From Alphaproteobacteria bacterium (GTDB taxonomy: Bacteria; Pseudomonadota; Alphaproteobacteria; UBA7879; UBA5542): a stretch of 64,000 bases of DNA. Shown here piece after piece: positions 1 to 64,000 of this stretch. The DNA lies in the NCBI GenBank assembly GCA_046317875.1, contig JBKCVN010000025.1:15879-79878 (forward strand), read 5' to 3'. A program made the translations under genes and the position numbers. A model generated the notes under the pieces. The model ran no database searches. It saw nothing but the letters and a program-made list of their open reading frames with translations, and was not told where the DNA came from. Each line of letters opens with the position of its first letter. The stretch's first letter is position 1.

Positions 1-944
1 GCTTTAAAGGGTTAGAGAATGATGGTCTGCGTAAGAAGCTTTGTGTCTGTGTTTTAGAGCCTGATTTTTATTTGAAGGCTCAGGCGTTGGGAACATTAAA
101 ACGAGCACGCCTTGTGAGTTTATGTCAGGGGTATGCTCCAGAAATAGCTGCTCAAGGAAAGTTCATCCAACGTTCCAGGTCTGCTTCACCCGATAGGGAA
201 AAAATTAATTTGAAAAAGCGCACTGTTGTGCGGCTTGACCCTCCTTCTAGGGGTCGCTCTCCCTCTCCTGTTCCCTTAACGCGTGGTAGGTCCCCTTCTC
301 CTGAGCCTGTTGTGCAGGTGGATCGTACACCTTGGGTTCGATCAGATACTCCTCCTGCGCCGGGGGCAACTTCCGTAAGAACATCTCGGTCTCCTAGTCC
401 GCAAAGAATGACTCATGCCGGGGGAGGGGCAAACTCGTCGCATGTATCTGATATGACTGCAGACCCAGTGCCTGAAGAGATTAAAGTAACCAGTACGATG
501 TCTTCTCTTGCAAAAGGTTTAAGCGAAATCAAAGAAGAGATGCAGAGGAAACTCTTGGCTAAAGAGAAACGAAAAGATCTTGAATCCCAAATAAAGAAGG
601 TTCAGAAAGACATAGATGAAGCAAAAGAGAATTATGATAACTTGCTTGTTATTATCAGTGTTCTTAAAAAAGATCTACCTGATGCCGAATTTGGTTTCAA
701 TAGACAGCCATTTAAGAGCCAGGGGCATTTTCAAAAATTCCAGAAAGAACACTCTGGTTTAGAAGGGGAGGAATATTTCGTGAAACTTTTTGATTATTTG
801 AAACCCTATGCTCGTAACTTATCTCCACACGATTGGGCTCAAATACAGGCAGCTGAAAATCTTTTAAAACAAGCACGCTTGCATTTATCCCAAGGCCAAA
901 CTCAGCTGGCTCGGCTTAATACAGAAATGTTAAGGCTAAACTGA
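1..944 (+). CDS. Hypothetical protein, 5' end outside window; Arg/Ser/Pro-rich RSPSP repeats followed by a coiled-coil-like region; candidate host-directed effector
   Basis: The frame of the 72..944 ORF stays open back to nt 3 (FKGLENDGLRKKLCVCVLEPDFYL...), so the gene is cut by the window edge. It contains RSRSASP, SRGRSPSPVP, TRGRSPSPEP and TSRSPSPQR. A Lys/Glu-rich heptad-like stretch follows (EIKEEMQRKLLAKEKRKDLESQIKKVQKDIDEAKENYDNLL). No family recognised. A hairpin follows the stop. Confidence 0.55.
   Translation, partial: FKGLENDGLRKKLCVCVLEPDFYLKAQALGTLKRARLVSLCQGYAPEIAAQGKFIQRSRSASPDREKINLKKRTVVRLDPPSRGRSPSPVPLTRGRSPSPEPVVQVDRTPWVRSDTPPAPGATSVRTSRSPSPQRMTHAGGGANSSHVSDMTADPVPEEIKVTSTMSSLAKGLSEIKEEMQRKLLAKEKRKDLESQIKKVQKDIDEAKENYDNLLVIISVLKKDLPDAEFGFNRQPFKSQGHFQKFQKEHSGLEGEEYFVKLFDYLKPYARNLSPHDWAQIQAAENLLKQARLHLSQGQTQLARLNTEMLRLN
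249..308 (+). repeat. Imperfect tandem duplication encoding RGRSPSPVPLT / RGRSPSPEP
   Basis: agg ggt cgc tct ccc tct cct gtt ccc ... cgt ggt agg tcc cct tct cct gag cct: two adjacent copies of the same peptide unit with synonymous and near-synonymous differences. Confidence 0.6.
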
Positions 945-971
945 TAAAGTAGGCCATAAGTTGGTAATAAA

Positions 972-992
972 AAGCAGGCATTATGCCTGCTT
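972..992. terminator. Hairpin between convergent genes (9-bp stem aagcaggca / tgcctgctt, 3-nt loop), T-rich 3' flank
   Basis: Direct reading: aagcaggca-tta-tgcctgctt followed by cttt. It lies 28 nt after the stop at 944. Confidence 0.5.
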
Positions 993-1022
993 CTTTATAA
1001 TATCTTTGTGGGCACAAAGGCT

Positions 1023-1763
1023 TTAATTTTTTATTACCCTCATAAACTTATATAAATTATTACTGAATAAAGTATGCGGATCCCATTTTTCTTTGATGCG
1101 TAACCATTCATGAAGATTAGGGTAAATCTTCAAAAGTTGGTCTTTCGAAAAATGAAGGCGGTAGGGCAAATAGAATGTACCCTTCAGGCCAAGGGTTTGA
1201 TTAATAAGATCTTGGGTAAATCGTTTCATTTTTTCTTCTTCTGTTATTCCTAAGGGTTAGGACAACAGCAAAACAAAAGCAAACATATCTTGGGGTGCAT
1301 AAGGCAAAAGGGAAATAGAATCTTTTTTGACTTGGCGCATGGTGATGTTCAATAAATTAACTTTATTCTTTTAAATGGATTTTTTTAGAATCCTGATAAA
1401 TTTGGATGTATGGGGCGGTGGTATAAAGTACTCTTGCAAAATATCCGTTCTTTCTTGGTCTAGGGGCCACAGGGTGTGGATATCTGTGGTCATGGCCATA
1501 TTTCGTGAAATAGCGGGGCGTGAGGTTGAATAAAGGGAATAAAGTTTTTCTGCCATCCACCGAATAGTTTTGCCCAAAGGAATATATTGGGATAGTCGAA
1601 AGATGCCTCGCTTCCATGCTACCAAAGATTCTTTCAAAGTATTGTGCGGTTGAACTTGAGAATTACATTTTTCATACCAAAACAAGCCTGCTTCCTCTAT
1701 GGCTGACAGGGTGTTTCCTGGAAACAATAGTTTTATGTGCAATATATCTGGGGAAGTGAGCAT
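1023..1763 (-). pseudogene. Remnants of an FAD-linked oxidoreductase-like gene (two ORF fragments, 1371..1763 and 1023..1229, separated by stops)
   Basis: The C-terminal fragment ...YLPYRLHFSKDQLLKIYPNLHEWLRIKEKWDPHTLFSNNLY resembles the conserved C-terminal tail of FAD-linked (ALO/GULO-type) oxidases (YP..w..lR.k.DP...F.N.y). The upstream fragment carries ...ILQEYFIP.... No N-terminal FAD-binding domain is present and the frames are interrupted. Family assignment is by memory of motifs only. Confidence 0.3.
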
Positions 1764-1982
1764 GATAGGCGGGGGTGTAGAATGGCTCGATCATCAAATA
1801 TGCGACCATTAAAAAAAATCATGAAAATCAAAAATATGGCAGGGAATTGTTATTTGTGTGTTCGATTCCAACCTTGGGCCAAAGAAATAAAGTTGTTATA
1901 AGCCTAAGAACCATTCTTGTACGATGCAACCAGAAACAAAAATAAAACAGTAGAGATTTTAAAAAAAGTTTAAAGAAACCCC

Positions 1983-2011
1983 TTGACGTGGGGGTGAAGA
2001 TTCTCTATACA
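1983..2011 (+). promoter_or_regulatory. Candidate sigma70-type promoter of the 23S-5S operon
   Basis: TTGACG (1983-1988), a 17-nt spacer, then TATACA (2006-2011), about 175 nt upstream of the 23S 5' region. A small GC hairpin cccac-ttcg-gtggg follows. Confidence 0.4.
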
Positions 2012-2159
2012 CATGGTTACCCCCACTTCGGTGGGACTGTTGATTGAAATCGTAAACAAAAGAGTAAACACTAAGTTTTTCCAAGTTTTTCTGAAAAGAA
2101 AAATAACGAAACACACGAAACGTATCTCTACATGATTAATTCACATGTAGAAGCGTGAG

Positions 2160-2186
2160 AATACATATCACTGTATATGAAGTCTC

Positions 2187-2194
<8 letters not shown>
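2160..2194 (+). other. 5' arm of the long processing stem bracketing the 23S rRNA
   Basis: aatacatatcactgtatatgaagtctcaataaagc pairs with 4937..4970 (gctttattgatcttcatgtacagtgatctgtatt). That gives ~33 bp with one mismatch, one G-U pair and one bulge, a typical RNase III-type stem. Confidence 0.6.
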
Positions 2195-4936
<2,742 letters not shown>

Positions 4937-4946
<10 letters not shown>

Positions 4947-4970
4947 TCTTCATGTACAGTGATCTGTATT
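4937..4970 (+). other. 3' arm of the 23S processing stem
   Basis: Complementary to 2160..2194 (see that feature). Confidence 0.6.
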
Positions 4971-5082
4971 TTGGGTCTTATTAAAAGTCGTTTTTTAAAA
5001 CACATCCTTAATAAAACTTAAGCTAACGTTTTCCAAGTGTTGCTCTTTTGTTTCCTTTTCAATAAAGGAAGCCCCTAGATAA

Positions 5083-5197
5083 CCTGGTGGTTATAGCGAG
5101 GAATCTACACCCGATCCCATCCCGAACTCGACCGTGAAAGTCCTCTGCGCCAATGATACTACACCTCGACGTGTGGGAAAGTAGGTCGCCGCCAGGT
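5083..5197 (+). rRNA. rrf: 5S ribosomal RNA
   Basis: cctggtggttatagcg...cccgatcccatcccgaactcgaccgtgaaag...gggaaagtaggtcgccgccaggt. It is 115 nt long, the terminal helix cctggtgg/gccaggt is intact, and it lies ~135 nt after the 23S. Confidence 0.9.
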
Positions 5198-5199
5198 TT

Positions 5200-5215
5200 T
5201 CTAGGGGCTTTTTTT
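5200..5215 (+). terminator. rRNA operon terminator / 5S-enclosing stem
   Basis: tctaggggc (5200-5208) pairs with gcccctaga (5071-5079) immediately outside the 5S terminal helix. A T7 run follows (5209-5215). Confidence 0.4.
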
Positions 5216-5735
5216 ATCCCCTACTGAATGCGGTATTATTTATTTGAGGAAATAAATTTTCCTTATGTGTTTTCTTCTCCCTATTTAAACAGTTATGTTT
5301 TTATTTTAGGTACCCAAAAAATTCTATGCCCTAATTCAACAGCAAATAAAAAAGATTTCCACTCTGCAGAATATCTCTGAGTTGTTTATGCTATAAAATG
5401 CTCTATTAACCTTTTCTGAATTTCTTTACTTAACTTGGGGCCGACACTTTTTTATTTTAAGTACTTTGATAGACTAATTTGCATAAAGCTTTTAATAAAT
5501 CATCCTAATCACTTTTCCCCCGGCTGTACTTCTCGCATAAATTCCTTGCCTATTGTACTTCAAAATATGATGTCTAACCCCCTTATCTTTCTAATTAAAA
5601 TGTAGCCTTTCTAGTTCGAGGTGTGTATAAAGAAAAATAATCCCATAAAAATTAAGAACATAAAGGAATGGATACAATAATAAAATCTTTCTTCTAGCTC
5701 CTTTTTTTCTTTCCCTTTAGAAAGCACAAGGCCTG

Positions 5736-6789
5736 TTCTAAAATGAAGTGCAACACCGAAAAGTGTTTTGTGAGAAACAAGACAGAGAACGGAGTTGCAA
5801 GTGAGAAGGTACCGACAAATAAAGAAAGAGGAAAGAACAAAGATGGCAGAGATGAGGCAATCGAAGTCATCAATAACGGAGATAGCTACATCTCTAGGAA
5901 GGTCAAAGTCTACAATTTATCGAGAATTTAGGCGGAATGCCGCACCTCGTGGGCAGTATTGGCCAGATACGGCTGAGAGACTGGCACTAGATCGGCGTCA
6001 AAGGGTTTTCCCGCATTGATCAGGTAAAGCCCCTTAGAGAGTTCATTCTCAATCGCCTCGAATGCGATTATTGGACTCCAGAACAGATCGCTGGATGGCT
6101 TAAATATCGACAATCAAAGCTTCCCTCTGTCAGCCATGAAACTATTTATACGTGGCTCTATAAGCCTCTTCAAAAGAGGGAGAAACTCTGGAAGTTCTTG
6201 CCTCGACATAAGGCCAAACGAGGGCTCCGTAAAAGCCGAGGGGCTGGGATTAACAGAATCCCTAACCGCGTCTCTATTCATGAAAGGCCCAAAGAGATAG
6301 AAACCAAAAAGGTCTTTGGTCATTGGGAGGGAGATCTTATGAGTTTCCTTAAGAACTCTCAACATATCTTGGTGCTCAGAGAGCGCAAAACCATGCTGAC
6401 CAAAAGTATTCCTCTGATGAGCAAACATGCCATCTCCACTGCCAGAGAGCTCATCAAACTTATGGAGATGATCCCGCTTTGTGCCAGAAAGTCTTTAACT
6501 CTTGATAATGGAGGAGAGTTTGCCGAGCACGAAACATGGCTTGAGGCTCTTGGGCTTCCTTCTTTCTTTTGCGATCCCTACGCCTCTTGGCAAAAGGGAG
6601 GTGTTGAAAATACCAATGGAAGACTCAGACGAGATCTTCCCAGAAACTCTAATATCCATGCTATGTCTCAGGAGGACTTCAATGAAACCATAGACAATTA
6701 TAATTCTACCCCTAGAAAATCCCTCAATTGGCTCCCCCCAGCTGAGGCCTTTAACAAAAATCTACGCCGTGTCCCACTTCATTCTTGAA
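5736..6789 (+). mobile_element. IS30-family insertion sequence (~1.05 kb), boundaries approximate
   Basis: Imperfect terminal inverted repeats: left ttctaaaatgaagtgcaacac (from 5736), right gtgtcccacttcattcttgaa (ending 6789). The shared core is AATGAAGTG. They enclose one IS30-type transposase gene. Confidence 0.7.
5795..6788 (+). pseudogene. IS30-family transposase, frame broken once (5795..6019 continues in another frame from 5991 to 6788)
   Basis: N-terminal HTH segment SITEIATSLGRSKSTIYREFRRN. After the shift: GFSRIDQVKPLREFILNRLECDYWTPEQIAGWLKY...SHETIYTWLY. DDE core: GHWEGDLM...LTLDNGGEFAEHE...FFCDPYASWQKGGVENTNGRLRR...STPRKSLNWLPPAEAF. The shift must lie within 5991-6019, near caaagggttttccc. 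Confidence 0.8.
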
Positions 6790-6841
6790 TGTGGCCAACG
6801 ACTTTGGAGGTTGAAGCAGAAAAGACTCCTTTTTCATACTC

Positions 6842-7447
6842 TTGGTCAAGCTATTAGATAGTACCCAGCCGGCAGAAGGCACGACTCTCGATGCCTTGAA
6901 TAAACTTTCAGAACTTAAGAGGGATCTTTCTTCGGAGTGGGCCCTAGATTTGGGGTGTGGGGCTGGGAGAGATACTTTTGAAATTCTTAAAAAGATGAAA
7001 GTAGTGGCGGTAGACCAACAGAAAGAGGGACTCGAGCTCATAAAAAATCATATGGAGAAGGCCCATCATATTTTGGGTGAGAGGCTCCGTCTTGTAGAAG
7101 AAAGTTTTGAACAAATGGCAGAATCAGCTTCTTTTTGGGAACCAGAGAAGTATCTCTTCATAAATGCTTCTTTTTCTCTTCCTTTTTGTTCTCCAAAAAA
7201 TTTTGAGAGATTATGGCAAAATATAAAAAAATCTTTAAGATCGCAAGGTATATTTGCGGGTCAATTCTTTGCGCTGAATCATGGATGGGCCTCCCAGAAA
7301 CAGAAAAGCTTTTTCTCTAAAAAAAATATTCTGGAAAAACTTAAAGGATTTCAAGTAACGATTAAAGAGGAAGAAAAAGACTCAGAAGCTGCCTCTGGGG
7401 AAATGGTTCATTGGCATATTTTCCATGTGGTTGCCCAAAAAGACTAA
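6842..7447 (+). CDS. Class I SAM-dependent methyltransferase
   Basis: Motif I is LDLGCGAGRDTFEIL, followed by VVAVD (motif II-like). Size ~200 aa. Non-ATG start in the ORF track. The gene lies immediately right of the IS, so the N-terminus is uncertain. Confidence 0.55.
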   Translation: MVKLLDSTQPAEGTTLDALNKLSELKRDLSSEWALDLGCGAGRDTFEILKKMKVVAVDQQKEGLELIKNHMEKAHHILGERLRLVEESFEQMAESASFWEPEKYLFINASFSLPFCSPKNFERLWQNIKKSLRSQGIFAGQFFALNHGWASQKQKSFFSKKNILEKLKGFQVTIKEEEKDSEAASGEMVHWHIFHVVAQKD

Positions 7448-7571
7448 TGAGATTGTGGTTATACGAATGCTGATTTTTTTCAAAAACTTGAAATGGAAAA
7501 CATACTTCTCGAATTAGAATAGATCCAGGAAACATATGTTTCTATGTTCTTATAAACAAAAATTCGCAAAA

Positions 7572-8426
7572 TTACCCAATCACATACGTTTGGGGTTTTT
7601 TCTTGAATACAATCGTATGGATGTTCATGTTTTGGCCCGTGGCCAGCGCCATGGTGGTTTGGGATGGGCTAGGTTGGGGCATCGGGGACCCTTGTGGCTG
7701 AGAGGTGGGTTCCTTGTGCCCAAAACGATATTTTAGATGGGCGTTTGCCGAAAATACGGATGGTTTGGCTTCCCACCACACAAATCGGGTGGCGGGGGCC
7801 GGATCATTCCCATGGTAGTCACCCTTTTGTCGGGGATACCATTCGTATTGCAGGGAAAGGCCAGCCGCAATCTTGGGCGAGATTTGCATGTCTAAACCAG
7901 CCCCTGCCATGATGCCGGCCAAATATTTTTTCTGCGCCACGAATCGATCCATATAATAGCTTTTGAAAATCCACTGACTCAAGACACCCCCTGCTTTTAC
8001 AAAAAGATGGTCCCCATCGGCCAATAATCGCCCAACTCGCAGGGCTAGTTCGAAGCTGTGATCCAGAAAAGCACGATGATGTTTTTCATCGGTTTGGTTT
8101 AGGGCTGTACTGACAAAGGATCCCCCCCCACTGTTTAAGTTATGGGTGGCGGCCACGCTGGCCCCCAGGGTCCACAGGCCGGGCTCTGAAATGCGATCCA
8201 TTTCAAAGGACATGCCAAACAAAAAAGCTTGCCCCAACGAGTTGACTTTGTTGCCTAGTCGGACAATCTGTCCTCCTCCGTCAATAATGTCAGTGGTAGA
8301 GTTTGATTCGTTTTTTAGAAATCCCCCCCCCACATGAATCCCCACACTGGTTTGAAAATCTTTTGTAGAATAGCTAGTGCCGATCAAGCAGGATAAAACC
8401 AGTCCCCCCAAAAGCAAAAAGGGCAA
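7572..8426 (-). CDS. Outer-membrane beta-barrel protein (OmpA-like/porin-family barrel) with Pro/Gln/Ser-rich C-terminal extension
   Basis: Hydrophobic N-terminal signal (PFLLLGGLVLSCLIGTSYS). Alternating hydrophobic beta-strand pattern with Gly-rich turns. A canonical barrel-terminal ...NAHLKYRF is followed by 49 further residues. The start codon is uncertain (TTG; an out-of-frame ATG lies just upstream). Confidence 0.5.
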   Translation of the reverse strand: MPFLLLGGLVLSCLIGTSYSTKDFQTSVGIHVGGGFLKNESNSTTDIIDGGGQIVRLGNKVNSLGQAFLFGMSFEMDRISEPGLWTLGASVAATHNLNSGGGSFVSTALNQTDEKHHRAFLDHSFELALRVGRLLADGDHLFVKAGGVLSQWIFKSYYMDRFVAQKKYLAGIMAGAGLDMQISPKIAAGLSLQYEWYPRQKGDYHGNDPAPATRFVWWEAKPSVFSANAHLKYRFGHKEPTSQPQGSPMPQPSPSQTTMALATGQNMNIHTIVFKKKPQTYVIG

Positions 8427-8624
8427 GCAAACCCCAGGATAGGGATGCGCCCCATTTTTTTGAATGTGTGTGGGCCAAGCTATGACTTGATCCTCCCTTG
8501 AATTTATTTATTTTATTATTAATTTAATCATTCATTAAAGATTTTGGCAAACAAAATGATGGCGGATTTTTTTGTGTAAACCTCTTAAAATAATTGAATA
8601 ATATAAATTTTTAGCGGTTTGTGC

Positions 8625-9299
8625 CTATAGTCCGTTTATTTCATCTAGGGTTTCAACCAACGTGTCCCCTGATGCAGCGCCCGCCACTGACCTGGCGCGT
8701 GTTAAGTTTTCTTGTAAGGAAGCCTCGGGGCCCATACTTATGTTCAGGTTGGTGAGTTTGGTGATAAGGGAGCCCTCGTCTGTGCCCACCAGCGTTGTGA
8801 CATTTTGTACTGACTGTGCCAGTGACTCCCCCTCGCCGAGGGAAGTTTTTAGGGCGGTTAATTCGGCTACCACTGATCCCCCTCCCACCCCAATCAGGGC
8901 CTTGGTGGCGTTAATATTTTGCAACAAAGTGTGTGAGGTGCCTAGTGCGCCGGATAGGGTCCCCAAAGCTGTATCCAGGGGCTCACCAAGGGCATCCAGC
9001 GCATCTGCATGATTATAAACGGGCATCAACATGGTCTGCAGATGTTCGATATTCGCCTTAATGTTGCCCTGACGGCCTAATCTACGAAGCAAAGCCTCAG
9101 CATCCCTTAGAACCTGCGCAGGGTTTTCATAAGTAATCCCTAATATCTCGGTGGCCATACGACGAAACAAAGCAGCAGTGGCATTATCCAACACAAATTC
9201 ATGTTGCTGGCGGGGGTTGGCGGCCGCATGGCTGGATTGAAAAGGTCCTTCGATACATATGAATAAAAACATAAATAAAGGAATTATTTTTTTCACCAT
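8625..9299 (-). CDS. Secreted repeat protein, paralog 1 of a 4-gene tandem family (unknown family)
   Basis: Probable start at MVKKIIPLFMFLFICIEGPFQSSHAA (signal peptide). The mature part carries ~17-18-aa units: SLAQSVQNVTTLVGTDEG / SLITKLTNLNISMGPEA / SLQENLTRARSVAGAASGD / TLVETLDEING. Confidence 0.6.
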   Translation of the reverse strand: MVKKIIPLFMFLFICIEGPFQSSHAAANPRQQHEFVLDNATAALFRRMATEILGITYENPAQVLRDAEALLRRLGRQGNIKANIEHLQTMLMPVYNHADALDALGEPLDTALGTLSGALGTSHTLLQNINATKALIGVGGGSVVAELTALKTSLGEGESLAQSVQNVTTLVGTDEGSLITKLTNLNISMGPEASLQENLTRARSVAGAASGDTLVETLDEINGL

Positions 9300-9450
9300 C
9301 AAAGATACCTTTCCTGTTAGAAAACAATAAAAGGTGCCCATCAGAGGTTATAAAAACCCCTTTCCATGAATGCATGGTAAATGTGGTGCGATTTTTTTTG
9401 TTATACCTTTTATTATTTTTTCGATTATAGCCTAGGGCTGGCATGGCGAA

Positions 9451-9482
9451 AAGAAAAAAGAAAACCCATCTTTCGATGGGTT
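9451..9482 (-). terminator. Rho-independent terminator of paralog 2
   Basis: On the minus strand: aacccatc-gaaa-gatgggtt (8-bp stem) followed by ttctttttt. Confidence 0.6.
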
Positions 9483-9516
9483 ATAAGAAAAAGCAGGGTT
9501 TTTATGGATATGGGCT

Positions 9517-17684: not shown

Positions 17685-19493
17685 ATGTCAAAAACTCCCC
17701 TATCTCATATTCGTAACTTTTCTATTATCGCCCACATTGACCATGGAAAATCAACCCTTGCGGACCGCTTAATTCAAGAATGCCAAGGATTAACTGAACG
17801 CGAACTGCGAGACCAAGTTCTGGATTCTATGGATATTGAACGGGAACGGGGGATTACCATTAAGGCTCAGACCGTGCGCCTGATGTATACGGCCCAGAAT
17901 GGGGAAACGTATCAGTTGAACCTGATGGACACGCCAGGCCACGTGGATTTTGCCTATGAAGTGAGCCGCTCTTTAGCAGCTTGCGAAGGGTCTTTGCTGA
18001 TTGTAGATGCCTCGCAAGGGGTGGAAGCCCAAACCTTGGCCAACGTTTATCAGGCCATTGATAATAATCATGAAATTATCCCCGTTTTAAATAAGATTGA
18101 CCTGCCCGCGGCTGAACCCGAACGTATCCGAGCCCAAATTGAAGAAGTAATTGGCATTGATGCCAGTGAAGCCATTTTAACGTCGGCCAAAACAGGACAG
18201 GGTGTTACAGAAATTTTAGAGGCCATCGTACAAAAGTTACCATCCCCCACAGGCGATGAGACAGCCCCCCTACAGGCCCTATTGGTGGACAGCTGGTATG
18301 ATACCTATCTAGGTGTAGTGACGTTGGTACGTATCAAAGAAGGCCTACTAAAACCGGGAATGAGAATAAAAATGATGGCCACTGACGCCATCTATACAGT
18401 GGACCAGGTGGGCTGTTTTACACCTAAAATTCATAAGACTGAAGCCTTGTATCCGGGCGAGATTGGCTATATTTCTGCCAACATTAAACAAGTGGCGGAT
18501 TGCCAAGTGGGGGATACGATTACCACCGAGAAGGGGGGATGCCTGGAACCCTTAAAAGGATTCAAGCCTTCGGTTCCTGTGGTTTTTTGTGGCATGTTCC
18601 CATCAGATGCCTCAGAGTTTGACGTATTAAAAGAAAGCCTTTCCAAATTAAGGTTGAATGACGCCAGCTTCCATTTCGAAACAGAAAGTTCAGCCGCTTT
18701 GGGCTTTGGGTTCCGGTGTGGATTCTTAGGATTACTGCATCTGGAGATTATTCAAGAACGTCTTGAACGTGAATTTGATCTAGACCTTATTACCACAGCC
18801 CCAAGCGTAATTTATAAAATCCATAAAACAGATGGTACTGTGGTCGAGCTTCACAACCCAGCAGACATGCCAGATGTGGTGCGCATTGATCATATTGAAG
18901 AGCCCTGGATTAAAGCGACCATCATGGTGCCCGATGAATATTTGGGGTCCATTCTTGCCCTATGTACCGAAAGGCGTGGAGAACAAGTGGATATGAACTA
19001 TGTAGGCAATCGGGTTATGGTGGTTTATAACTTGCCTTTAAACGAGATTGTATTTGATTTCTATGACCGTTTAAAGTCCATAAGCAAGGGTTATGCCAGC
19101 TTTGATTATCAGCTTGATTCCTATCGTGAAGGAGATCTTGTAAAAGTAGGCATCATGGTGAATGGAGAGCCTGTGGATGCCCTATCTTTTATGTGCCACC
19201 GAGACCGGGCCGATTCAAGGGGGCGGGAAATCTGCGAGCGTTTAAAAGACTTGATCCCCCGACAATTATTCAAAATTGCCATTCAGGCGGCCATTGGGGG
19301 CAAAATTATTGCCCGTGAAACCGTTTCGGCTTTGCGCAAAGATGTAACTGCCAAGTGTTATGGGGGAGATGTGTCCCGTAAGCGGAAACTGTTAGACAAA
19401 CAGAAAAAAGGTAAAAAACGTATGCGCCAAGTAGGGAACGTGGAAATTCCTCAAAGTGCGTTCTTGGCGGCCCTTAAGCGGGACGATTCCTAG
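17685..19493 (+). CDS. lepA: Elongation factor 4
   Basis: [35 protein letters not shown], and the LepA-specific C-terminal domain (...[24 protein letters not shown]). Confidence 0.95.
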
Positions 19494-19559
19494 AGTAAAA
19501 GTTTAATCTTTTGAATTTTATGAACTTAATGATATCCTTTTTTAAAGGGAGACTTTATC

Positions 19560-19766
19560 ATGCCGTTTGTATCAGAGTTCTTTATTGCGCTTTTTACTAT
19601 CCTTGCATTGATCTTTGCCATGAGCCATGCCCATGACATTCTAGGGTTTTGTGGAGTGGTGCGCAAAAATCATGGGGGGAATAAAGGGATAGGGACTGGG
19701 AAGAAAAAAGATAACTCTTCGAGACTATCCTCTAAAAGAAAAACAAAAAGAACCTTTGCTTCTTAA
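19560..19766 (+). CDS. Small hypothetical membrane protein with basic tail
   Basis: GGGAG lies 8 nt upstream of the ATG. One hydrophobic helix (FFIALFTILALIFAM) and a Lys/Ser-rich tail. No homology recognised. Confidence 0.3.
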   Translation: MPFVSEFFIALFTILALIFAMSHAHDILGFCGVVRKNHGGNKGIGTGKKKDNSSRLSSKRKTKRTFAS

Positions 19767-19772
19767 TCAAAA

Positions 19773-21077
19773 TTATTCCAAAGCATCCAAGCAATGGGCA
19801 TAGGTAATGGGATGCTTCATCTGTACGCTTAAGAAAGACCCACAATGATTGCAAGAAATTTGCCACTTTTCTAAGGACTTACGACACTTATTACATTTGT
19901 AAGGATAAGAGATTTGGCGCATGGCTTTTTTCAAATGCTCTAGCGCATCGGGCATATTGTTTTTTTCTTTTTTTATGAGGGCTGCGCGCAATACATGGGC
20001 TTCGGGAACCCCTTTCGGGATTAAAGCCAATACACGCTTGGCTTCGCCCCAAAGCTTGGCTTGAATAAAATAAGTAATTAAGATCAGTTGGCTGACGGGA
20101 TGGTCTGGCAACAAATCATATAGATTTCTGGCTTGTTGGGCTTTGGCGAGAGGCTTATCACTTTCAGCTAGTAAATGACAATAAGCGTCTGCGATGGGCC
20201 AGGATGGTTTCTCGGACCATGCTTTTTCTAACAAGGTTTGGGTGGCCCTACGATCTTTCTTCAGGGCCAACAACTGGGCCAGTTCCAGTAAGTTATCTAA
20301 GAAATAAGGATTATGGTCATATGATTTTTTCAAACGATCCATTTTTTCTTCTTCAGAAATATTGGGTTGAAAAGCTAGTCTATTCCACAGGAAACCATAA
20401 ATTTCGTCAGATTCTTCTTTGGTGAAGCTGCCTTTCTTCTGGGATTTCTTCAGTAGATCCAGGGCTTCCTGCCATTCTTGGCTGGCAATTGCAACCTTAA
20501 GGGACTGTTTTAAAAACCACCCTTGTTCTGCATGAGCCTTAGAAGCTGATAGAATTAATTTTTTTGCCGAGTCGTGGCGGTTGCTTTTTAAGGCCGCTTC
20601 AATTTCATCATACCAAGCCATAGCTGTGAATTCTTCGAATTTTTTCAAATGCGATATGGCCAGGTTTTCTGTTTTTTTATCTTGTAGAAGTTGGGAGGAC
20701 TTCAGAAGGGCAATAGCAGGCAAGGCTGAATCCGGAGACAGATTCAGGGCTTCTTTTGAGAGTATCTGAGCTTCTTTAATATTTCCAAACTCTAGGGCCG
20801 AAAAGGCTTGGGCTAATACTTTGTGGGGATCACTTTTAAATTGGGATCCCACATTTAAAATGCCCTTGAACATCCAGACTAGCCCCAGCCACCCTGATGA
20901 AATGATGGCCCCAATTAAAAACAACACAAACAGTAAAAATAATACAAAAGATACGGTTGTTTCTATTTCATATCCCAACCATGTCAGAACTAAACTACCA
21001 GGATTTTGGGCGAGCCATAAGAATATGCCAAAAACAATAACTATTCTGAATAAAAAACCAATTTTCTTTAATGACAT
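19773..21077 (-). CDS. HemY N-terminal domain/TPR membrane protein (alphaproteobacterial HemY-like)
   Basis: Two N-terminal TM helices around LAQNPGSLVLTWLGYEIETTV (the HemY_N signature). TPR-like helical body. C-terminal Cys4 ribbon CNKCRK...CNHCGS. Start and stop overlap with the upstream gene. Confidence 0.6.
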   Translation of the reverse strand: MSLKKIGFLFRIVIVFGIFLWLAQNPGSLVLTWLGYEIETTVSFVLFLLFVLFLIGAIISSGWLGLVWMFKGILNVGSQFKSDPHKVLAQAFSALEFGNIKEAQILSKEALNLSPDSALPAIALLKSSQLLQDKKTENLAISHLKKFEEFTAMAWYDEIEAALKSNRHDSAKKLILSASKAHAEQGWFLKQSLKVAIASQEWQEALDLLKKSQKKGSFTKEESDEIYGFLWNRLAFQPNISEEEKMDRLKKSYDHNPYFLDNLLELAQLLALKKDRRATQTLLEKAWSEKPSWPIADAYCHLLAESDKPLAKAQQARNLYDLLPDHPVSQLILITYFIQAKLWGEAKRVLALIPKGVPEAHVLRAALIKKEKNNMPDALEHLKKAMRQISYPYKCNKCRKSLEKWQISCNHCGSFLSVQMKHPITYAHCLDALE

Positions 21078-21814
21078 TATTCCTTAATCCTTAAGCTCGC
21101 CAATAAAATATTATCCAATTCAGCCAGGGCTTTTTTTGCTTCAATTTTGTTTTTTAAAGTTTGGCTCCATTCTTTGTATTCGGGAAAATGAATCTCAATA
21201 AAGTCTAGAGCTTGTTTGTTTTGGTCGCTGCGAAGCAAGGCACAAAGGCTGTCCATCTTTTCCTTTTCGCGGAAGTTTCTAACTTTTAGAAAGCTGCCAA
21301 AGAAAGATTCAACCGTGCACCAAAAGTCCTTGGGCGAGTTCTGAGAATATATTTTATAAGACCGAAAAGAGGATTCAAGGGCTGCAGGAGAAGCAAATCC
21401 ATGGGTGTTGTTCCTGAGCACATCAAATTGGGGATCGTCCAGAGCGCGGCCCATGAGGTCTTGCAGTCGATGGAATGTTACGGAAAAGTTTTTGCCGGCT
21501 AGGACCTGTTGCTCTAGCTTAAAGTAAAGGAATATTTTTTGAAAGTTGTCTGATATATGTTTCGCCAAGGGCGAGGGCATATTCCCTCCAGCGGCAGAGG
21601 CTTTAGAAAGTTGATTGCGAAGGGACTCAATTTCTTGTTGGGCGGCGGCCAGTTGCTTTAGGGTGTGGGTGGTATCTGCAGAGGGTGTGGGATGCCATGT
21701 GTGGCCCAGGTAAAAGCCTAAAGCAGTTCCCAAAAGAACGATTCCAGCCATAAGGCCGATAAATATCTTTCTGGAAAGAACCGGGCTTGCTACGGTGGCA
21801 GGTTTGTGAATCAT
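21077..21814 (-). CDS. Mic60/mitofilin-like (COG4223-type) membrane protein
   Basis: N-terminal TM (IFIGLMAGIVLLGTALGFYL) and coiled coil (LKQLAAAQQEIESLRNQL). C-terminal block FLKVRNFREKEKMDSLCALLRSDQNKQALDFIEIHFPEYKEWSQTLKNKIEAKKAL, shaped like the mitofilin domain. It lies directly upstream of, and is translationally coupled to, the HemY-like gene, which is the conserved alphaproteobacterial arrangement. Confidence 0.45.
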   Translation of the reverse strand: MIHKPATVASPVLSRKIFIGLMAGIVLLGTALGFYLGHTWHPTPSADTTHTLKQLAAAQQEIESLRNQLSKASAAGGNMPSPLAKHISDNFQKIFLYFKLEQQVLAGKNFSVTFHRLQDLMGRALDDPQFDVLRNNTHGFASPAALESSFRSYKIYSQNSPKDFWCTVESFFGSFLKVRNFREKEKMDSLCALLRSDQNKQALDFIEIHFPEYKEWSQTLKNKIEAKKALAELDNILLASLRIKE

Positions 21815-21960
21815 ATGCCCAATTTAAGGTATTTTTCTAAAATATGCCACTGAAAAGGAGGCTATTTTAATGGAAAAACGCAAAATAAATTGGTAGGGAA
21901 AAGTATAACTACCTATGTAGGCTTTTTATAATCCACAAAACCCCGTAGGGTATAAAAATT

Positions 21961-22434
21961 TTATATAAAATCGATTTTTATAATTTTATAAAATTTTTCT
22001 CCACGGGGGGTTTTTACTTCCACCACATCATGAACTTTTTTACCAATAAGTCCGCGGGCTAAGGGTGAGTTCACGGGAAGCAAACCCTTTTTGATATCAG
22101 CTTCATCAACGCCCACAATTTGGTACTGGGATTCCTCACCAGAAGAGTCATCCATAACCCGAACGGTCGCACCGAACTTTATGGTGTCTCCGGATAACTT
22201 CTGTACGTCGATTACCTCGGCGCGGCTGATTTTGTCTTCCAGTTCATTAATCCGGCCTTCCACAAAGGATTGGCGTTCCCGAGCCGCATGATATTCTGCA
22301 TTTTCAGATAAGTCACCATGGGCGCGTGCTTCTTCTATGGCCTTGATAACCGCAGGGCGTTCGGACGATTTTAGATGATGTAATTCAGCTTCTAGTTTTG
22401 CAAGGCCTTGAGCGGTTAACGGCAATCGTTCCAT
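21961..22434 (-). CDS. greA: Transcription elongation factor GreA
   Basis: PLTAQGLAKLEAELHHLK...AIEEARAHGDLSENAEYHAARERQ...; 157 aa. Confidence 0.95.
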   Translation of the reverse strand: MERLPLTAQGLAKLEAELHHLKSSERPAVIKAIEEARAHGDLSENAEYHAARERQSFVEGRINELEDKISRAEVIDVQKLSGDTIKFGATVRVMDDSSGEESQYQIVGVDEADIKKGLLPVNSPLARGLIGKKVHDVVEVKTPRGEKFYKIIKIDFI

Positions 22435-22666
22435 GGGAAGCTATCTCCTTTATATTTCAATGTAATCTGGTAATTAGCGTAATTTGCCACCTTAAAGCAA
22501 GCAAAATGTTTAAGGCACAGTATAGATAAAAAGATTCACCAATAAAAGGATTAATTAAAATAATAATTACTTGGACAAGATTACCTGGTGGGGCCCAGTT
22601 GTTTTTCCCTAGGTGCTGTGGTAAAGTTGAGCCATCTAGAATATAGAGAAAATATGGAGAATTATT

Positions 22667-23410
22667 ATGTCTGATCTTCGATATAGAGTTATTAATCAAA
22701 CGGGTTCTCAGGCCTCAGAAATGGATCTGGGTCTGCGCTCGTATATGATGAAAGTATATGGGTATATGTTCATGGGGCTTAGCTTTACGGGTTTCATGGC
22801 GTTTGCGGTAACCCGTATTCCTGAATTGCAACAACTTTTATTTGCGATCGATGCCACGGGTCGCTATGTTCCCAGTGGTTTCACCTGGTTTCTATTATTC
22901 GCCCAGGTTGGTGCCGTTCTATTCCTTTCTTTGCGGATTAACCATTTGCAGTCAAACACGGCCAGACTTATATTTTTTGCCTATGCATTGTTAATGGGAC
23001 TCAGTTTATCATCGGTGTTCCTGGTTTATACAGGAGCCAGCTTAAGCCGTGTGTTTTTTATTACTTCCTCGGTCTTTGGAGCCATGACCCTTTATGGTTA
23101 TGTAACAAAACGTGATCTTACAGGGTTCGGTTCCTTTTTATTCATGGGCTTAATAGGAATTGTTCTGGCCTCTTTGGTGAATATTTTCCTGAAGAGCTCG
23201 ATGATGGATTTTATCGTATCTGTTTTAGGAGTTCTTATTTTTACAGGGTTGACCGCTTATGATACCCAAAGAATCAAAGAAATTTACTATGAGAATGATT
23301 CGGGAGAGGTCCAGTCTAAAAAAGCAGTTATGGGGGCCTTGGCTCTTTATTTAGACTTTATTAATCTTTTTCTACACTTATTACGATTTTTAGGGGATCG
23401 CCGTAACTAG
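22667..23410 (+). CDS. Bax inhibitor-1/YccA family membrane protein
   Basis: LRSYMMKVYGYMFMGLSFTG start motif, seven hydrophobic segments, C-terminal ...ALALYLDFINLFLHLLRFLG. Confidence 0.85.
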   Translation: MSDLRYRVINQTGSQASEMDLGLRSYMMKVYGYMFMGLSFTGFMAFAVTRIPELQQLLFAIDATGRYVPSGFTWFLLFAQVGAVLFLSLRINHLQSNTARLIFFAYALLMGLSLSSVFLVYTGASLSRVFFITSSVFGAMTLYGYVTKRDLTGFGSFLFMGLIGIVLASLVNIFLKSSMMDFIVSVLGVLIFTGLTAYDTQRIKEIYYENDSGEVQSKKAVMGALALYLDFINLFLHLLRFLGDRRN

Positions 23411-23612
23411 GCTCCTTTAAAGATTGCTCGGCTTTTAAAAGGGTCTCTTCCAGTTGGGAAGAGACCTCTTTTATTTCATTTAGAATATGATGGTGGTGGT
23501 AGGCAAAGACTGCAAAGATGTAATAACGATAGAGCAGGCACCCCATCAGTAAGCTGCCCATGACCATAAAAAAGATGCGGGGATAAGAATGGGAGAAATG
23601 GGAATTAGTCAT
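23361..23612 (-). CDS. Small bitopic protein, GspM/PilO-like position in secretion/pilus module
   Basis: One TM (IFFMVMGSLLMGCLLYRYYIFAVFAY) followed by a short coiled coil. It is the last gene of the cluster and overlaps the preceding gene by 8 nt. Assignment rests on architecture and position only. Confidence 0.35.
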   Translation of the reverse strand: MTNSHFSHSYPRIFFMVMGSLLMGCLLYRYYIFAVFAYHHHHILNEIKEVSSQLEETLLKAEQSLKEPSYGDPLKIVISVEKD

Positions 23613-24444
23613 GGTGTACTCTAAGGGATATAGGGTTTGAATTTTTCAAGGAAACGGTATTGAGGCTGGTTTTGAGCTCAGCCAATGTTTGCCGAGAGTG
23701 GTGCAATTGTTCGTCCCATTTCTGAAAAGAGATTGTATTATAAATAAGGCATGCCACCAACAACAACCCAGCAGCTATGGCTTTATAAATATCCGAAGGA
23801 AAATTTATTTTTTGATAATAAAGTCCGGTTGATTTTATGGGGACCAAGGGCGGGGTTTCCTTTGTGGGGTACAAATCAATGGGCATCTCCACATCAGGGT
23901 TTTCTTCTTTAAAATGGTTGAGCGTAAGGCTGATCGCATCTTGTATCTGATCTGCTGTCTTGAGCGAAGAAAAATGATAAAAAGACACCCCATGTGTGGT
24001 TAATATGATTTGCCATAAACCTAAAAAAGGGCAGGTATAATAAAAAAATCCTGACTGATTCGAAGTAAATTTCCTATCTGTAAGGAGTTCTTGCAGAAAG
24101 CAAGTAACTTTTATAACCTGACCATCTTTTAAAAGAGGATGGGGAATTTCAGGATTAAACAAAAATAATTGGTTTTGTAGTCGATAGGAAAAACCAGGAA
24201 AGATTTTCTTTTGAATCTGTAATAGGAATTTTTCAAAGGGCGAGAGAGGTTCTAAGTTTAGGAAGACCCGATCTTTTTCTCTCTCGCTGTAAATCAGTCT
24301 AGGCCGGGATTGTGACTCTTTCCATAAGGACGATGACAAAAAGTCGTCTATGGACAAAAATTCCTGAGCTTTCTCTAATTTATGATCTGTAAAAGATCCT
24401 AGAATAAAAGAATGATCGGATATCAACACAAGAACTATAGTCAT
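23605..24444 (-). CDS. GspL / fused PilM-PilN-like assembly protein
   Basis: Likely start MTIVLVLISDHSFILGSF, resembling an actin-like PilM/GspL N-terminus, directly after the gspF-like stop. Cytoplasmic domain, then a single TM (AIAAGLLLVACLIYNTISF), then a coiled coil. Weak call based on architecture. Confidence 0.4.
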   Translation of the reverse strand: MTIVLVLISDHSFILGSFTDHKLEKAQEFLSIDDFLSSSLWKESQSRPRLIYSEREKDRVFLNLEPLSPFEKFLLQIQKKIFPGFSYRLQNQLFLFNPEIPHPLLKDGQVIKVTCFLQELLTDRKFTSNQSGFFYYTCPFLGLWQIILTTHGVSFYHFSSLKTADQIQDAISLTLNHFKEENPDVEMPIDLYPTKETPPLVPIKSTGLYYQKINFPSDIYKAIAAGLLLVACLIYNTISFQKWDEQLHHSRQTLAELKTSLNTVSLKNSNPISLRVHHD

Positions 24445-24445
24445 T

Positions 24446-25624
24446 TTAAAAACCTGTGAGCGAATACAAAGGATAAAAGAGTCCCAGGACAATCCACATT
24501 AAAAAACCACCTATGGCCAACAAACCAACAGTAGGAAGGGCGTCTTTTAGAAAATCAATCTGATATTGAACAGTTTCACTATAATAGTCGCGGATTGTTA
24601 AGAAGCTGTCGGCTAAGTTATTTGAATTTTCCCCAGCTTTAATAAATTGGGCCAATAAAGGGGAAAAAAAAGATATGGATTCTAGTGCAGAAGACAGGGA
24701 TTGACCCCTTTCAATATTGTGTTTCAGTGTTTCTAAAGAATTTTTGAGAGCCATATTAGAGGTTTCTGATATGGCCACTTCTAAAGCGTTTAAAAGAAAT
24801 ACATTAGATTGGAGTAATAAAAATAAATTCATGCTTGCTTTAATAACCCAGACTTTAATGAGAAAAGATCCCATAAAAGGAAGGCGTAAAATAAAAGTGT
24901 GCCATTTAATTTTTAGAGCCGGTAATTTTACCAAAAAATACCCCCCAATCATCACTAGTAGAAACGAAATACCAAAAAGAAGACCATATGACTCAAAAAA
25001 ATCTGTAAATCCTAATAAAGTCTGGGTAGCAAAACTTTGAGTCCCCATTGAGGTGGTGGCCAAGAAAGATTTTAAGGGTGGGACTAAGAAAATTGTGAGG
25101 GAGAAGATTAAGACAATCAGAAAGCAGAATAAAATCATGGGATAACGAAGGGCTTGAAGAATGCTTTTCTGAAAAGTATTCTTCCAAATCAGGTATGTCC
25201 TAATTTGCTGAAAAGATTGGCTGAGACTTCCGTGAGATTCGCCCACTTTGATCATTTCGACGAAAATAGGATCAAAATATCTTTTATTGCTTTGAAAGGC
25301 ATCCGAGAGGCTAAATCCCCCTTCAATTTTTTGATGAAGATCAGCACAGACTGACTTCAAACGGGAGGAAGAAACCCGTTGGATGTGGCTTAAAGATTGG
25401 GGAAGGGAGAGGCCTGCTTTTAAAAGGTATTCTAAATTCATGCATAGGGAAAGGGAGTCCTGAAAAGATAGTTTTCTAAAAAGTAAAAAGGACTGGGGAT
25501 AGAACCAGAGAAGATGAATGTTTTTTTGGATGGCTTGTTTTATAAAACTATGGATGTTCGGGGCTTCTAGGATCCCCTCCACCGTCTGGTTTTTTTGAAA
25601 TCCTTTGTATTTATAGACAGGCAT
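24446..25624 (-). CDS. Type II secretion / type IV pilus inner-membrane platform protein (GspF/PilC family)
   Basis: Two T2SSF repeats (...LEYLLKAGLSLPQSL...GGFSLSDAF... and ...LLQSNVFLLNALEVA...GQSLSSAL...). Three TM blocks; 392 aa. Confidence 0.85.
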   Translation of the reverse strand: MPVYKYKGFQKNQTVEGILEAPNIHSFIKQAIQKNIHLLWFYPQSFLLFRKLSFQDSLSLCMNLEYLLKAGLSLPQSLSHIQRVSSSRLKSVCADLHQKIEGGFSLSDAFQSNKRYFDPIFVEMIKVGESHGSLSQSFQQIRTYLIWKNTFQKSILQALRYPMILFCFLIVLIFSLTIFLVPPLKSFLATTSMGTQSFATQTLLGFTDFFESYGLLFGISFLLVMIGGYFLVKLPALKIKWHTFILRLPFMGSFLIKVWVIKASMNLFLLLQSNVFLLNALEVAISETSNMALKNSLETLKHNIERGQSLSSALESISFFSPLLAQFIKAGENSNNLADSFLTIRDYYSETVQYQIDFLKDALPTVGLLAIGGFLMWIVLGLFYPLYSLTGF

Positions 25625-27301
25625 GATTTTTCAAATCTATTTCTGGCATGACTGAGAATATTTCCTGGGGTGAGGTGAGACCCTCTTTTATGGCCTGGAG
25701 GGCCTGATCTTTTATGGAAATATATCCTTCTTGGCGGGCTTCATCTTCTAGCTCTTTTAACGAGGGATTTTGTAAAACAAGATGATTAAAATGGGGACTA
25801 CACAGAATAAACTCTACCAAGGGGAATCGCCCTTTATAGCCCGTGTGTCTGCAGGAAGGGCAGCCCGACGCTTGGTAAATAAAATCCACAGAAGTGGGAA
25901 GTTTTTCTTTGTCTATGGGGGGCACGGGACCCTTGGAACGGCAATGGGGGCATAATTTTCGAATTAAACGTTGGGATAAAAGTCCTCGTAAGTTCGAGGC
26001 CAAGGTGGTTGATGAAATGCCCAGATCCTTCAGTCTTTGAAGTACACCCAAGGCGTTGGGGGCATGAAGGGTGCTGTAGACCTGGTGTCCTGTCATGGCG
26101 GCACGGAGGGCCATTTGGGCGGTATCCGCGTCGCGAATTTCCCCAATTAATATGATGTCGGGATCTTGACGTAAAATAGATCGGATTCCTTGGGCAAAAG
26201 TGAAAGTAGAATGCTCTTGTACTTCTGTTTGACGCACAAAAGAAAGGTCATATTCAATGGGCTGTTCGAGCGTCATGATGTTCCGAGCTTCATTTTTTAA
26301 TGTGTTTAATAAGGCATATAAGGTGGTAGTTTTGCCCGACCCCTGGGGCCACATAAAATAAATAAGCCTTCTTTTGTATGAACAGCTTTTAAAATTTGCT
26401 GAAATATTTTAGTTGGAAATCCAAGCTCTTCTAATGGGACAAGAGCAGACGCCCTATCTAAAACCCGAATAACAATACTTTCTCCTTGTTTTGTGGGATG
26501 GGTTGAGACCCGAAAATCCATTTCTCTTCCATGGATGAACCGTGAAAATCTACCGTTCTGGGGAAGGCGATTTTCTGCAATATTCATATGGGCACATACT
26601 TTCAAATGTACGCACAAACTATCCCAAAAATCTTTGTGAAATACATGATGAGTGGATAGGTGCCCATCGATGCGCAGACGAAGGCGAACAACTTTATGAT
26701 CGGGTTCTAAATGAATATCTGAGGCCCTTTCTAATAGGGCATCTTCTAGGCATTTATCCAGAATCGATGGGATGATCTCGGCTGATAAGGGGGAGGGGAT
26801 GAGGGAAAGGTTGTTAAGTTGGGTAAATAGATGATCTAAAGAAGGTCTACACGGCAGATAGGTTGCTTGAAGATTTTTAATTTGAAAGGAAGAAGCCACA
26901 TAGAATATACACTCCCACCCTGCAAATAGAGTTTGGATTTTGTGCATGCACGAAGTGGTGGGCTGCCCTAGGGCAATATGTATTTTTTTCTTTTCTTGAT
27001 TAAAAGGAAGAACTGCATCAGTTAAACCAGTCAAAAGATTATTATCTAAGTTTTTTAGGGTTTCTTCCAGGGCTTGGGCTGTTTCTAAGTCAATAAAAGG
27101 AAGGTTCCAAAATTGAGACAAAAGGTGGCTTATCTTCCTTTCATCCATAAAACCAAGTTCAACCAATGACTTATCCAGAGATGTCTGGTTTTTTTTTGCT
27201 TCACGTTGGGCAATTTGCAGAAACTTGGGCGTGATTAGCCCGTGTTCTATTAAAAAATCTTCAAAAGATACAACATTTGGGGCCTTTGAAAGGCTGCTCA
27301 T
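25611..27301 (-). pseudogene. Type II secretion / type IV pilus assembly ATPase (GspE/PilB family), frame broken inside Walker A
   Basis: N-terminal ORF 26306..27301 has a T2SSE_N-like domain (FLIEHGLITPKFLQIAQREAKK...LPFIDLE) and ends ...GLFILCGPRGRAKLPP*. C-terminal ORF 25611..26354 begins (M)WPQGSGKTTTLYA and continues with the Asp box, Walker B (DPDIILIGEIRD), the His box (TGHQVYSTLH) and the tetracysteine motif CPHC...CPSC. Confidence 0.85.
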
Positions 27302-27372
27302 TATTTTATACTCTCCACTTTTTGAAGGGCATCATAGGAGAAAAAAGATAAACGAGAAAGAAAAAAGAGTTT

Positions 27373-27798
27373 TCAAAATCTTAAAAAGAAATAAGTCTTC
27401 AAAAGAGTGGCCCATAATCCCATTAATAAGCTGGGCCCAAATGGAAAGGATGGCTGCTTGAGCATAAGTCTATAAACAAGTGCCCATAGTACTCCTATGC
27501 TGCCTGTCATTATCATAAAAAAAGGAAAATGGAATATATCTATGCAAAAACAGGAAAGGATAAAAAGCTTAAGATCTCCTGCGCCGATCTTTTGAGCGAA
27601 AGGGGTACAGAGAGTGCCTCCCACCAGTACAAGGCCCATTAACCCTGAGTACAAGAAAGGATAGGGATTTTTTTCTAAATAGAGTTGTACGCCTACCAAA
27701 AGAGAAAAAAGCAGAAGGGCTCTATTGGGAATTTTGCCACGTTTTAGGTCTTGGTATGCAATCCATAGAGAAAGGGGGATGAGACCTCCCCCAAACAC
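27373..27798 (-). CDS. A24-family prepilin peptidase (short CpaA/TadV-like form)
   Basis: Both catalytic Asp contexts are present: YQDLKRGKIPN and KIGAGDLKLF. Polytopic membrane protein, 141 aa, GTG start. Confidence 0.65.
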   Translation of the reverse strand: MFGGGLIPLSLWIAYQDLKRGKIPNRALLLFSLLVGVQLYLEKNPYPFLYSGLMGLVLVGGTLCTPFAQKIGAGDLKLFILSCFCIDIFHFPFFMIMTGSIGVLWALVYRLMLKQPSFPFGPSLLMGLWATLLKTYFFLRF

Positions 27799-27842
27799 AA
27801 AGAATTCATAACATAAAAAATTTTGGTTTAGGGGAGCAAAGC

Positions 27843-28544
27843 TTATTTTTTAGCCTTGGCTGCTTTTTTGGAGGGAGCCTTTTTTGGGGTCTCTTTTTTT
27901 GGTTTCTTCTCGTTTTTGGAAGAACCTGTTTTCTTTACTTTAGGAGCAGCTTTTTTGGGAGAGGCTGACTTTTTATTGGCAGGTTTGGAACTTTTAGCAC
28001 GAACCTTAGGCGATACCGTTTCTTTTTTGGCGTCTTTTTTTTCTAGGGGCGCCAGGGCCTCTTCTAAATCTCTCTCGGTGCACAGGCCCAATTCCACAGG
28101 GTTGCGGGGTTTTAAATTCTTAAGGTTCCAATGAGATCTGTCACGAATTTTATCGATGGTACTTTTGGTTGTTCCAATCAACTTAATGATTTGGTTATCA
28201 CTTAGGTTTCCATGTTGGCGTAACAGCCAAGATACGGCATCGGGCTTGTCTTGTCTTTTATTCAACGGTGTATAACGGGGACCACTGGTGCGACGTTGCT
28301 TTGCGGTCAGCTCTTGCTTCAATCTTAATTTATGAGCTGGATTTTTTACGCCTTCTTCGATTTCTTCCAAGGTTAATTGTTCCGTGGCAATAGGATCAAC
28401 GCCCACAACAAACGCTTCACCGTCTGCCAGGGCTTGTATTTCCAGGATATGCAAACCACAAAAGTCGGCAATCTGTTCAAATGTTAAGGTTGTATTATCT
28501 AAAAGCCAAGAAGCCGTTGCTTTTGGCATTAATGGGGCAGCCAT
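27843..28544 (-). CDS. DUF1013 / TrcR-type cell-cycle transcriptional regulator with Lys-rich histone-H1-like C-terminal tail
   Basis: N-terminus MAAPLMPKATASWLLDNTTLTFEQIADFCGLHILEIQALADGE matches the highly conserved alphaproteobacterial DUF1013 start. The last ~65 aa are KK/AK/PK repeats (KKSASPKKAAPKVKKTGSSKNEKKPKKETPKKAPSKKAAKAKK). Confidence 0.75.
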   Translation of the reverse strand: MAAPLMPKATASWLLDNTTLTFEQIADFCGLHILEIQALADGEAFVVGVDPIATEQLTLEEIEEGVKNPAHKLRLKQELTAKQRRTSGPRYTPLNKRQDKPDAVSWLLRQHGNLSDNQIIKLIGTTKSTIDKIRDRSHWNLKNLKPRNPVELGLCTERDLEEALAPLEKKDAKKETVSPKVRAKSSKPANKKSASPKKAAPKVKKTGSSKNEKKPKKETPKKAPSKKAAKAKK

Positions 28545-28758
28545 TTCTGCATCTCCTTATAAAAAATTCATTCGTTTAAAACGCACGTGTATTCTAGGAC
28601 CAGTTCCCCTGAAGGTAAAGAAATTTTATAAAAATATCTTAAATAAACCCTATTATTTGTAATTAACATAGCAAACAAAGGCCATATGATAACTTTTTTC
28701 TTGATTGAATAGAATTTTTCCAGTATGTAATGGTGATCTAAATAAGTAGGATTCAACG

Positions 28759-28989
28759 ATGAAAAAGAACATACACCCAAATTATCATACCATTAAAGTT
28801 GTAATGACCGATGGAACTGAATATGAAACTCGCTCTACCTGGGGCAAAGAGGGTGATGTTATGCGTTTGCAAATGGATCCAAAAAACCACCCTGCATGGA
28901 CAGGCGTACAACGTCTGGTGAACACAGGTGGTCAGGTTGGTAAGTTCAAAAATCGCTTCGGCGGCCTTAATATTAAGCCTACCAAGTAA
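28759..28989 (+). CDS. rpmE: 50S ribosomal protein L31
   Basis: [19 protein letters not shown]...HPAWTG...[11 protein letters not shown]. Confidence 0.9.
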
Positions 28990-29025
28990 AGCTTACCTTA
29001 TTAAAATCTCCCTGATGTGTCAAAA

Positions 29026-29262
29026 TTAGGTGTCTTTTTCTACCCATCTTCCGTCTTTACCTTTTTTATATTTTTTCTTTACGGCAGACCATGCCACCCT
29101 ATGGCATATTTCTTCTAAAGTATCATCAGGGTGACGTCGATCTTTTATTCTGAAATAGTCGGAATGGGCACTATTATAAGTGGCTAAATAGATTTCCTGG
29201 GCATGGCTGGGTAGAACATGTTGAACGCTATTTGGAAGATCGTGGATTGTTTTATAGGGCAT
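29026..29262 (-). CDS. ChaB family protein
   Basis: LPNSVQHVLPSHAQEIYLATYNSA...AWSAVKKKYKKGKDGRWV, the ChaB signature pattern; 78 aa. Confidence 0.7.
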   Translation of the reverse strand: MPYKTIHDLPNSVQHVLPSHAQEIYLATYNSAHSDYFRIKDRRHPDDTLEEICHRVAWSAVKKKYKKGKDGRWVEKDT

Positions 29263-29304
29263 CGTCTTTCTCCGTAAAAGGTTATGAACGATTTGGGGAA
29301 AGTT

Positions 29305-29841
29305 TTAGGGATGCTTAGAAAGAAAATTGTCTAACAAAGTTTTCTTAATCGCACTTCCCCAATAATACTCTCCCATCTCTCCTGAACTTTTTATCACAAG
29401 ATGGCAGGGGATTACAAATGAAATGGGGTTTCTGGAAACGGCTTGGCCAATCGCCTGGAAGCCTTTTTGATAGCAAGATTTTTCGGCAATATCTTTATAA
29501 GTCACGGTTTGATGGCGGTCCAATGCATATAAAGCTTCCCAAACTTTTATCTGAAAAGGGGTGCCCCATAGTTCAATAGACGTTATATCCTTAAAAGAGA
29601 TTGGGTGATTTTCAAATCGAGCCTGGCGCCATGCTGGTCGATCACATAGGTCTTCTATCATTTCTTCTAGGGAAAATCGATCGCCTATAAAGCCCAGGCC
29701 CACCAAACTTTGTTCACGGGCGAGCGCCACATACTCCCCCCAGGGAGACTGCCCTTGAAACACAAATAAAGTCGCTCCTTTCCCTTGGGGAAAAAGGGAC
29801 AAGGGGGCTTGCTTTATTTTAAGATCCCGAGAGATCTGCAT
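29305..29841 (-). CDS. ogt: Methylated-DNA--protein-cysteine methyltransferase family protein (active-site PCHL variant)
   Basis: GTPFQIKVWEALYALDRHQTVTYKDIA...IGQAVSRNPISFVIPCHLVI...GEYYWG. Confidence 0.75.
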   Translation of the reverse strand: MQISRDLKIKQAPLSLFPQGKGATLFVFQGQSPWGEYVALAREQSLVGLGFIGDRFSLEEMIEDLCDRPAWRQARFENHPISFKDITSIELWGTPFQIKVWEALYALDRHQTVTYKDIAEKSCYQKGFQAIGQAVSRNPISFVIPCHLVIKSSGEMGEYYWGSAIKKTLLDNFLSKHP

Positions 29842-31177
29842 TTTTCAATAGGGTTTCAATGGTGCTTAGCATGTCTTCCACCTGTTGAAGTTTGGGAGCT
29901 TCCGCCATGATGCGAATGACGGGTTCGGTCCCCGAGGGACGTATAACCAATCGGCCACCTGCTTGCTGGAAAGATAATGTGAGGCTGTCGATTTCTTTCA
30001 TAAGACCAGCATTCTGAAGGATTTTTTTATTTTTAAGCTTTATATTACGGGTCTTTTGGGGCGAAAGTTTAAAGGGATGCAAAATTTCACTGGCCAATTT
30101 CTTAGATTGAACCAAGATGGATAAAACCTGAAGGGCCGCCACCAAGCCATCTCCGCTTGTGCCATAATCGCTGAGAACGATGTGACCCGAAGGTTCTCCC
30201 CCCACATTGAATCCCCCTTTTTTCATGGCCTCGGTGACGTAGCGGTCTCCGACGGGAGTGCGTAAAAGATGAAGGCCTTCTTTGGACAGGAATGTTTCTA
30301 GCGCCATATTTGCCATGATGGTAGACACCACTGTATTCCCTTTTAAGGTGCCCTTTTTGTGCCCCAAGGACGCAATCAAACCAATCAACAGATCCCCTTC
30401 GATGATTTCCCCGTTTTCATCGCAAACGACCAAGCGATCTGCGTCGCCATCTAGCCCTATGCCGATGTCTGCTTTGTGGGCTTTAACCGTCTGTGACAGG
30501 AGCTGGGGCTCTACAGCGCCACAATTCAAGTTAATATTTTCACCATTAGGATTATCACCAATAGGAACAATCTGGGCTCCTAATTCCCATAGGATCATGG
30601 GAGCAATTTTATAGGCGGCGCCATTAGCGCAATCGATTACAATTTTTAATCCATCTAAACGTAAGCCTGCAGGAAAGGTGGATTTGACAAATTCAATATA
30701 ACGACCCGGCGCGTCATCTAGTCGTTTCGCACGACCCAAACGTTCGGAAGATGCGAGATGATCGTTGGTAAAATTTTCAATTTTTTCTTCAATTTCCAAC
30801 TCTTGGGCATCAGATAATTTATTGCCCTCGGGGGTGAAAAATTTAATACCATTATCCGTATAGGGATTATGAGAGGCCGATATCATCACACCCAGGTCTG
30901 CGCGCAACGAACGGGTTAACATGGCCACAGCGGGGGTCGGCAGGGGGCCCACAAGGACCACATCCATCCCCATGGAAATAAATCCAGCGGTAAGGGCGGG
31001 TTCCACCATGTATCCTGAAAGACGGGTGTCTTTCCCAATAACCACCAAGTGATGTCGGTCATCTTTTTGGAAACATTTCCCTGCAGCTTGGGCAATCTTT
31101 AACAAAGTGTCAGGGGTCATGTGTCCCTTATTTACGAGACCCCGAATACCATCAGTACCGAAAAACTTTTTTTTCAC
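29819..31177 (-). CDS. glmM: Phosphoglucosamine mutase
   Basis: FGTDGIRG, the active-site [21 protein letters not shown]; 452 aa. Confidence 0.95.
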
Positions 31178-33132
31178 GCGCCCTCTTTAGATTTTTTATT
31201 TGATTTTGTCCCAGGAATAAGTTTTTTCTTTATTTTATCCATTTTAGATTCAGAAACAGATTCTTCTTCCATAATGGGTAAAGAAGTTTTATTTATTTTT
31301 CTGGGTTTCTTTTTAGCAATAGGTTTTATCTTTTTCCCAGCTAACAAATCTTTAATATCGTCACCCGTTAGTGTTTCAAATTCAATTAAAGCCTGAGCTA
31401 AGGATTCTAGTTGGCCCGCATGCTTTTTTAAGATTTTTTTAGCGGTGGCGTATCCTTCATCCACAATTCGTCTTATTTCTTGATCCACATTTTGGGCGGT
31501 GGCTTCAGACATATTTTGTGTTTGTGTCACTGAGTGTCCCAAGAAAAGCTCTTGTTGCGGTGCCCCATAAGCAATGGGCCCCATTTTTTCGCTCAGCCCC
31601 CATTCTGTAACCATTCGTCGTGCCATTTCTGTGGCAAACTTAATGTCCGAGGATGCGCCTGTTGTGACTTTATCTTTGCCAAAAATTTGCTCTTCTGCCA
31701 CGCGGCCCCCCATGGCAACGGCTATGTCTGCTTTTAATTTGGCCTGGTCCATGGATAAGCGATCCCCCTCTGGCAATCTCATGACCATCCCTAGGGCTCG
31801 ACCTCGCGGAATGATGGTGGCTTTGTGAATGGGGTCAGAATCGGGCAAATAAGACCCCACTAGGGCATGGCCTGCTTCATGATAGGCCGTTAATCTTTTT
31901 TCTTCCTCGCTCATGGCTAACGAGCGACGCTCGGATCCCATCATGACCTTATCTTTTGCTTCTTCTAGTTCTTCCATACCCACAAATCGGCGGCCTTTGC
32001 GGGCAGCCAATAGGGCTGCTTCGTTCACTAAATTGGCAAGCTCTGCCCCCGAAAACCCAGGCGTTCCCCGTGCAATAACTCGGGCACTTACATCTTCGGC
32101 TTTCTGAATTTTCTTCAGGTGAACGTTAAGAATTTCTTCCCGACCGGTAACGTCGGGGGCGGGGACCACCACTTGGCGGTCAAAGCGACCAGGTCTTAAT
32201 AAGGCAGGGTCAAGAACATCAGGACGGTTCGTGGCGGCAATCAGAATAATTCCTTCATTTGATTCAAAACCATCCATTTCAACCAATAGTTGGTTCAGGG
32301 TCTGTTCTCGTTCATCATTTCCGCCCCCCAGGCCTGCGCCACGGTGACGCCCTACGGCATCAATTTCATCGATAAAAATGATGCAGGGCGCGTGCTTTTT
32401 GGCTTGCTCAAACATGTCTCTGACACGGCTAGCTCCTACACCTACGAACATTTCTACAAAGTCTGACCCTGAAATGGAAAAGAAAGGAACGTTTGCTTCA
32501 CCTGCAATAGCCCGTGCTAGCAAGGTTTTTCCATTACCGGGAGATCCAATTAACAAAACACCTTTGGGAATTTTGCCCCCCAGGCGCTGGAATTTTTGGG
32601 GATCCTTTAAGAATTCCACTATTTCTTCAACCTCTTGTTTGGATTCGGTAATACCGGCCACATCTTTAAATGTGACTTTACCAGCTTTTGCAATTAAAAG
32701 TTTGGCTTTGGATTTCCCGAACCCCATGGCTTTTCCGCCGCCTCCTTGCATTTGACGGTAGAAATAAACCCATACCCCAATAAAAAGCAAAGTGGGGAAC
32801 CAAGAAATTAAAATACTCCAAAACGTGGACCTTTCTTCATGGCGATTGGCGGCTTCCACTTTTATACCGTTTTTAGCTAAAGCATTCGCTACATCGGTTT
32901 TCTCGGGGACTTTGGTTATAAAAGAAGATCCATCCATCTTCTTGCCATTAATGGTATCTCCCCGCATTACAACTTCTTTAATTTCCTTGGCTTCAACAGC
33001 TTGTTGGAAAGCAGTATAGTCCAAGGCTTGGCCCTGGCTTTTTGCAGTGTCATCTAAAAATGTTTGATAAATGAAAAATATGCCAGCGACTAATACTAAC
33101 AAAATCAAAAAATTTCTTTGATTTGTACTCAT
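31174..33132 (-). CDS. ftsH: ATP-dependent zinc metalloprotease FtsH
   Basis: Walker [12 protein letters not shown], Walker [13 protein letters not shown], and the Zn site HEAGHAL; 652 aa with a Lys-rich tail. Confidence 0.95.
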
Positions 33133-33167
33133 GGGTAAAAACTCCTAAAACGAGGGAAAGTTTAGAC

Positions 33168-34418
33168 TTAAACAAAAAATTCCGCAAGCAGAGAATTCTT
33201 AGGTGAATAAAGGAAAGAGGTAGGATCGGCAGAGTGTTCTGTTTTTAAAAAGGGAACTGAAATCAATTTATTTTTCTTCCAATATGAGGGGAAAGAGAGA
33301 GTAACAGGGTAGGGGAACTTTTCTTTATCGAGGGTGTCAAGTTGGGACCAACCCTTTTCTACTAGGGGTTGAATGACATATCCTGCAGGAAGATCCTGTT
33401 GGGCGATGAAGCGACTCCAGAAAAATTCCCCCGTGCGTAAAGTCATCACGGGAGGCAAAAGCCGGCGATCGGGAACGACCCAGATTTTTTGATTTTTAAC
33501 ATACACCACACATTTTCCCAGGGAAGTGGGCGAAAAATTTTTGTTCACCCATTTTTCATACAGGGATTGAATAGACCTAGGGCTGGGAAGATAGGGACCA
33601 TTTCCAATGGTTCGAATCAGATGACCCAGGGCTTTTTGCATAAGGACAGGATCGGTTGTCTCCACACACCTAAAGTCTAAAGAACCATATCCTTCGGGGG
33701 CTACATCAACCCAAAGAGCGAAGAACTGGGCCAGCTGTTGTTCTTGTTTCTGACGTTCTTGTTGATAGGGCAAAAGATCAACCTGTTGGGTTTCTTTGTG
33801 CCGAAGCTGAACCCTGAGAAACTTTATATTTTGATTGCTGGAATCTTCAATATGGGGATGGGTGCCTAAAAAATCCCTCAATTGATTTTTATGAATTGAA
33901 AGAAGGGGCCGAATCAGTCGGCAGTGATCAAAATATGTTATCGCACTCATGCCTGCAAGGCCATATGAAGTACTTTGGTGTTGGGATCTCATTACATATG
34001 TTTCTTGTTGGTCCTCGGCATGATGGGCAGTGAAAAGGTGTAATATGTTATGTTCAGCACAGGCAGATTCTAATAACTGATAACGGGCCAATCGAGCCTT
34101 TTCTTGAATGCGGGAAACGGGGGGATGTTTATGATCCCATTTTAAAATGAAACAAGCAATTCCTTTTGATTCAAGCCAAATTTTGACCTGATATGCGTCT
34201 GAAGACGATTCGGGACGTAGTCCATGATCCACATGAAAAGCCGAAAGAGACCCATTATGTTTTCTGGTCCATTCATGCAACAGAAAGGTCAGAGCAAGGC
34301 TGTCAACCCCGCCGGATACTGCAACACCTAAATGTGGTTTTTCTTCAAAGGGGCCTAGCCGGTCCATCTGTTGAAAAAACTGGGAAATAAGTGGGTGATG
34401 GGAGTTTAGACCGGACAT
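33168..34418 (-). CDS. tilS: tRNA(Ile)-lysidine synthase
   Basis: PP-loop VAVSGGVDSLAL; size and position upstream of ftsH fit tilS. Confidence 0.85.
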   Translation of the reverse strand: MSGLNSHHPLISQFFQQMDRLGPFEEKPHLGVAVSGGVDSLALTFLLHEWTRKHNGSLSAFHVDHGLRPESSSDAYQVKIWLESKGIACFILKWDHKHPPVSRIQEKARLARYQLLESACAEHNILHLFTAHHAEDQQETYVMRSQHQSTSYGLAGMSAITYFDHCRLIRPLLSIHKNQLRDFLGTHPHIEDSSNQNIKFLRVQLRHKETQQVDLLPYQQERQKQEQQLAQFFALWVDVAPEGYGSLDFRCVETTDPVLMQKALGHLIRTIGNGPYLPSPRSIQSLYEKWVNKNFSPTSLGKCVVYVKNQKIWVVPDRRLLPPVMTLRTGEFFWSRFIAQQDLPAGYVIQPLVEKGWSQLDTLDKEKFPYPVTLSFPSYWKKNKLISVPFLKTEHSADPTSFLYSPKNSLLAEFFV

Positions 34419-35215
34419 GAAAATGAAGTTTGGGCCTCGGTCAAACGCTCTTCAAATTCAGCAGATAAGGGACTGTAATCTTTCTTGATTTTGTCTACGG
34501 TCAGGCAGGCTTCTTTTTGTTTTTCCATTTTATTTAAGGCAAATGCCATCATCAATAAAATTTCAGGGGCCTCAGGCGCTTTGGGTGTTTTTTTGTAAAA
34601 TTCCCCTGCATACAAGGCGGCTTCTTTATAATTCTCATGTTTATAGGCTAGATATGTTAGATCTTTATAGATGGTTGAAACTTTTGCATGTTTGGAATAC
34701 TTGGACACGAACATCCGTAAGGCTTTTTCCAAACGGTCCTCAGGTAACATTTTGCCAGCGGTCTCGATGTGCAGGGCTAATTCATCCGCGCTCATTTTAT
34801 TCAATTTATCCTGATAGACTGAATCTTCGGTTTGTTTTACCGTATCTTTGGTTTCTGAAAGTTGTTTTTCCAATAGGGCTATTTTGGTTTCTAGATCTTG
34901 TTGGGTTTTTTGATTTGAAGTTTTAAGGGTTTGTAAGGCATGATCCATTTCTTCAAACTTGCTGGTCAGTTGTGCAAGGCGGTCATTTAGCCCTTGTACT
35001 TTTTCAAGCAACATGGTTTGGGAGGGGTCTTCAGGAGGGGTGGCCCCGGCTGCTTGATAGGCAGGATCTCCCCCAAATCTTTTATAAATATAGCGCTGTA
35101 ATGCTTCTACCTCTTGGGATAATCGGCGTACATTGTTGTCACCCATTTCCACAGGGGCGTCGGTCCAGCCATGGCTTAATATAAATATTGTTAGGCAAAA
35201 AATGATTTTATTCAT
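34406..35215 (-). CDS. cpoB: Tol-Pal system protein YbgF/CpoB-like (signal peptide, coiled coil, TPR)
   Basis: Signal peptide, a long coiled coil (LEKVQGLNDRLAQLTSKFEEMDHALQ...) and a C-terminal TPR-like region. It sits in the conserved ybgF-tilS-ftsH order. Confidence 0.6.
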   Translation of the reverse strand: MNKIIFCLTIFILSHGWTDAPVEMGDNNVRRLSQEVEALQRYIYKRFGGDPAYQAAGATPPEDPSQTMLLEKVQGLNDRLAQLTSKFEEMDHALQTLKTSNQKTQQDLETKIALLEKQLSETKDTVKQTEDSVYQDKLNKMSADELALHIETAGKMLPEDRLEKALRMFVSKYSKHAKVSTIYKDLTYLAYKHENYKEAALYAGEFYKKTPKAPEAPEILLMMAFALNKMEKQKEACLTVDKIKKDYSPLSAEFEERLTEAQTSFSCPV

Positions 35216-35336
35216 GATTAATTTCTCTATGCTTAATTAAAAATACCACAAAATAGATCTTTTTTCCCATATTTTTCTTTAAAATGACCAACGCTTTATG
35301 TAAAAATCAAGCTCTTATGAAAGGCCTGTAAAAAGC

Positions 35337-37970
35337 ATGTTAGAAAAAAAGTACGATTCTGCCCAAACTGAAAAGTTTTTTTATGATTTATGGGAGCGTT
35401 CGGGGTGTTTTAAATCCCAATCGAAAGGGTCTCCCTATACCATCATTATGCCCCCTGCAAATGTTACAGGAAGTTTGCATTTAGGCCATGCTTTAACCTT
35501 TACCCTACAGGATATCTTAATTCGATTCCATCGACTGAAGGGGAAAGATGTCTTGTGGCAAGCAGGCACAGACCATGCGGGGATTGCGACCCAAATGGTG
35601 GTTGAGCGTCAGCTGGGTGAACAAGGTGTGACCCGACAAGAGCTGGGCCGTGAGAAATTTCTAGAAGAAGTGTGGAAATGGAAAGAACAATCGGGGGGCG
35701 CCATTATTTCACAACTGAAGCGATTGGGTGCCAGTGCAGATTGGTCGCGAGAACGCTTTACCATGGACGATCACGCGAACCACTGTGTAAAAAACGCCTT
35801 CATTCAACTGTATGAAGATGGCTTGATCTATCGTGATAAACGGTTGGTGAATTGGGATGCCAAATACCAAACGGCCATTTCTGATTTGGAAGTGGTTCAA
35901 AAGGAACAAAAAGGTAAAATGTACTATTTGCGTTATCCGTTGGAAACCACAGAAGGCCATATTGTGGTGGCAACGACCCGGCCTGAAACTTTCTTTGGGG
36001 ATGTGGCCGTCGCGGTTCACCCCCAGGACGAACGATATAGTTCTTTGATTGGTCAGCGTATCGGGCTGCCCTTAACCCATAGAAGCATACCGGTTGTTGG
36101 GGATGAGTATTGTGATCCCACAAAAGGTACCGGAGCCGTTAAAATTACACCAGCCCATGACTTTAATGATTTTGAAGTGGGTCAACGTCATCAATTGAAA
36201 GGGATCTCAGTTCTGGATGTTCATAACCGCCTAAAGGGTGAAGGGGTCCCCAGCGACTATGAGGGGCTGTCGGTTTCCGAAGCCCGTACAAAGGTTGTGG
36301 CTTTTTTTGAAGAGCAAGGATTGTTGGAAAAAATAGACGAAGTGGTTCATGTGGTTCCCCATGGGGACCGTTCTGATATGGTAATTGAGCCCCGTTTAAC
36401 GGACCAGTGGTATGTGGATGCGGCGACCCTTTCCAAAAAAGCTATTGCAGCGGTAGAAATGGGCGAAATGGTATTTTTCCCAGAACAATGGACCAAAGTT
36501 TACTTTGAGTGGCTGAATAATATCCAGCCCTGGTGTATTTCCCGTCAAATTTGGTGGGGGCATTCCATTCCAGCCTGGTATGGGCCCGATGGCCAAGTTT
36601 TTGTGGCAAGTACCCTGGATGAAGCCCAAGTTCAAGCCCAGAAGATATACGGTCACCCTGTTGATCTGGTACCCGATCCCGATGTTCTGGATACTTGGTT
36701 TTCTTCTGGTTTATGGCCCGTCATAACCCTGGAAGGATTTGAAAATCATGCTGATTTTCAAAAATATTACCCCACTAATGTATTGGTGACGGGGTTTGAT
36801 ATTTTATTTTTCTGGGTGGCGAGAATGATGATGTTGGGTCTTTATTTTACCCATCAAGTTCCTTTCCGACATGTATATATGCATGCCCTAGTGCGGGATG
36901 CCAAGGGCCAGAAAATGTCTAAATCTAAAGGGAATGTGATAGATCCTTTGTATTTAATAGACAACTATGGGGCAGATGCTTTGCGGTTTACTTTGGCTTC
37001 GTTGGCGGCGCCTGGGCGTGACATTAAATTGGGAGAACCCCAGGTAGAGGCTTCCCGCAATTTTATAACTAAGTTCTGGAATGCGGCCCGCTATGCCTTT
37101 ATGAATGGGGCCCAGTGGAATGCTCAATTTAAGCCCCAGGAATGCGCATCAAGCCTGAACCAATGGGTGGTGGCTGAAACAGCCCTGTGCATCAAGAACG
37201 TAGAGACCTCCCTTGACAACTATCGATTCCATGAAGCGTCTCAGTCCATTTATCAGTTTTTGTGGGGGACTTTGTGCGATTGGTACCTAGAGCTAACCAA
37301 GCCCGTGTTACTGGGAACGGACGAAGAGGCTAAAACAGAAATTCAACATACTTTGGGTTGGGTCATTGGACAATTGTGTCACGTGATGCATCCCATAATG
37401 CCCTTTGTAACGGAGGAAATTTGGAAGGCCGTAGGGGGAGACGGATTATTGATAGGAGCCGCATGGCCTAAAATTGATTCATTTTCCTTTGAGCCGGCTC
37501 AGAAAGAAACCAATTGGATTATTGATGTTATTTCTGCCTTTCGATCTTTAAGAAACGAGCTGGGAATTGAACCCGGATTTTCATTAAAGGTGTCTACTGA
37601 TTCGCTATCTGCAGAAGCGGTTCAAAGTCTTCAATCCTATAAACCCATCCTAGAAAGAATGGGGCGCTTAGAGATTGCAACCGATCGTCTATCAGGTAAA
37701 ACCATCGATGTGGTGGTGGGTCTTGAATCTTTTCAAGTAGAAGTACTGGGAGCATTTGATCCCCAACAGGAAATGGCACGGTTACAGAAAGAATGTGAAA
37801 AGATAGAATCGGAGTTATCTAAGGTGGAAAAGAAGCTTTCTGATTCTATGATCTTAGCTAAAGCGCCCCAAGAGATTATCGATGAATTGAATGACCGGAA
37901 GGAATCCTTCAGATCAAAACAAGAAAAGTATCAACAATCTCTTGGGAAAATAAAAAGGCTTTTAGAATAA
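35337..37970 (+). CDS. valS: Valine--tRNA ligase
   Basis: HIGH-type PPANVTGSLHLGHA, KMSKS, CP1 editing domain, C-terminal coiled coil; 877 aa. Confidence 0.95.
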   Translation: MLEKKYDSAQTEKFFYDLWERSGCFKSQSKGSPYTIIMPPANVTGSLHLGHALTFTLQDILIRFHRLKGKDVLWQAGTDHAGIATQMVVERQLGEQGVTRQELGREKFLEEVWKWKEQSGGAIISQLKRLGASADWSRERFTMDDHANHCVKNAFIQLYEDGLIYRDKRLVNWDAKYQTAISDLEVVQKEQKGKMYYLRYPLETTEGHIVVATTRPETFFGDVAVAVHPQDERYSSLIGQRIGLPLTHRSIPVVGDEYCDPTKGTGAVKITPAHDFNDFEVGQRHQLKGISVLDVHNRLKGEGVPSDYEGLSVSEARTKVVAFFEEQGLLEKIDEVVHVVPHGDRSDMVIEPRLTDQWYVDAATLSKKAIAAVEMGEMVFFPEQWTKVYFEWLNNIQPWCISRQIWWGHSIPAWYGPDGQVFVASTLDEAQVQAQKIYGHPVDLVPDPDVLDTWFSSGLWPVITLEGFENHADFQKYYPTNVLVTGFDILFFWVARMMMLGLYFTHQVPFRHVYMHALVRDAKGQKMSKSKGNVIDPLYLIDNYGADALRFTLASLAAPGRDIKLGEPQVEASRNFITKFWNAARYAFMNGAQWNAQFKPQECASSLNQWVVAETALCIKNVETSLDNYRFHEASQSIYQFLWGTLCDWYLELTKPVLLGTDEEAKTEIQHTLGWVIGQLCHVMHPIMPFVTEEIWKAVGGDGLLIGAAWPKIDSFSFEPAQKETNWIIDVISAFRSLRNELGIEPGFSLKVSTDSLSAEAVQSLQSYKPILERMGRLEIATDRLSGKTIDVVVGLESFQVEVLGAFDPQQEMARLQKECEKIESELSKVEKKLSDSMILAKAPQEIIDELNDRKESFRSKQEKYQQSLGKIKRLLE

Positions 37971-38023
37971 TATTTTAAAATAAGGGAGAACTTTTAATAA
38001 AAAGCAGCTTCCCTATATTTTAA

Positions 38024-38197
38024 TTATTCTTTGCTTTCTTCAGTTTTTTCTTCTGTAGTAGTCGTTTCAGTAACGGTACTGTCAGGAGCAGTTGTTTCAG
38101 TTGTAGTAGTTTCAACTGTTGTTTCTTCTTTTTTCTTATCGCAGTTTGCAAGTACGAAAAGAAGAGCAAGTGCTGTCATTGATAGAATAGTTTTCAA
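38024..38197 (-). CDS. Small Thr/Glu-rich lipoprotein (57 aa; below the ORF-track size cutoff)
   Basis: Minus strand: GGAGA, 6 nt, then TTG AAA ACT ... = (M)KTILSMTALALLFVLANC|DKKKEETTVETTTTETTAPDSTVTETTTTEEKTEESKE*. A Lys-containing n-region, a hydrophobic core and a lipobox-like LANC. An alternative ATG lies 6 codons in. Confidence 0.5.
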   Translation of the reverse strand: MKTILSMTALALLFVLANCDKKKEETTVETTTTETTAPDSTVTETTTTEEKTEESKE

Positions 38198-38266
38198 TTT
38201 ATGTCTCCATATAATTAATTATCTTTATAACCTTTATCATATTTTTTTTCTTTAATATAGAGGGAA

Positions 38267-39811
38267 CTATAGGTCTTTAGAAAATTTTTTAAAGTACGAG
38301 GGTCGGAAGATCCCTACCCAGGCGGCAGATAAAAGGTAAAACCCAATGCCTGGGCCAAGAATAGCTGGAAGAAGAATCCAAGAAGAGGATGTGATTTTTT
38401 GAAGCCAAGTGTTTAAATAGGGGCATAAGCCCATAATATATATTAATAAAACGGCTACAGGGAGACTCAGTTTTTGAATATAAGTGCAAAAACTAGCATT
38501 AAAGAAGAACAATTTCTTTTTTCTGAGAAAATAGATTAATAGGCCCGTTTGAACCCAGGCCGAGAGGCTGGTGGAAAAGGCGAGCCCCACATATTCATAA
38601 GGAGTAATCAATAACAAATTCAGTGTGACATTGAGGCCTACGCCAATGGCCCCCACAATCATGGGGGTTCGGGTGTCTCCACTGGAAAAAAAGCACGTGC
38701 TGAATAGCTTGATTAAAATATAGGCGGGTAAACCAGAGGCCAGGGCAGTGAGGGTCGATGCGGTGGGCAAAATATCACTTTGGCTAAAGGCCCCATGGGC
38801 ATACAAATTCTTTACCAAAAAAGGAGCAAACAGCATCAAGCTGAGAGTTGCAGGAATGGAAAGGGTGAGGGCGCTTTCTAAAGCCAGCGTTTGCAAAGTT
38901 TTAGCATTCTCCCAATTTTGGGTGCGGATATATTTGGAAAGGGTGGGAAGCAGAACCGTGCTTAGGGCAATCCCAATCACACTAAGGGGAAGTTGGGCCA
39001 GGCGGTCTGCATAGCTCATGTAGGAAATACCCCCTACCTTTAAGTAGGACGCAATCATAATATCTAAGAATAGGTTGATTTGAACCACACTGGAACCCAG
39101 GGCGGCAGGGACCAATGTTTTAAAAAATTGGCGCACTTGGGGGGTAAGTTTTGGCTTGGCAGGGAATACGGAAATTTTAGAAAGATGACAGGGAATGAAA
39201 ACCCATAAAAACTGAATCACCCCACACCCCAGAATACCCCACGCCAGTGCATATCCTGGGGAATGGAGTGTAGGGCTTAGGTATAAAAGAGCACCAATAA
39301 TAAAGATGTTTCCGGCGGCGGGTGATGCTGCTGCAGCCACAAACCGTTCGAAAGAATTCAAGATTCCACTGAAGAAAGCCGTAAGGGAAATAAAAAACAG
39401 AAAAGGAAACGTAATTTGGGAAAAACTAATGGTCAGGGCCAACCGATCTGGCGTATTGACCAAGCCCCTGAAAAATAATGGAATGAGATCTGGTAAAAAG
39501 AACTCTATGACTAAAATCAGGGCTGCTAGTGTGATGCCTAGGAACGAGAAAATATGTTGGGCAAAGTTAAGGGCCGCTGATTTTCCGTCCTTTGCGAGGA
39601 TTGATGAAAACATGGGCACAAAAGACACGTTGAAAGCACCTTCTGCAAAAATGCGTCTGAATAAGCTGGGGATTTTGATGGCAATACCAAGGGCATCGCT
39701 TACGATATTCACGCCAATGTAGTGCGCTTGAAGCGTTTCGCGAACAAAACCAGTTATACGGCTTAAGATAGTAAAACCGCTAACGGAAAGGAAAGACTTA
39801 ATAAGTTTCAT
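38267..39811 (-). CDS. murJ: Lipid II flippase MurJ
   Basis: MKLIKSFLSVSGFTILSRITGFVRE...FAEGAFNVSFVPMFS; ~14 TM segments. I prefer the ATG at 39811 to the ORF-track start at 39853. Confidence 0.9.
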   Translation of the reverse strand: MKLIKSFLSVSGFTILSRITGFVRETLQAHYIGVNIVSDALGIAIKIPSLFRRIFAEGAFNVSFVPMFSSILAKDGKSAALNFAQHIFSFLGITLAALILVIEFFLPDLIPLFFRGLVNTPDRLALTISFSQITFPFLFFISLTAFFSGILNSFERFVAAAASPAAGNIFIIGALLYLSPTLHSPGYALAWGILGCGVIQFLWVFIPCHLSKISVFPAKPKLTPQVRQFFKTLVPAALGSSVVQINLFLDIMIASYLKVGGISYMSYADRLAQLPLSVIGIALSTVLLPTLSKYIRTQNWENAKTLQTLALESALTLSIPATLSLMLFAPFLVKNLYAHGAFSQSDILPTASTLTALASGLPAYILIKLFSTCFFSSGDTRTPMIVGAIGVGLNVTLNLLLITPYEYVGLAFSTSLSAWVQTGLLIYFLRKKKLFFFNASFCTYIQKLSLPVAVLLIYIMGLCPYLNTWLQKITSSSWILLPAILGPGIGFYLLSAAWVGIFRPSYFKKFSKDL

Positions 39812-39925
39812 ATGTCCCTTATCTTTTTCGGCTGATACTAAGGAGGCCCACATAAAAAGGCAAGAAAAATAACCCTATAATAAACTTCCAGATGGTAAAC
39901 AAGGAATAAATATAGAAAGATAGAA

Positions 39926-40711
39926 TTAGCTTTTCAGTAATTCGCACCAAATAGGAGCATGGTCTGAGGGGCGTTCCTTGCCCCGAAGGTCTTTATCGAT
40001 TCCCAAAGCCTTAAGAGAATCTTTGGCAGCTGAAGATATTAACAAATGGTCAATTCTTAACCCCCAATTTCGATGCCAAGATCCACTGCGATAATCCCAC
40101 CACGTATACCAGTCTTTGTTATTTGTTTCATGTTCGGGATACAGCACACGAACCGCATCGTAAAACCCCAGGTCTAATATTTTTTGAAAGCTTGCACGCT
40201 CGGGCTCACTGACAAGCACATCCCCAATCCACTTCTCAGGTTCGTAGACATCCGCATCGGTGGGGGCCACATTATAGTCCCCCCCCACAATTATTTTTTC
40301 CTTAAAACTAAGAAGTTGGGCTAAATGCTGTTGCAGATGATGGTAAAAGGAAAGTTTATAATTATATTTATCCGAGCCCACGGTACTTCCGTTCGGGGCA
40401 TATACAGAGGCCACACGGATGCCGCCTGTAAAGGCTTCGATATAACGGGCCTGAGGATTCTGAAAATTCGGCAAGTTGTATTGAATATCTTCCAAGGGAA
40501 ATTTTGAAAGAATTGCCACACCATTAAATGTCTTTTGTCCATGAATAGCTAGGTTGTATCCTAAATCTTCCATGACATCGACCGGAAAGGTATCATTTGT
40601 GGATTTGGTTTCTTGTAAAAGAATAATATCGGGCGATGTTTCTTTTGCCCAATCTATGAAGAGGGGGAGTCTAGCTTTAATCGAGTTTACATTCCAGCTT
40701 GCAATTTTCAT
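39926..40711 (-). CDS. xthA: Exodeoxyribonuclease III
   Basis: MKIASWNVNSIKARL...ILLQETK...SDHAPIW. The start ATG overlaps the erpA stop (ATGA). Confidence 0.9.
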   Translation of the reverse strand: MKIASWNVNSIKARLPLFIDWAKETSPDIILLQETKSTNDTFPVDVMEDLGYNLAIHGQKTFNGVAILSKFPLEDIQYNLPNFQNPQARYIEAFTGGIRVASVYAPNGSTVGSDKYNYKLSFYHHLQQHLAQLLSFKEKIIVGGDYNVAPTDADVYEPEKWIGDVLVSEPERASFQKILDLGFYDAVRVLYPEHETNNKDWYTWWDYRSGSWHRNWGLRIDHLLISSAAKDSLKALGIDKDLRGKERPSDHAPIWCELLKS

Positions 40712-41031
40712 ACGGCGAACGAACTTCCACATCCGCAAGATTTTGCGGCATTAGGGTTCACTATTTTGAAATAGGAGCCAATAAGTTCTTGCTCATACAC
40801 AAGGGAAGCGTTTTCTAAAAAGGGATAGGAAACTGAATCAATTACAACTTTGGCTCCCTGATTTTCAATCACAATATCATCAGGTGTGATGTGGGTTTCT
40901 AGATCAAATTTATATTGTAAGCCCGAGCAACCGCCAGATAAGACAGAAATACGTAAAAATTGATGGGTACTTTCCTGAGTTAACAGAAGCTGACTTACGG
41001 CTGATTCAGAAAGAGTGAAAGAGGGTGTCAT
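40708..41031 (-). CDS. erpA: Iron-sulfur cluster insertion protein (IscA/ErpA/HesB family)
   Basis: ...GGCSGLQYKF...NPNAAKSCGCGSSF; 107 aa. Confidence 0.85.
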   Translation of the reverse strand: MTPSFTLSESAVSQLLLTQESTHQFLRISVLSGGCSGLQYKFDLETHITPDDIVIENQGAKVVIDSVSYPFLENASLVYEQELIGSYFKIVNPNAAKSCGCGSSFAV

Positions 41032-41153
41032 TGAAAATCCTTATACACAACACCTAAATAACTTTAAAACAAAAGTCAAATATTCAGAAATGTACGGGGA
41101 TGTTCTTGACGGACGAATTCCGTTTCGCGCATTATACAGAAGGAGAGAATAAA

Positions 41154-41855
41154 ATGACTCATAACCCTTGGCATAATAGCGATTTCAGCCCCCCAGCAAA
41201 AACACGATGGTGGTCATCACGGCTGATGTTGATTTTATTGCTAGCCATTGTAGTTTTTGTGGGCTTAATTATTTTTTGGAATATGATTATTTCCCATACG
41301 GACGACCTGGAAGAGGGGAATATTCCTGTGATTGCGGCTGAAACTTTAACCATTAAAGAACGTCCCCAGGCCCCCGTTATAGAAGAAGGGGATTCGGTGT
41401 ATGGTCTTATTTCAAAAGAAAAATCAAAATCTACCTCGCTTAAAACTGATGTGGAAGAGCCAGTGTACGAGTCTAGCTTTCAAACCGAAACAGAGCCTAT
41501 GGAAGCCCCAACCCAAGTGCGCAATCCAAAAGCAGAAGTGATTGCTATTAATCAGCCTTCCTTGCCTGCATCCGCTTCTGTTGCACCCCTTAAAATTAAA
41601 CCAGAAAAAATGGGCATTTTTGCTGTTCAAGTGGGTTCTTTTCCCTCGAAAGACGAAGCCCTGAAGGAAACCCAGCGGTTAAAAAAGAAGCATAAAACCC
41701 TGGCCCAACATATAATTAAACTTGTTCCCAAAGACATTGAAGGCAAAGGCACTTATTACCGTCTTTATGTAGGAGACTTTTCAAATAAAGAAGAAGCTTC
41801 TAAGGTTTGTAAAGAGCTTACTCAGCAGGGAACAGCTTGTATGATTGCAGGCTAG
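41154..41855 (+). CDS. SPOR domain-containing membrane protein
   Basis: AGGAGA RBS before the ATG at 41154. One TM. C-terminal SPOR domain (GIFAVQVGSFPSKDEALKETQRLKKK...YYRLYVGDFSNKEEASKVCKEL). Confidence 0.75.
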   Translation: MTHNPWHNSDFSPPAKTRWWSSRLMLILLLAIVVFVGLIIFWNMIISHTDDLEEGNIPVIAAETLTIKERPQAPVIEEGDSVYGLISKEKSKSTSLKTDVEEPVYESSFQTETEPMEAPTQVRNPKAEVIAINQPSLPASASVAPLKIKPEKMGIFAVQVGSFPSKDEALKETQRLKKKHKTLAQHIIKLVPKDIEGKGTYYRLYVGDFSNKEEASKVCKELTQQGTACMIAG

Positions 41856-41962
41856 TTTTTAATTGAATTTTTTGTAGACTTTGTTTTATATTACAAAGAC
41901 AAACCTTGTGTCACGCTAATTGGTGTCTTCGGTAATCTAACCAATAATATGAGGGAGAAAGA

Positions 41963-42958
41963 ATGCTTTTTCTTTTCCTGTTAAAAAATAATATCCCTAT
42001 TTTTGCGGCAGTCCTGTTCGGGTACTTTTGTTCCTATTTCCATATTTTGGGAAAACGGGCCACATCGGTTTTAACAGACTTTGTATTTTTCGTGGCACTG
42101 CCTTGCATGGTGCTGTATCAGTTTTCCAGGCATTCTATCGATAAAATTTTCAATGGGTCCTATATGACGGTTATTGCCATTGCCAGCCTAATCTTGGCGG
42201 CCATAGGCGCTTTTTTTGGAAGAAAAATATTTAAGCAAAAGCTATCTGAGACAGCCTTGACCCTTATGTCAACGGGTCAGGTTAATACCGCTTATTTGGC
42301 TATTCCTATTTTCTTGTTGTTCTTCAAAACTGTGGCCCCCGTCGTGATGGTCAGTGTTTTTCAGCAATTGGTGATTTCATCGTTGGTATTGGGCTTAATC
42401 GAGTTTGATCTTTACAAGTCTTCTAAAAAGCAAGGATTTACCCGATTAGTATTTTTGAAGGAACTGCCTAAAGCATTGATGAAAACCCCCATCATTCCTG
42501 CCTCGTTGGTGGGCCTGGTTTTCTCGTACTGTCACTGGTCCTTTCCGTCCCCCGTTTCCTATTTCTTTGATTTGATGGGAACGTCCGCGGCTCCGCTTTC
42601 TTTGTTTGTGTTGGGTCTTTCTTTGCAACAGGATAAAATTACTTTCCGGGATGGCAATTTCCGTCAGCAAATTTTTACCCTGTTGTTCTTAAAAAACATT
42701 TTTCACCCTTTGTTGGCGTTCTGCCTTGGTAAATTTGTTTTCAACCTTAGCCCTTTTTGGTTGGTGGCGGCGTCTTTGATGGCGGCCATGCCAACGGCCC
42801 GGAACTGTGCCTTGTTTGCCCAACGATATGGATTGGATGTTCAGCGCTCGAATACATTGATTGTCTTATCAACTTTGCTTTCATTTGTGATTATTAATTT
42901 GATTTTATATGTTTTGGGCGATTTGTCAGTGTTTACGGCTAAAACCAGCTTGATCTAA
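41963..42958 (+). CDS. AEC (auxin efflux carrier) family transporter
   Basis: ~10 TM segments, N-terminus ...IPIFAAVLFGYF...VLTDFVFFVALPCMVL, two-lobed organisation typical of PF03547. Confidence 0.6.
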   Translation: MLFLFLLKNNIPIFAAVLFGYFCSYFHILGKRATSVLTDFVFFVALPCMVLYQFSRHSIDKIFNGSYMTVIAIASLILAAIGAFFGRKIFKQKLSETALTLMSTGQVNTAYLAIPIFLLFFKTVAPVVMVSVFQQLVISSLVLGLIEFDLYKSSKKQGFTRLVFLKELPKALMKTPIIPASLVGLVFSYCHWSFPSPVSYFFDLMGTSAAPLSLFVLGLSLQQDKITFRDGNFRQQIFTLLFLKNIFHPLLAFCLGKFVFNLSPFWLVAASLMAAMPTARNCALFAQRYGLDVQRSNTLIVLSTLLSFVIINLILYVLGDLSVFTAKTSLI

Positions 42959-44191
42959 AAGGGTCTCGAATAGTCGGTGCCAGTTTAGCTGGGCCCCCAG
43001 CTTTATAAAAGCACTGCCCATACCTACTGCCACGCGGTGCATTAACACAAACTCTCGGGGAATTTCTAGGGCACCTTGTTGTTTAAAAGAAGTTAAGACC
43101 TCCCGGCCCATTTGTTTGATATCCTCAGTGTTATAACGATCAGCAAGAGAAATACTTTTATCTTCCAATAAAGGACCATAGAACAGACCGGCCCAAGAAG
43201 TTAGGGAATCGATGGTTTTTAAATTTAAATTTTTAAATCCCCATCCTTCATAGGCACAAACCAAAAGGTCTTTATTATTGTTTTGGAGGCCGTTATAAAG
43301 AGTATAAACCGCCTTAATAAATGAGGGGGGAAATTCTCGGACACATCCAAAATCCAGCAGAGACACATGGCCTTCTTTAGAAAATAAATAATTACCCGCA
43401 TGGGGGTCTCCATGAAGATACCCGTGTCTATAAAAGGGATGGTACCAAGCAAAAAATAAATTATGGGCGGCTGTATTTTTGATCGATTGTGACATTGTGC
43501 ATATCCCATCTAAAGAATCACCCTTTAAATAGGACATGGTAAGTAGTCTATCGGTTGAGAGGGGAGAGATCACCCTTGGGACAATGACCGTATCAAACGA
43601 GCTAAAAATATTTTGAAAGATTTGAATATGTTTGGCTTCTTCGTGATAAGAAATTTCCTTATAAAGATGGGATTTAATTTCTTCCAAGAATTGATCCAGA
43701 TCCAGTCCATGGGGTCTGGTTTCATACAAAGATTTGAGTATATTAAACTGTTTTAGGTCAGCCTCGATTATACCCGCCATATTGGGATACTGTAGCTTAC
43801 AAGCCAGGAGCTGTTGGTCTAGGCTGATCGCCCGATGAACTTGACCGATAGACGCGGCGGCAAAAGGGTGGTAATCAAAGTGTGAAAAGCAGTCTTCCCA
43901 ATAAGGGCCCAATTCTCCTTTCATACGCCTTTTTACGAACAAAGGGCCCATGGGGGGTGCTTGGGCATTCAAAGACAAAAGAGCTTGTTCGTATACGGGG
44001 GGTATTAGGCCCGGAACCATGGCTAGTAATTGTCCAATTTTCATCAGAGGGCCTTTTAGTTGGCCCAAACGATGGGAAAGGTCCTGTGCGGATATATCAT
44101 TGGACAGTAAATATTTGGTGGCCAGAGACACTAAGGTCGTGGAACTGTGAGAGTATCTCTTAACCCGTTCAAGGGGTGTATTTTTATCCAT
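42926..44191 (-). CDS. ABC1/UbiB-family atypical kinase
   Basis: PLMKIGQLL, FAAASIGQVHRA, HGDPHAGNYLF, LDFG. Confidence 0.8.
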   Translation of the reverse strand: MDKNTPLERVKRYSHSSTTLVSLATKYLLSNDISAQDLSHRLGQLKGPLMKIGQLLAMVPGLIPPVYEQALLSLNAQAPPMGPLFVKRRMKGELGPYWEDCFSHFDYHPFAAASIGQVHRAISLDQQLLACKLQYPNMAGIIEADLKQFNILKSLYETRPHGLDLDQFLEEIKSHLYKEISYHEEAKHIQIFQNIFSSFDTVIVPRVISPLSTDRLLTMSYLKGDSLDGICTMSQSIKNTAAHNLFFAWYHPFYRHGYLHGDPHAGNYLFSKEGHVSLLDFGCVREFPPSFIKAVYTLYNGLQNNNKDLLVCAYEGWGFKNLNLKTIDSLTSWAGLFYGPLLEDKSISLADRYNTEDIKQMGREVLTSFKQQGALEIPREFVLMHRVAVGMGSAFIKLGAQLNWHRLFETLLDQAGFSRKH

Positions 44192-45972
44192 TAGGATAAG
44201 TCTTCAAGCTCGTCAATCCACTCAGATACCAAATCTAAACCTTGGTGCCAAAAATGGGGATCTTTGGCATTCAAACTAAAGGGGCTTAACAACTCGGTAT
44301 GGTGCAATGTTCCCCCTGCTTCCAGCATGGAAAAATACTTTTCTTGGAAAGCTGGTAATTTATTTTGATAGGTTGCGTATAACGAGTTCACCAAACAATT
44401 CCCAAAAGCATAAGCATATACATAAAAGGGCACATGGAAGAAATGGGAGATGTACGTCCAATAATAGGCATAATTATCCTTGAGAACAACAGATGGACCC
44501 AGGCTTTCTTGTTGTGTTTTTAACCATAGATCATTGATCTCTTCTGTAGAGAGCTCTTTGGATTTTCGAATATCATGGAATTCATGTTCAAATTGAGAAA
44601 AAGAAATTTGACGCACAATGCTGTTGAGCATGTCGCCTACTTTGCCCGCCAAAAGAATTTTCTTTTCTTCCTTGGATTTGGCTTGATTTAAAAGTATTTG
44701 AAAGGTGAGCATTTCACCGAAAATGCTGGCTGTTTCCGCCAAAGTCAGGGGGGTATCTGCCATTAAATAGCCCTGTTTCGCAGACAGAACTTGATGAATG
44801 CCATGTCCTAGCTCGTGGGCCAAGGTCATCACATCCCATATTTTCCCCTGATAGTTCTGAAGGATATAGGGGTGGGCCGAGGGAACAGTGGGATGAGAAA
44901 AGGCCCCATTATCTTTGCCGGGGCGGACTTCTGCATCGATCCAGTTTTTATCAAAAAACTCTTTTCCAATGGCCGCCATTTTTGGACAGAATTGGTGATA
45001 GGCCGCGAGTACGATTTCTTGGGCCTCGTCCCACGAATATTTCTTTTGAGTGTCTTGGGGAAGGGGGGCATTCCGATCCCAATAATTTAATTTATCTTTG
45101 CCCAACCATTTGGCTTTTAATTTGTAATATCTATGGCTTAAGGATGGATATTTACTTTGCACGCTTTGTAAAAGTGTTTTCACCACTTCGTCTTCCACAT
45201 TGTTGGCTAAATTGCGGGAAGAAACGGGTCGCGCATACTGGCGCCACTTGTCTTCAATTTGTTTTTCTTTGGCAAGAGTATTTAAAATTAAGGTAAACAA
45301 GGGGGCGCTTTTCTTAAGTCTAGCCCCAAAAGCCTCGGCGGATCGTTGGCGTTCCTCTTCGTTGGCTGAGGTAAAGAAATTCATGATCTGGGCAATGGAA
45401 AGATCTTTGCCTTCATACTGAAAAGTCATGGTGGCAAATGTTTCATCATATAGACGTACCCAATTCCTGGAAGCGGGTAAACTAAGTTCATGGAAAACAT
45501 GTTCCAGATCTTTATTCAGTTGGTGTTTTTTAAAGATACGGACATTCTCAATCCATGGCTTATAACGGGACAGAAGGGGCGATTCACTGTAATAAGATTT
45601 AAGGGTAGAGTCGGCGATTTGATTGAATTCCAGGGTGTAGAAAATCAAAGGTGTGGAAAGGTCCGTAATCTTTTCCTGGATATTCTGATAAAAAGAGGCC
45701 TTTTCTTTATGGGTCATATCTTGGGCAAAAATTAAGGACGCAAAACTGGACAGCCGGCCCATTCTTTCAGATAACGATTCATAGTCTTGGATAGAAAGGG
45801 CCAGTGCCTGGGAATCCAAGGTGGTCACTTTGCTTTCATATTTTTCTACAAAGGTATCAATGCTGGCTTTAAGAGCCGCTAGGTCTTTCTCAATGGCGGG
45901 ATCCTTTACCCCTTTGTATAAATCGTCCAGATTCCATGTGGGTGCTTTTACCTTTAACTTGCCTTTTTCCAT
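44191..45972 (-). CDS. pepF: M3-family oligoendopeptidase F
   Basis: Zn motif TLAHELGHGIH and downstream ETASIFGE; 593 aa. Confidence 0.85.
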   Translation of the reverse strand: MEKGKLKVKAPTWNLDDLYKGVKDPAIEKDLAALKASIDTFVEKYESKVTTLDSQALALSIQDYESLSERMGRLSSFASLIFAQDMTHKEKASFYQNIQEKITDLSTPLIFYTLEFNQIADSTLKSYYSESPLLSRYKPWIENVRIFKKHQLNKDLEHVFHELSLPASRNWVRLYDETFATMTFQYEGKDLSIAQIMNFFTSANEEERQRSAEAFGARLKKSAPLFTLILNTLAKEKQIEDKWRQYARPVSSRNLANNVEDEVVKTLLQSVQSKYPSLSHRYYKLKAKWLGKDKLNYWDRNAPLPQDTQKKYSWDEAQEIVLAAYHQFCPKMAAIGKEFFDKNWIDAEVRPGKDNGAFSHPTVPSAHPYILQNYQGKIWDVMTLAHELGHGIHQVLSAKQGYLMADTPLTLAETASIFGEMLTFQILLNQAKSKEEKKILLAGKVGDMLNSIVRQISFSQFEHEFHDIRKSKELSTEEINDLWLKTQQESLGPSVVLKDNYAYYWTYISHFFHVPFYVYAYAFGNCLVNSLYATYQNKLPAFQEKYFSMLEAGGTLHHTELLSPFSLNAKDPHFWHQGLDLVSEWIDELEDLS

Positions 45973-45988
45973 GATTCCACCTAGCTTT

Positions 45989-46462
45989 ATGAATATGACT
46001 CAGAATACCTATATGATGCAGGCTTTACAAGAAGCAAAATCGGCCGCAGCCAGGGGAGAAGTGCCCGTGGGTGCCCTTATTGTATATAAGGACGAAATAA
46101 TCTCGATGCAGTCCAACCGGGTGATTGAACTGAAAGATCCAACGGCCCATGCCGAGCTTTTAGCCATCCGTGAGGCCTGTGAAAAAATGGGATATGAGCG
46201 TTTAATCGATTGCGATATATATGTTACGTTGGAACCTTGCCCCATGTGTGCCACAGCCATTTCGTTTGGCCGGATTAAGACCGTTTATTATGGAACACCC
46301 GATCCCAAAGGGGGAGGCATTCATCATGGGCCCCAAGTTTATAGCCATACAACGTGCCATCATCGGCCCCAGGTTGTACCAGGGATTCTGCAGCCTGGCT
46401 GTAGTGATATTTTAACTTCTTTTTTTAAAAGCCTTCGGCAAGGCAAGAAAGATAAGTTTTAA
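45989..46462 (+). CDS. tadA: tRNA adenosine(34) deaminase
   Basis: HAELLAIREA and TLEPCPMCATAI (CDA zinc motifs). The start is chosen downstream of the divergent pepF start; 45995 is also possible. Confidence 0.85.
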   Translation: MNMTQNTYMMQALQEAKSAAARGEVPVGALIVYKDEIISMQSNRVIELKDPTAHAELLAIREACEKMGYERLIDCDIYVTLEPCPMCATAISFGRIKTVYYGTPDPKGGGIHHGPQVYSHTTCHHRPQVVPGILQPGCSDILTSFFKSLRQGKKDKF

Positions 46463-47209
46463 ATGATGCACCGTATTAAATTAGTGATCGAATATGATGG
46501 AACCCACTATGCGGGGTGGCAACGACAAGAGAATGTTCCCACCATTCAAGAGGAAATAGAAAAGGCGATCGTGAAGTTTTCGGGATTATCATCGGTGGTC
46601 CTTCATGTGGCAGGCCGTACCGATGCGGGGGTTCATGCCTTGGGCCAAGTGGCCCATGTGGATGTACCAGTTCGATTTGGTGCAGAAACTGTGATGCGGG
46701 CGATTAACCATTATTTAGAAGATCAGCCTATTGCTGTTGTGAATGCGACCGGTGTGGATTCTGAGTTTCATGCGCGATTCTCGGCCATAAAAAGAAGATA
46801 TCTTTATCGTATCCTGAATCGTCGACCCAAATCCACCCTGGATCAGTATCGGGTATGGCACGTGCCAGTGGATTTGAATGTTTCTAGAATGAAGAGTGCC
46901 GCACAGTTTTTCCTGGGGCAACATGATTTCACTTCTTTTCGAACTGTGCACTGCCAAGGCAAAAGCCCCATTAAAACCCTGGACTCATTTAATATCATCC
47001 CAAAAGGGAACGAAATAGAATGTTGGATTGAAGCGCCATCTTTTTTGCACCACCAAGTACGCAACATGGTAGGGACTTTGGTAGAAATTGGAAAGGGCCG
47101 ATGGGAGGCACAAGACATCAAACGTATTCTAGAGGCTAAGGATAGGTCGGCAGCGGGACCCACTGCCCCCCCTTATGGGCTGTATTTTATTTCTGTAACG
47201 TATAAGTAA
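46463..47209 (+). CDS. truA: tRNA pseudouridine(38-40) synthase
   Basis: KLVIEYDGTHYAGWQRQ and the catalytic GRTDAGVHA. Confidence 0.9.
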   Translation: MMHRIKLVIEYDGTHYAGWQRQENVPTIQEEIEKAIVKFSGLSSVVLHVAGRTDAGVHALGQVAHVDVPVRFGAETVMRAINHYLEDQPIAVVNATGVDSEFHARFSAIKRRYLYRILNRRPKSTLDQYRVWHVPVDLNVSRMKSAAQFFLGQHDFTSFRTVHCQGKSPIKTLDSFNIIPKGNEIECWIEAPSFLHHQVRNMVGTLVEIGKGRWEAQDIKRILEAKDRSAAGPTAPPYGLYFISVTYK

Positions 47210-47210
47210 T

Positions 47211-47245
47211 AAAAAAACCCGGGATTTATTCCCGGGTTTTTCTTT
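47211..47245. terminator. Bidirectional rho-independent terminator between truA and tlc
   Basis: aaaaaaacccggga-tttat-tcccgggtttttctttt. Confidence 0.75.
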
Positions 47246-47262
47246 TAAAGATAATCCTAGAA

Positions 47263-48807
47263 TTACTTCTTTTCTTGAGTCAAAGCTGTGAATTTCTTGC
47301 TGAGACCAAAAACAGATAGAATCCAGAAGAACACAACGATTACCAAGATAGGCGCAATGATGTGTACAAGTTGGTACAAGGCACTTCCAGCAAAAGCTGT
47401 AAGCAAGCCCATTTGTACATAAGCACCACCTGATTTACCGCCACGTCCACCAATCACGTCTACAGCTGCTTTACCCGTTGTTTTCAATTCTGGGTCAAGA
47501 GGAATATAGGCCATTTCCTTGGTTGGATCGAACAAAGAGTACTTTACAGCTTTTCCGAAGGCGTTGACACCAAGCCCTAAGAATACTGCAAACACAATTA
47601 ATTCTTTGTTCATGGCGCCTTGAGCAATAGCTTCGGCAATCTTCATGCCTTCTGGTGTCATGGTGTTGTTATAGAAAATCACACCGAAGAAAATTAAAAT
47701 ACCGATCAAAAGAACAACAGGAGTGATCAACGCCGCAGTTCTCCAAGAGAAACGACGAAGAATGTTGCTTCCCACAAGCATCAAGGTAATAGCGATAATA
47801 CCTGTAACCGTAGAAAGACCACCCATCACTGCGTTGTAATCGTTTTCAGTTGGGAAGGCGATCTTAATTTGACCTTTCCATACGCCTTCGAAGATGTTGA
47901 TGGATACGCCGTATGCCAAAACAAGAACGGCAATAAGACCAAGATAAGGAGACTGAGCAATCACTTTGAAGCTTTCCATCAAAGATAGTTTAGCTTTTTT
48001 CTTTTTACCTTCGCCCATAGCTTCAGGATCATAATGCTTCTTGTCTGTTAAAACAGCACGGTTCATCCAGTAGAATGTGGCCAAGAACACAAACCCTAGA
48101 ACAAGTACCAATCCCATCAAGTATTTAAGGCTGAGGCCCCAAGCTTCTGATTGAGATAGACCCATAGTCGTTGTTACTTTGGACAAGTAATAAACAGCAG
48201 GGCCGGATAGAAGAAGACCAAAGTTTCCTAAGAATCCAAACATTCCATAAAAACGCTTTGCTTGAACAACGGGGGTAATAGCGTTCGCAAATTGCCAGAA
48301 TAGCAAGGAAAGAATAGCACTTCCCCATAGTTCGGATAGAATATAGAACAGGCTATATGTCCAGTTTCCAATAATAGGAATGATCCAGTGTAAACCAGGA
48401 TATGTGGCCTGATATTGGGCAATTGTTTCAGCAGACATATGTAACGCGTCCTTCAATGGATAAATGATGTACCCAAAGGATCCAAAGAATGCCAAGAAGG
48501 GAAGGGCTGTGATATAAAACAAGCCTTCGCGCTTAAAGATGTTAGCAGCTTTTGTGTACAAAACCATGAAAAGAACGGCAGATGCGGTAACCCCAATTCC
48601 TTTTAGGAAAGACAAGCTTTCAGCCCCAGATCCGGGTGCCGTTACCACAAGGGCATCCTTTGTGTCACGAAGGACTGTATAAATAGCCAAGACACAAAAC
48701 ATGATGAGCCCCATGGGCAAGAATTTCTTTAACTCGTAATTATGAATGGGCCACAGAATCGAGCGCCAACCTGTAAACTCTGGTGTTGCTAAACGTTTTT
48801 CAGACAT
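47263..48807 (-). CDS. tlc: ATP/ADP translocase (Tlc/NTT nucleotide transporter family)
   Basis: N-terminus ...ILWPIHNYELKKFLPMGLIMFCVLAIYTVLRDTKDALVVT... aligns by eye with Rickettsia/Chlamydia Tlc/Npt1. 12 TM; 514 aa. Confidence 0.85.
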   Translation of the reverse strand: MSEKRLATPEFTGWRSILWPIHNYELKKFLPMGLIMFCVLAIYTVLRDTKDALVVTAPGSGAESLSFLKGIGVTASAVLFMVLYTKAANIFKREGLFYITALPFLAFFGSFGYIIYPLKDALHMSAETIAQYQATYPGLHWIIPIIGNWTYSLFYILSELWGSAILSLLFWQFANAITPVVQAKRFYGMFGFLGNFGLLLSGPAVYYLSKVTTTMGLSQSEAWGLSLKYLMGLVLVLGFVFLATFYWMNRAVLTDKKHYDPEAMGEGKKKKAKLSLMESFKVIAQSPYLGLIAVLVLAYGVSINIFEGVWKGQIKIAFPTENDYNAVMGGLSTVTGIIAITLMLVGSNILRRFSWRTAALITPVVLLIGILIFFGVIFYNNTMTPEGMKIAEAIAQGAMNKELIVFAVFLGLGVNAFGKAVKYSLFDPTKEMAYIPLDPELKTTGKAAVDVIGGRGGKSGGAYVQMGLLTAFAGSALYQLVHIIAPILVIVVFFWILSVFGLSKKFTALTQEKK

Positions 48808-48931
48808 GATAAACCTTATATTAAATTAAACCAAAAATGGACTAAGGCTATTTTCAAGCTAGTCCATGAAAATTCTTTGCATAGATTCCCAAAAAAGTCA
48901 AATCCAAACAAATGGGAATAATTGTAACATT

Positions 48932-49342
48932 TTATCGCGATTTGTGTGAAGGGTTCAAAAGTCTCTGAATTTCTTCTCTTACGATTTTTTCCACAATCTG
49001 AGACAAATTCTTTTCGATCCAGCTTTTAATAAGGGGATTCATAGAAGTCAGAATCATGGTTTCTAAGGGACTTTTCCCAGAGCCGGCAGAAGAAACTTTC
49101 GGGGCAGGTTTTGCTTCTGATAAAGTTTCTTTCACAGAAATATCGGCTTTCTTTCTTAGAACCAGAACGTCTTCTTTCGGGGCCACAAGGGGGGGTCTGG
49201 TAACTTTTTTAGAGGGTGTTTCCGCCATGGGAGTCAGGCTTGGTTCCATAATTTTTCGAATCGAAGATAGAATCTCTTCCAAGCTTTCTTCGGGTTGATC
49301 TTCAAATGGATTCAAATCTTTAGAGTCCGTGAAGAGCGTCAT
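48932..49342 (-). CDS. DUF2497 / PopZ-like pole-organising protein
   Basis: N-terminal EESLEEILSSIRKIM. Pro-rich linker. C-terminal LETMILTSMNPLIKSWIEKNLSQIVEKIVREEIQRLL (compare Caulobacter PopZ EEILASIRRII ... LLRPLLKEWLDQNLPRIVE). Coupled to tolC (4-nt overlap). Confidence 0.7.
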   Translation of the reverse strand: MTLFTDSKDLNPFEDQPEESLEEILSSIRKIMEPSLTPMAETPSKKVTRPPLVAPKEDVLVLRKKADISVKETLSEAKPAPKVSSAGSGKSPLETMILTSMNPLIKSWIEKNLSQIVEKIVREEIQRLLNPSHKSR

Positions 49343-51480
49343 TTACTGGCCTCGGCTTCTTTCATCAGAGAAGTGGAAAGCTCTTGCGCCTCTATTCGTT
49401 CATCTGGATTAATATTTGTGCCCCAGAATGAGAGATTCTCATAATCAGCTGTTGGATTATACGCGGCCACTTGAAGATTCAAAGTTTCTGTATTGAGCTG
49501 ACCAATGGTGGCCAAAAGTTGGTACGAGTTCAATATGACAGCCTGCTCAGCGTTCACTAAATCTACTTGAGCCGAAAATAACTCTTGCTCGGCCGTCAGC
49601 ACATCCAATGTGGTTTTATTGCCTGCCAAAAACTCTTCAGTAACGGTTTCTACAGCAATTTTTGCTGCATTGACCTGGGACTTAATTTGGGTGATTTTTG
49701 CTCGGGCAGCTTCTAGGGAGTCCCAATAGCGACTGACCAATTCCATCACATTTCGGCGTTCGTAAATAGCTGCCAAGCGTTTCTGGGCCGCCGCATATTT
49801 TTGTTGGCGAATACCCGATTGGGTGGCACCCCTGAAGTCCAAAGGAATAGAAAGGGTAGCCCCTGCTTCTACGGCTTCTTGTCGCCCTCGACCATGGTTG
49901 TTGTAATAGGAACTTCCCCAGTTGTCGGTTAATTTTCGGCTGGCAGATGCGCTGATGTCAAAAGAGGGCAGGAGCTCACTGAAACTTTGGTCGGTTCTGG
50001 CTTTGGCGGCGTCTGCGATGGCTTCTTGTTTCTGCAGTTCGGGACTTAATTTAAGAGCCAGCTGGATGGCGTCAGCTTTGGAGGCTGGTAGTAAGTGGGT
50101 AGGTTCCGAGGGTTTCTCTAAGGCTTTTTCTACCGTAATGCCTGTTACTTTGACAAACGTGGCTTTGGCAATTTCAACTTCACTCAACGCTGTAATAACG
50201 TCTGCTTTGGCTTTGTCTAGTTTGGCTTGGGTTGCGGCCACGTCATATCGTGTTAGTTCTCCAAATTCGTATCGATTTTGGGCGACTTCTAACTGCTTTT
50301 CCAGAAGAGCTTGATTGGCTTTATTTAGACGGAACAATTCTTGGCGGGCAGATAGTTCAATAAAGCTTTTTATGGCCGAATACAAAGTGTCTCGTAGGGT
50401 GCCCATATAGGCGGCTAACGTGGCATCCAGATTTTTTTCTTGAGCCAGAATATTGGCGGTGGTGGCCCCCCCACTATACAGGTTTTGTTGCAAGGTAAGA
50501 CTGCCTTGCGTCGTGCCAGATTGGGTGTTCCCCTGGCTATCGACTCGTGTTCTCGCATTCGATAAGTTTCCACTGGATACATAGTCTCCACTGGTTCGGC
50601 TGTACCCCAGGCTTGCACTAGTTTTAGGGAGCCATTGTCTTTTGGCACCGGCTAGGGCCATTTGGGCTTCTTTGACCTGGTATTCGGCTGTCAAAAGGGG
50701 GCTTTGATTATATGCACCTTCAAGCGCGTCTTTTAACGTGAGAAAATTTTGTTCTGTTTTTATTTCTTCTATTTTTTCATCCGAGGTGGGGCCTGACTCT
50801 GCAGACAAGGCCTCTTCCGGTGTTTTTTCGCTGACGGGGGTGACAATCTCGTCATTTAAAACATTTGATTCTGGTTGGGGCTCAGGGGGGGCAGAGGGTG
50901 AGGATTCAGAGGTGGATTCTTGTGGTTCATCTGGTGTGGGAGCAGGGGCTGTTTCAATAGCCTCGCTACTGGACGACTGAAGGTCATCAGAAGGTGAATT
51001 GGTTTCAGAAGGGTCTTCAGCAGAGTCCGTTTGAGTTTCTTGTATAGTGGACGATTCTGTCAAAGTTGTAGGGTCCACGGCTTCTGTAGGATCCGCCAGG
51101 GGCTCAGAGACGGTTTCTGAAGGGACTGTGTCGGAAGCAGGAGATTCCCCATTGGCGGCAGGAATGGATTCTGCAGGTGGGGTTTCACCAGTTGACGTCA
51201 TATCAGTATTAGACCCTAAATTGGAATCAGCCTGAGGGACATCTTCCTGAAGGGGCATGGAATCGCTGGGGGTCGAGACATCCAAGGGAGCCTCAGCCAC
51301 AACAGGAGCCATCGTTGAAGATGGGTTTCTTCTTCTTTTTTTGTGGCGAGTCTTATTTTTTTTCAGTACTTTGGCAATTTTCTTGCTTTTTTTAGGACGC
51401 GCTGACGCCGTATCCAGACAAGATATGGAAAGTACAACAATTAAAAAAGACACCCAAAAAGATTTAATAATTTTTATCAT
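49339..51480 (-). CDS. tolC: TolC-family outer-membrane channel with ~220-aa disordered N-terminal insertion
   Basis: Signal peptide, a basic patch (RPKKSKKIAKVLKKNKTRHKKRRR), then a long Pro/Ser/Thr/Glu/Asp-rich stretch. A canonical TolC body starts at LTLKDALEGAYNQSPLLTAEYQ, with two OEP repeats. Confidence 0.8.
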   Translation of the reverse strand: MIKIIKSFWVSFLIVVLSISCLDTASARPKKSKKIAKVLKKNKTRHKKRRRNPSSTMAPVVAEAPLDVSTPSDSMPLQEDVPQADSNLGSNTDMTSTGETPPAESIPAANGESPASDTVPSETVSEPLADPTEAVDPTTLTESSTIQETQTDSAEDPSETNSPSDDLQSSSSEAIETAPAPTPDEPQESTSESSPSAPPEPQPESNVLNDEIVTPVSEKTPEEALSAESGPTSDEKIEEIKTEQNFLTLKDALEGAYNQSPLLTAEYQVKEAQMALAGAKRQWLPKTSASLGYSRTSGDYVSSGNLSNARTRVDSQGNTQSGTTQGSLTLQQNLYSGGATTANILAQEKNLDATLAAYMGTLRDTLYSAIKSFIELSARQELFRLNKANQALLEKQLEVAQNRYEFGELTRYDVAATQAKLDKAKADVITALSEVEIAKATFVKVTGITVEKALEKPSEPTHLLPASKADAIQLALKLSPELQKQEAIADAAKARTDQSFSELLPSFDISASASRKLTDNWGSSYYNNHGRGRQEAVEAGATLSIPLDFRGATQSGIRQQKYAAAQKRLAAIYERRNVMELVSRYWDSLEAARAKITQIKSQVNAAKIAVETVTEEFLAGNKTTLDVLTAEQELFSAQVDLVNAEQAVILNSYQLLATIGQLNTETLNLQVAAYNPTADYENLSFWGTNINPDERIEAQELSTSLMKEAEASK

Positions 51481-51588
51481 TTACTGATGAATCCTTAAAA
51501 ACCACTCAATCATACATATCTTTTCATTAGATGTGAAGATTTTAATAAGCTTGTAAAAACCATACAGCTATTATAAGAAATAAAAATC

Positions 51589-52149
51589 ATGTCTATGCAA
51601 AAACAGTCAGCTTTTTTTTCTTATTACAAATCAAAAAATGAGGAATCCCATCCTTGTGCTGTGGAGGGGTGTGAAAATCCAGGAAGCCACACCGTACTGC
51701 TGAATCCCAAGAATTCGCGTGATCGAGCCCACATGTGTTTAGACCATGCCCAAGCCCATAACAAGAAGCTTGATTATTTTAAAAACATGGGACGACGTGA
51801 GATAGAAAATGAAATTAAAAAAGATACAGTTTGGCGCTTGCCCACATGGCCCTTGCGAGGAGATTATCGTCGTTTATTTATTCATTCTTCTGTCGAATCT
51901 TTTTATGGACGACCCATGGAAAAGACTGCTGCGGCATCCGCCGTTGTTCTTCCCCCCGAGATTGAAGAGGCAGCTAATATAATGGGAATCTCTTTGCCCA
52001 TCACTCTGTCGGCCCTTAAAAAAATATATAAAGAAAAGGTTAAACAGAACCATCCTGACCTTAACCAAAATAAACAAGGGGCAGAAGAAGAGTTGAAAAA
52101 AATTAATATTGCCTATAAAACCCTCTGCGATTATTTAAAACATGCCTAA
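51589..52149 (+). CDS. J-domain protein (alphaproteobacterial DnaJ-like with N-terminal Cys/His motif)
   Basis: C-terminal J domain ...LKKIYKEKVKQNHPDLNQ...INIAYKTL. N-terminal CAVEGCENPGSH...CLDH. Confidence 0.7.
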   Translation: MSMQKQSAFFSYYKSKNEESHPCAVEGCENPGSHTVLLNPKNSRDRAHMCLDHAQAHNKKLDYFKNMGRREIENEIKKDTVWRLPTWPLRGDYRRLFIHSSVESFYGRPMEKTAAASAVVLPPEIEEAANIMGISLPITLSALKKIYKEKVKQNHPDLNQNKQGAEEELKKINIAYKTLCDYLKHA

Positions 52150-53560
52150 GTTTTTTTTCATTCCCTCCTTGCTTTTGTTATTTTATGCAGGGCTGGGCGC
52201 CTATCCTTTACTGAACAACAATGAAGGCCTCTATGCCCAGATTGCCTGGGAAATGGTGCAAAGTGGTGACTGGGTTATCCCCCATTTAAATGGGGTGCCG
52301 TATATTGAAAAGCCGCCCCTATTGTATTGGCTTATTGCTGTTAGTTTTAAATTTTTTGGAAAAACGGCCTTTGCGGCCCGATTGGTGCCCGCCACTTTTG
52401 GATTGGCCACTTGTCTTTCTTTATATTTCTTTGCCAGATCGATTCAGAAAAAAAAGTGGGGGCAGTATTCAGCGGTTATCTTAGCCAGTTTTGCTGGGTT
52501 TATGATTTTCTCACGAATGGTATTTTTTGATGTGGCCCTTACATTCTTTTTAACAGCTGCGGCGTTATGTTTTTACAAGTTTTATGAAACCTTAACTCAA
52601 AGATATTTATATCTTTTTTCTGCGTGGATGGCAGGGGCTGTGTTGACCAAGGGGATTGTGGCCCTGGCACTGATGGGCGCGCTGATTATTTCTTTTTTAT
52701 GTGTGGAAAAAAAATTAGAATTCCTGAAATATTTTTTTAATCCAGGTGCGATTCTTATCTTCTTGGGTCTTACGGTGCCGTGGCATGTGGCGGCTTCCTT
52801 GAAAGAGCCAGGTTTTGCTTTGTTTTACTTTGTTAATGAACATTGGCTGAGATTTGTGGACCAACGCATCCCCCGTGATTATTACAGGGGCCCTTTGTAT
52901 TATTATGTGCCCCGTCTTTTAGGCTATATGGTGCCTTGGACCTTTGTTATTCTTTTTACGATTAAGAAAAACCTATTTTCTTCCCTTTCTTCTTTCCAAA
53001 AATACCTCATGTGTTGGTTTTTAAGTTTTTTGGTTTTTTTCTCGGTGTCCAAAGCGAAAGCCAATTACTATATGGTGGTGGGATTGCCCCCATTGGCCTT
53101 AGGACTAGGTCACGTGATGACCGAAAAGTTGCGCCAGGGTCGATTAATTTTGATAGTTAATGTTGCGGGCGCATTGACCCTTCTAACGGGTGGGGTGTGG
53201 TATATGAACCGGCATGCCCAATCATTCTCGGTTGAACCCAGTTTATCGTCTATTCAAAAAAATGTTCCTATTTATTTATATAAACGATTTGAAGAGCTAT
53301 CCACCCTCCCTTTTTATGCCAATCAGTCCATTCCCATTATTGACAGCGAAAGCTGGGATTTGTGGTATGCACAACAACAAGGGCATGAGGCAACTTTTTT
53401 GCCCTATTTATATAATTTAAATCTTCCTGGTTATGTTTATGTTTTGAACCGGGATGAAGAAACCTTCCTGAAAAAATATCAAGACTTTCATCCTAAAATT
53501 ATTTACACTTCTTCTGTATATAAAATATTTTTTATAGAAAAACAGCGGAGGGCCCCATGA
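52142..53560 (+). CDS. ArnT-like glycosyltransferase (GT39/GT83 PMT_2 family), second copy
   Basis: N-terminal ...NEGLYAQIAWEMVQSGDWVIPHLNGVPYIEKPPLLYWL..., parallel to the ArnT at 58861..60519 ([38 protein letters not shown]). Polytopic. Confidence 0.75.
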   Translation: MPKFFFIPSLLLLFYAGLGAYPLLNNNEGLYAQIAWEMVQSGDWVIPHLNGVPYIEKPPLLYWLIAVSFKFFGKTAFAARLVPATFGLATCLSLYFFARSIQKKKWGQYSAVILASFAGFMIFSRMVFFDVALTFFLTAAALCFYKFYETLTQRYLYLFSAWMAGAVLTKGIVALALMGALIISFLCVEKKLEFLKYFFNPGAILIFLGLTVPWHVAASLKEPGFALFYFVNEHWLRFVDQRIPRDYYRGPLYYYVPRLLGYMVPWTFVILFTIKKNLFSSLSSFQKYLMCWFLSFLVFFSVSKAKANYYMVVGLPPLALGLGHVMTEKLRQGRLILIVNVAGALTLLTGGVWYMNRHAQSFSVEPSLSSIQKNVPIYLYKRFEELSTLPFYANQSIPIIDSESWDLWYAQQQGHEATFLPYLYNLNLPGYVYVLNRDEETFLKKYQDFHPKIIYTSSVYKIFFIEKQRRAP

Positions 53561-54825
53561 GCTTTGTTAGAAAAACTGTAGATTCTTTCAGTATTTATTT
53601 TGAAAAACGTCTGATTGTTATTTTACTTTTAGGTTTTTCAAGTGGCCTGCCACTTTTGTTAACTTTATCTACTTTATCTTTTTGGTTTGCAAAGGTGGGC
53701 ATCGATAAAAAAACAATCGGTCTTTTTGCTTTGGTTGGATTGCCTTATGTTTGGAAATTTGTTTGGGCCCCCTTATTGGACCGCTTTCATGTTCCTTTTT
53801 TAAGCAAAAAGCTGGGAAGGCGCAGGGGATGGTTGTTATTTATTCAAATCTGTCTGGCTGCATCAATTATCATGATGGGGCATAGCCAGCCGGAAGAAAA
53901 TCTTTTCTTAACGGCTGTATTTGCTTTGTGTGTTTCTTTTTTCTCGGCTACCCAAGATATTCTGATTGATGCTTATCGCATTGAATCGTTAGCTCCTTCA
54001 GAGTATGCGGCAGGGGGCGGTGTGGAAGTGTTTGGATATCGTTTGGGAATGATTGTGGCCGGAGGGTTTGCCTTGTCCTTATCTGACAGCTATTCCTGGT
54101 CCACTGTGTACTTGATCATGGGGCTTTTCATGGGTGTGGGTATGTTGACCACCTTGTTTTGTAAAGAACCCCCTGCATCGAAAAAAGTGGATCTAGAGAA
54201 GAAAAGCCTGAAGACAGTTATCATTGATCCTTTCCTTGAATTTATTAAAAGACCAGGTTGGTTCTGGGTATTGCTGTTTATCATTTTGTATCGGTTTGGG
54301 GATAACATTATTGGACAGATGGCCACCGTTTTTTATCAGAAGCTAGGCTTTACAGGGACTGAGATTGGGATGGTCACCAAAACATTCGGGATCTGGATGG
54401 TGGTTGTGGGCGGCCTTTTAGGGGGTGCCATTGCCAAGCGGATTGGAATTATGAAAACTCTTCTGTGGGGAGGAATCCTTCATATTTTATCAAATGGTTT
54501 CTTTATTGCCTTGGCCCTTCATGGGCATTCCATGCCCTATCTGTATGGGACCATTATTTCCGAAAACCTTTCGGGGGGTATCATGACCAGCGCCTTTGTG
54601 GCTTATTTATCCCGCTTATGTAATATTAACTTTACGGCTACTCAGTATGCCCTTCTTTCGGCCCTGATGGCTGTGGGACGCGTATTTGTTCAATCTAGCT
54701 CAGGATTCCTGGCTGAACGATTTGACTGGGTTACGTTCTTTGTGATTGCAAGCGCTGCAGCGTTGCCTGGGTTGTTCTTATTGACATACCTGATGAAAAG
54801 ATTTCCGATCAACGAGAAAGCTTAG
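53557..54825 (+). CDS. ampG: AmpG-family muropeptide MFS permease
   Basis: ...LGFSSGLPLLLTLSTLSFWF...VGLPYVWKFVWAPLLDR...GRRRGWLL...; 12-14 TM. ATGA overlap with the upstream gene. Confidence 0.8.
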   Translation: MSFVRKTVDSFSIYFEKRLIVILLLGFSSGLPLLLTLSTLSFWFAKVGIDKKTIGLFALVGLPYVWKFVWAPLLDRFHVPFLSKKLGRRRGWLLFIQICLAASIIMMGHSQPEENLFLTAVFALCVSFFSATQDILIDAYRIESLAPSEYAAGGGVEVFGYRLGMIVAGGFALSLSDSYSWSTVYLIMGLFMGVGMLTTLFCKEPPASKKVDLEKKSLKTVIIDPFLEFIKRPGWFWVLLFIILYRFGDNIIGQMATVFYQKLGFTGTEIGMVTKTFGIWMVVVGGLLGGAIAKRIGIMKTLLWGGILHILSNGFFIALALHGHSMPYLYGTIISENLSGGIMTSAFVAYLSRLCNINFTATQYALLSALMAVGRVFVQSSSGFLAERFDWVTFFVIASAAALPGLFLLTYLMKRFPINEKA

Positions 54826-55705
54826 TGCGGCTTTGTTGATAAATAATATAGCCACCCGCCGCAATGACAATAGGGGTGCCCAGCAGAAGGTTCAGGCCTA
54901 GGCTTTCCTCCCAGCGCAGATAGCCAAATAAAGATGCCCAAATCATCAACGTATAAAGTAGGGGGGCAATAACGGCTGCTGGGGCCATGCTGTAGGCCAG
55001 GACCATAAAAACTTGACCAATCGCACTGACCAGCCCAATTGCAATCAATAACAAAAAGTTCATAGAACTGATGGAACCCCAGAAGAAAGGGACCAAAAGG
55101 GCCGCGAGGATTGTGAGGACTAAGGTGTGATAAAAGGTTGTTGTAACGGGGCTGTCAGTCCTAGATAATTGCCTGCCCATAATCGCAATGGTGGCCTCTA
55201 AGAAGGCCGATAAAATGCCCGCTAATCCACCCATAAATGTTATGTTCCCAGAAGGATTGGCCATAATCGATACGCCCATGAAACCTATCAAAACCGCAAT
55301 CCATATTTTCCATCCCACCCGTTCTTTTAACAGGGGATAGGACAAAGCGGTAATAAAAAGGGGGGCGGCAAAAGCCAGGGCAGTTCCATCCGTTAAAGGC
55401 AACACATCAAACGAGTAAAACATGGCGCATAAACTGATAAACCCAATGGTGCCCCTAAGAAGTTGGTAAGATGGTTTTTGTGTTTTAAAAAGGCTTAGTT
55501 TCTGAGAATAGGCCGCATAAATAAATAGGGTCACCAGGGCCCATACCGAGCGGAAGAATATGATTTGAATCACACTGCATTCTGCTGTGGTTTCTTTGAC
55601 AAGCGCATTTCCAATACCAAAAAGAAACATGGCCAATGCCATGTATAAAGCCCCCTTCCATACCGCGGTTGATGTTTTAGGCAGAGAAGGGGGACTTTTT
55701 TTCAT
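54809..55705 (-). CDS. EamA/DMT-family transporter, last gene of the arn operon
   Basis: 10 TM in two EamA halves. I prefer the start MKKSPPSL at 55705, 2 nt after the preceding stop, over the ORF-track start at 55771. Confidence 0.7.
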   Translation of the reverse strand: MKKSPPSLPKTSTAVWKGALYMALAMFLFGIGNALVKETTAECSVIQIIFFRSVWALVTLFIYAAYSQKLSLFKTQKPSYQLLRGTIGFISLCAMFYSFDVLPLTDGTALAFAAPLFITALSYPLLKERVGWKIWIAVLIGFMGVSIMANPSGNITFMGGLAGILSAFLEATIAIMGRQLSRTDSPVTTTFYHTLVLTILAALLVPFFWGSISSMNFLLLIAIGLVSAIGQVFMVLAYSMAPAAVIAPLLYTLMIWASLFGYLRWEESLGLNLLLGTPIVIAAGGYIIYQQSRTKLSR

Positions 55706-55706
55706 T

Positions 55707-56747
55707 TTAAGCCTGTATGCGACCTGGGTTTTTAATGAAATGATATTCCATAGTTTTTCTGACCATTTCACTGAACGTTACTTTAGGAGTCCATCCCAAA
55801 TAGGTTTGGGCATTTTTAATAGAGGGCACACGGTTTTGAACATCCTCGTATGAATCGCCAAAGTGATGCTGGGCTTCCACCACCTGAATTTCTGCTTTTT
55901 CTGCCAGAGCCTTGTAAGCGGGAAATTCTTTCATCACACTGATGACTTCTTGGGCTGCTTGGTGCATGGACAGATTATTGTAGGGGTTCCCCACATTGAA
56001 GATGCGGTTGCTGGCACCTCCATTTTTATTTTCAACCATACGAATCAAGGCATCTACGCCTTCTTCCACGTATGTAAAGCAACGGCGTTGTTGCCCTCCA
56101 TCCACTAACTTAATGGGGCGGCCGTACAGAATATTGCTGATGAATTGAATGATCGCCCGCGAACTGCCTTCTTTTTTAGAAAAGACATCATCCATTTTAG
56201 GCCCTAGCCAATTAAAGGGACGGAACAGGGTGTAATCTAGGTCTTCATGCACCCCATAGGCATAAATCACCCGGTCCAACATTTGCTTTGAACAGGAATA
56301 AATCCATCGCTGCTTATGAATAGGGCCCAGAACAAAATTTGTTTTTTCCTCATCAAATTCTTTATCGGTGGACATTCCATATACTTCCGAGGTGGAAGGG
56401 AAAATGATTCTTTTTTTATGTTTTACACAGAGTTTGACAATGTCCAGGTTGGCTTCAAAATCTAATCGAAACACCCGCAGAGGATCTTGAACATACAGGG
56501 TAGGATTGGCAATGGCCACTAAGGGGAAAACAACGTCGCATTTTTTAATGTGGTCTTCAACCCATTCCGCATTAGACAGCATATCCCCTTTAAAAAAATG
56601 AAAACGGGGGTTGGGCAAAGATTCTTCGAGTTTATTATCATCCATATCAAGACCATAAACTTCCCATGGGGTGCGCGATAGAATGTTATGGCTCAGGCAG
56701 TTTCCAATAAAACCATTGGCGCCTAGGATCAGAATTTTTAAAGTCAT
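55707..56747 (-). CDS. arnA: UDP-glucuronate oxidative decarboxylase (ArnA C-terminal-domain homolog only)
   Basis: KILILGANGFIGNCL...YGLD...FHFFKGD...KCDVVFPLVAIANP...PLRVFRLDFEANL...KRIIFPSTSEVYGM is close to colinear with the E. coli ArnA dehydrogenase domain. The protein starts at this domain, so there is no formyltransferase half. Confidence 0.85.
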   Translation of the reverse strand: MTLKILILGANGFIGNCLSHNILSRTPWEVYGLDMDDNKLEESLPNPRFHFFKGDMLSNAEWVEDHIKKCDVVFPLVAIANPTLYVQDPLRVFRLDFEANLDIVKLCVKHKKRIIFPSTSEVYGMSTDKEFDEEKTNFVLGPIHKQRWIYSCSKQMLDRVIYAYGVHEDLDYTLFRPFNWLGPKMDDVFSKKEGSSRAIIQFISNILYGRPIKLVDGGQQRRCFTYVEEGVDALIRMVENKNGGASNRIFNVGNPYNNLSMHQAAQEVISVMKEFPAYKALAEKAEIQVVEAQHHFGDSYEDVQNRVPSIKNAQTYLGWTPKVTFSEMVRKTMEYHFIKNPGRIQA

Positions 56748-57700
56748 TTTGTTAAGTCCTTTTCTAATGATTTATCTTGGATAATGGTGCGAATGCTGTA
56801 ACGACGACGACACAAAGCTTGGTAGATGCGTCCCACATATTCCCCAATAATACCGATGCCCATAATGGCCACGCTGATCAAGAAAATCACGATGGCAATC
56901 AGGGTAAACAGGCCTTCGGCTTCTGGACCATATAGAATACGTCGACCCAGCATATACAGAACCAACAAGAAACTGAGACCCGAAACAATCATCCCAAAAA
57001 AGGTAAAAAATTGGATGGGCACCATGGAGAAGTTTGTGGCCAAGTCGATGGCTACACGAATTAATTCATACAATCCATATTTGGAATCTCCTTGGGAACG
57101 CATATCGTGCCGGAGGCCCACTTCGCAGGGATTCTGTGCTAGCTTCCATCCTAGAACAGGAATAAAAGTAGATGACTCCGTGCCGCTGACGATTTGATCG
57201 ACGATGGACCGAGAATAGGCCCGGAACATACAACCCTGATCTTTCATTTTGGTGCCCGTGAGGATGAATCGCACTTTGTTGGCAAACCGCGAGCCCCAAT
57301 GGCGCCAGGCATGATCTTTTCGCTTTAGGCGATAACTGCCCACCATATCGTGACCTTCTTCAAACTTTTCCAGAAGCTTTGGGATTTCTTCGGGGGGATT
57401 TTGAAGGTCAGCATCTAAATTAATAATAACCTCTCCGCGTACTTGTTCGAAGGCCGCCATGATGGCCATGTGTTGCCCATAATTAGACCCAAAATCAATT
57501 ACACGGACATGCTTGGGGTATTTGTGCTGTAAATCTTTTAAGATTGAAATGGAATTATCTTTGCTGCCATCGTTGGTATAAATAACCTCGAAGGGTTTGC
57601 CAATTTTGTCTAGAACAGGCATTAATCTATCGGATAAGGTGTGCAGACTTTCTTGCTCGTTATAAACGGGGATGACCACTGATAAATAAACATTCTTCAT
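56744..57700 (-). CDS. arnC: Undecaprenyl-phosphate 4-deoxy-4-(formamido)-L-arabinose transferase-like GT2
   Basis: SVVIPVYNEQESL...NDGSKDNS...NYGQHMAIMAAF...INLDADLQNPPEEIPKLL, near-identical motif order to E. coli ArnC. Confidence 0.85.
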   Translation of the reverse strand: MKNVYLSVVIPVYNEQESLHTLSDRLMPVLDKIGKPFEVIYTNDGSKDNSISILKDLQHKYPKHVRVIDFGSNYGQHMAIMAAFEQVRGEVIINLDADLQNPPEEIPKLLEKFEEGHDMVGSYRLKRKDHAWRHWGSRFANKVRFILTGTKMKDQGCMFRAYSRSIVDQIVSGTESSTFIPVLGWKLAQNPCEVGLRHDMRSQGDSKYGLYELIRVAIDLATNFSMVPIQFFTFFGMIVSGLSFLLVLYMLGRRILYGPEAEGLFTLIAIVIFLISVAIMGIGIIGEYVGRIYQALCRRRYSIRTIIQDKSLEKDLTK

Positions 57701-57707
57701 AAATAAA

Positions 57708-58868
57708 TTAATCCTTTTTAAATATCTTCTTCAGGGCTTTTATGACGCGGGTATGCTCGTCATCAGTCATTTGGGGAAACAGGGGCAAGCTTAATACATG
57801 GTCTGCAATATATTCCGCGTGCGGGAAATCCCCCTCTTTAAATCCAAAGGTCTTTTTATAAAAAGAAAATAAATGGGGGGCTTGCCAGTGAAGACCAGCC
57901 CCAATGTTTTCTTCTTTTAATTTGTCTATGAGCTCATTTCTAGAAATGTTGGTTTTTTCTGCATTCAATGTGGGAGCAAAAAGATCCCAGGCATGTCGAT
58001 GGTCATAAGTGGGGGCTTCGGGCAAAATGAATTCTTCCCACCCTTCTAAGGCTTCACGATATTTTTCTACCAGCCGTGTGCGACGGTCTGTGAAATCATC
58101 CAACAGGGGCAATTGATGAACGCCCAGGGCTGCCTGAAGGTCCATCATATTATATTTAAATCCCGGTGCAATCACATCGTACAGCTGGCTTCCTTCTTTA
58201 GAAAATCGATTCCAAGATTCACGGTCAATACCATGGAATTTAAGAACATTAATATGTTTGATCAGATCTTTATCCTGAGATGAAACACATCCCCCTTCAC
58301 CTGTAGTAATGTTCTTATTTGGATGAAAGCTGAAAACCTGGGTATCCCCGAAACTGCCAATCCGTTGACCTTTGTATTGGGTTCCAATGGCATGGGCCGC
58401 ATCTTCCACTACACGGAGACCATATTTTTTGGCCAGTTCATAAAGGGGATCTAGATCCACCGGGGCGCCAGCAAAATGAACGGGCATAATGGCCTTGGTG
58501 CGCGGCGTAATCGCGGCTTCAATTTGGGAAACATCCATATTGTAGGTGTTTCTTTCCACGTCCACCAACACGGGAGTGCCCCCTGCTAAGACAATGGTAT
58601 TTAATGTGGCAATAAAGGTGAAAGAGGTGGTAATAACCTCATCCCCCGGTTGCAAATTTAAGTGTAACAACGCCAGGTGTAATCCTGCTGTTCCAGAAGA
58701 TAGGACGCAAATGTTTGGGCAGCTTAGATAGTCTTGTAGAAGAGCCTCGAATTTTTTTACTTTTGGTCCGGTGGTTAACCAGCCTGATCGTAGAGAATCC
58801 ACCACATCATTAATCGTTTCTTCAGTAAGGCAGGGTTTTGAAAAAGGTAAAAAAGCGTCTTTAGTCAT
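57708..58868 (-). CDS. arnB: UDP-4-amino-4-deoxy-L-arabinose--oxoglutarate aminotransferase (DegT/ArnB family)
   Basis: FLPFSKP...SGWLTTGPKVKKFE...GDEVITTSFTF...ITPRTKAIMPVHFAGAP...VEDAAHA...FSFHPNKNITTGEGG (PLP Lys). Confidence 0.85.
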   Translation of the reverse strand: MTKDAFLPFSKPCLTEETINDVVDSLRSGWLTTGPKVKKFEALLQDYLSCPNICVLSSGTAGLHLALLHLNLQPGDEVITTSFTFIATLNTIVLAGGTPVLVDVERNTYNMDVSQIEAAITPRTKAIMPVHFAGAPVDLDPLYELAKKYGLRVVEDAAHAIGTQYKGQRIGSFGDTQVFSFHPNKNITTGEGGCVSSQDKDLIKHINVLKFHGIDRESWNRFSKEGSQLYDVIAPGFKYNMMDLQAALGVHQLPLLDDFTDRRTRLVEKYREALEGWEEFILPEAPTYDHRHAWDLFAPTLNAEKTNISRNELIDKLKEENIGAGLHWQAPHLFSFYKKTFGFKEGDFPHAEYIADHVLSLPLFPQMTDDEHTRVIKALKKIFKKD

Positions 58869-60519
58869 GTGATTTCTTTACGGCTGAATTACAAACAACC
58901 ACATAATCATCTTGTTTATAAAGGGGTTGTGCGTTGGGTACCAAATAGGGAATTCGGTTTGAGGTAGTAATAACGCAATGGGGATTCGCAGAGCCCCAGG
59001 CATTTTTGAACTGGGTATCATCTATGAAAATATCATTGCTGGGATTAAATGATTTTCCTGCATCTAGTTCGCCACTCCAATTTAAAACTTTGACCGTTTC
59101 CCCCAAATAAAAAGGGAGGTCTTGGGGATAGACACCATAAACAATAACTGTAGGCTTAGGCGATAGGGTTTGACGAATGAAAGTAGTGAAAGGTTTCATG
59201 GATGCTTTTTGGATATACACACTTGCGCTGTTAAGGATGAAAAGAAAAGCGATGTGAAAAGCCAGCAACGATATGATCTGCCATTGAGTTTTCTTAAGGA
59301 CCCCTAGAATCAAAAGAGAGGCACCTCCTCCGAAGAGAGCTATTTGTACATACAAGAAATAGGGCGATAGCAATTCATAAAGATGGGGATCGCAGTATTT
59401 TTGAGCCACCATCGGAATGGAAAAAGCGAGAGTGAATGTAATGATACCATAGATAATAGATTCTATTTTCAATGAATAGTTGTTTTCAGCCACATACGCT
59501 AAAAACCTGCCCACCATAATAGAAAGGGGGGGGAAAATGGGCAAGATATAAGGAATCAGTTTAGATGACGAGAAGGAAAAGAATAAAAATATGGTACTGA
59601 TCCAGATAATCAAGAAAGCCTCTAGGTCGTAGACTTTCCAATCTTTAAATTTGAAAGGAATAAAGTTTTTGACCGCACGGGGTAAGAATACAACCCAGGG
59701 AAAGAAACCAAGGAGGGTCACAGGAATAAAAAACCATACGGGCTGTAGGCGTCGGTGAATAGTGGTAAAATACCGTTCAAAGTGTTCCCGAATGAAATAA
59801 AAATCGAAAAATTCTGGATTTCGGGCAGAGACAAGAATATGCCAGGGGAACGCAATAAGGCCAAAAATTAATAGATTTGTGGGTAAATAAAGGGGTCGCA
59901 GTTCCTTCCATTTATTAAGACCAATTACCCAAATTCCAATGATCGCCACCGGTAAAATTAATCCAATCAAGCCTTTTGTAAGCACAGCACAGGCAAAAGC
60001 CGCACTGGCTAACATAAATCGGCCACGACGGGCCATACCTGTTAATTTAATCCCTTGAATAAATGACAGTAGCCCAATGCTTATAAAAACCGTTAGAACC
60101 AAGTCTAGAATAATAAGGCGGGCTAAAGAAAAATATAAAAGAGAAGTGCCTAAAACAAGTGTACTGAAACAAGCGGCGCGGTGGCTGTAAATACGTTTTG
60201 TGTATTGATATACGGCCAAGCATCCCAATAAACCAAATAAAGCAATGGGTAGACGTAGCCAAAACTCGCTGGATAAGCCCATCTTCAGGGGAAGGGCCTC
60301 TAGCCAATAAACAAACGGAGGCTTTTCGAAGTATTTAAGGCCATTAAGATGGGGCGTGATGTATTCTCCTGTTTCAACCATTTCGCGGGGGATTTCCGCA
60401 TATCTTCCTTCATCGGGGGAGGCTAAGGGCCGACTGCCCAAACCCACTAAAAATAGAACACCTAAAAAAACAGATAAAAATAAATAATCTAACCATTTAT
60501 TGGATGTTTTGCTGAACAC
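58861..60519 (-). CDS. arnT: 4-amino-4-deoxy-L-arabinose (lipid A) transferase
   Basis: PDEGRYAEIPREMVETGEYITPHLNGLKYFEKPPFVYWL; polytopic; 552 aa. First gene of the operon; 8-nt overlap with arnB. Confidence 0.8.
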   Translation of the reverse strand: MFSKTSNKWLDYLFLSVFLGVLFLVGLGSRPLASPDEGRYAEIPREMVETGEYITPHLNGLKYFEKPPFVYWLEALPLKMGLSSEFWLRLPIALFGLLGCLAVYQYTKRIYSHRAACFSTLVLGTSLLYFSLARLIILDLVLTVFISIGLLSFIQGIKLTGMARRGRFMLASAAFACAVLTKGLIGLILPVAIIGIWVIGLNKWKELRPLYLPTNLLIFGLIAFPWHILVSARNPEFFDFYFIREHFERYFTTIHRRLQPVWFFIPVTLLGFFPWVVFLPRAVKNFIPFKFKDWKVYDLEAFLIIWISTIFLFFSFSSSKLIPYILPIFPPLSIMVGRFLAYVAENNYSLKIESIIYGIITFTLAFSIPMVAQKYCDPHLYELLSPYFLYVQIALFGGGASLLILGVLKKTQWQIISLLAFHIAFLFILNSASVYIQKASMKPFTTFIRQTLSPKPTVIVYGVYPQDLPFYLGETVKVLNWSGELDAGKSFNPSNDIFIDDTQFKNAWGSANPHCVITTSNRIPYLVPNAQPLYKQDDYVVVCNSAVKKSHD

Positions 60520-60522
60520 GGT

Positions 60523-62010
60523 TTAGTCCTTGGGCTTCATAGTGGGGAAAGCAATAACGTCACGAATGCTAGAGGCATTTGTTAAGATCATTACTAGGCG
60601 GTCTATACCAATCCCAAGGCCTCCGGTGGGTGGCAACCCATGTTCCAATGCGGTGACAAAGTCAGCATCCATCAAATGGGCCTCGTCATCCCCCCCCTCG
60701 CGTTCGGCCACCTGATCCTCAAAACGTTTCCGTTGATCGATGGGGTCTGTCAGCTCGGAGAATGCATTCGCAACTTCCCACGTATTGATATAACTTTCAA
60801 ATCGTTCGGTTAGACGAGCGTCACCTCGATGAACTTTAGCCAGTGGGGAAATATCCAACGGGTGCTCGGTCACATGGATGGGCTGAATCAGGGACGATTC
60901 CACTTTTTCTGCAAAAACAGCTTCCACCACTTTGCCCCAAGAATCTTTTCCTTTCAGGGGAACACCACCAATTTTTTTGGCAGCTTCCCGGGCATCTTCT
61001 GTGGAGTGAATTTGGGCAAAATCTACGCCTGTTTCTTCTTTAACAAGGTCTACCATGGATTTCCGGGGCCATGGGGAAGATAAATCAATTTCAATACCAT
61101 TATACAGGACGGTTGTTGTACCCAAAACCGTTTGCGCTAGATACTGAATGAGGCTTTCAGTGAGTGTCATCATATCATGATAGTCAGCAAACAGTTGGTA
61201 TAGCTCAACCGACGTAAACTCGGGGTTATGGCGGGGTGAAATGCCCTCATTTCTAAAACAACGATTCATTTCAAATATTTTATCGGAAAGACCGCCCACC
61301 ATCAATCGTTTCAGATGAAGTTCGGGTGCAATCCTTAAATACATGGGCAGATCAAGGGCATTATGGTGGGTTAGAAAAGGCTTTGCAGCTGCACCCCCTG
61401 GAATAATATGAAGCATGGGTGTTTCGACCTCAAGAAAGCCTTGGTTCGATAAGTAGGTTCGGATCGAAGAAATAATTTGGCTGCGTTTTCTAAGCCGGTC
61501 GCGACTTTCTTCATTCACAATTAGGTCAATATAACGTTGACGATACCGTGTTTCAATGTCCGTAAGACCGTGATATTTCTCGGGCAAGGGCAGCAAGGAT
61601 TTCGATAAAATTTCTAGGGATTCAACATTAACGGTTAGTTCGCCCCTTTTGGTGCGGCGGATCAATCCCGTAACACCAATCCAGTCCCCCAAGTCAAGCA
61701 ATGATAAAAGATCATTTATCTCTGGGGACAGTTCTTTTAAGGGTGAAAAAGCCTGAATGGAGCCTGTCTCGTCGTGCAGGTCTATAAACATGCCACTGTT
61801 GCGGATAGAACGAATCCGCCCTGCCACTGAAACACGGTCTTCCGTAAGTGTTTCGGAGGCTAAGTCCTGATATTTTTCTTGAAGCTGGTTGGCGGTGTGT
61901 GTACGCTTAAAATTATAGGGATAGGGATTGATACCTTTACTTTTTAACGCATTTAATTTTTCAATACGAATATTTCTTAATTCTTTTTCAGCGCTATGAG
62001 AATCGTTCAT
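60523..62010 (-). CDS. lysS: Lysine--tRNA ligase (class II)
   Basis: OB-fold N-domain; class II motifs ...FLEVETPML..., ...FRNEGIS..HNPEFT..., ...GGLGIGIDRLVMIL. Confidence 0.95.
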   Translation of the reverse strand: MNDSHSAEKELRNIRIEKLNALKSKGINPYPYNFKRTHTANQLQEKYQDLASETLTEDRVSVAGRIRSIRNSGMFIDLHDETGSIQAFSPLKELSPEINDLLSLLDLGDWIGVTGLIRRTKRGELTVNVESLEILSKSLLPLPEKYHGLTDIETRYRQRYIDLIVNEESRDRLRKRSQIISSIRTYLSNQGFLEVETPMLHIIPGGAAAKPFLTHHNALDLPMYLRIAPELHLKRLMVGGLSDKIFEMNRCFRNEGISPRHNPEFTSVELYQLFADYHDMMTLTESLIQYLAQTVLGTTTVLYNGIEIDLSSPWPRKSMVDLVKEETGVDFAQIHSTEDAREAAKKIGGVPLKGKDSWGKVVEAVFAEKVESSLIQPIHVTEHPLDISPLAKVHRGDARLTERFESYINTWEVANAFSELTDPIDQRKRFEDQVAEREGGDDEAHLMDADFVTALEHGLPPTGGLGIGIDRLVMILTNASSIRDVIAFPTMKPKD

Positions 62011-62027
62011 TTTTTCTTATTTAGTCC

Positions 62028-62333
62028 TTATTTCTTTAAAAGTTCTTGTAATTCACCTGATGCAAACATTTCTTTTACAATATCGCATCCCCCCACAAAT
62101 TCGCCATTTATATATAATTGGGGGATGGTGGGCCAATTGGTAAAATCTTTGATTCCTTGACGAAGCTCGGGATCCGCCAAAACATTCACATCTTTAAAGG
62201 GAACCTGTAGTTTTTGTAAAATTTGGGCAACGGTGCTGGAAAACCCACATAAAGGAAATGTGGATGTTCCCTTCATAAAAAGAACAATGTGATTTTCATC
62301 AATTAAAGTTTTTATTTGATCGTGTATATTCAT
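62028..62333 (-). CDS. grxD: Monothiol glutaredoxin (Grx4 family)
   Basis: VLFMKGT...PLCGFS active site, [19 protein letters not shown]. Confidence 0.9.
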
Positions 62334-62345
62334 TGAATTTAATCT

Positions 62346-62576
62346 TTATTTTCCTATTGTTTTAAGCGTAAGGGCATGTATGGCATCCCCCACATATCCT
62401 TTCAAGGAGTTATACACCATTTGATGTTGGTGTACACGGCTTTTTCCATTGAAGGAAGCGCATGTAATTGTAAGGGCGTAATAGTCACCGTTTCCTTTTA
62501 AGTCTTCCAATGTAATCTGTGCATCGGGAAAGGATTCTTTTAATGAATTCAAAATTTTATTACGATCAAGGGGCAT
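62346..62576 (-). CDS. BolA/IbaG family protein
   Basis: 76 aa, ...SRVHQHQMVYNSL...IHALTLKT. Paired with grxD, as is common. Confidence 0.8.
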   Translation of the reverse strand: MPLDRNKILNSLKESFPDAQITLEDLKGNGDYYALTITCASFNGKSRVHQHQMVYNSLKGYVGDAIHALTLKTIGK

Positions 62577-62577
62577 A

Positions 62578-64000
62578 CTAGACTCTCTTTTCAGAAATCA
62601 CAGAGTGAAGATTAAGGGTATCTGCTTTAATTTGTAAAGAAGCTCCTTTGTAATCGTCCCCAATAGGTTCGAATCTTCCCCCTAAAAATTGGGCCAAGAA
62701 TTTTTCAACCGTGGCATAAAAAGAAATGCGATTCTCAGGTTTTACAAAACCGTGCCCTTCATCGGGATAAAGAACATAAGTCACGGGGATATTTTTTTGT
62801 TTCATGGCCTCCACGATCTGATCGGATTCCGCTTGCTTCACCCTAGGATCATTAGCCCCATGTCCAATGAGTAAGGGTTTTTTTATGCGATCGACATACG
62901 TGATCGGCGATCTTTCCTTGAGCAATTTTTGACCTTCTTCTGTGCGGGGGTCGCCATATTTTTTAATGATGGTGGCTAAGTAAGGTTTCCAATAGGGAGG
63001 GATGCTGTTTAAAAGAGTCAACAGATTAGACGGCCCCACCAAATCTATGCCACATGCAAAAACATCAGGGGTCATGGTTAATCCTACGAGGGTGGCATAG
63101 CCACCATAGCTTCCCCCTTGAATAGCAATCTTGGCTGGATCTGAAATCTTCTTTTGAATTAACCAATTCACGGCATCAATTAAATCGTCATGCATCTTAT
63201 GTCCCGATTGTTTGTCGCCTGCACTGATGAATTTTTTTCCAAACCCATCAGATCCTCTGTAATTCACACTCAATACCGCATATCCTCGGTTTGAAAGCCA
63301 TTGATGCTGGGCATCGTATCCCCATGTGTCTCGGGATTGGGGTCCCCCATGTACCAATAAAACAGTGGGGAGATGGTGGGCGGTTTCTAATGTAAGGCCC
63401 TGGGGCAGGGTGAGGTAACTGACTAAGGTCAACCCATCCCTGGATTCTATTTCTAAAGGAATCATGGGGGATAGGGAAAGGTTCTCTAGTTGGGGGCGTT
63501 GAGAAAAAAGATATTCAGTTTTTTTAGTGGCACGGTCATACAGATAATAATACACAGGGCCTGTATCACTGTAGTAGGCCACAATCCACTGATTGAAATC
63601 GAGGGTTGAGCTGGTGAGTAGGGGAATGGAGCCCGGTCGGATGCTTTCTAAATGTTTGAAATCTGCCTCGTACGCCTGATCCAAAAATTTCTTTTGGGGT
63701 TTTAGGTATGTTTCTCCTACCCACAAAGGCACGTTTTCCGTGGGATGAAATACGGCACTTGAGAAATCAGTTTTTTGGGGGTGGGCCAAATAAGTTGTTT
63801 TTTTAGAATCAAGATCGGTAAGGGTGAGGGCAGCGAGGTCTTGACCTGTGCTGTCCAACCAATAAAGCTGGTCGCCATTTTTTGAAAAATTTAGGGGCCC
63901 AGAATTAGCCTGATCTTCGGCATTGAAGGATCGAAATTTTTCCCATTTTGTCTCTTTGCGCACGAACCAATCTATCTCCCCAGAGTCGGTTGTTTTACAG
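62578..64000 (-). CDS. S9-family serine peptidase (prolyl oligopeptidase/dipeptidyl aminopeptidase-like), 5' end outside window
   Basis: Beta-propeller-like N-part. Catalytic GGSYGGY, and downstream D and H (GANDPRV, PDEGHGF). The frame stays open to nt 64000. Confidence 0.8.
   Translation of the reverse strand, partial: CKTTDSGEIDWFVRKETKWEKFRSFNAEDQANSGPLNFSKNGDQLYWLDSTGQDLAALTLTDLDSKKTTYLAHPQKTDFSSAVFHPTENVPLWVGETYLKPQKKFLDQAYEADFKHLESIRPGSIPLLTSSTLDFNQWIVAYYSDTGPVYYYLYDRATKKTEYLFSQRPQLENLSLSPMIPLEIESRDGLTLVSYLTLPQGLTLETAHHLPTVLLVHGGPQSRDTWGYDAQHQWLSNRGYAVLSVNYRGSDGFGKKFISAGDKQSGHKMHDDLIDAVNWLIQKKISDPAKIAIQGGSYGGYATLVGLTMTPDVFACGIDLVGPSNLLTLLNSIPPYWKPYLATIIKKYGDPRTEEGQKLLKERSPITYVDRIKKPLLIGHGANDPRVKQAESDQIVEAMKQKNIPVTYVLYPDEGHGFVKPENRISFYATVEKFLAQFLGGRFEPIGDDYKGASLQIKADTLNLHSVISEKRV

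Follow-up and report, generated by a model that had tools for sequence, protein, structure and literature searches.

A candidate host-directed protein that combines an export leader, an IQ helix, and a recurrent R-x-R-S-P-S-P linker in a small-genome alphaproteobacterium

The window analyzed here is a 64,000-nucleotide stretch (G000:C25:15879-79878) of an alphaproteobacterial endosymbiont genome of 1.13 Mb, assembled in 35 contigs with 43% GC and judged 100% complete by marker genes. Positions 1 to 944 are open in frame 3 up to the left edge of the window. Reading the contig upstream of that edge gave the full open reading frame, an intact gene at C25:14960-16822 (L001:582-2444) encoding a 620-amino-acid protein that we call P0001. 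A terminator-like hairpin (L001 2472-2492, window 972-992) begins 28 nt past the stop codon, and a Shine-Dalgarno sequence precedes the start codon. We regard the gene as intact and probably expressed. Its neighbors are the remnants of an oxidoreductase gene and the adjacent rRNA operon. In a congener (G001), the syntenic site has the upstream fucosyltransferase-family gene, and the 23S rRNA gene comes about 340 bp after it; the same gap is about 3.2 kb in the source genome and has the P0001 gene within it. Since the congener has no copy at this site, the P0001 gene is accessory. The features of the gene and its product are listed in Table 1.

Table 1. Features of the P0001 gene and protein, with window positions where they fall inside the window
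Feature	Residues	Position	Strand	Basis	Remarks
Shine-Dalgarno sequence GAGGGGG		6 nt before P0001 ATG	+	sequence inspection	
Sec-type signal peptide	1-24	off-window	+	leader composition	
N-domain	26-108	off-window	+	AF2 pLDDT about 90 (aa 31-100)	small; beta-hairpin and helices
Disordered Pro/Ala/Lys linker	109-147	off-window	+		TonB-like Pro/Lys
IQ motif	154-169	C25:15419-15466, off-window, just upstream of window	+	Pfam	
Charged helix	175-245	off-window	+		
3' part of P0001 gene		window 1..944	+	ORF call	313 codons and stop
B domain	289-349	window part 3..128	+	AF2 pLDDT 86-95	compact, helical
Disordered Arg/Ser/Pro-rich linker	356-469	window 147..488 (approximate)	+	pLDDT 40-48	
Unit RSRSASP (R-x-R-S-A-S-P)		window 171..191	+		also in ortholog P0002 and distant homolog P0007
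Unit SRGRSPSPVP		window 246..275	+		
Unit TRGRSPSPEP		window 279..308	+		RGRSPSP peptide identical to that of 246..275 unit
Unit TSRSPSPQR		window 381..407	+		SRSSSP here in ortholog P0002
C domain	473-619	window 498..938	+	pLDDT 82-91, all helices	coiled-coil hairpin and helical bundle
Intrinsic-terminator-like hairpin		window 972..1002	+	sequence	9-bp stem (5 GC pairs) and T-rich tail

An earlier, sequence-only reading of this DNA had covered the part of the gene inside the window and left the N terminus off its edge. The recovered N terminus carries a signal-peptide-like leader, MQHRTFFAILFSMLFIWGTEGISA, followed by SK. Its n-region is basic, its core is hydrophobic, and I-S-A stands ahead of the likely cleavage site. 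Split as MQHR, TFFAILFSMLFIWG, and TEGISA/SK, and with a Kyte-Doolittle 11-mer maximum of 2.79, it fits the Sec pattern of a basic n-region, a hydrophobic h-region of 10 to 15 residues, and small residues at -3 and -1. The leader of a paralog in the same genome ends KAYSA/SK, and equivalent leaders are present in essentially all full-length homologs of both of the module families described below. Further into the protein, the B domain has two near-invariant cysteines, C321 and C348, and its pattern LC...FY..A..G.G..K...C.G is kept in 15 to 16 homologs. The Lys/Glu-rich region and the C-terminal part noted earlier downstream of the Arg/Ser/Pro-rich segment are both helical in the AF2 model, and the C domain bears the family motifs YDNL and L..A...L......L.RLN.EML.

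When the full P0001 sequence was searched against Pfam, NCBIfam, and PDB (phmmer), it returned coiled-coil noise and the IQ motif alone. No kinase-like or other enzyme domain was found by Pfam, NCBIfam, or PDB, no DNA-binding domain by Pfam or NCBIfam, and no RRM or other RNA-binding domain by Pfam. A profile of the B-C module had no significant match in PDB (best E value, 0.064), and Foldseek found no PDB match at E ≤ 0.001 for either AF2 model. The VIA wide search gave generic three-helix and helical-hairpin matches alone, with Z scores that reach 10.3 (C domain) and 7.6 (IQ and charged helices). Both values are too low to be meaningful in the case of helical bundles, and this search hardly sampled the N-domain and the B domain. 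ESM Atlas returned no usable feature matches, and its structure rows were unrelated families with TM ≤ 0.5. The sequence-only reading had allowed that the full-length protein might prove to be a conserved bacterial cytoplasmic or envelope protein. No housekeeping or envelope family matched it in Pfam, NCBIfam, PDB, or the homolog searches, and P0001 is a lineage-restricted protein.

HMMER, run exhaustively over 1.8 billion representatives, recovered 23 proteins in total, and they are modular. One set shares a signal peptide, the N-domain, and the IQ motif: P0003, P0004, P0010, P0014, and P0017, together with the 307-amino-acid paralog on contig C23 of this genome and a 341-amino-acid protein with two IQ motifs from another genome (G006). 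These proteins have a domain of about 85 residues (..Y.DGS...W....ERL..L...G.), a Pro-rich linker, and the IQ motif, and their profile matched P0001 at 5e-83. The other set, drawn from P0006 to P0023 and unnamed, has the B and C domains and a signal peptide in proteins that are typically 260 to 300 amino acids long. P0001 matched the profile of this B-C family at 1.1e-76 over positions 17 to 270 of 271, individual members gave phmmer E values of 1.6e-9 to 9.5e-4, and the family pattern LC..I....FY..A...G.G.IK...M...C.G, then a linker, YDNL...REDL, and L..A..NL..AR.DLE.INREML, runs through P0001. Judged by its sequence, P0001 is a fusion of these two small exported-protein families, N-domain plus IQ and B plus C. 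P0003 (526 amino acids) has the same fused architecture, and the one ortholog found, P0002, is a 671-amino-acid protein with 59 to 69% identity from the Logan assemblies of two read sets, SRR10823795 and SRR10823798, in which the gene neighborhood is the same.

The IQ motif of P0001 lies on an exposed helix (AF2 helix at aa 152-173; pLDDT, about 68 to 72) with a disordered linker alongside. Residues 159 to 169, LQSAWRGHRVR, conform to the IQ core consensus [FILV]Q...[RK]G...[RK], and the hydrophobic residue usual two positions past the last Arg is missing (D-K-K). The motif scored 20.2 bits in hmmscan with PF00612, against a gathering cutoff of 20.3, and 24.6 bits in a six-frame search of the genome. 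The paralog (IQAGFRGMKAR) scored 24.2 bits by hmmscan and 27.6 bits in six frames, P0004 has three copies (IQAAWRGHHVR; 66.9 bits), P0017 reached 20.4 bits, and P0003, P0010, and P0014 fell a few bits under the cutoff. In the ortholog P0002 the motif (LQSKWREYLIR) is degenerate: it falls within a hypervariable stretch, its Gly has been lost, and it gives no Pfam match. All eight members of the N-domain family have the IQ motif at one and the same position of alignment A2, with A-A..Q...R....R invariant.

We compared the family IQ profile with PDB, and it matched eukaryotic IQ and calmodulin-binding segments only: RSP23 (1.8e-5), myosin-Ic (3e-5), Sp17 (7.5e-5), DRC9/10, IQSEC1, myosin V, PCP4, and, more weakly, neuromodulin (E, 0.12). 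The IQ cutoff was reached in none of 14 control genomes, versus three sites in this genome with a fourth just under; two of these genome sites are at the C termini of an orphan of about 850 amino acids and of an S8 subtilase. No protein with an EF-hand pair scored over threshold in the genome, so a calmodulin-type partner would come from the host. The IQ helix is a stronger eukaryote-type feature than the Arg/Ser/Pro-rich segment and a putative calmodulin-docking site.

The four Arg/Ser/Pro units reported earlier lie in frame 3 at the coordinates given for them. With RNRNPSP just before the B domain, P0001 has five copies of R-x-R-[SN]-[PA]-S-P in total, four of them in the linker, and the core R-x-x-S-P is common to all five. 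P0002 has an additional KSRSPSP copy inside a duplication of about 55 amino acids. An RSPSP sequence just before the B domain is kept in P0003 and P0007, the latter having its RSRSASP after the B domain. The linker contains 13% R, 15% S, and 16% P, compared with 5, 7, and 5% in the proteome, and none of 20,000 composition-preserving shuffles of the segment reached the observed motif count. In the family alignment (A3) the RS/SP expansion is an insertion found in P0001 and P0002 only, with a short Lys/Glu/Ala/Pro linker in the other members. Since most members' linkers are without SP motifs, the core function of the B-C family would be independent of them.

The segment had been likened to the RS domains of eukaryotic proteins. 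Like the RS domains of SR proteins, it is Arg/Ser-rich and disordered, and some of its Ser residues precede Pro; unlike them, it repeats R-x-R-S-P-S-P rather than (RS)n. We counted nine RS or SR dipeptides in 108 residues, the longest run being RSRS, and found no RRM, and on this content we rejected an identity as an SR-protein RS domain.

Two further statements about the DNA of this segment fared differently. It is indeed GC-rich, with 54% GC at positions 171 to 407 against 43% in the genome. A foreign origin of this patch was considered and rejected, its GC3 being 0.37 compared with 0.33 to 0.39 in the remainder of the gene and 0.43 in the genome; because of the Arg, Ser, Pro, Gly, and Ala codons, the excess is confined to codon positions 1 and 2. 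The supposed tandem DNA duplication at positions 249 to 308 is a repeat of the peptide instead. Its DNA is identical at 18 of 27 positions and at 3 of 9 third positions, Tandem Repeats Finder reported no repeat there, and the two RGRSPSP units differ by synonymous codons at four of their seven shared residues. P0002 has a single unit here that is a chimera, its 5' part corresponding to unit 1 and its 3' part to unit 2, which fits a collapse of two old units by unequal recombination in the P0002 lineage. From these codon comparisons we conclude that the RGRSPSP peptide was retained while its DNA drifted.

The heptad is not confined to P0001. Among open reading frames of at least 100 amino acids, a genome-wide search for the basic SPSP motif found four, and all four have hydrophobic leaders; with a leader base rate of 18%, this gives a crude p of about 0.001. 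R..SP occurs eight times in P0001, six times in an unrelated 441-amino-acid exported protein on contig C9, and at most twice in any other open reading frame. The congener has an ortholog of the C9 protein with 45% identity that has kept RTRSPSP, RPRTPSP, RERSPSP, and RPRTPSP. The C9 protein has no match in Pfam; by eye, it also contains a UIM-like stretch. Because the heptad recurs in unrelated exported proteins and its peptide stays constant over codon divergence, we consider it a candidate functional linear motif, and this is our main argument for it. CMGC kinases of the DYRK/CLK/SRPK type prefer arginine at -3 together with proline at +1, and by this consensus both serines of R-x-R-S-P-S-P would fit the R(-3)/P(+1) context. 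No Hanks-type kinase in the genome itself scored over the Pfam cutoff.

We also compared P0001 with its single ortholog P0002, a comparison of two sequences. The flanking DNA of the two loci is 90 to 95% identical. A tract of about 700 bp comprising the promoter region and codons 1 to 112 is 97 to 100% identical (dS, 0.017), codons 151 to 245 and 467 to 620 have about 55% nucleotide identity, and codons 246 to 466 are 85 to 90% identical with dN/dS values of 0.14 to 0.39. The RS/SP segment, at 88% amino acid identity and a dN/dS of 0.39, is more conserved than its hypervariable neighbors. For the whole gene dN/dS is 0.46. This mosaic pattern points to recombination and perhaps to diversifying selection, and the hypervariability of two segments suggests an interface shaped by an arms race.

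The sequence-only reading had proposed that P0001 is a translocated protein that mimics host linear motifs. That proposal gains support from the export signal, from the IQ helix, and from the recurrent heptad; the likeness to RS domains fails. No VirB4 was found over threshold in the genome, which makes translocation by a T4SS unlikely. A secretin gene is present (Secretin plus Secretin_N_2, of the T2SS or pilus type), as is a T6SS sheath gene. PRP1, a periplasmic protein of Holospora obtusa with a signal peptide, passes into the host macronucleus by secretion and has a weak affinity for DNA (PMC9866348).

On this evidence P0001 is a good candidate for engaging host cell machinery, and we infer its delivery and phosphorylation from the sequence. 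Our preferred reading, which we hold tentatively and rate a little short of probable, is that it is an exported host-directed adaptor that combines calmodulin docking with sites for host proline-directed kinases. After Sec export, P0001 would leave the cell through a type II or type IV-pilus-like machine with the secretin, or alternatively periplasmic contents would be released, as in Holospora. The released protein would then meet host cytoplasm or nucleoplasm, where the IQ helix would dock host calmodulin or a related EF-hand light chain and the clustered R-x-x-S-P sites would be phosphorylated or bound by arginine-preferring proline-directed CMGC kinases of the DYRK, CLK, SRPK, or MAPK type. 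With the docking and kinase targeting proposed here, P0001 would serve as an adaptor or decoy and not as an enzyme.

P0001 might instead serve the envelope of the bacterium itself, for example as a periplasmic or surface-layer component of an infectious form, with the Pro-rich and RS/SP stretches as spacers and the IQ-like helix as a basic amphipathic helix whose partner is bacterial. The leader is a Sec signal peptide with no sign of a dedicated effector translocation signal, the linker at residues 109 to 147 resembles that of TonB, the helical bundles have generic structural matches only, and the eukaryote-type motifs are missing from most of the B-C family. The conserved cysteine pair of the B domain would likewise suit a periplasmic or extracellular disulfide over the reducing host cytosol, which makes it neutral to mildly negative for an action inside the host. 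However, the IQ profile matches eukaryotic calmodulin-binding segments only, in a genome without an EF-hand pair protein, and the heptad is nonrandom, retained as a peptide despite codon divergence, and common to unrelated exported proteins. The gene is also dispensable, being missing at the syntenic site of the congener, and hypervariable segments are unusual in structural parts of the envelope. On balance we think such an envelope role unlikely, if a serious contender.

The basic, S-P-x-x-rich character of the linker, and the analogy with H. obtusa PRP1 in its macronuclear secretion and weak DNA binding (PMC9866348), would also suit an exported nucleic-acid-binding protein whose linker is an SPXX- or protamine-like arm for DNA or RNA in the host nucleus and not a kinase substrate. 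The invariant feature, however, is R-x-x-S-P rather than S-P-K/R-K/R, acidic and Thr/Val-rich stretches also occur in the linker, Pfam and NCBIfam detect no DNA-binding domain, and the IQ helix would be left unexplained; we consider this reading very unlikely. Hardly credible is a decaying, nonfunctional frame in a variable, degrading region beside the rRNA operon, with the repeats as slippage debris. The segment of about 3.2 kb with the gene is missing in the congener and oxidoreductase gene remnants adjoin it, but 620 codons are open between a ribosome-binding site and a terminator, the syntenic ortholog is intact with the dN/dS values given above for the whole gene and its conserved middle, AF2 predicts confident domains, and synonymous changes rather than slippage separate the repeat units.

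The host-directed adaptor that we favor has partial counterparts among known effectors. SidJ and SdjA of Legionella pneumophila and CopC of Chromobacterium engage host calmodulin with an IQ or calmodulin-binding helix (PMC6858067, PMC9239266). Like SidJ, P0001 bears a eukaryote-type IQ motif on an exposed helix in an organism without its own calmodulin, and its mosaic gene recalls the intragenic recombination through which SidJ is reported to evolve (PMC8378335). In contrast to SidJ, a kinase-fold glutamylase delivered by the Dot/Icm T4SS, P0001 has a Sec leader and no recognizable catalytic domain, and its genome has no VirB4; the two have no sequence homology outside the IQ motif, and P0001 is not of the SidJ type. 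NopL, a rhizobial type III effector, has a cluster of SP motifs that is phosphorylated by host MAPK, as cited in PMC7291247. P0001 is similar, an exported protein of an intracellular bacterium with a disordered region of multiple Ser-Pro sites that may be a substrate or decoy of host proline-directed kinases. NopL is delivered by a T3SS and directed at plants; unlike it, P0001 has a basic motif that would point to arginine-preferring CMGC kinases and not to plain MAPK sites. By analogy, P0001 may work most like these effectors that mimic short linear motifs, as a member of neither family and with no T3SS or T4SS context.

The infectious form of H. obtusa has a 63-kDa periplasmic protein, PRP1, and an 89-kDa invasion-tip protein (PMC9866348). 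Like them, P0001 is a lineage-specific orphan, largely helical, with an N-terminal export signal. The Holospora proteins come from a Holosporales-type symbiont and are stored in the periplasm before release to the host, a release that we propose for P0001. A DNA-binding domain, not detected in P0001, is reported for PRP1, and our searches found no sequence similarity between the Holospora proteins and the P0001 families.

This analysis contributes a recurring motif, R-x-R-S-P-S-P, and a protein in which two orphan module families are fused. Bacteria that live as obligate symbionts in protists are difficult to investigate, and most of the proteins with which they manipulate their hosts are orphans; P0001 offers three handles on them, namely, a conserved IQ helix, the heptad, and two domain families that shuffle between proteins. 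If our reading is true, Sec-exported proteins of bacteria without a T3SS or T4SS may carry eukaryote-type motifs that engage calmodulin and proline-directed kinases, and the heptad would help to locate more host-directed proteins in related genomes. If the motifs are not functional, the locus still clearly exemplifies an accessory gene that is mosaic, evolves fast, and lies next to an rRNA operon. One could go further and propose that R-x-R-[ST]-P-S-P is a new short linear motif that arose more than once in this symbiont genus, each time in Sec-exported proteins unrelated to one another. Joined with the IQ helices of four or more proteins, among them the subtilase and the orphan of about 850 amino acids, it would form a toolkit that plugs periplasm-routed proteins, not T3SS or T4SS substrates, into host calmodulin and CMGC-kinase signaling, perhaps with phospho-dependent nuclear import. 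We offer this extension as speculation and think it quite unlikely.

We looked at how widely the two modules are distributed. As known so far, both families appear confined to small-genome alphaproteobacteria and metagenomes. In the GTDB species genomes, both have a scattered distribution. The N-domain plus IQ module gave three matches, one solid and two weak, in the eight further genomes that the family comprises. The B-C module turned up in one of the order's 17 other genomes and in three of 400 genomes sampled from the class, and the genomes that have it are all 0.9 to 1.6 Mb in size. The members that we looked up are annotated "hypothetical protein" and nothing further, and one B-C member is encoded by the Acanthamoeba symbiont "Ca. 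Caedibacter acanthamoebae" (CP008936.1).

The gene for the exported IQ-helix protein P0001 is separated from the 23S rRNA gene by the remains of an FAD-linked oxidase gene, a 199-aa version of which is present on the contig carrying the P0001 ortholog. In the congener genome, G001, the distance from the fucosyltransferase-family gene to the 23S start is only ~340 bp, so the entire ~3.2-kb stretch with the P0001 gene is an indel between the congeners. No 16S rRNA gene was found in the ~3.7 kb read upstream of the 23S gene (L001 plus window 1-2186), suggesting that the rRNA operon is split.

Upstream of window position 1, a ~700-bp tract (L002:1100-1800, compared with L004) was 97 to 100% identical between two genomes that are 90 to 95% identical outside it. 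The tract begins inside the 5' part of a GT10 glycosyltransferase gene, which is transcribed divergently, and takes in the spacer between the two genes together with codons 1 to 112 of the P0001 gene; it adjoins two hypervariable gene segments. A recent gene conversion or exchange appears to have produced this tract.

The paralog on C23 carries the IQ motif AATTIQAGFRGMKARQ, which scores 24 to 28 bits (Pfam cut-off, 20.3 bits). Its 149-aa neighbor has RRAPSPSPASSPSSS and KSPSP motifs and also a coiled coil. Two further IQ-type motifs were found at C termini: AAVKIQKAFRKWHAAK scored 20.6 bits, and AAVILQKAFKKYQAQKK, ending a subtilase, scored 19.3 bits, under the cut-off. By analogy, an IQ-type helix at the C terminus of an enzyme, here the subtilase, would resemble SidJ, the calmodulin-dependent effector of Legionella.

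Features in the window and elsewhere in the source genome (G000; C, contig; L, extracted stretch)
Feature	Location	Strand	Details
Decayed FAD-linked oxidase gene (ALO-type, PF04030)	window 1023-1763	minus	two fragments, 68 aa and 130 aa
23S rRNA gene	window 2187-4946
5S rRNA gene	window 5083-5197
N-domain + IQ module paralog	G000:C23:14696-15619 (L003:1486-2409)		307 aa; signal peptide; IQ motif
Signal-peptide protein	L003:2564-3013		149 aa; immediately after C23 paralog
IQ-type motif AAVKIQKAFRKWHAAK	G000:C31:8200-8250 (L021, ORF end at 1665)		C terminus of ~850-aa orphan open frame
IQ-type motif AAVILQKAFKKYQAQKK	G000:C4:7176-7235 (ORF L022:541-1602)		C terminus of 353-aa Peptidase_S8 subtilase
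Exported orphan	G000:C9:37653-38978 (L017:1001-2326)		441 aa; GRRSPSPV, GRRRSPSPV, RRTPSP
Secretin (Secretin + Secretin_N_2)	G000:C23:86485-88278 (L015:1411-3204)	minus	597 aa
T6SS sheath gene (VipB/TssC)	C13:103333-104235		416 bits

The C9 orphan is a second protein with SP motifs. Four R-x-R-[ST]-P-S-P units are kept in the congener's ortholog, and the last ~200 aa of the orphan are conserved among genomes of the family. By eye alone, EDDDLQAALEISRITAEEE in this protein resembles a ubiquitin-interacting motif; a Pfam search of the 441 aa, this segment included, gave no match. The secretin gene is distant from the GspE/F-type module of the window.
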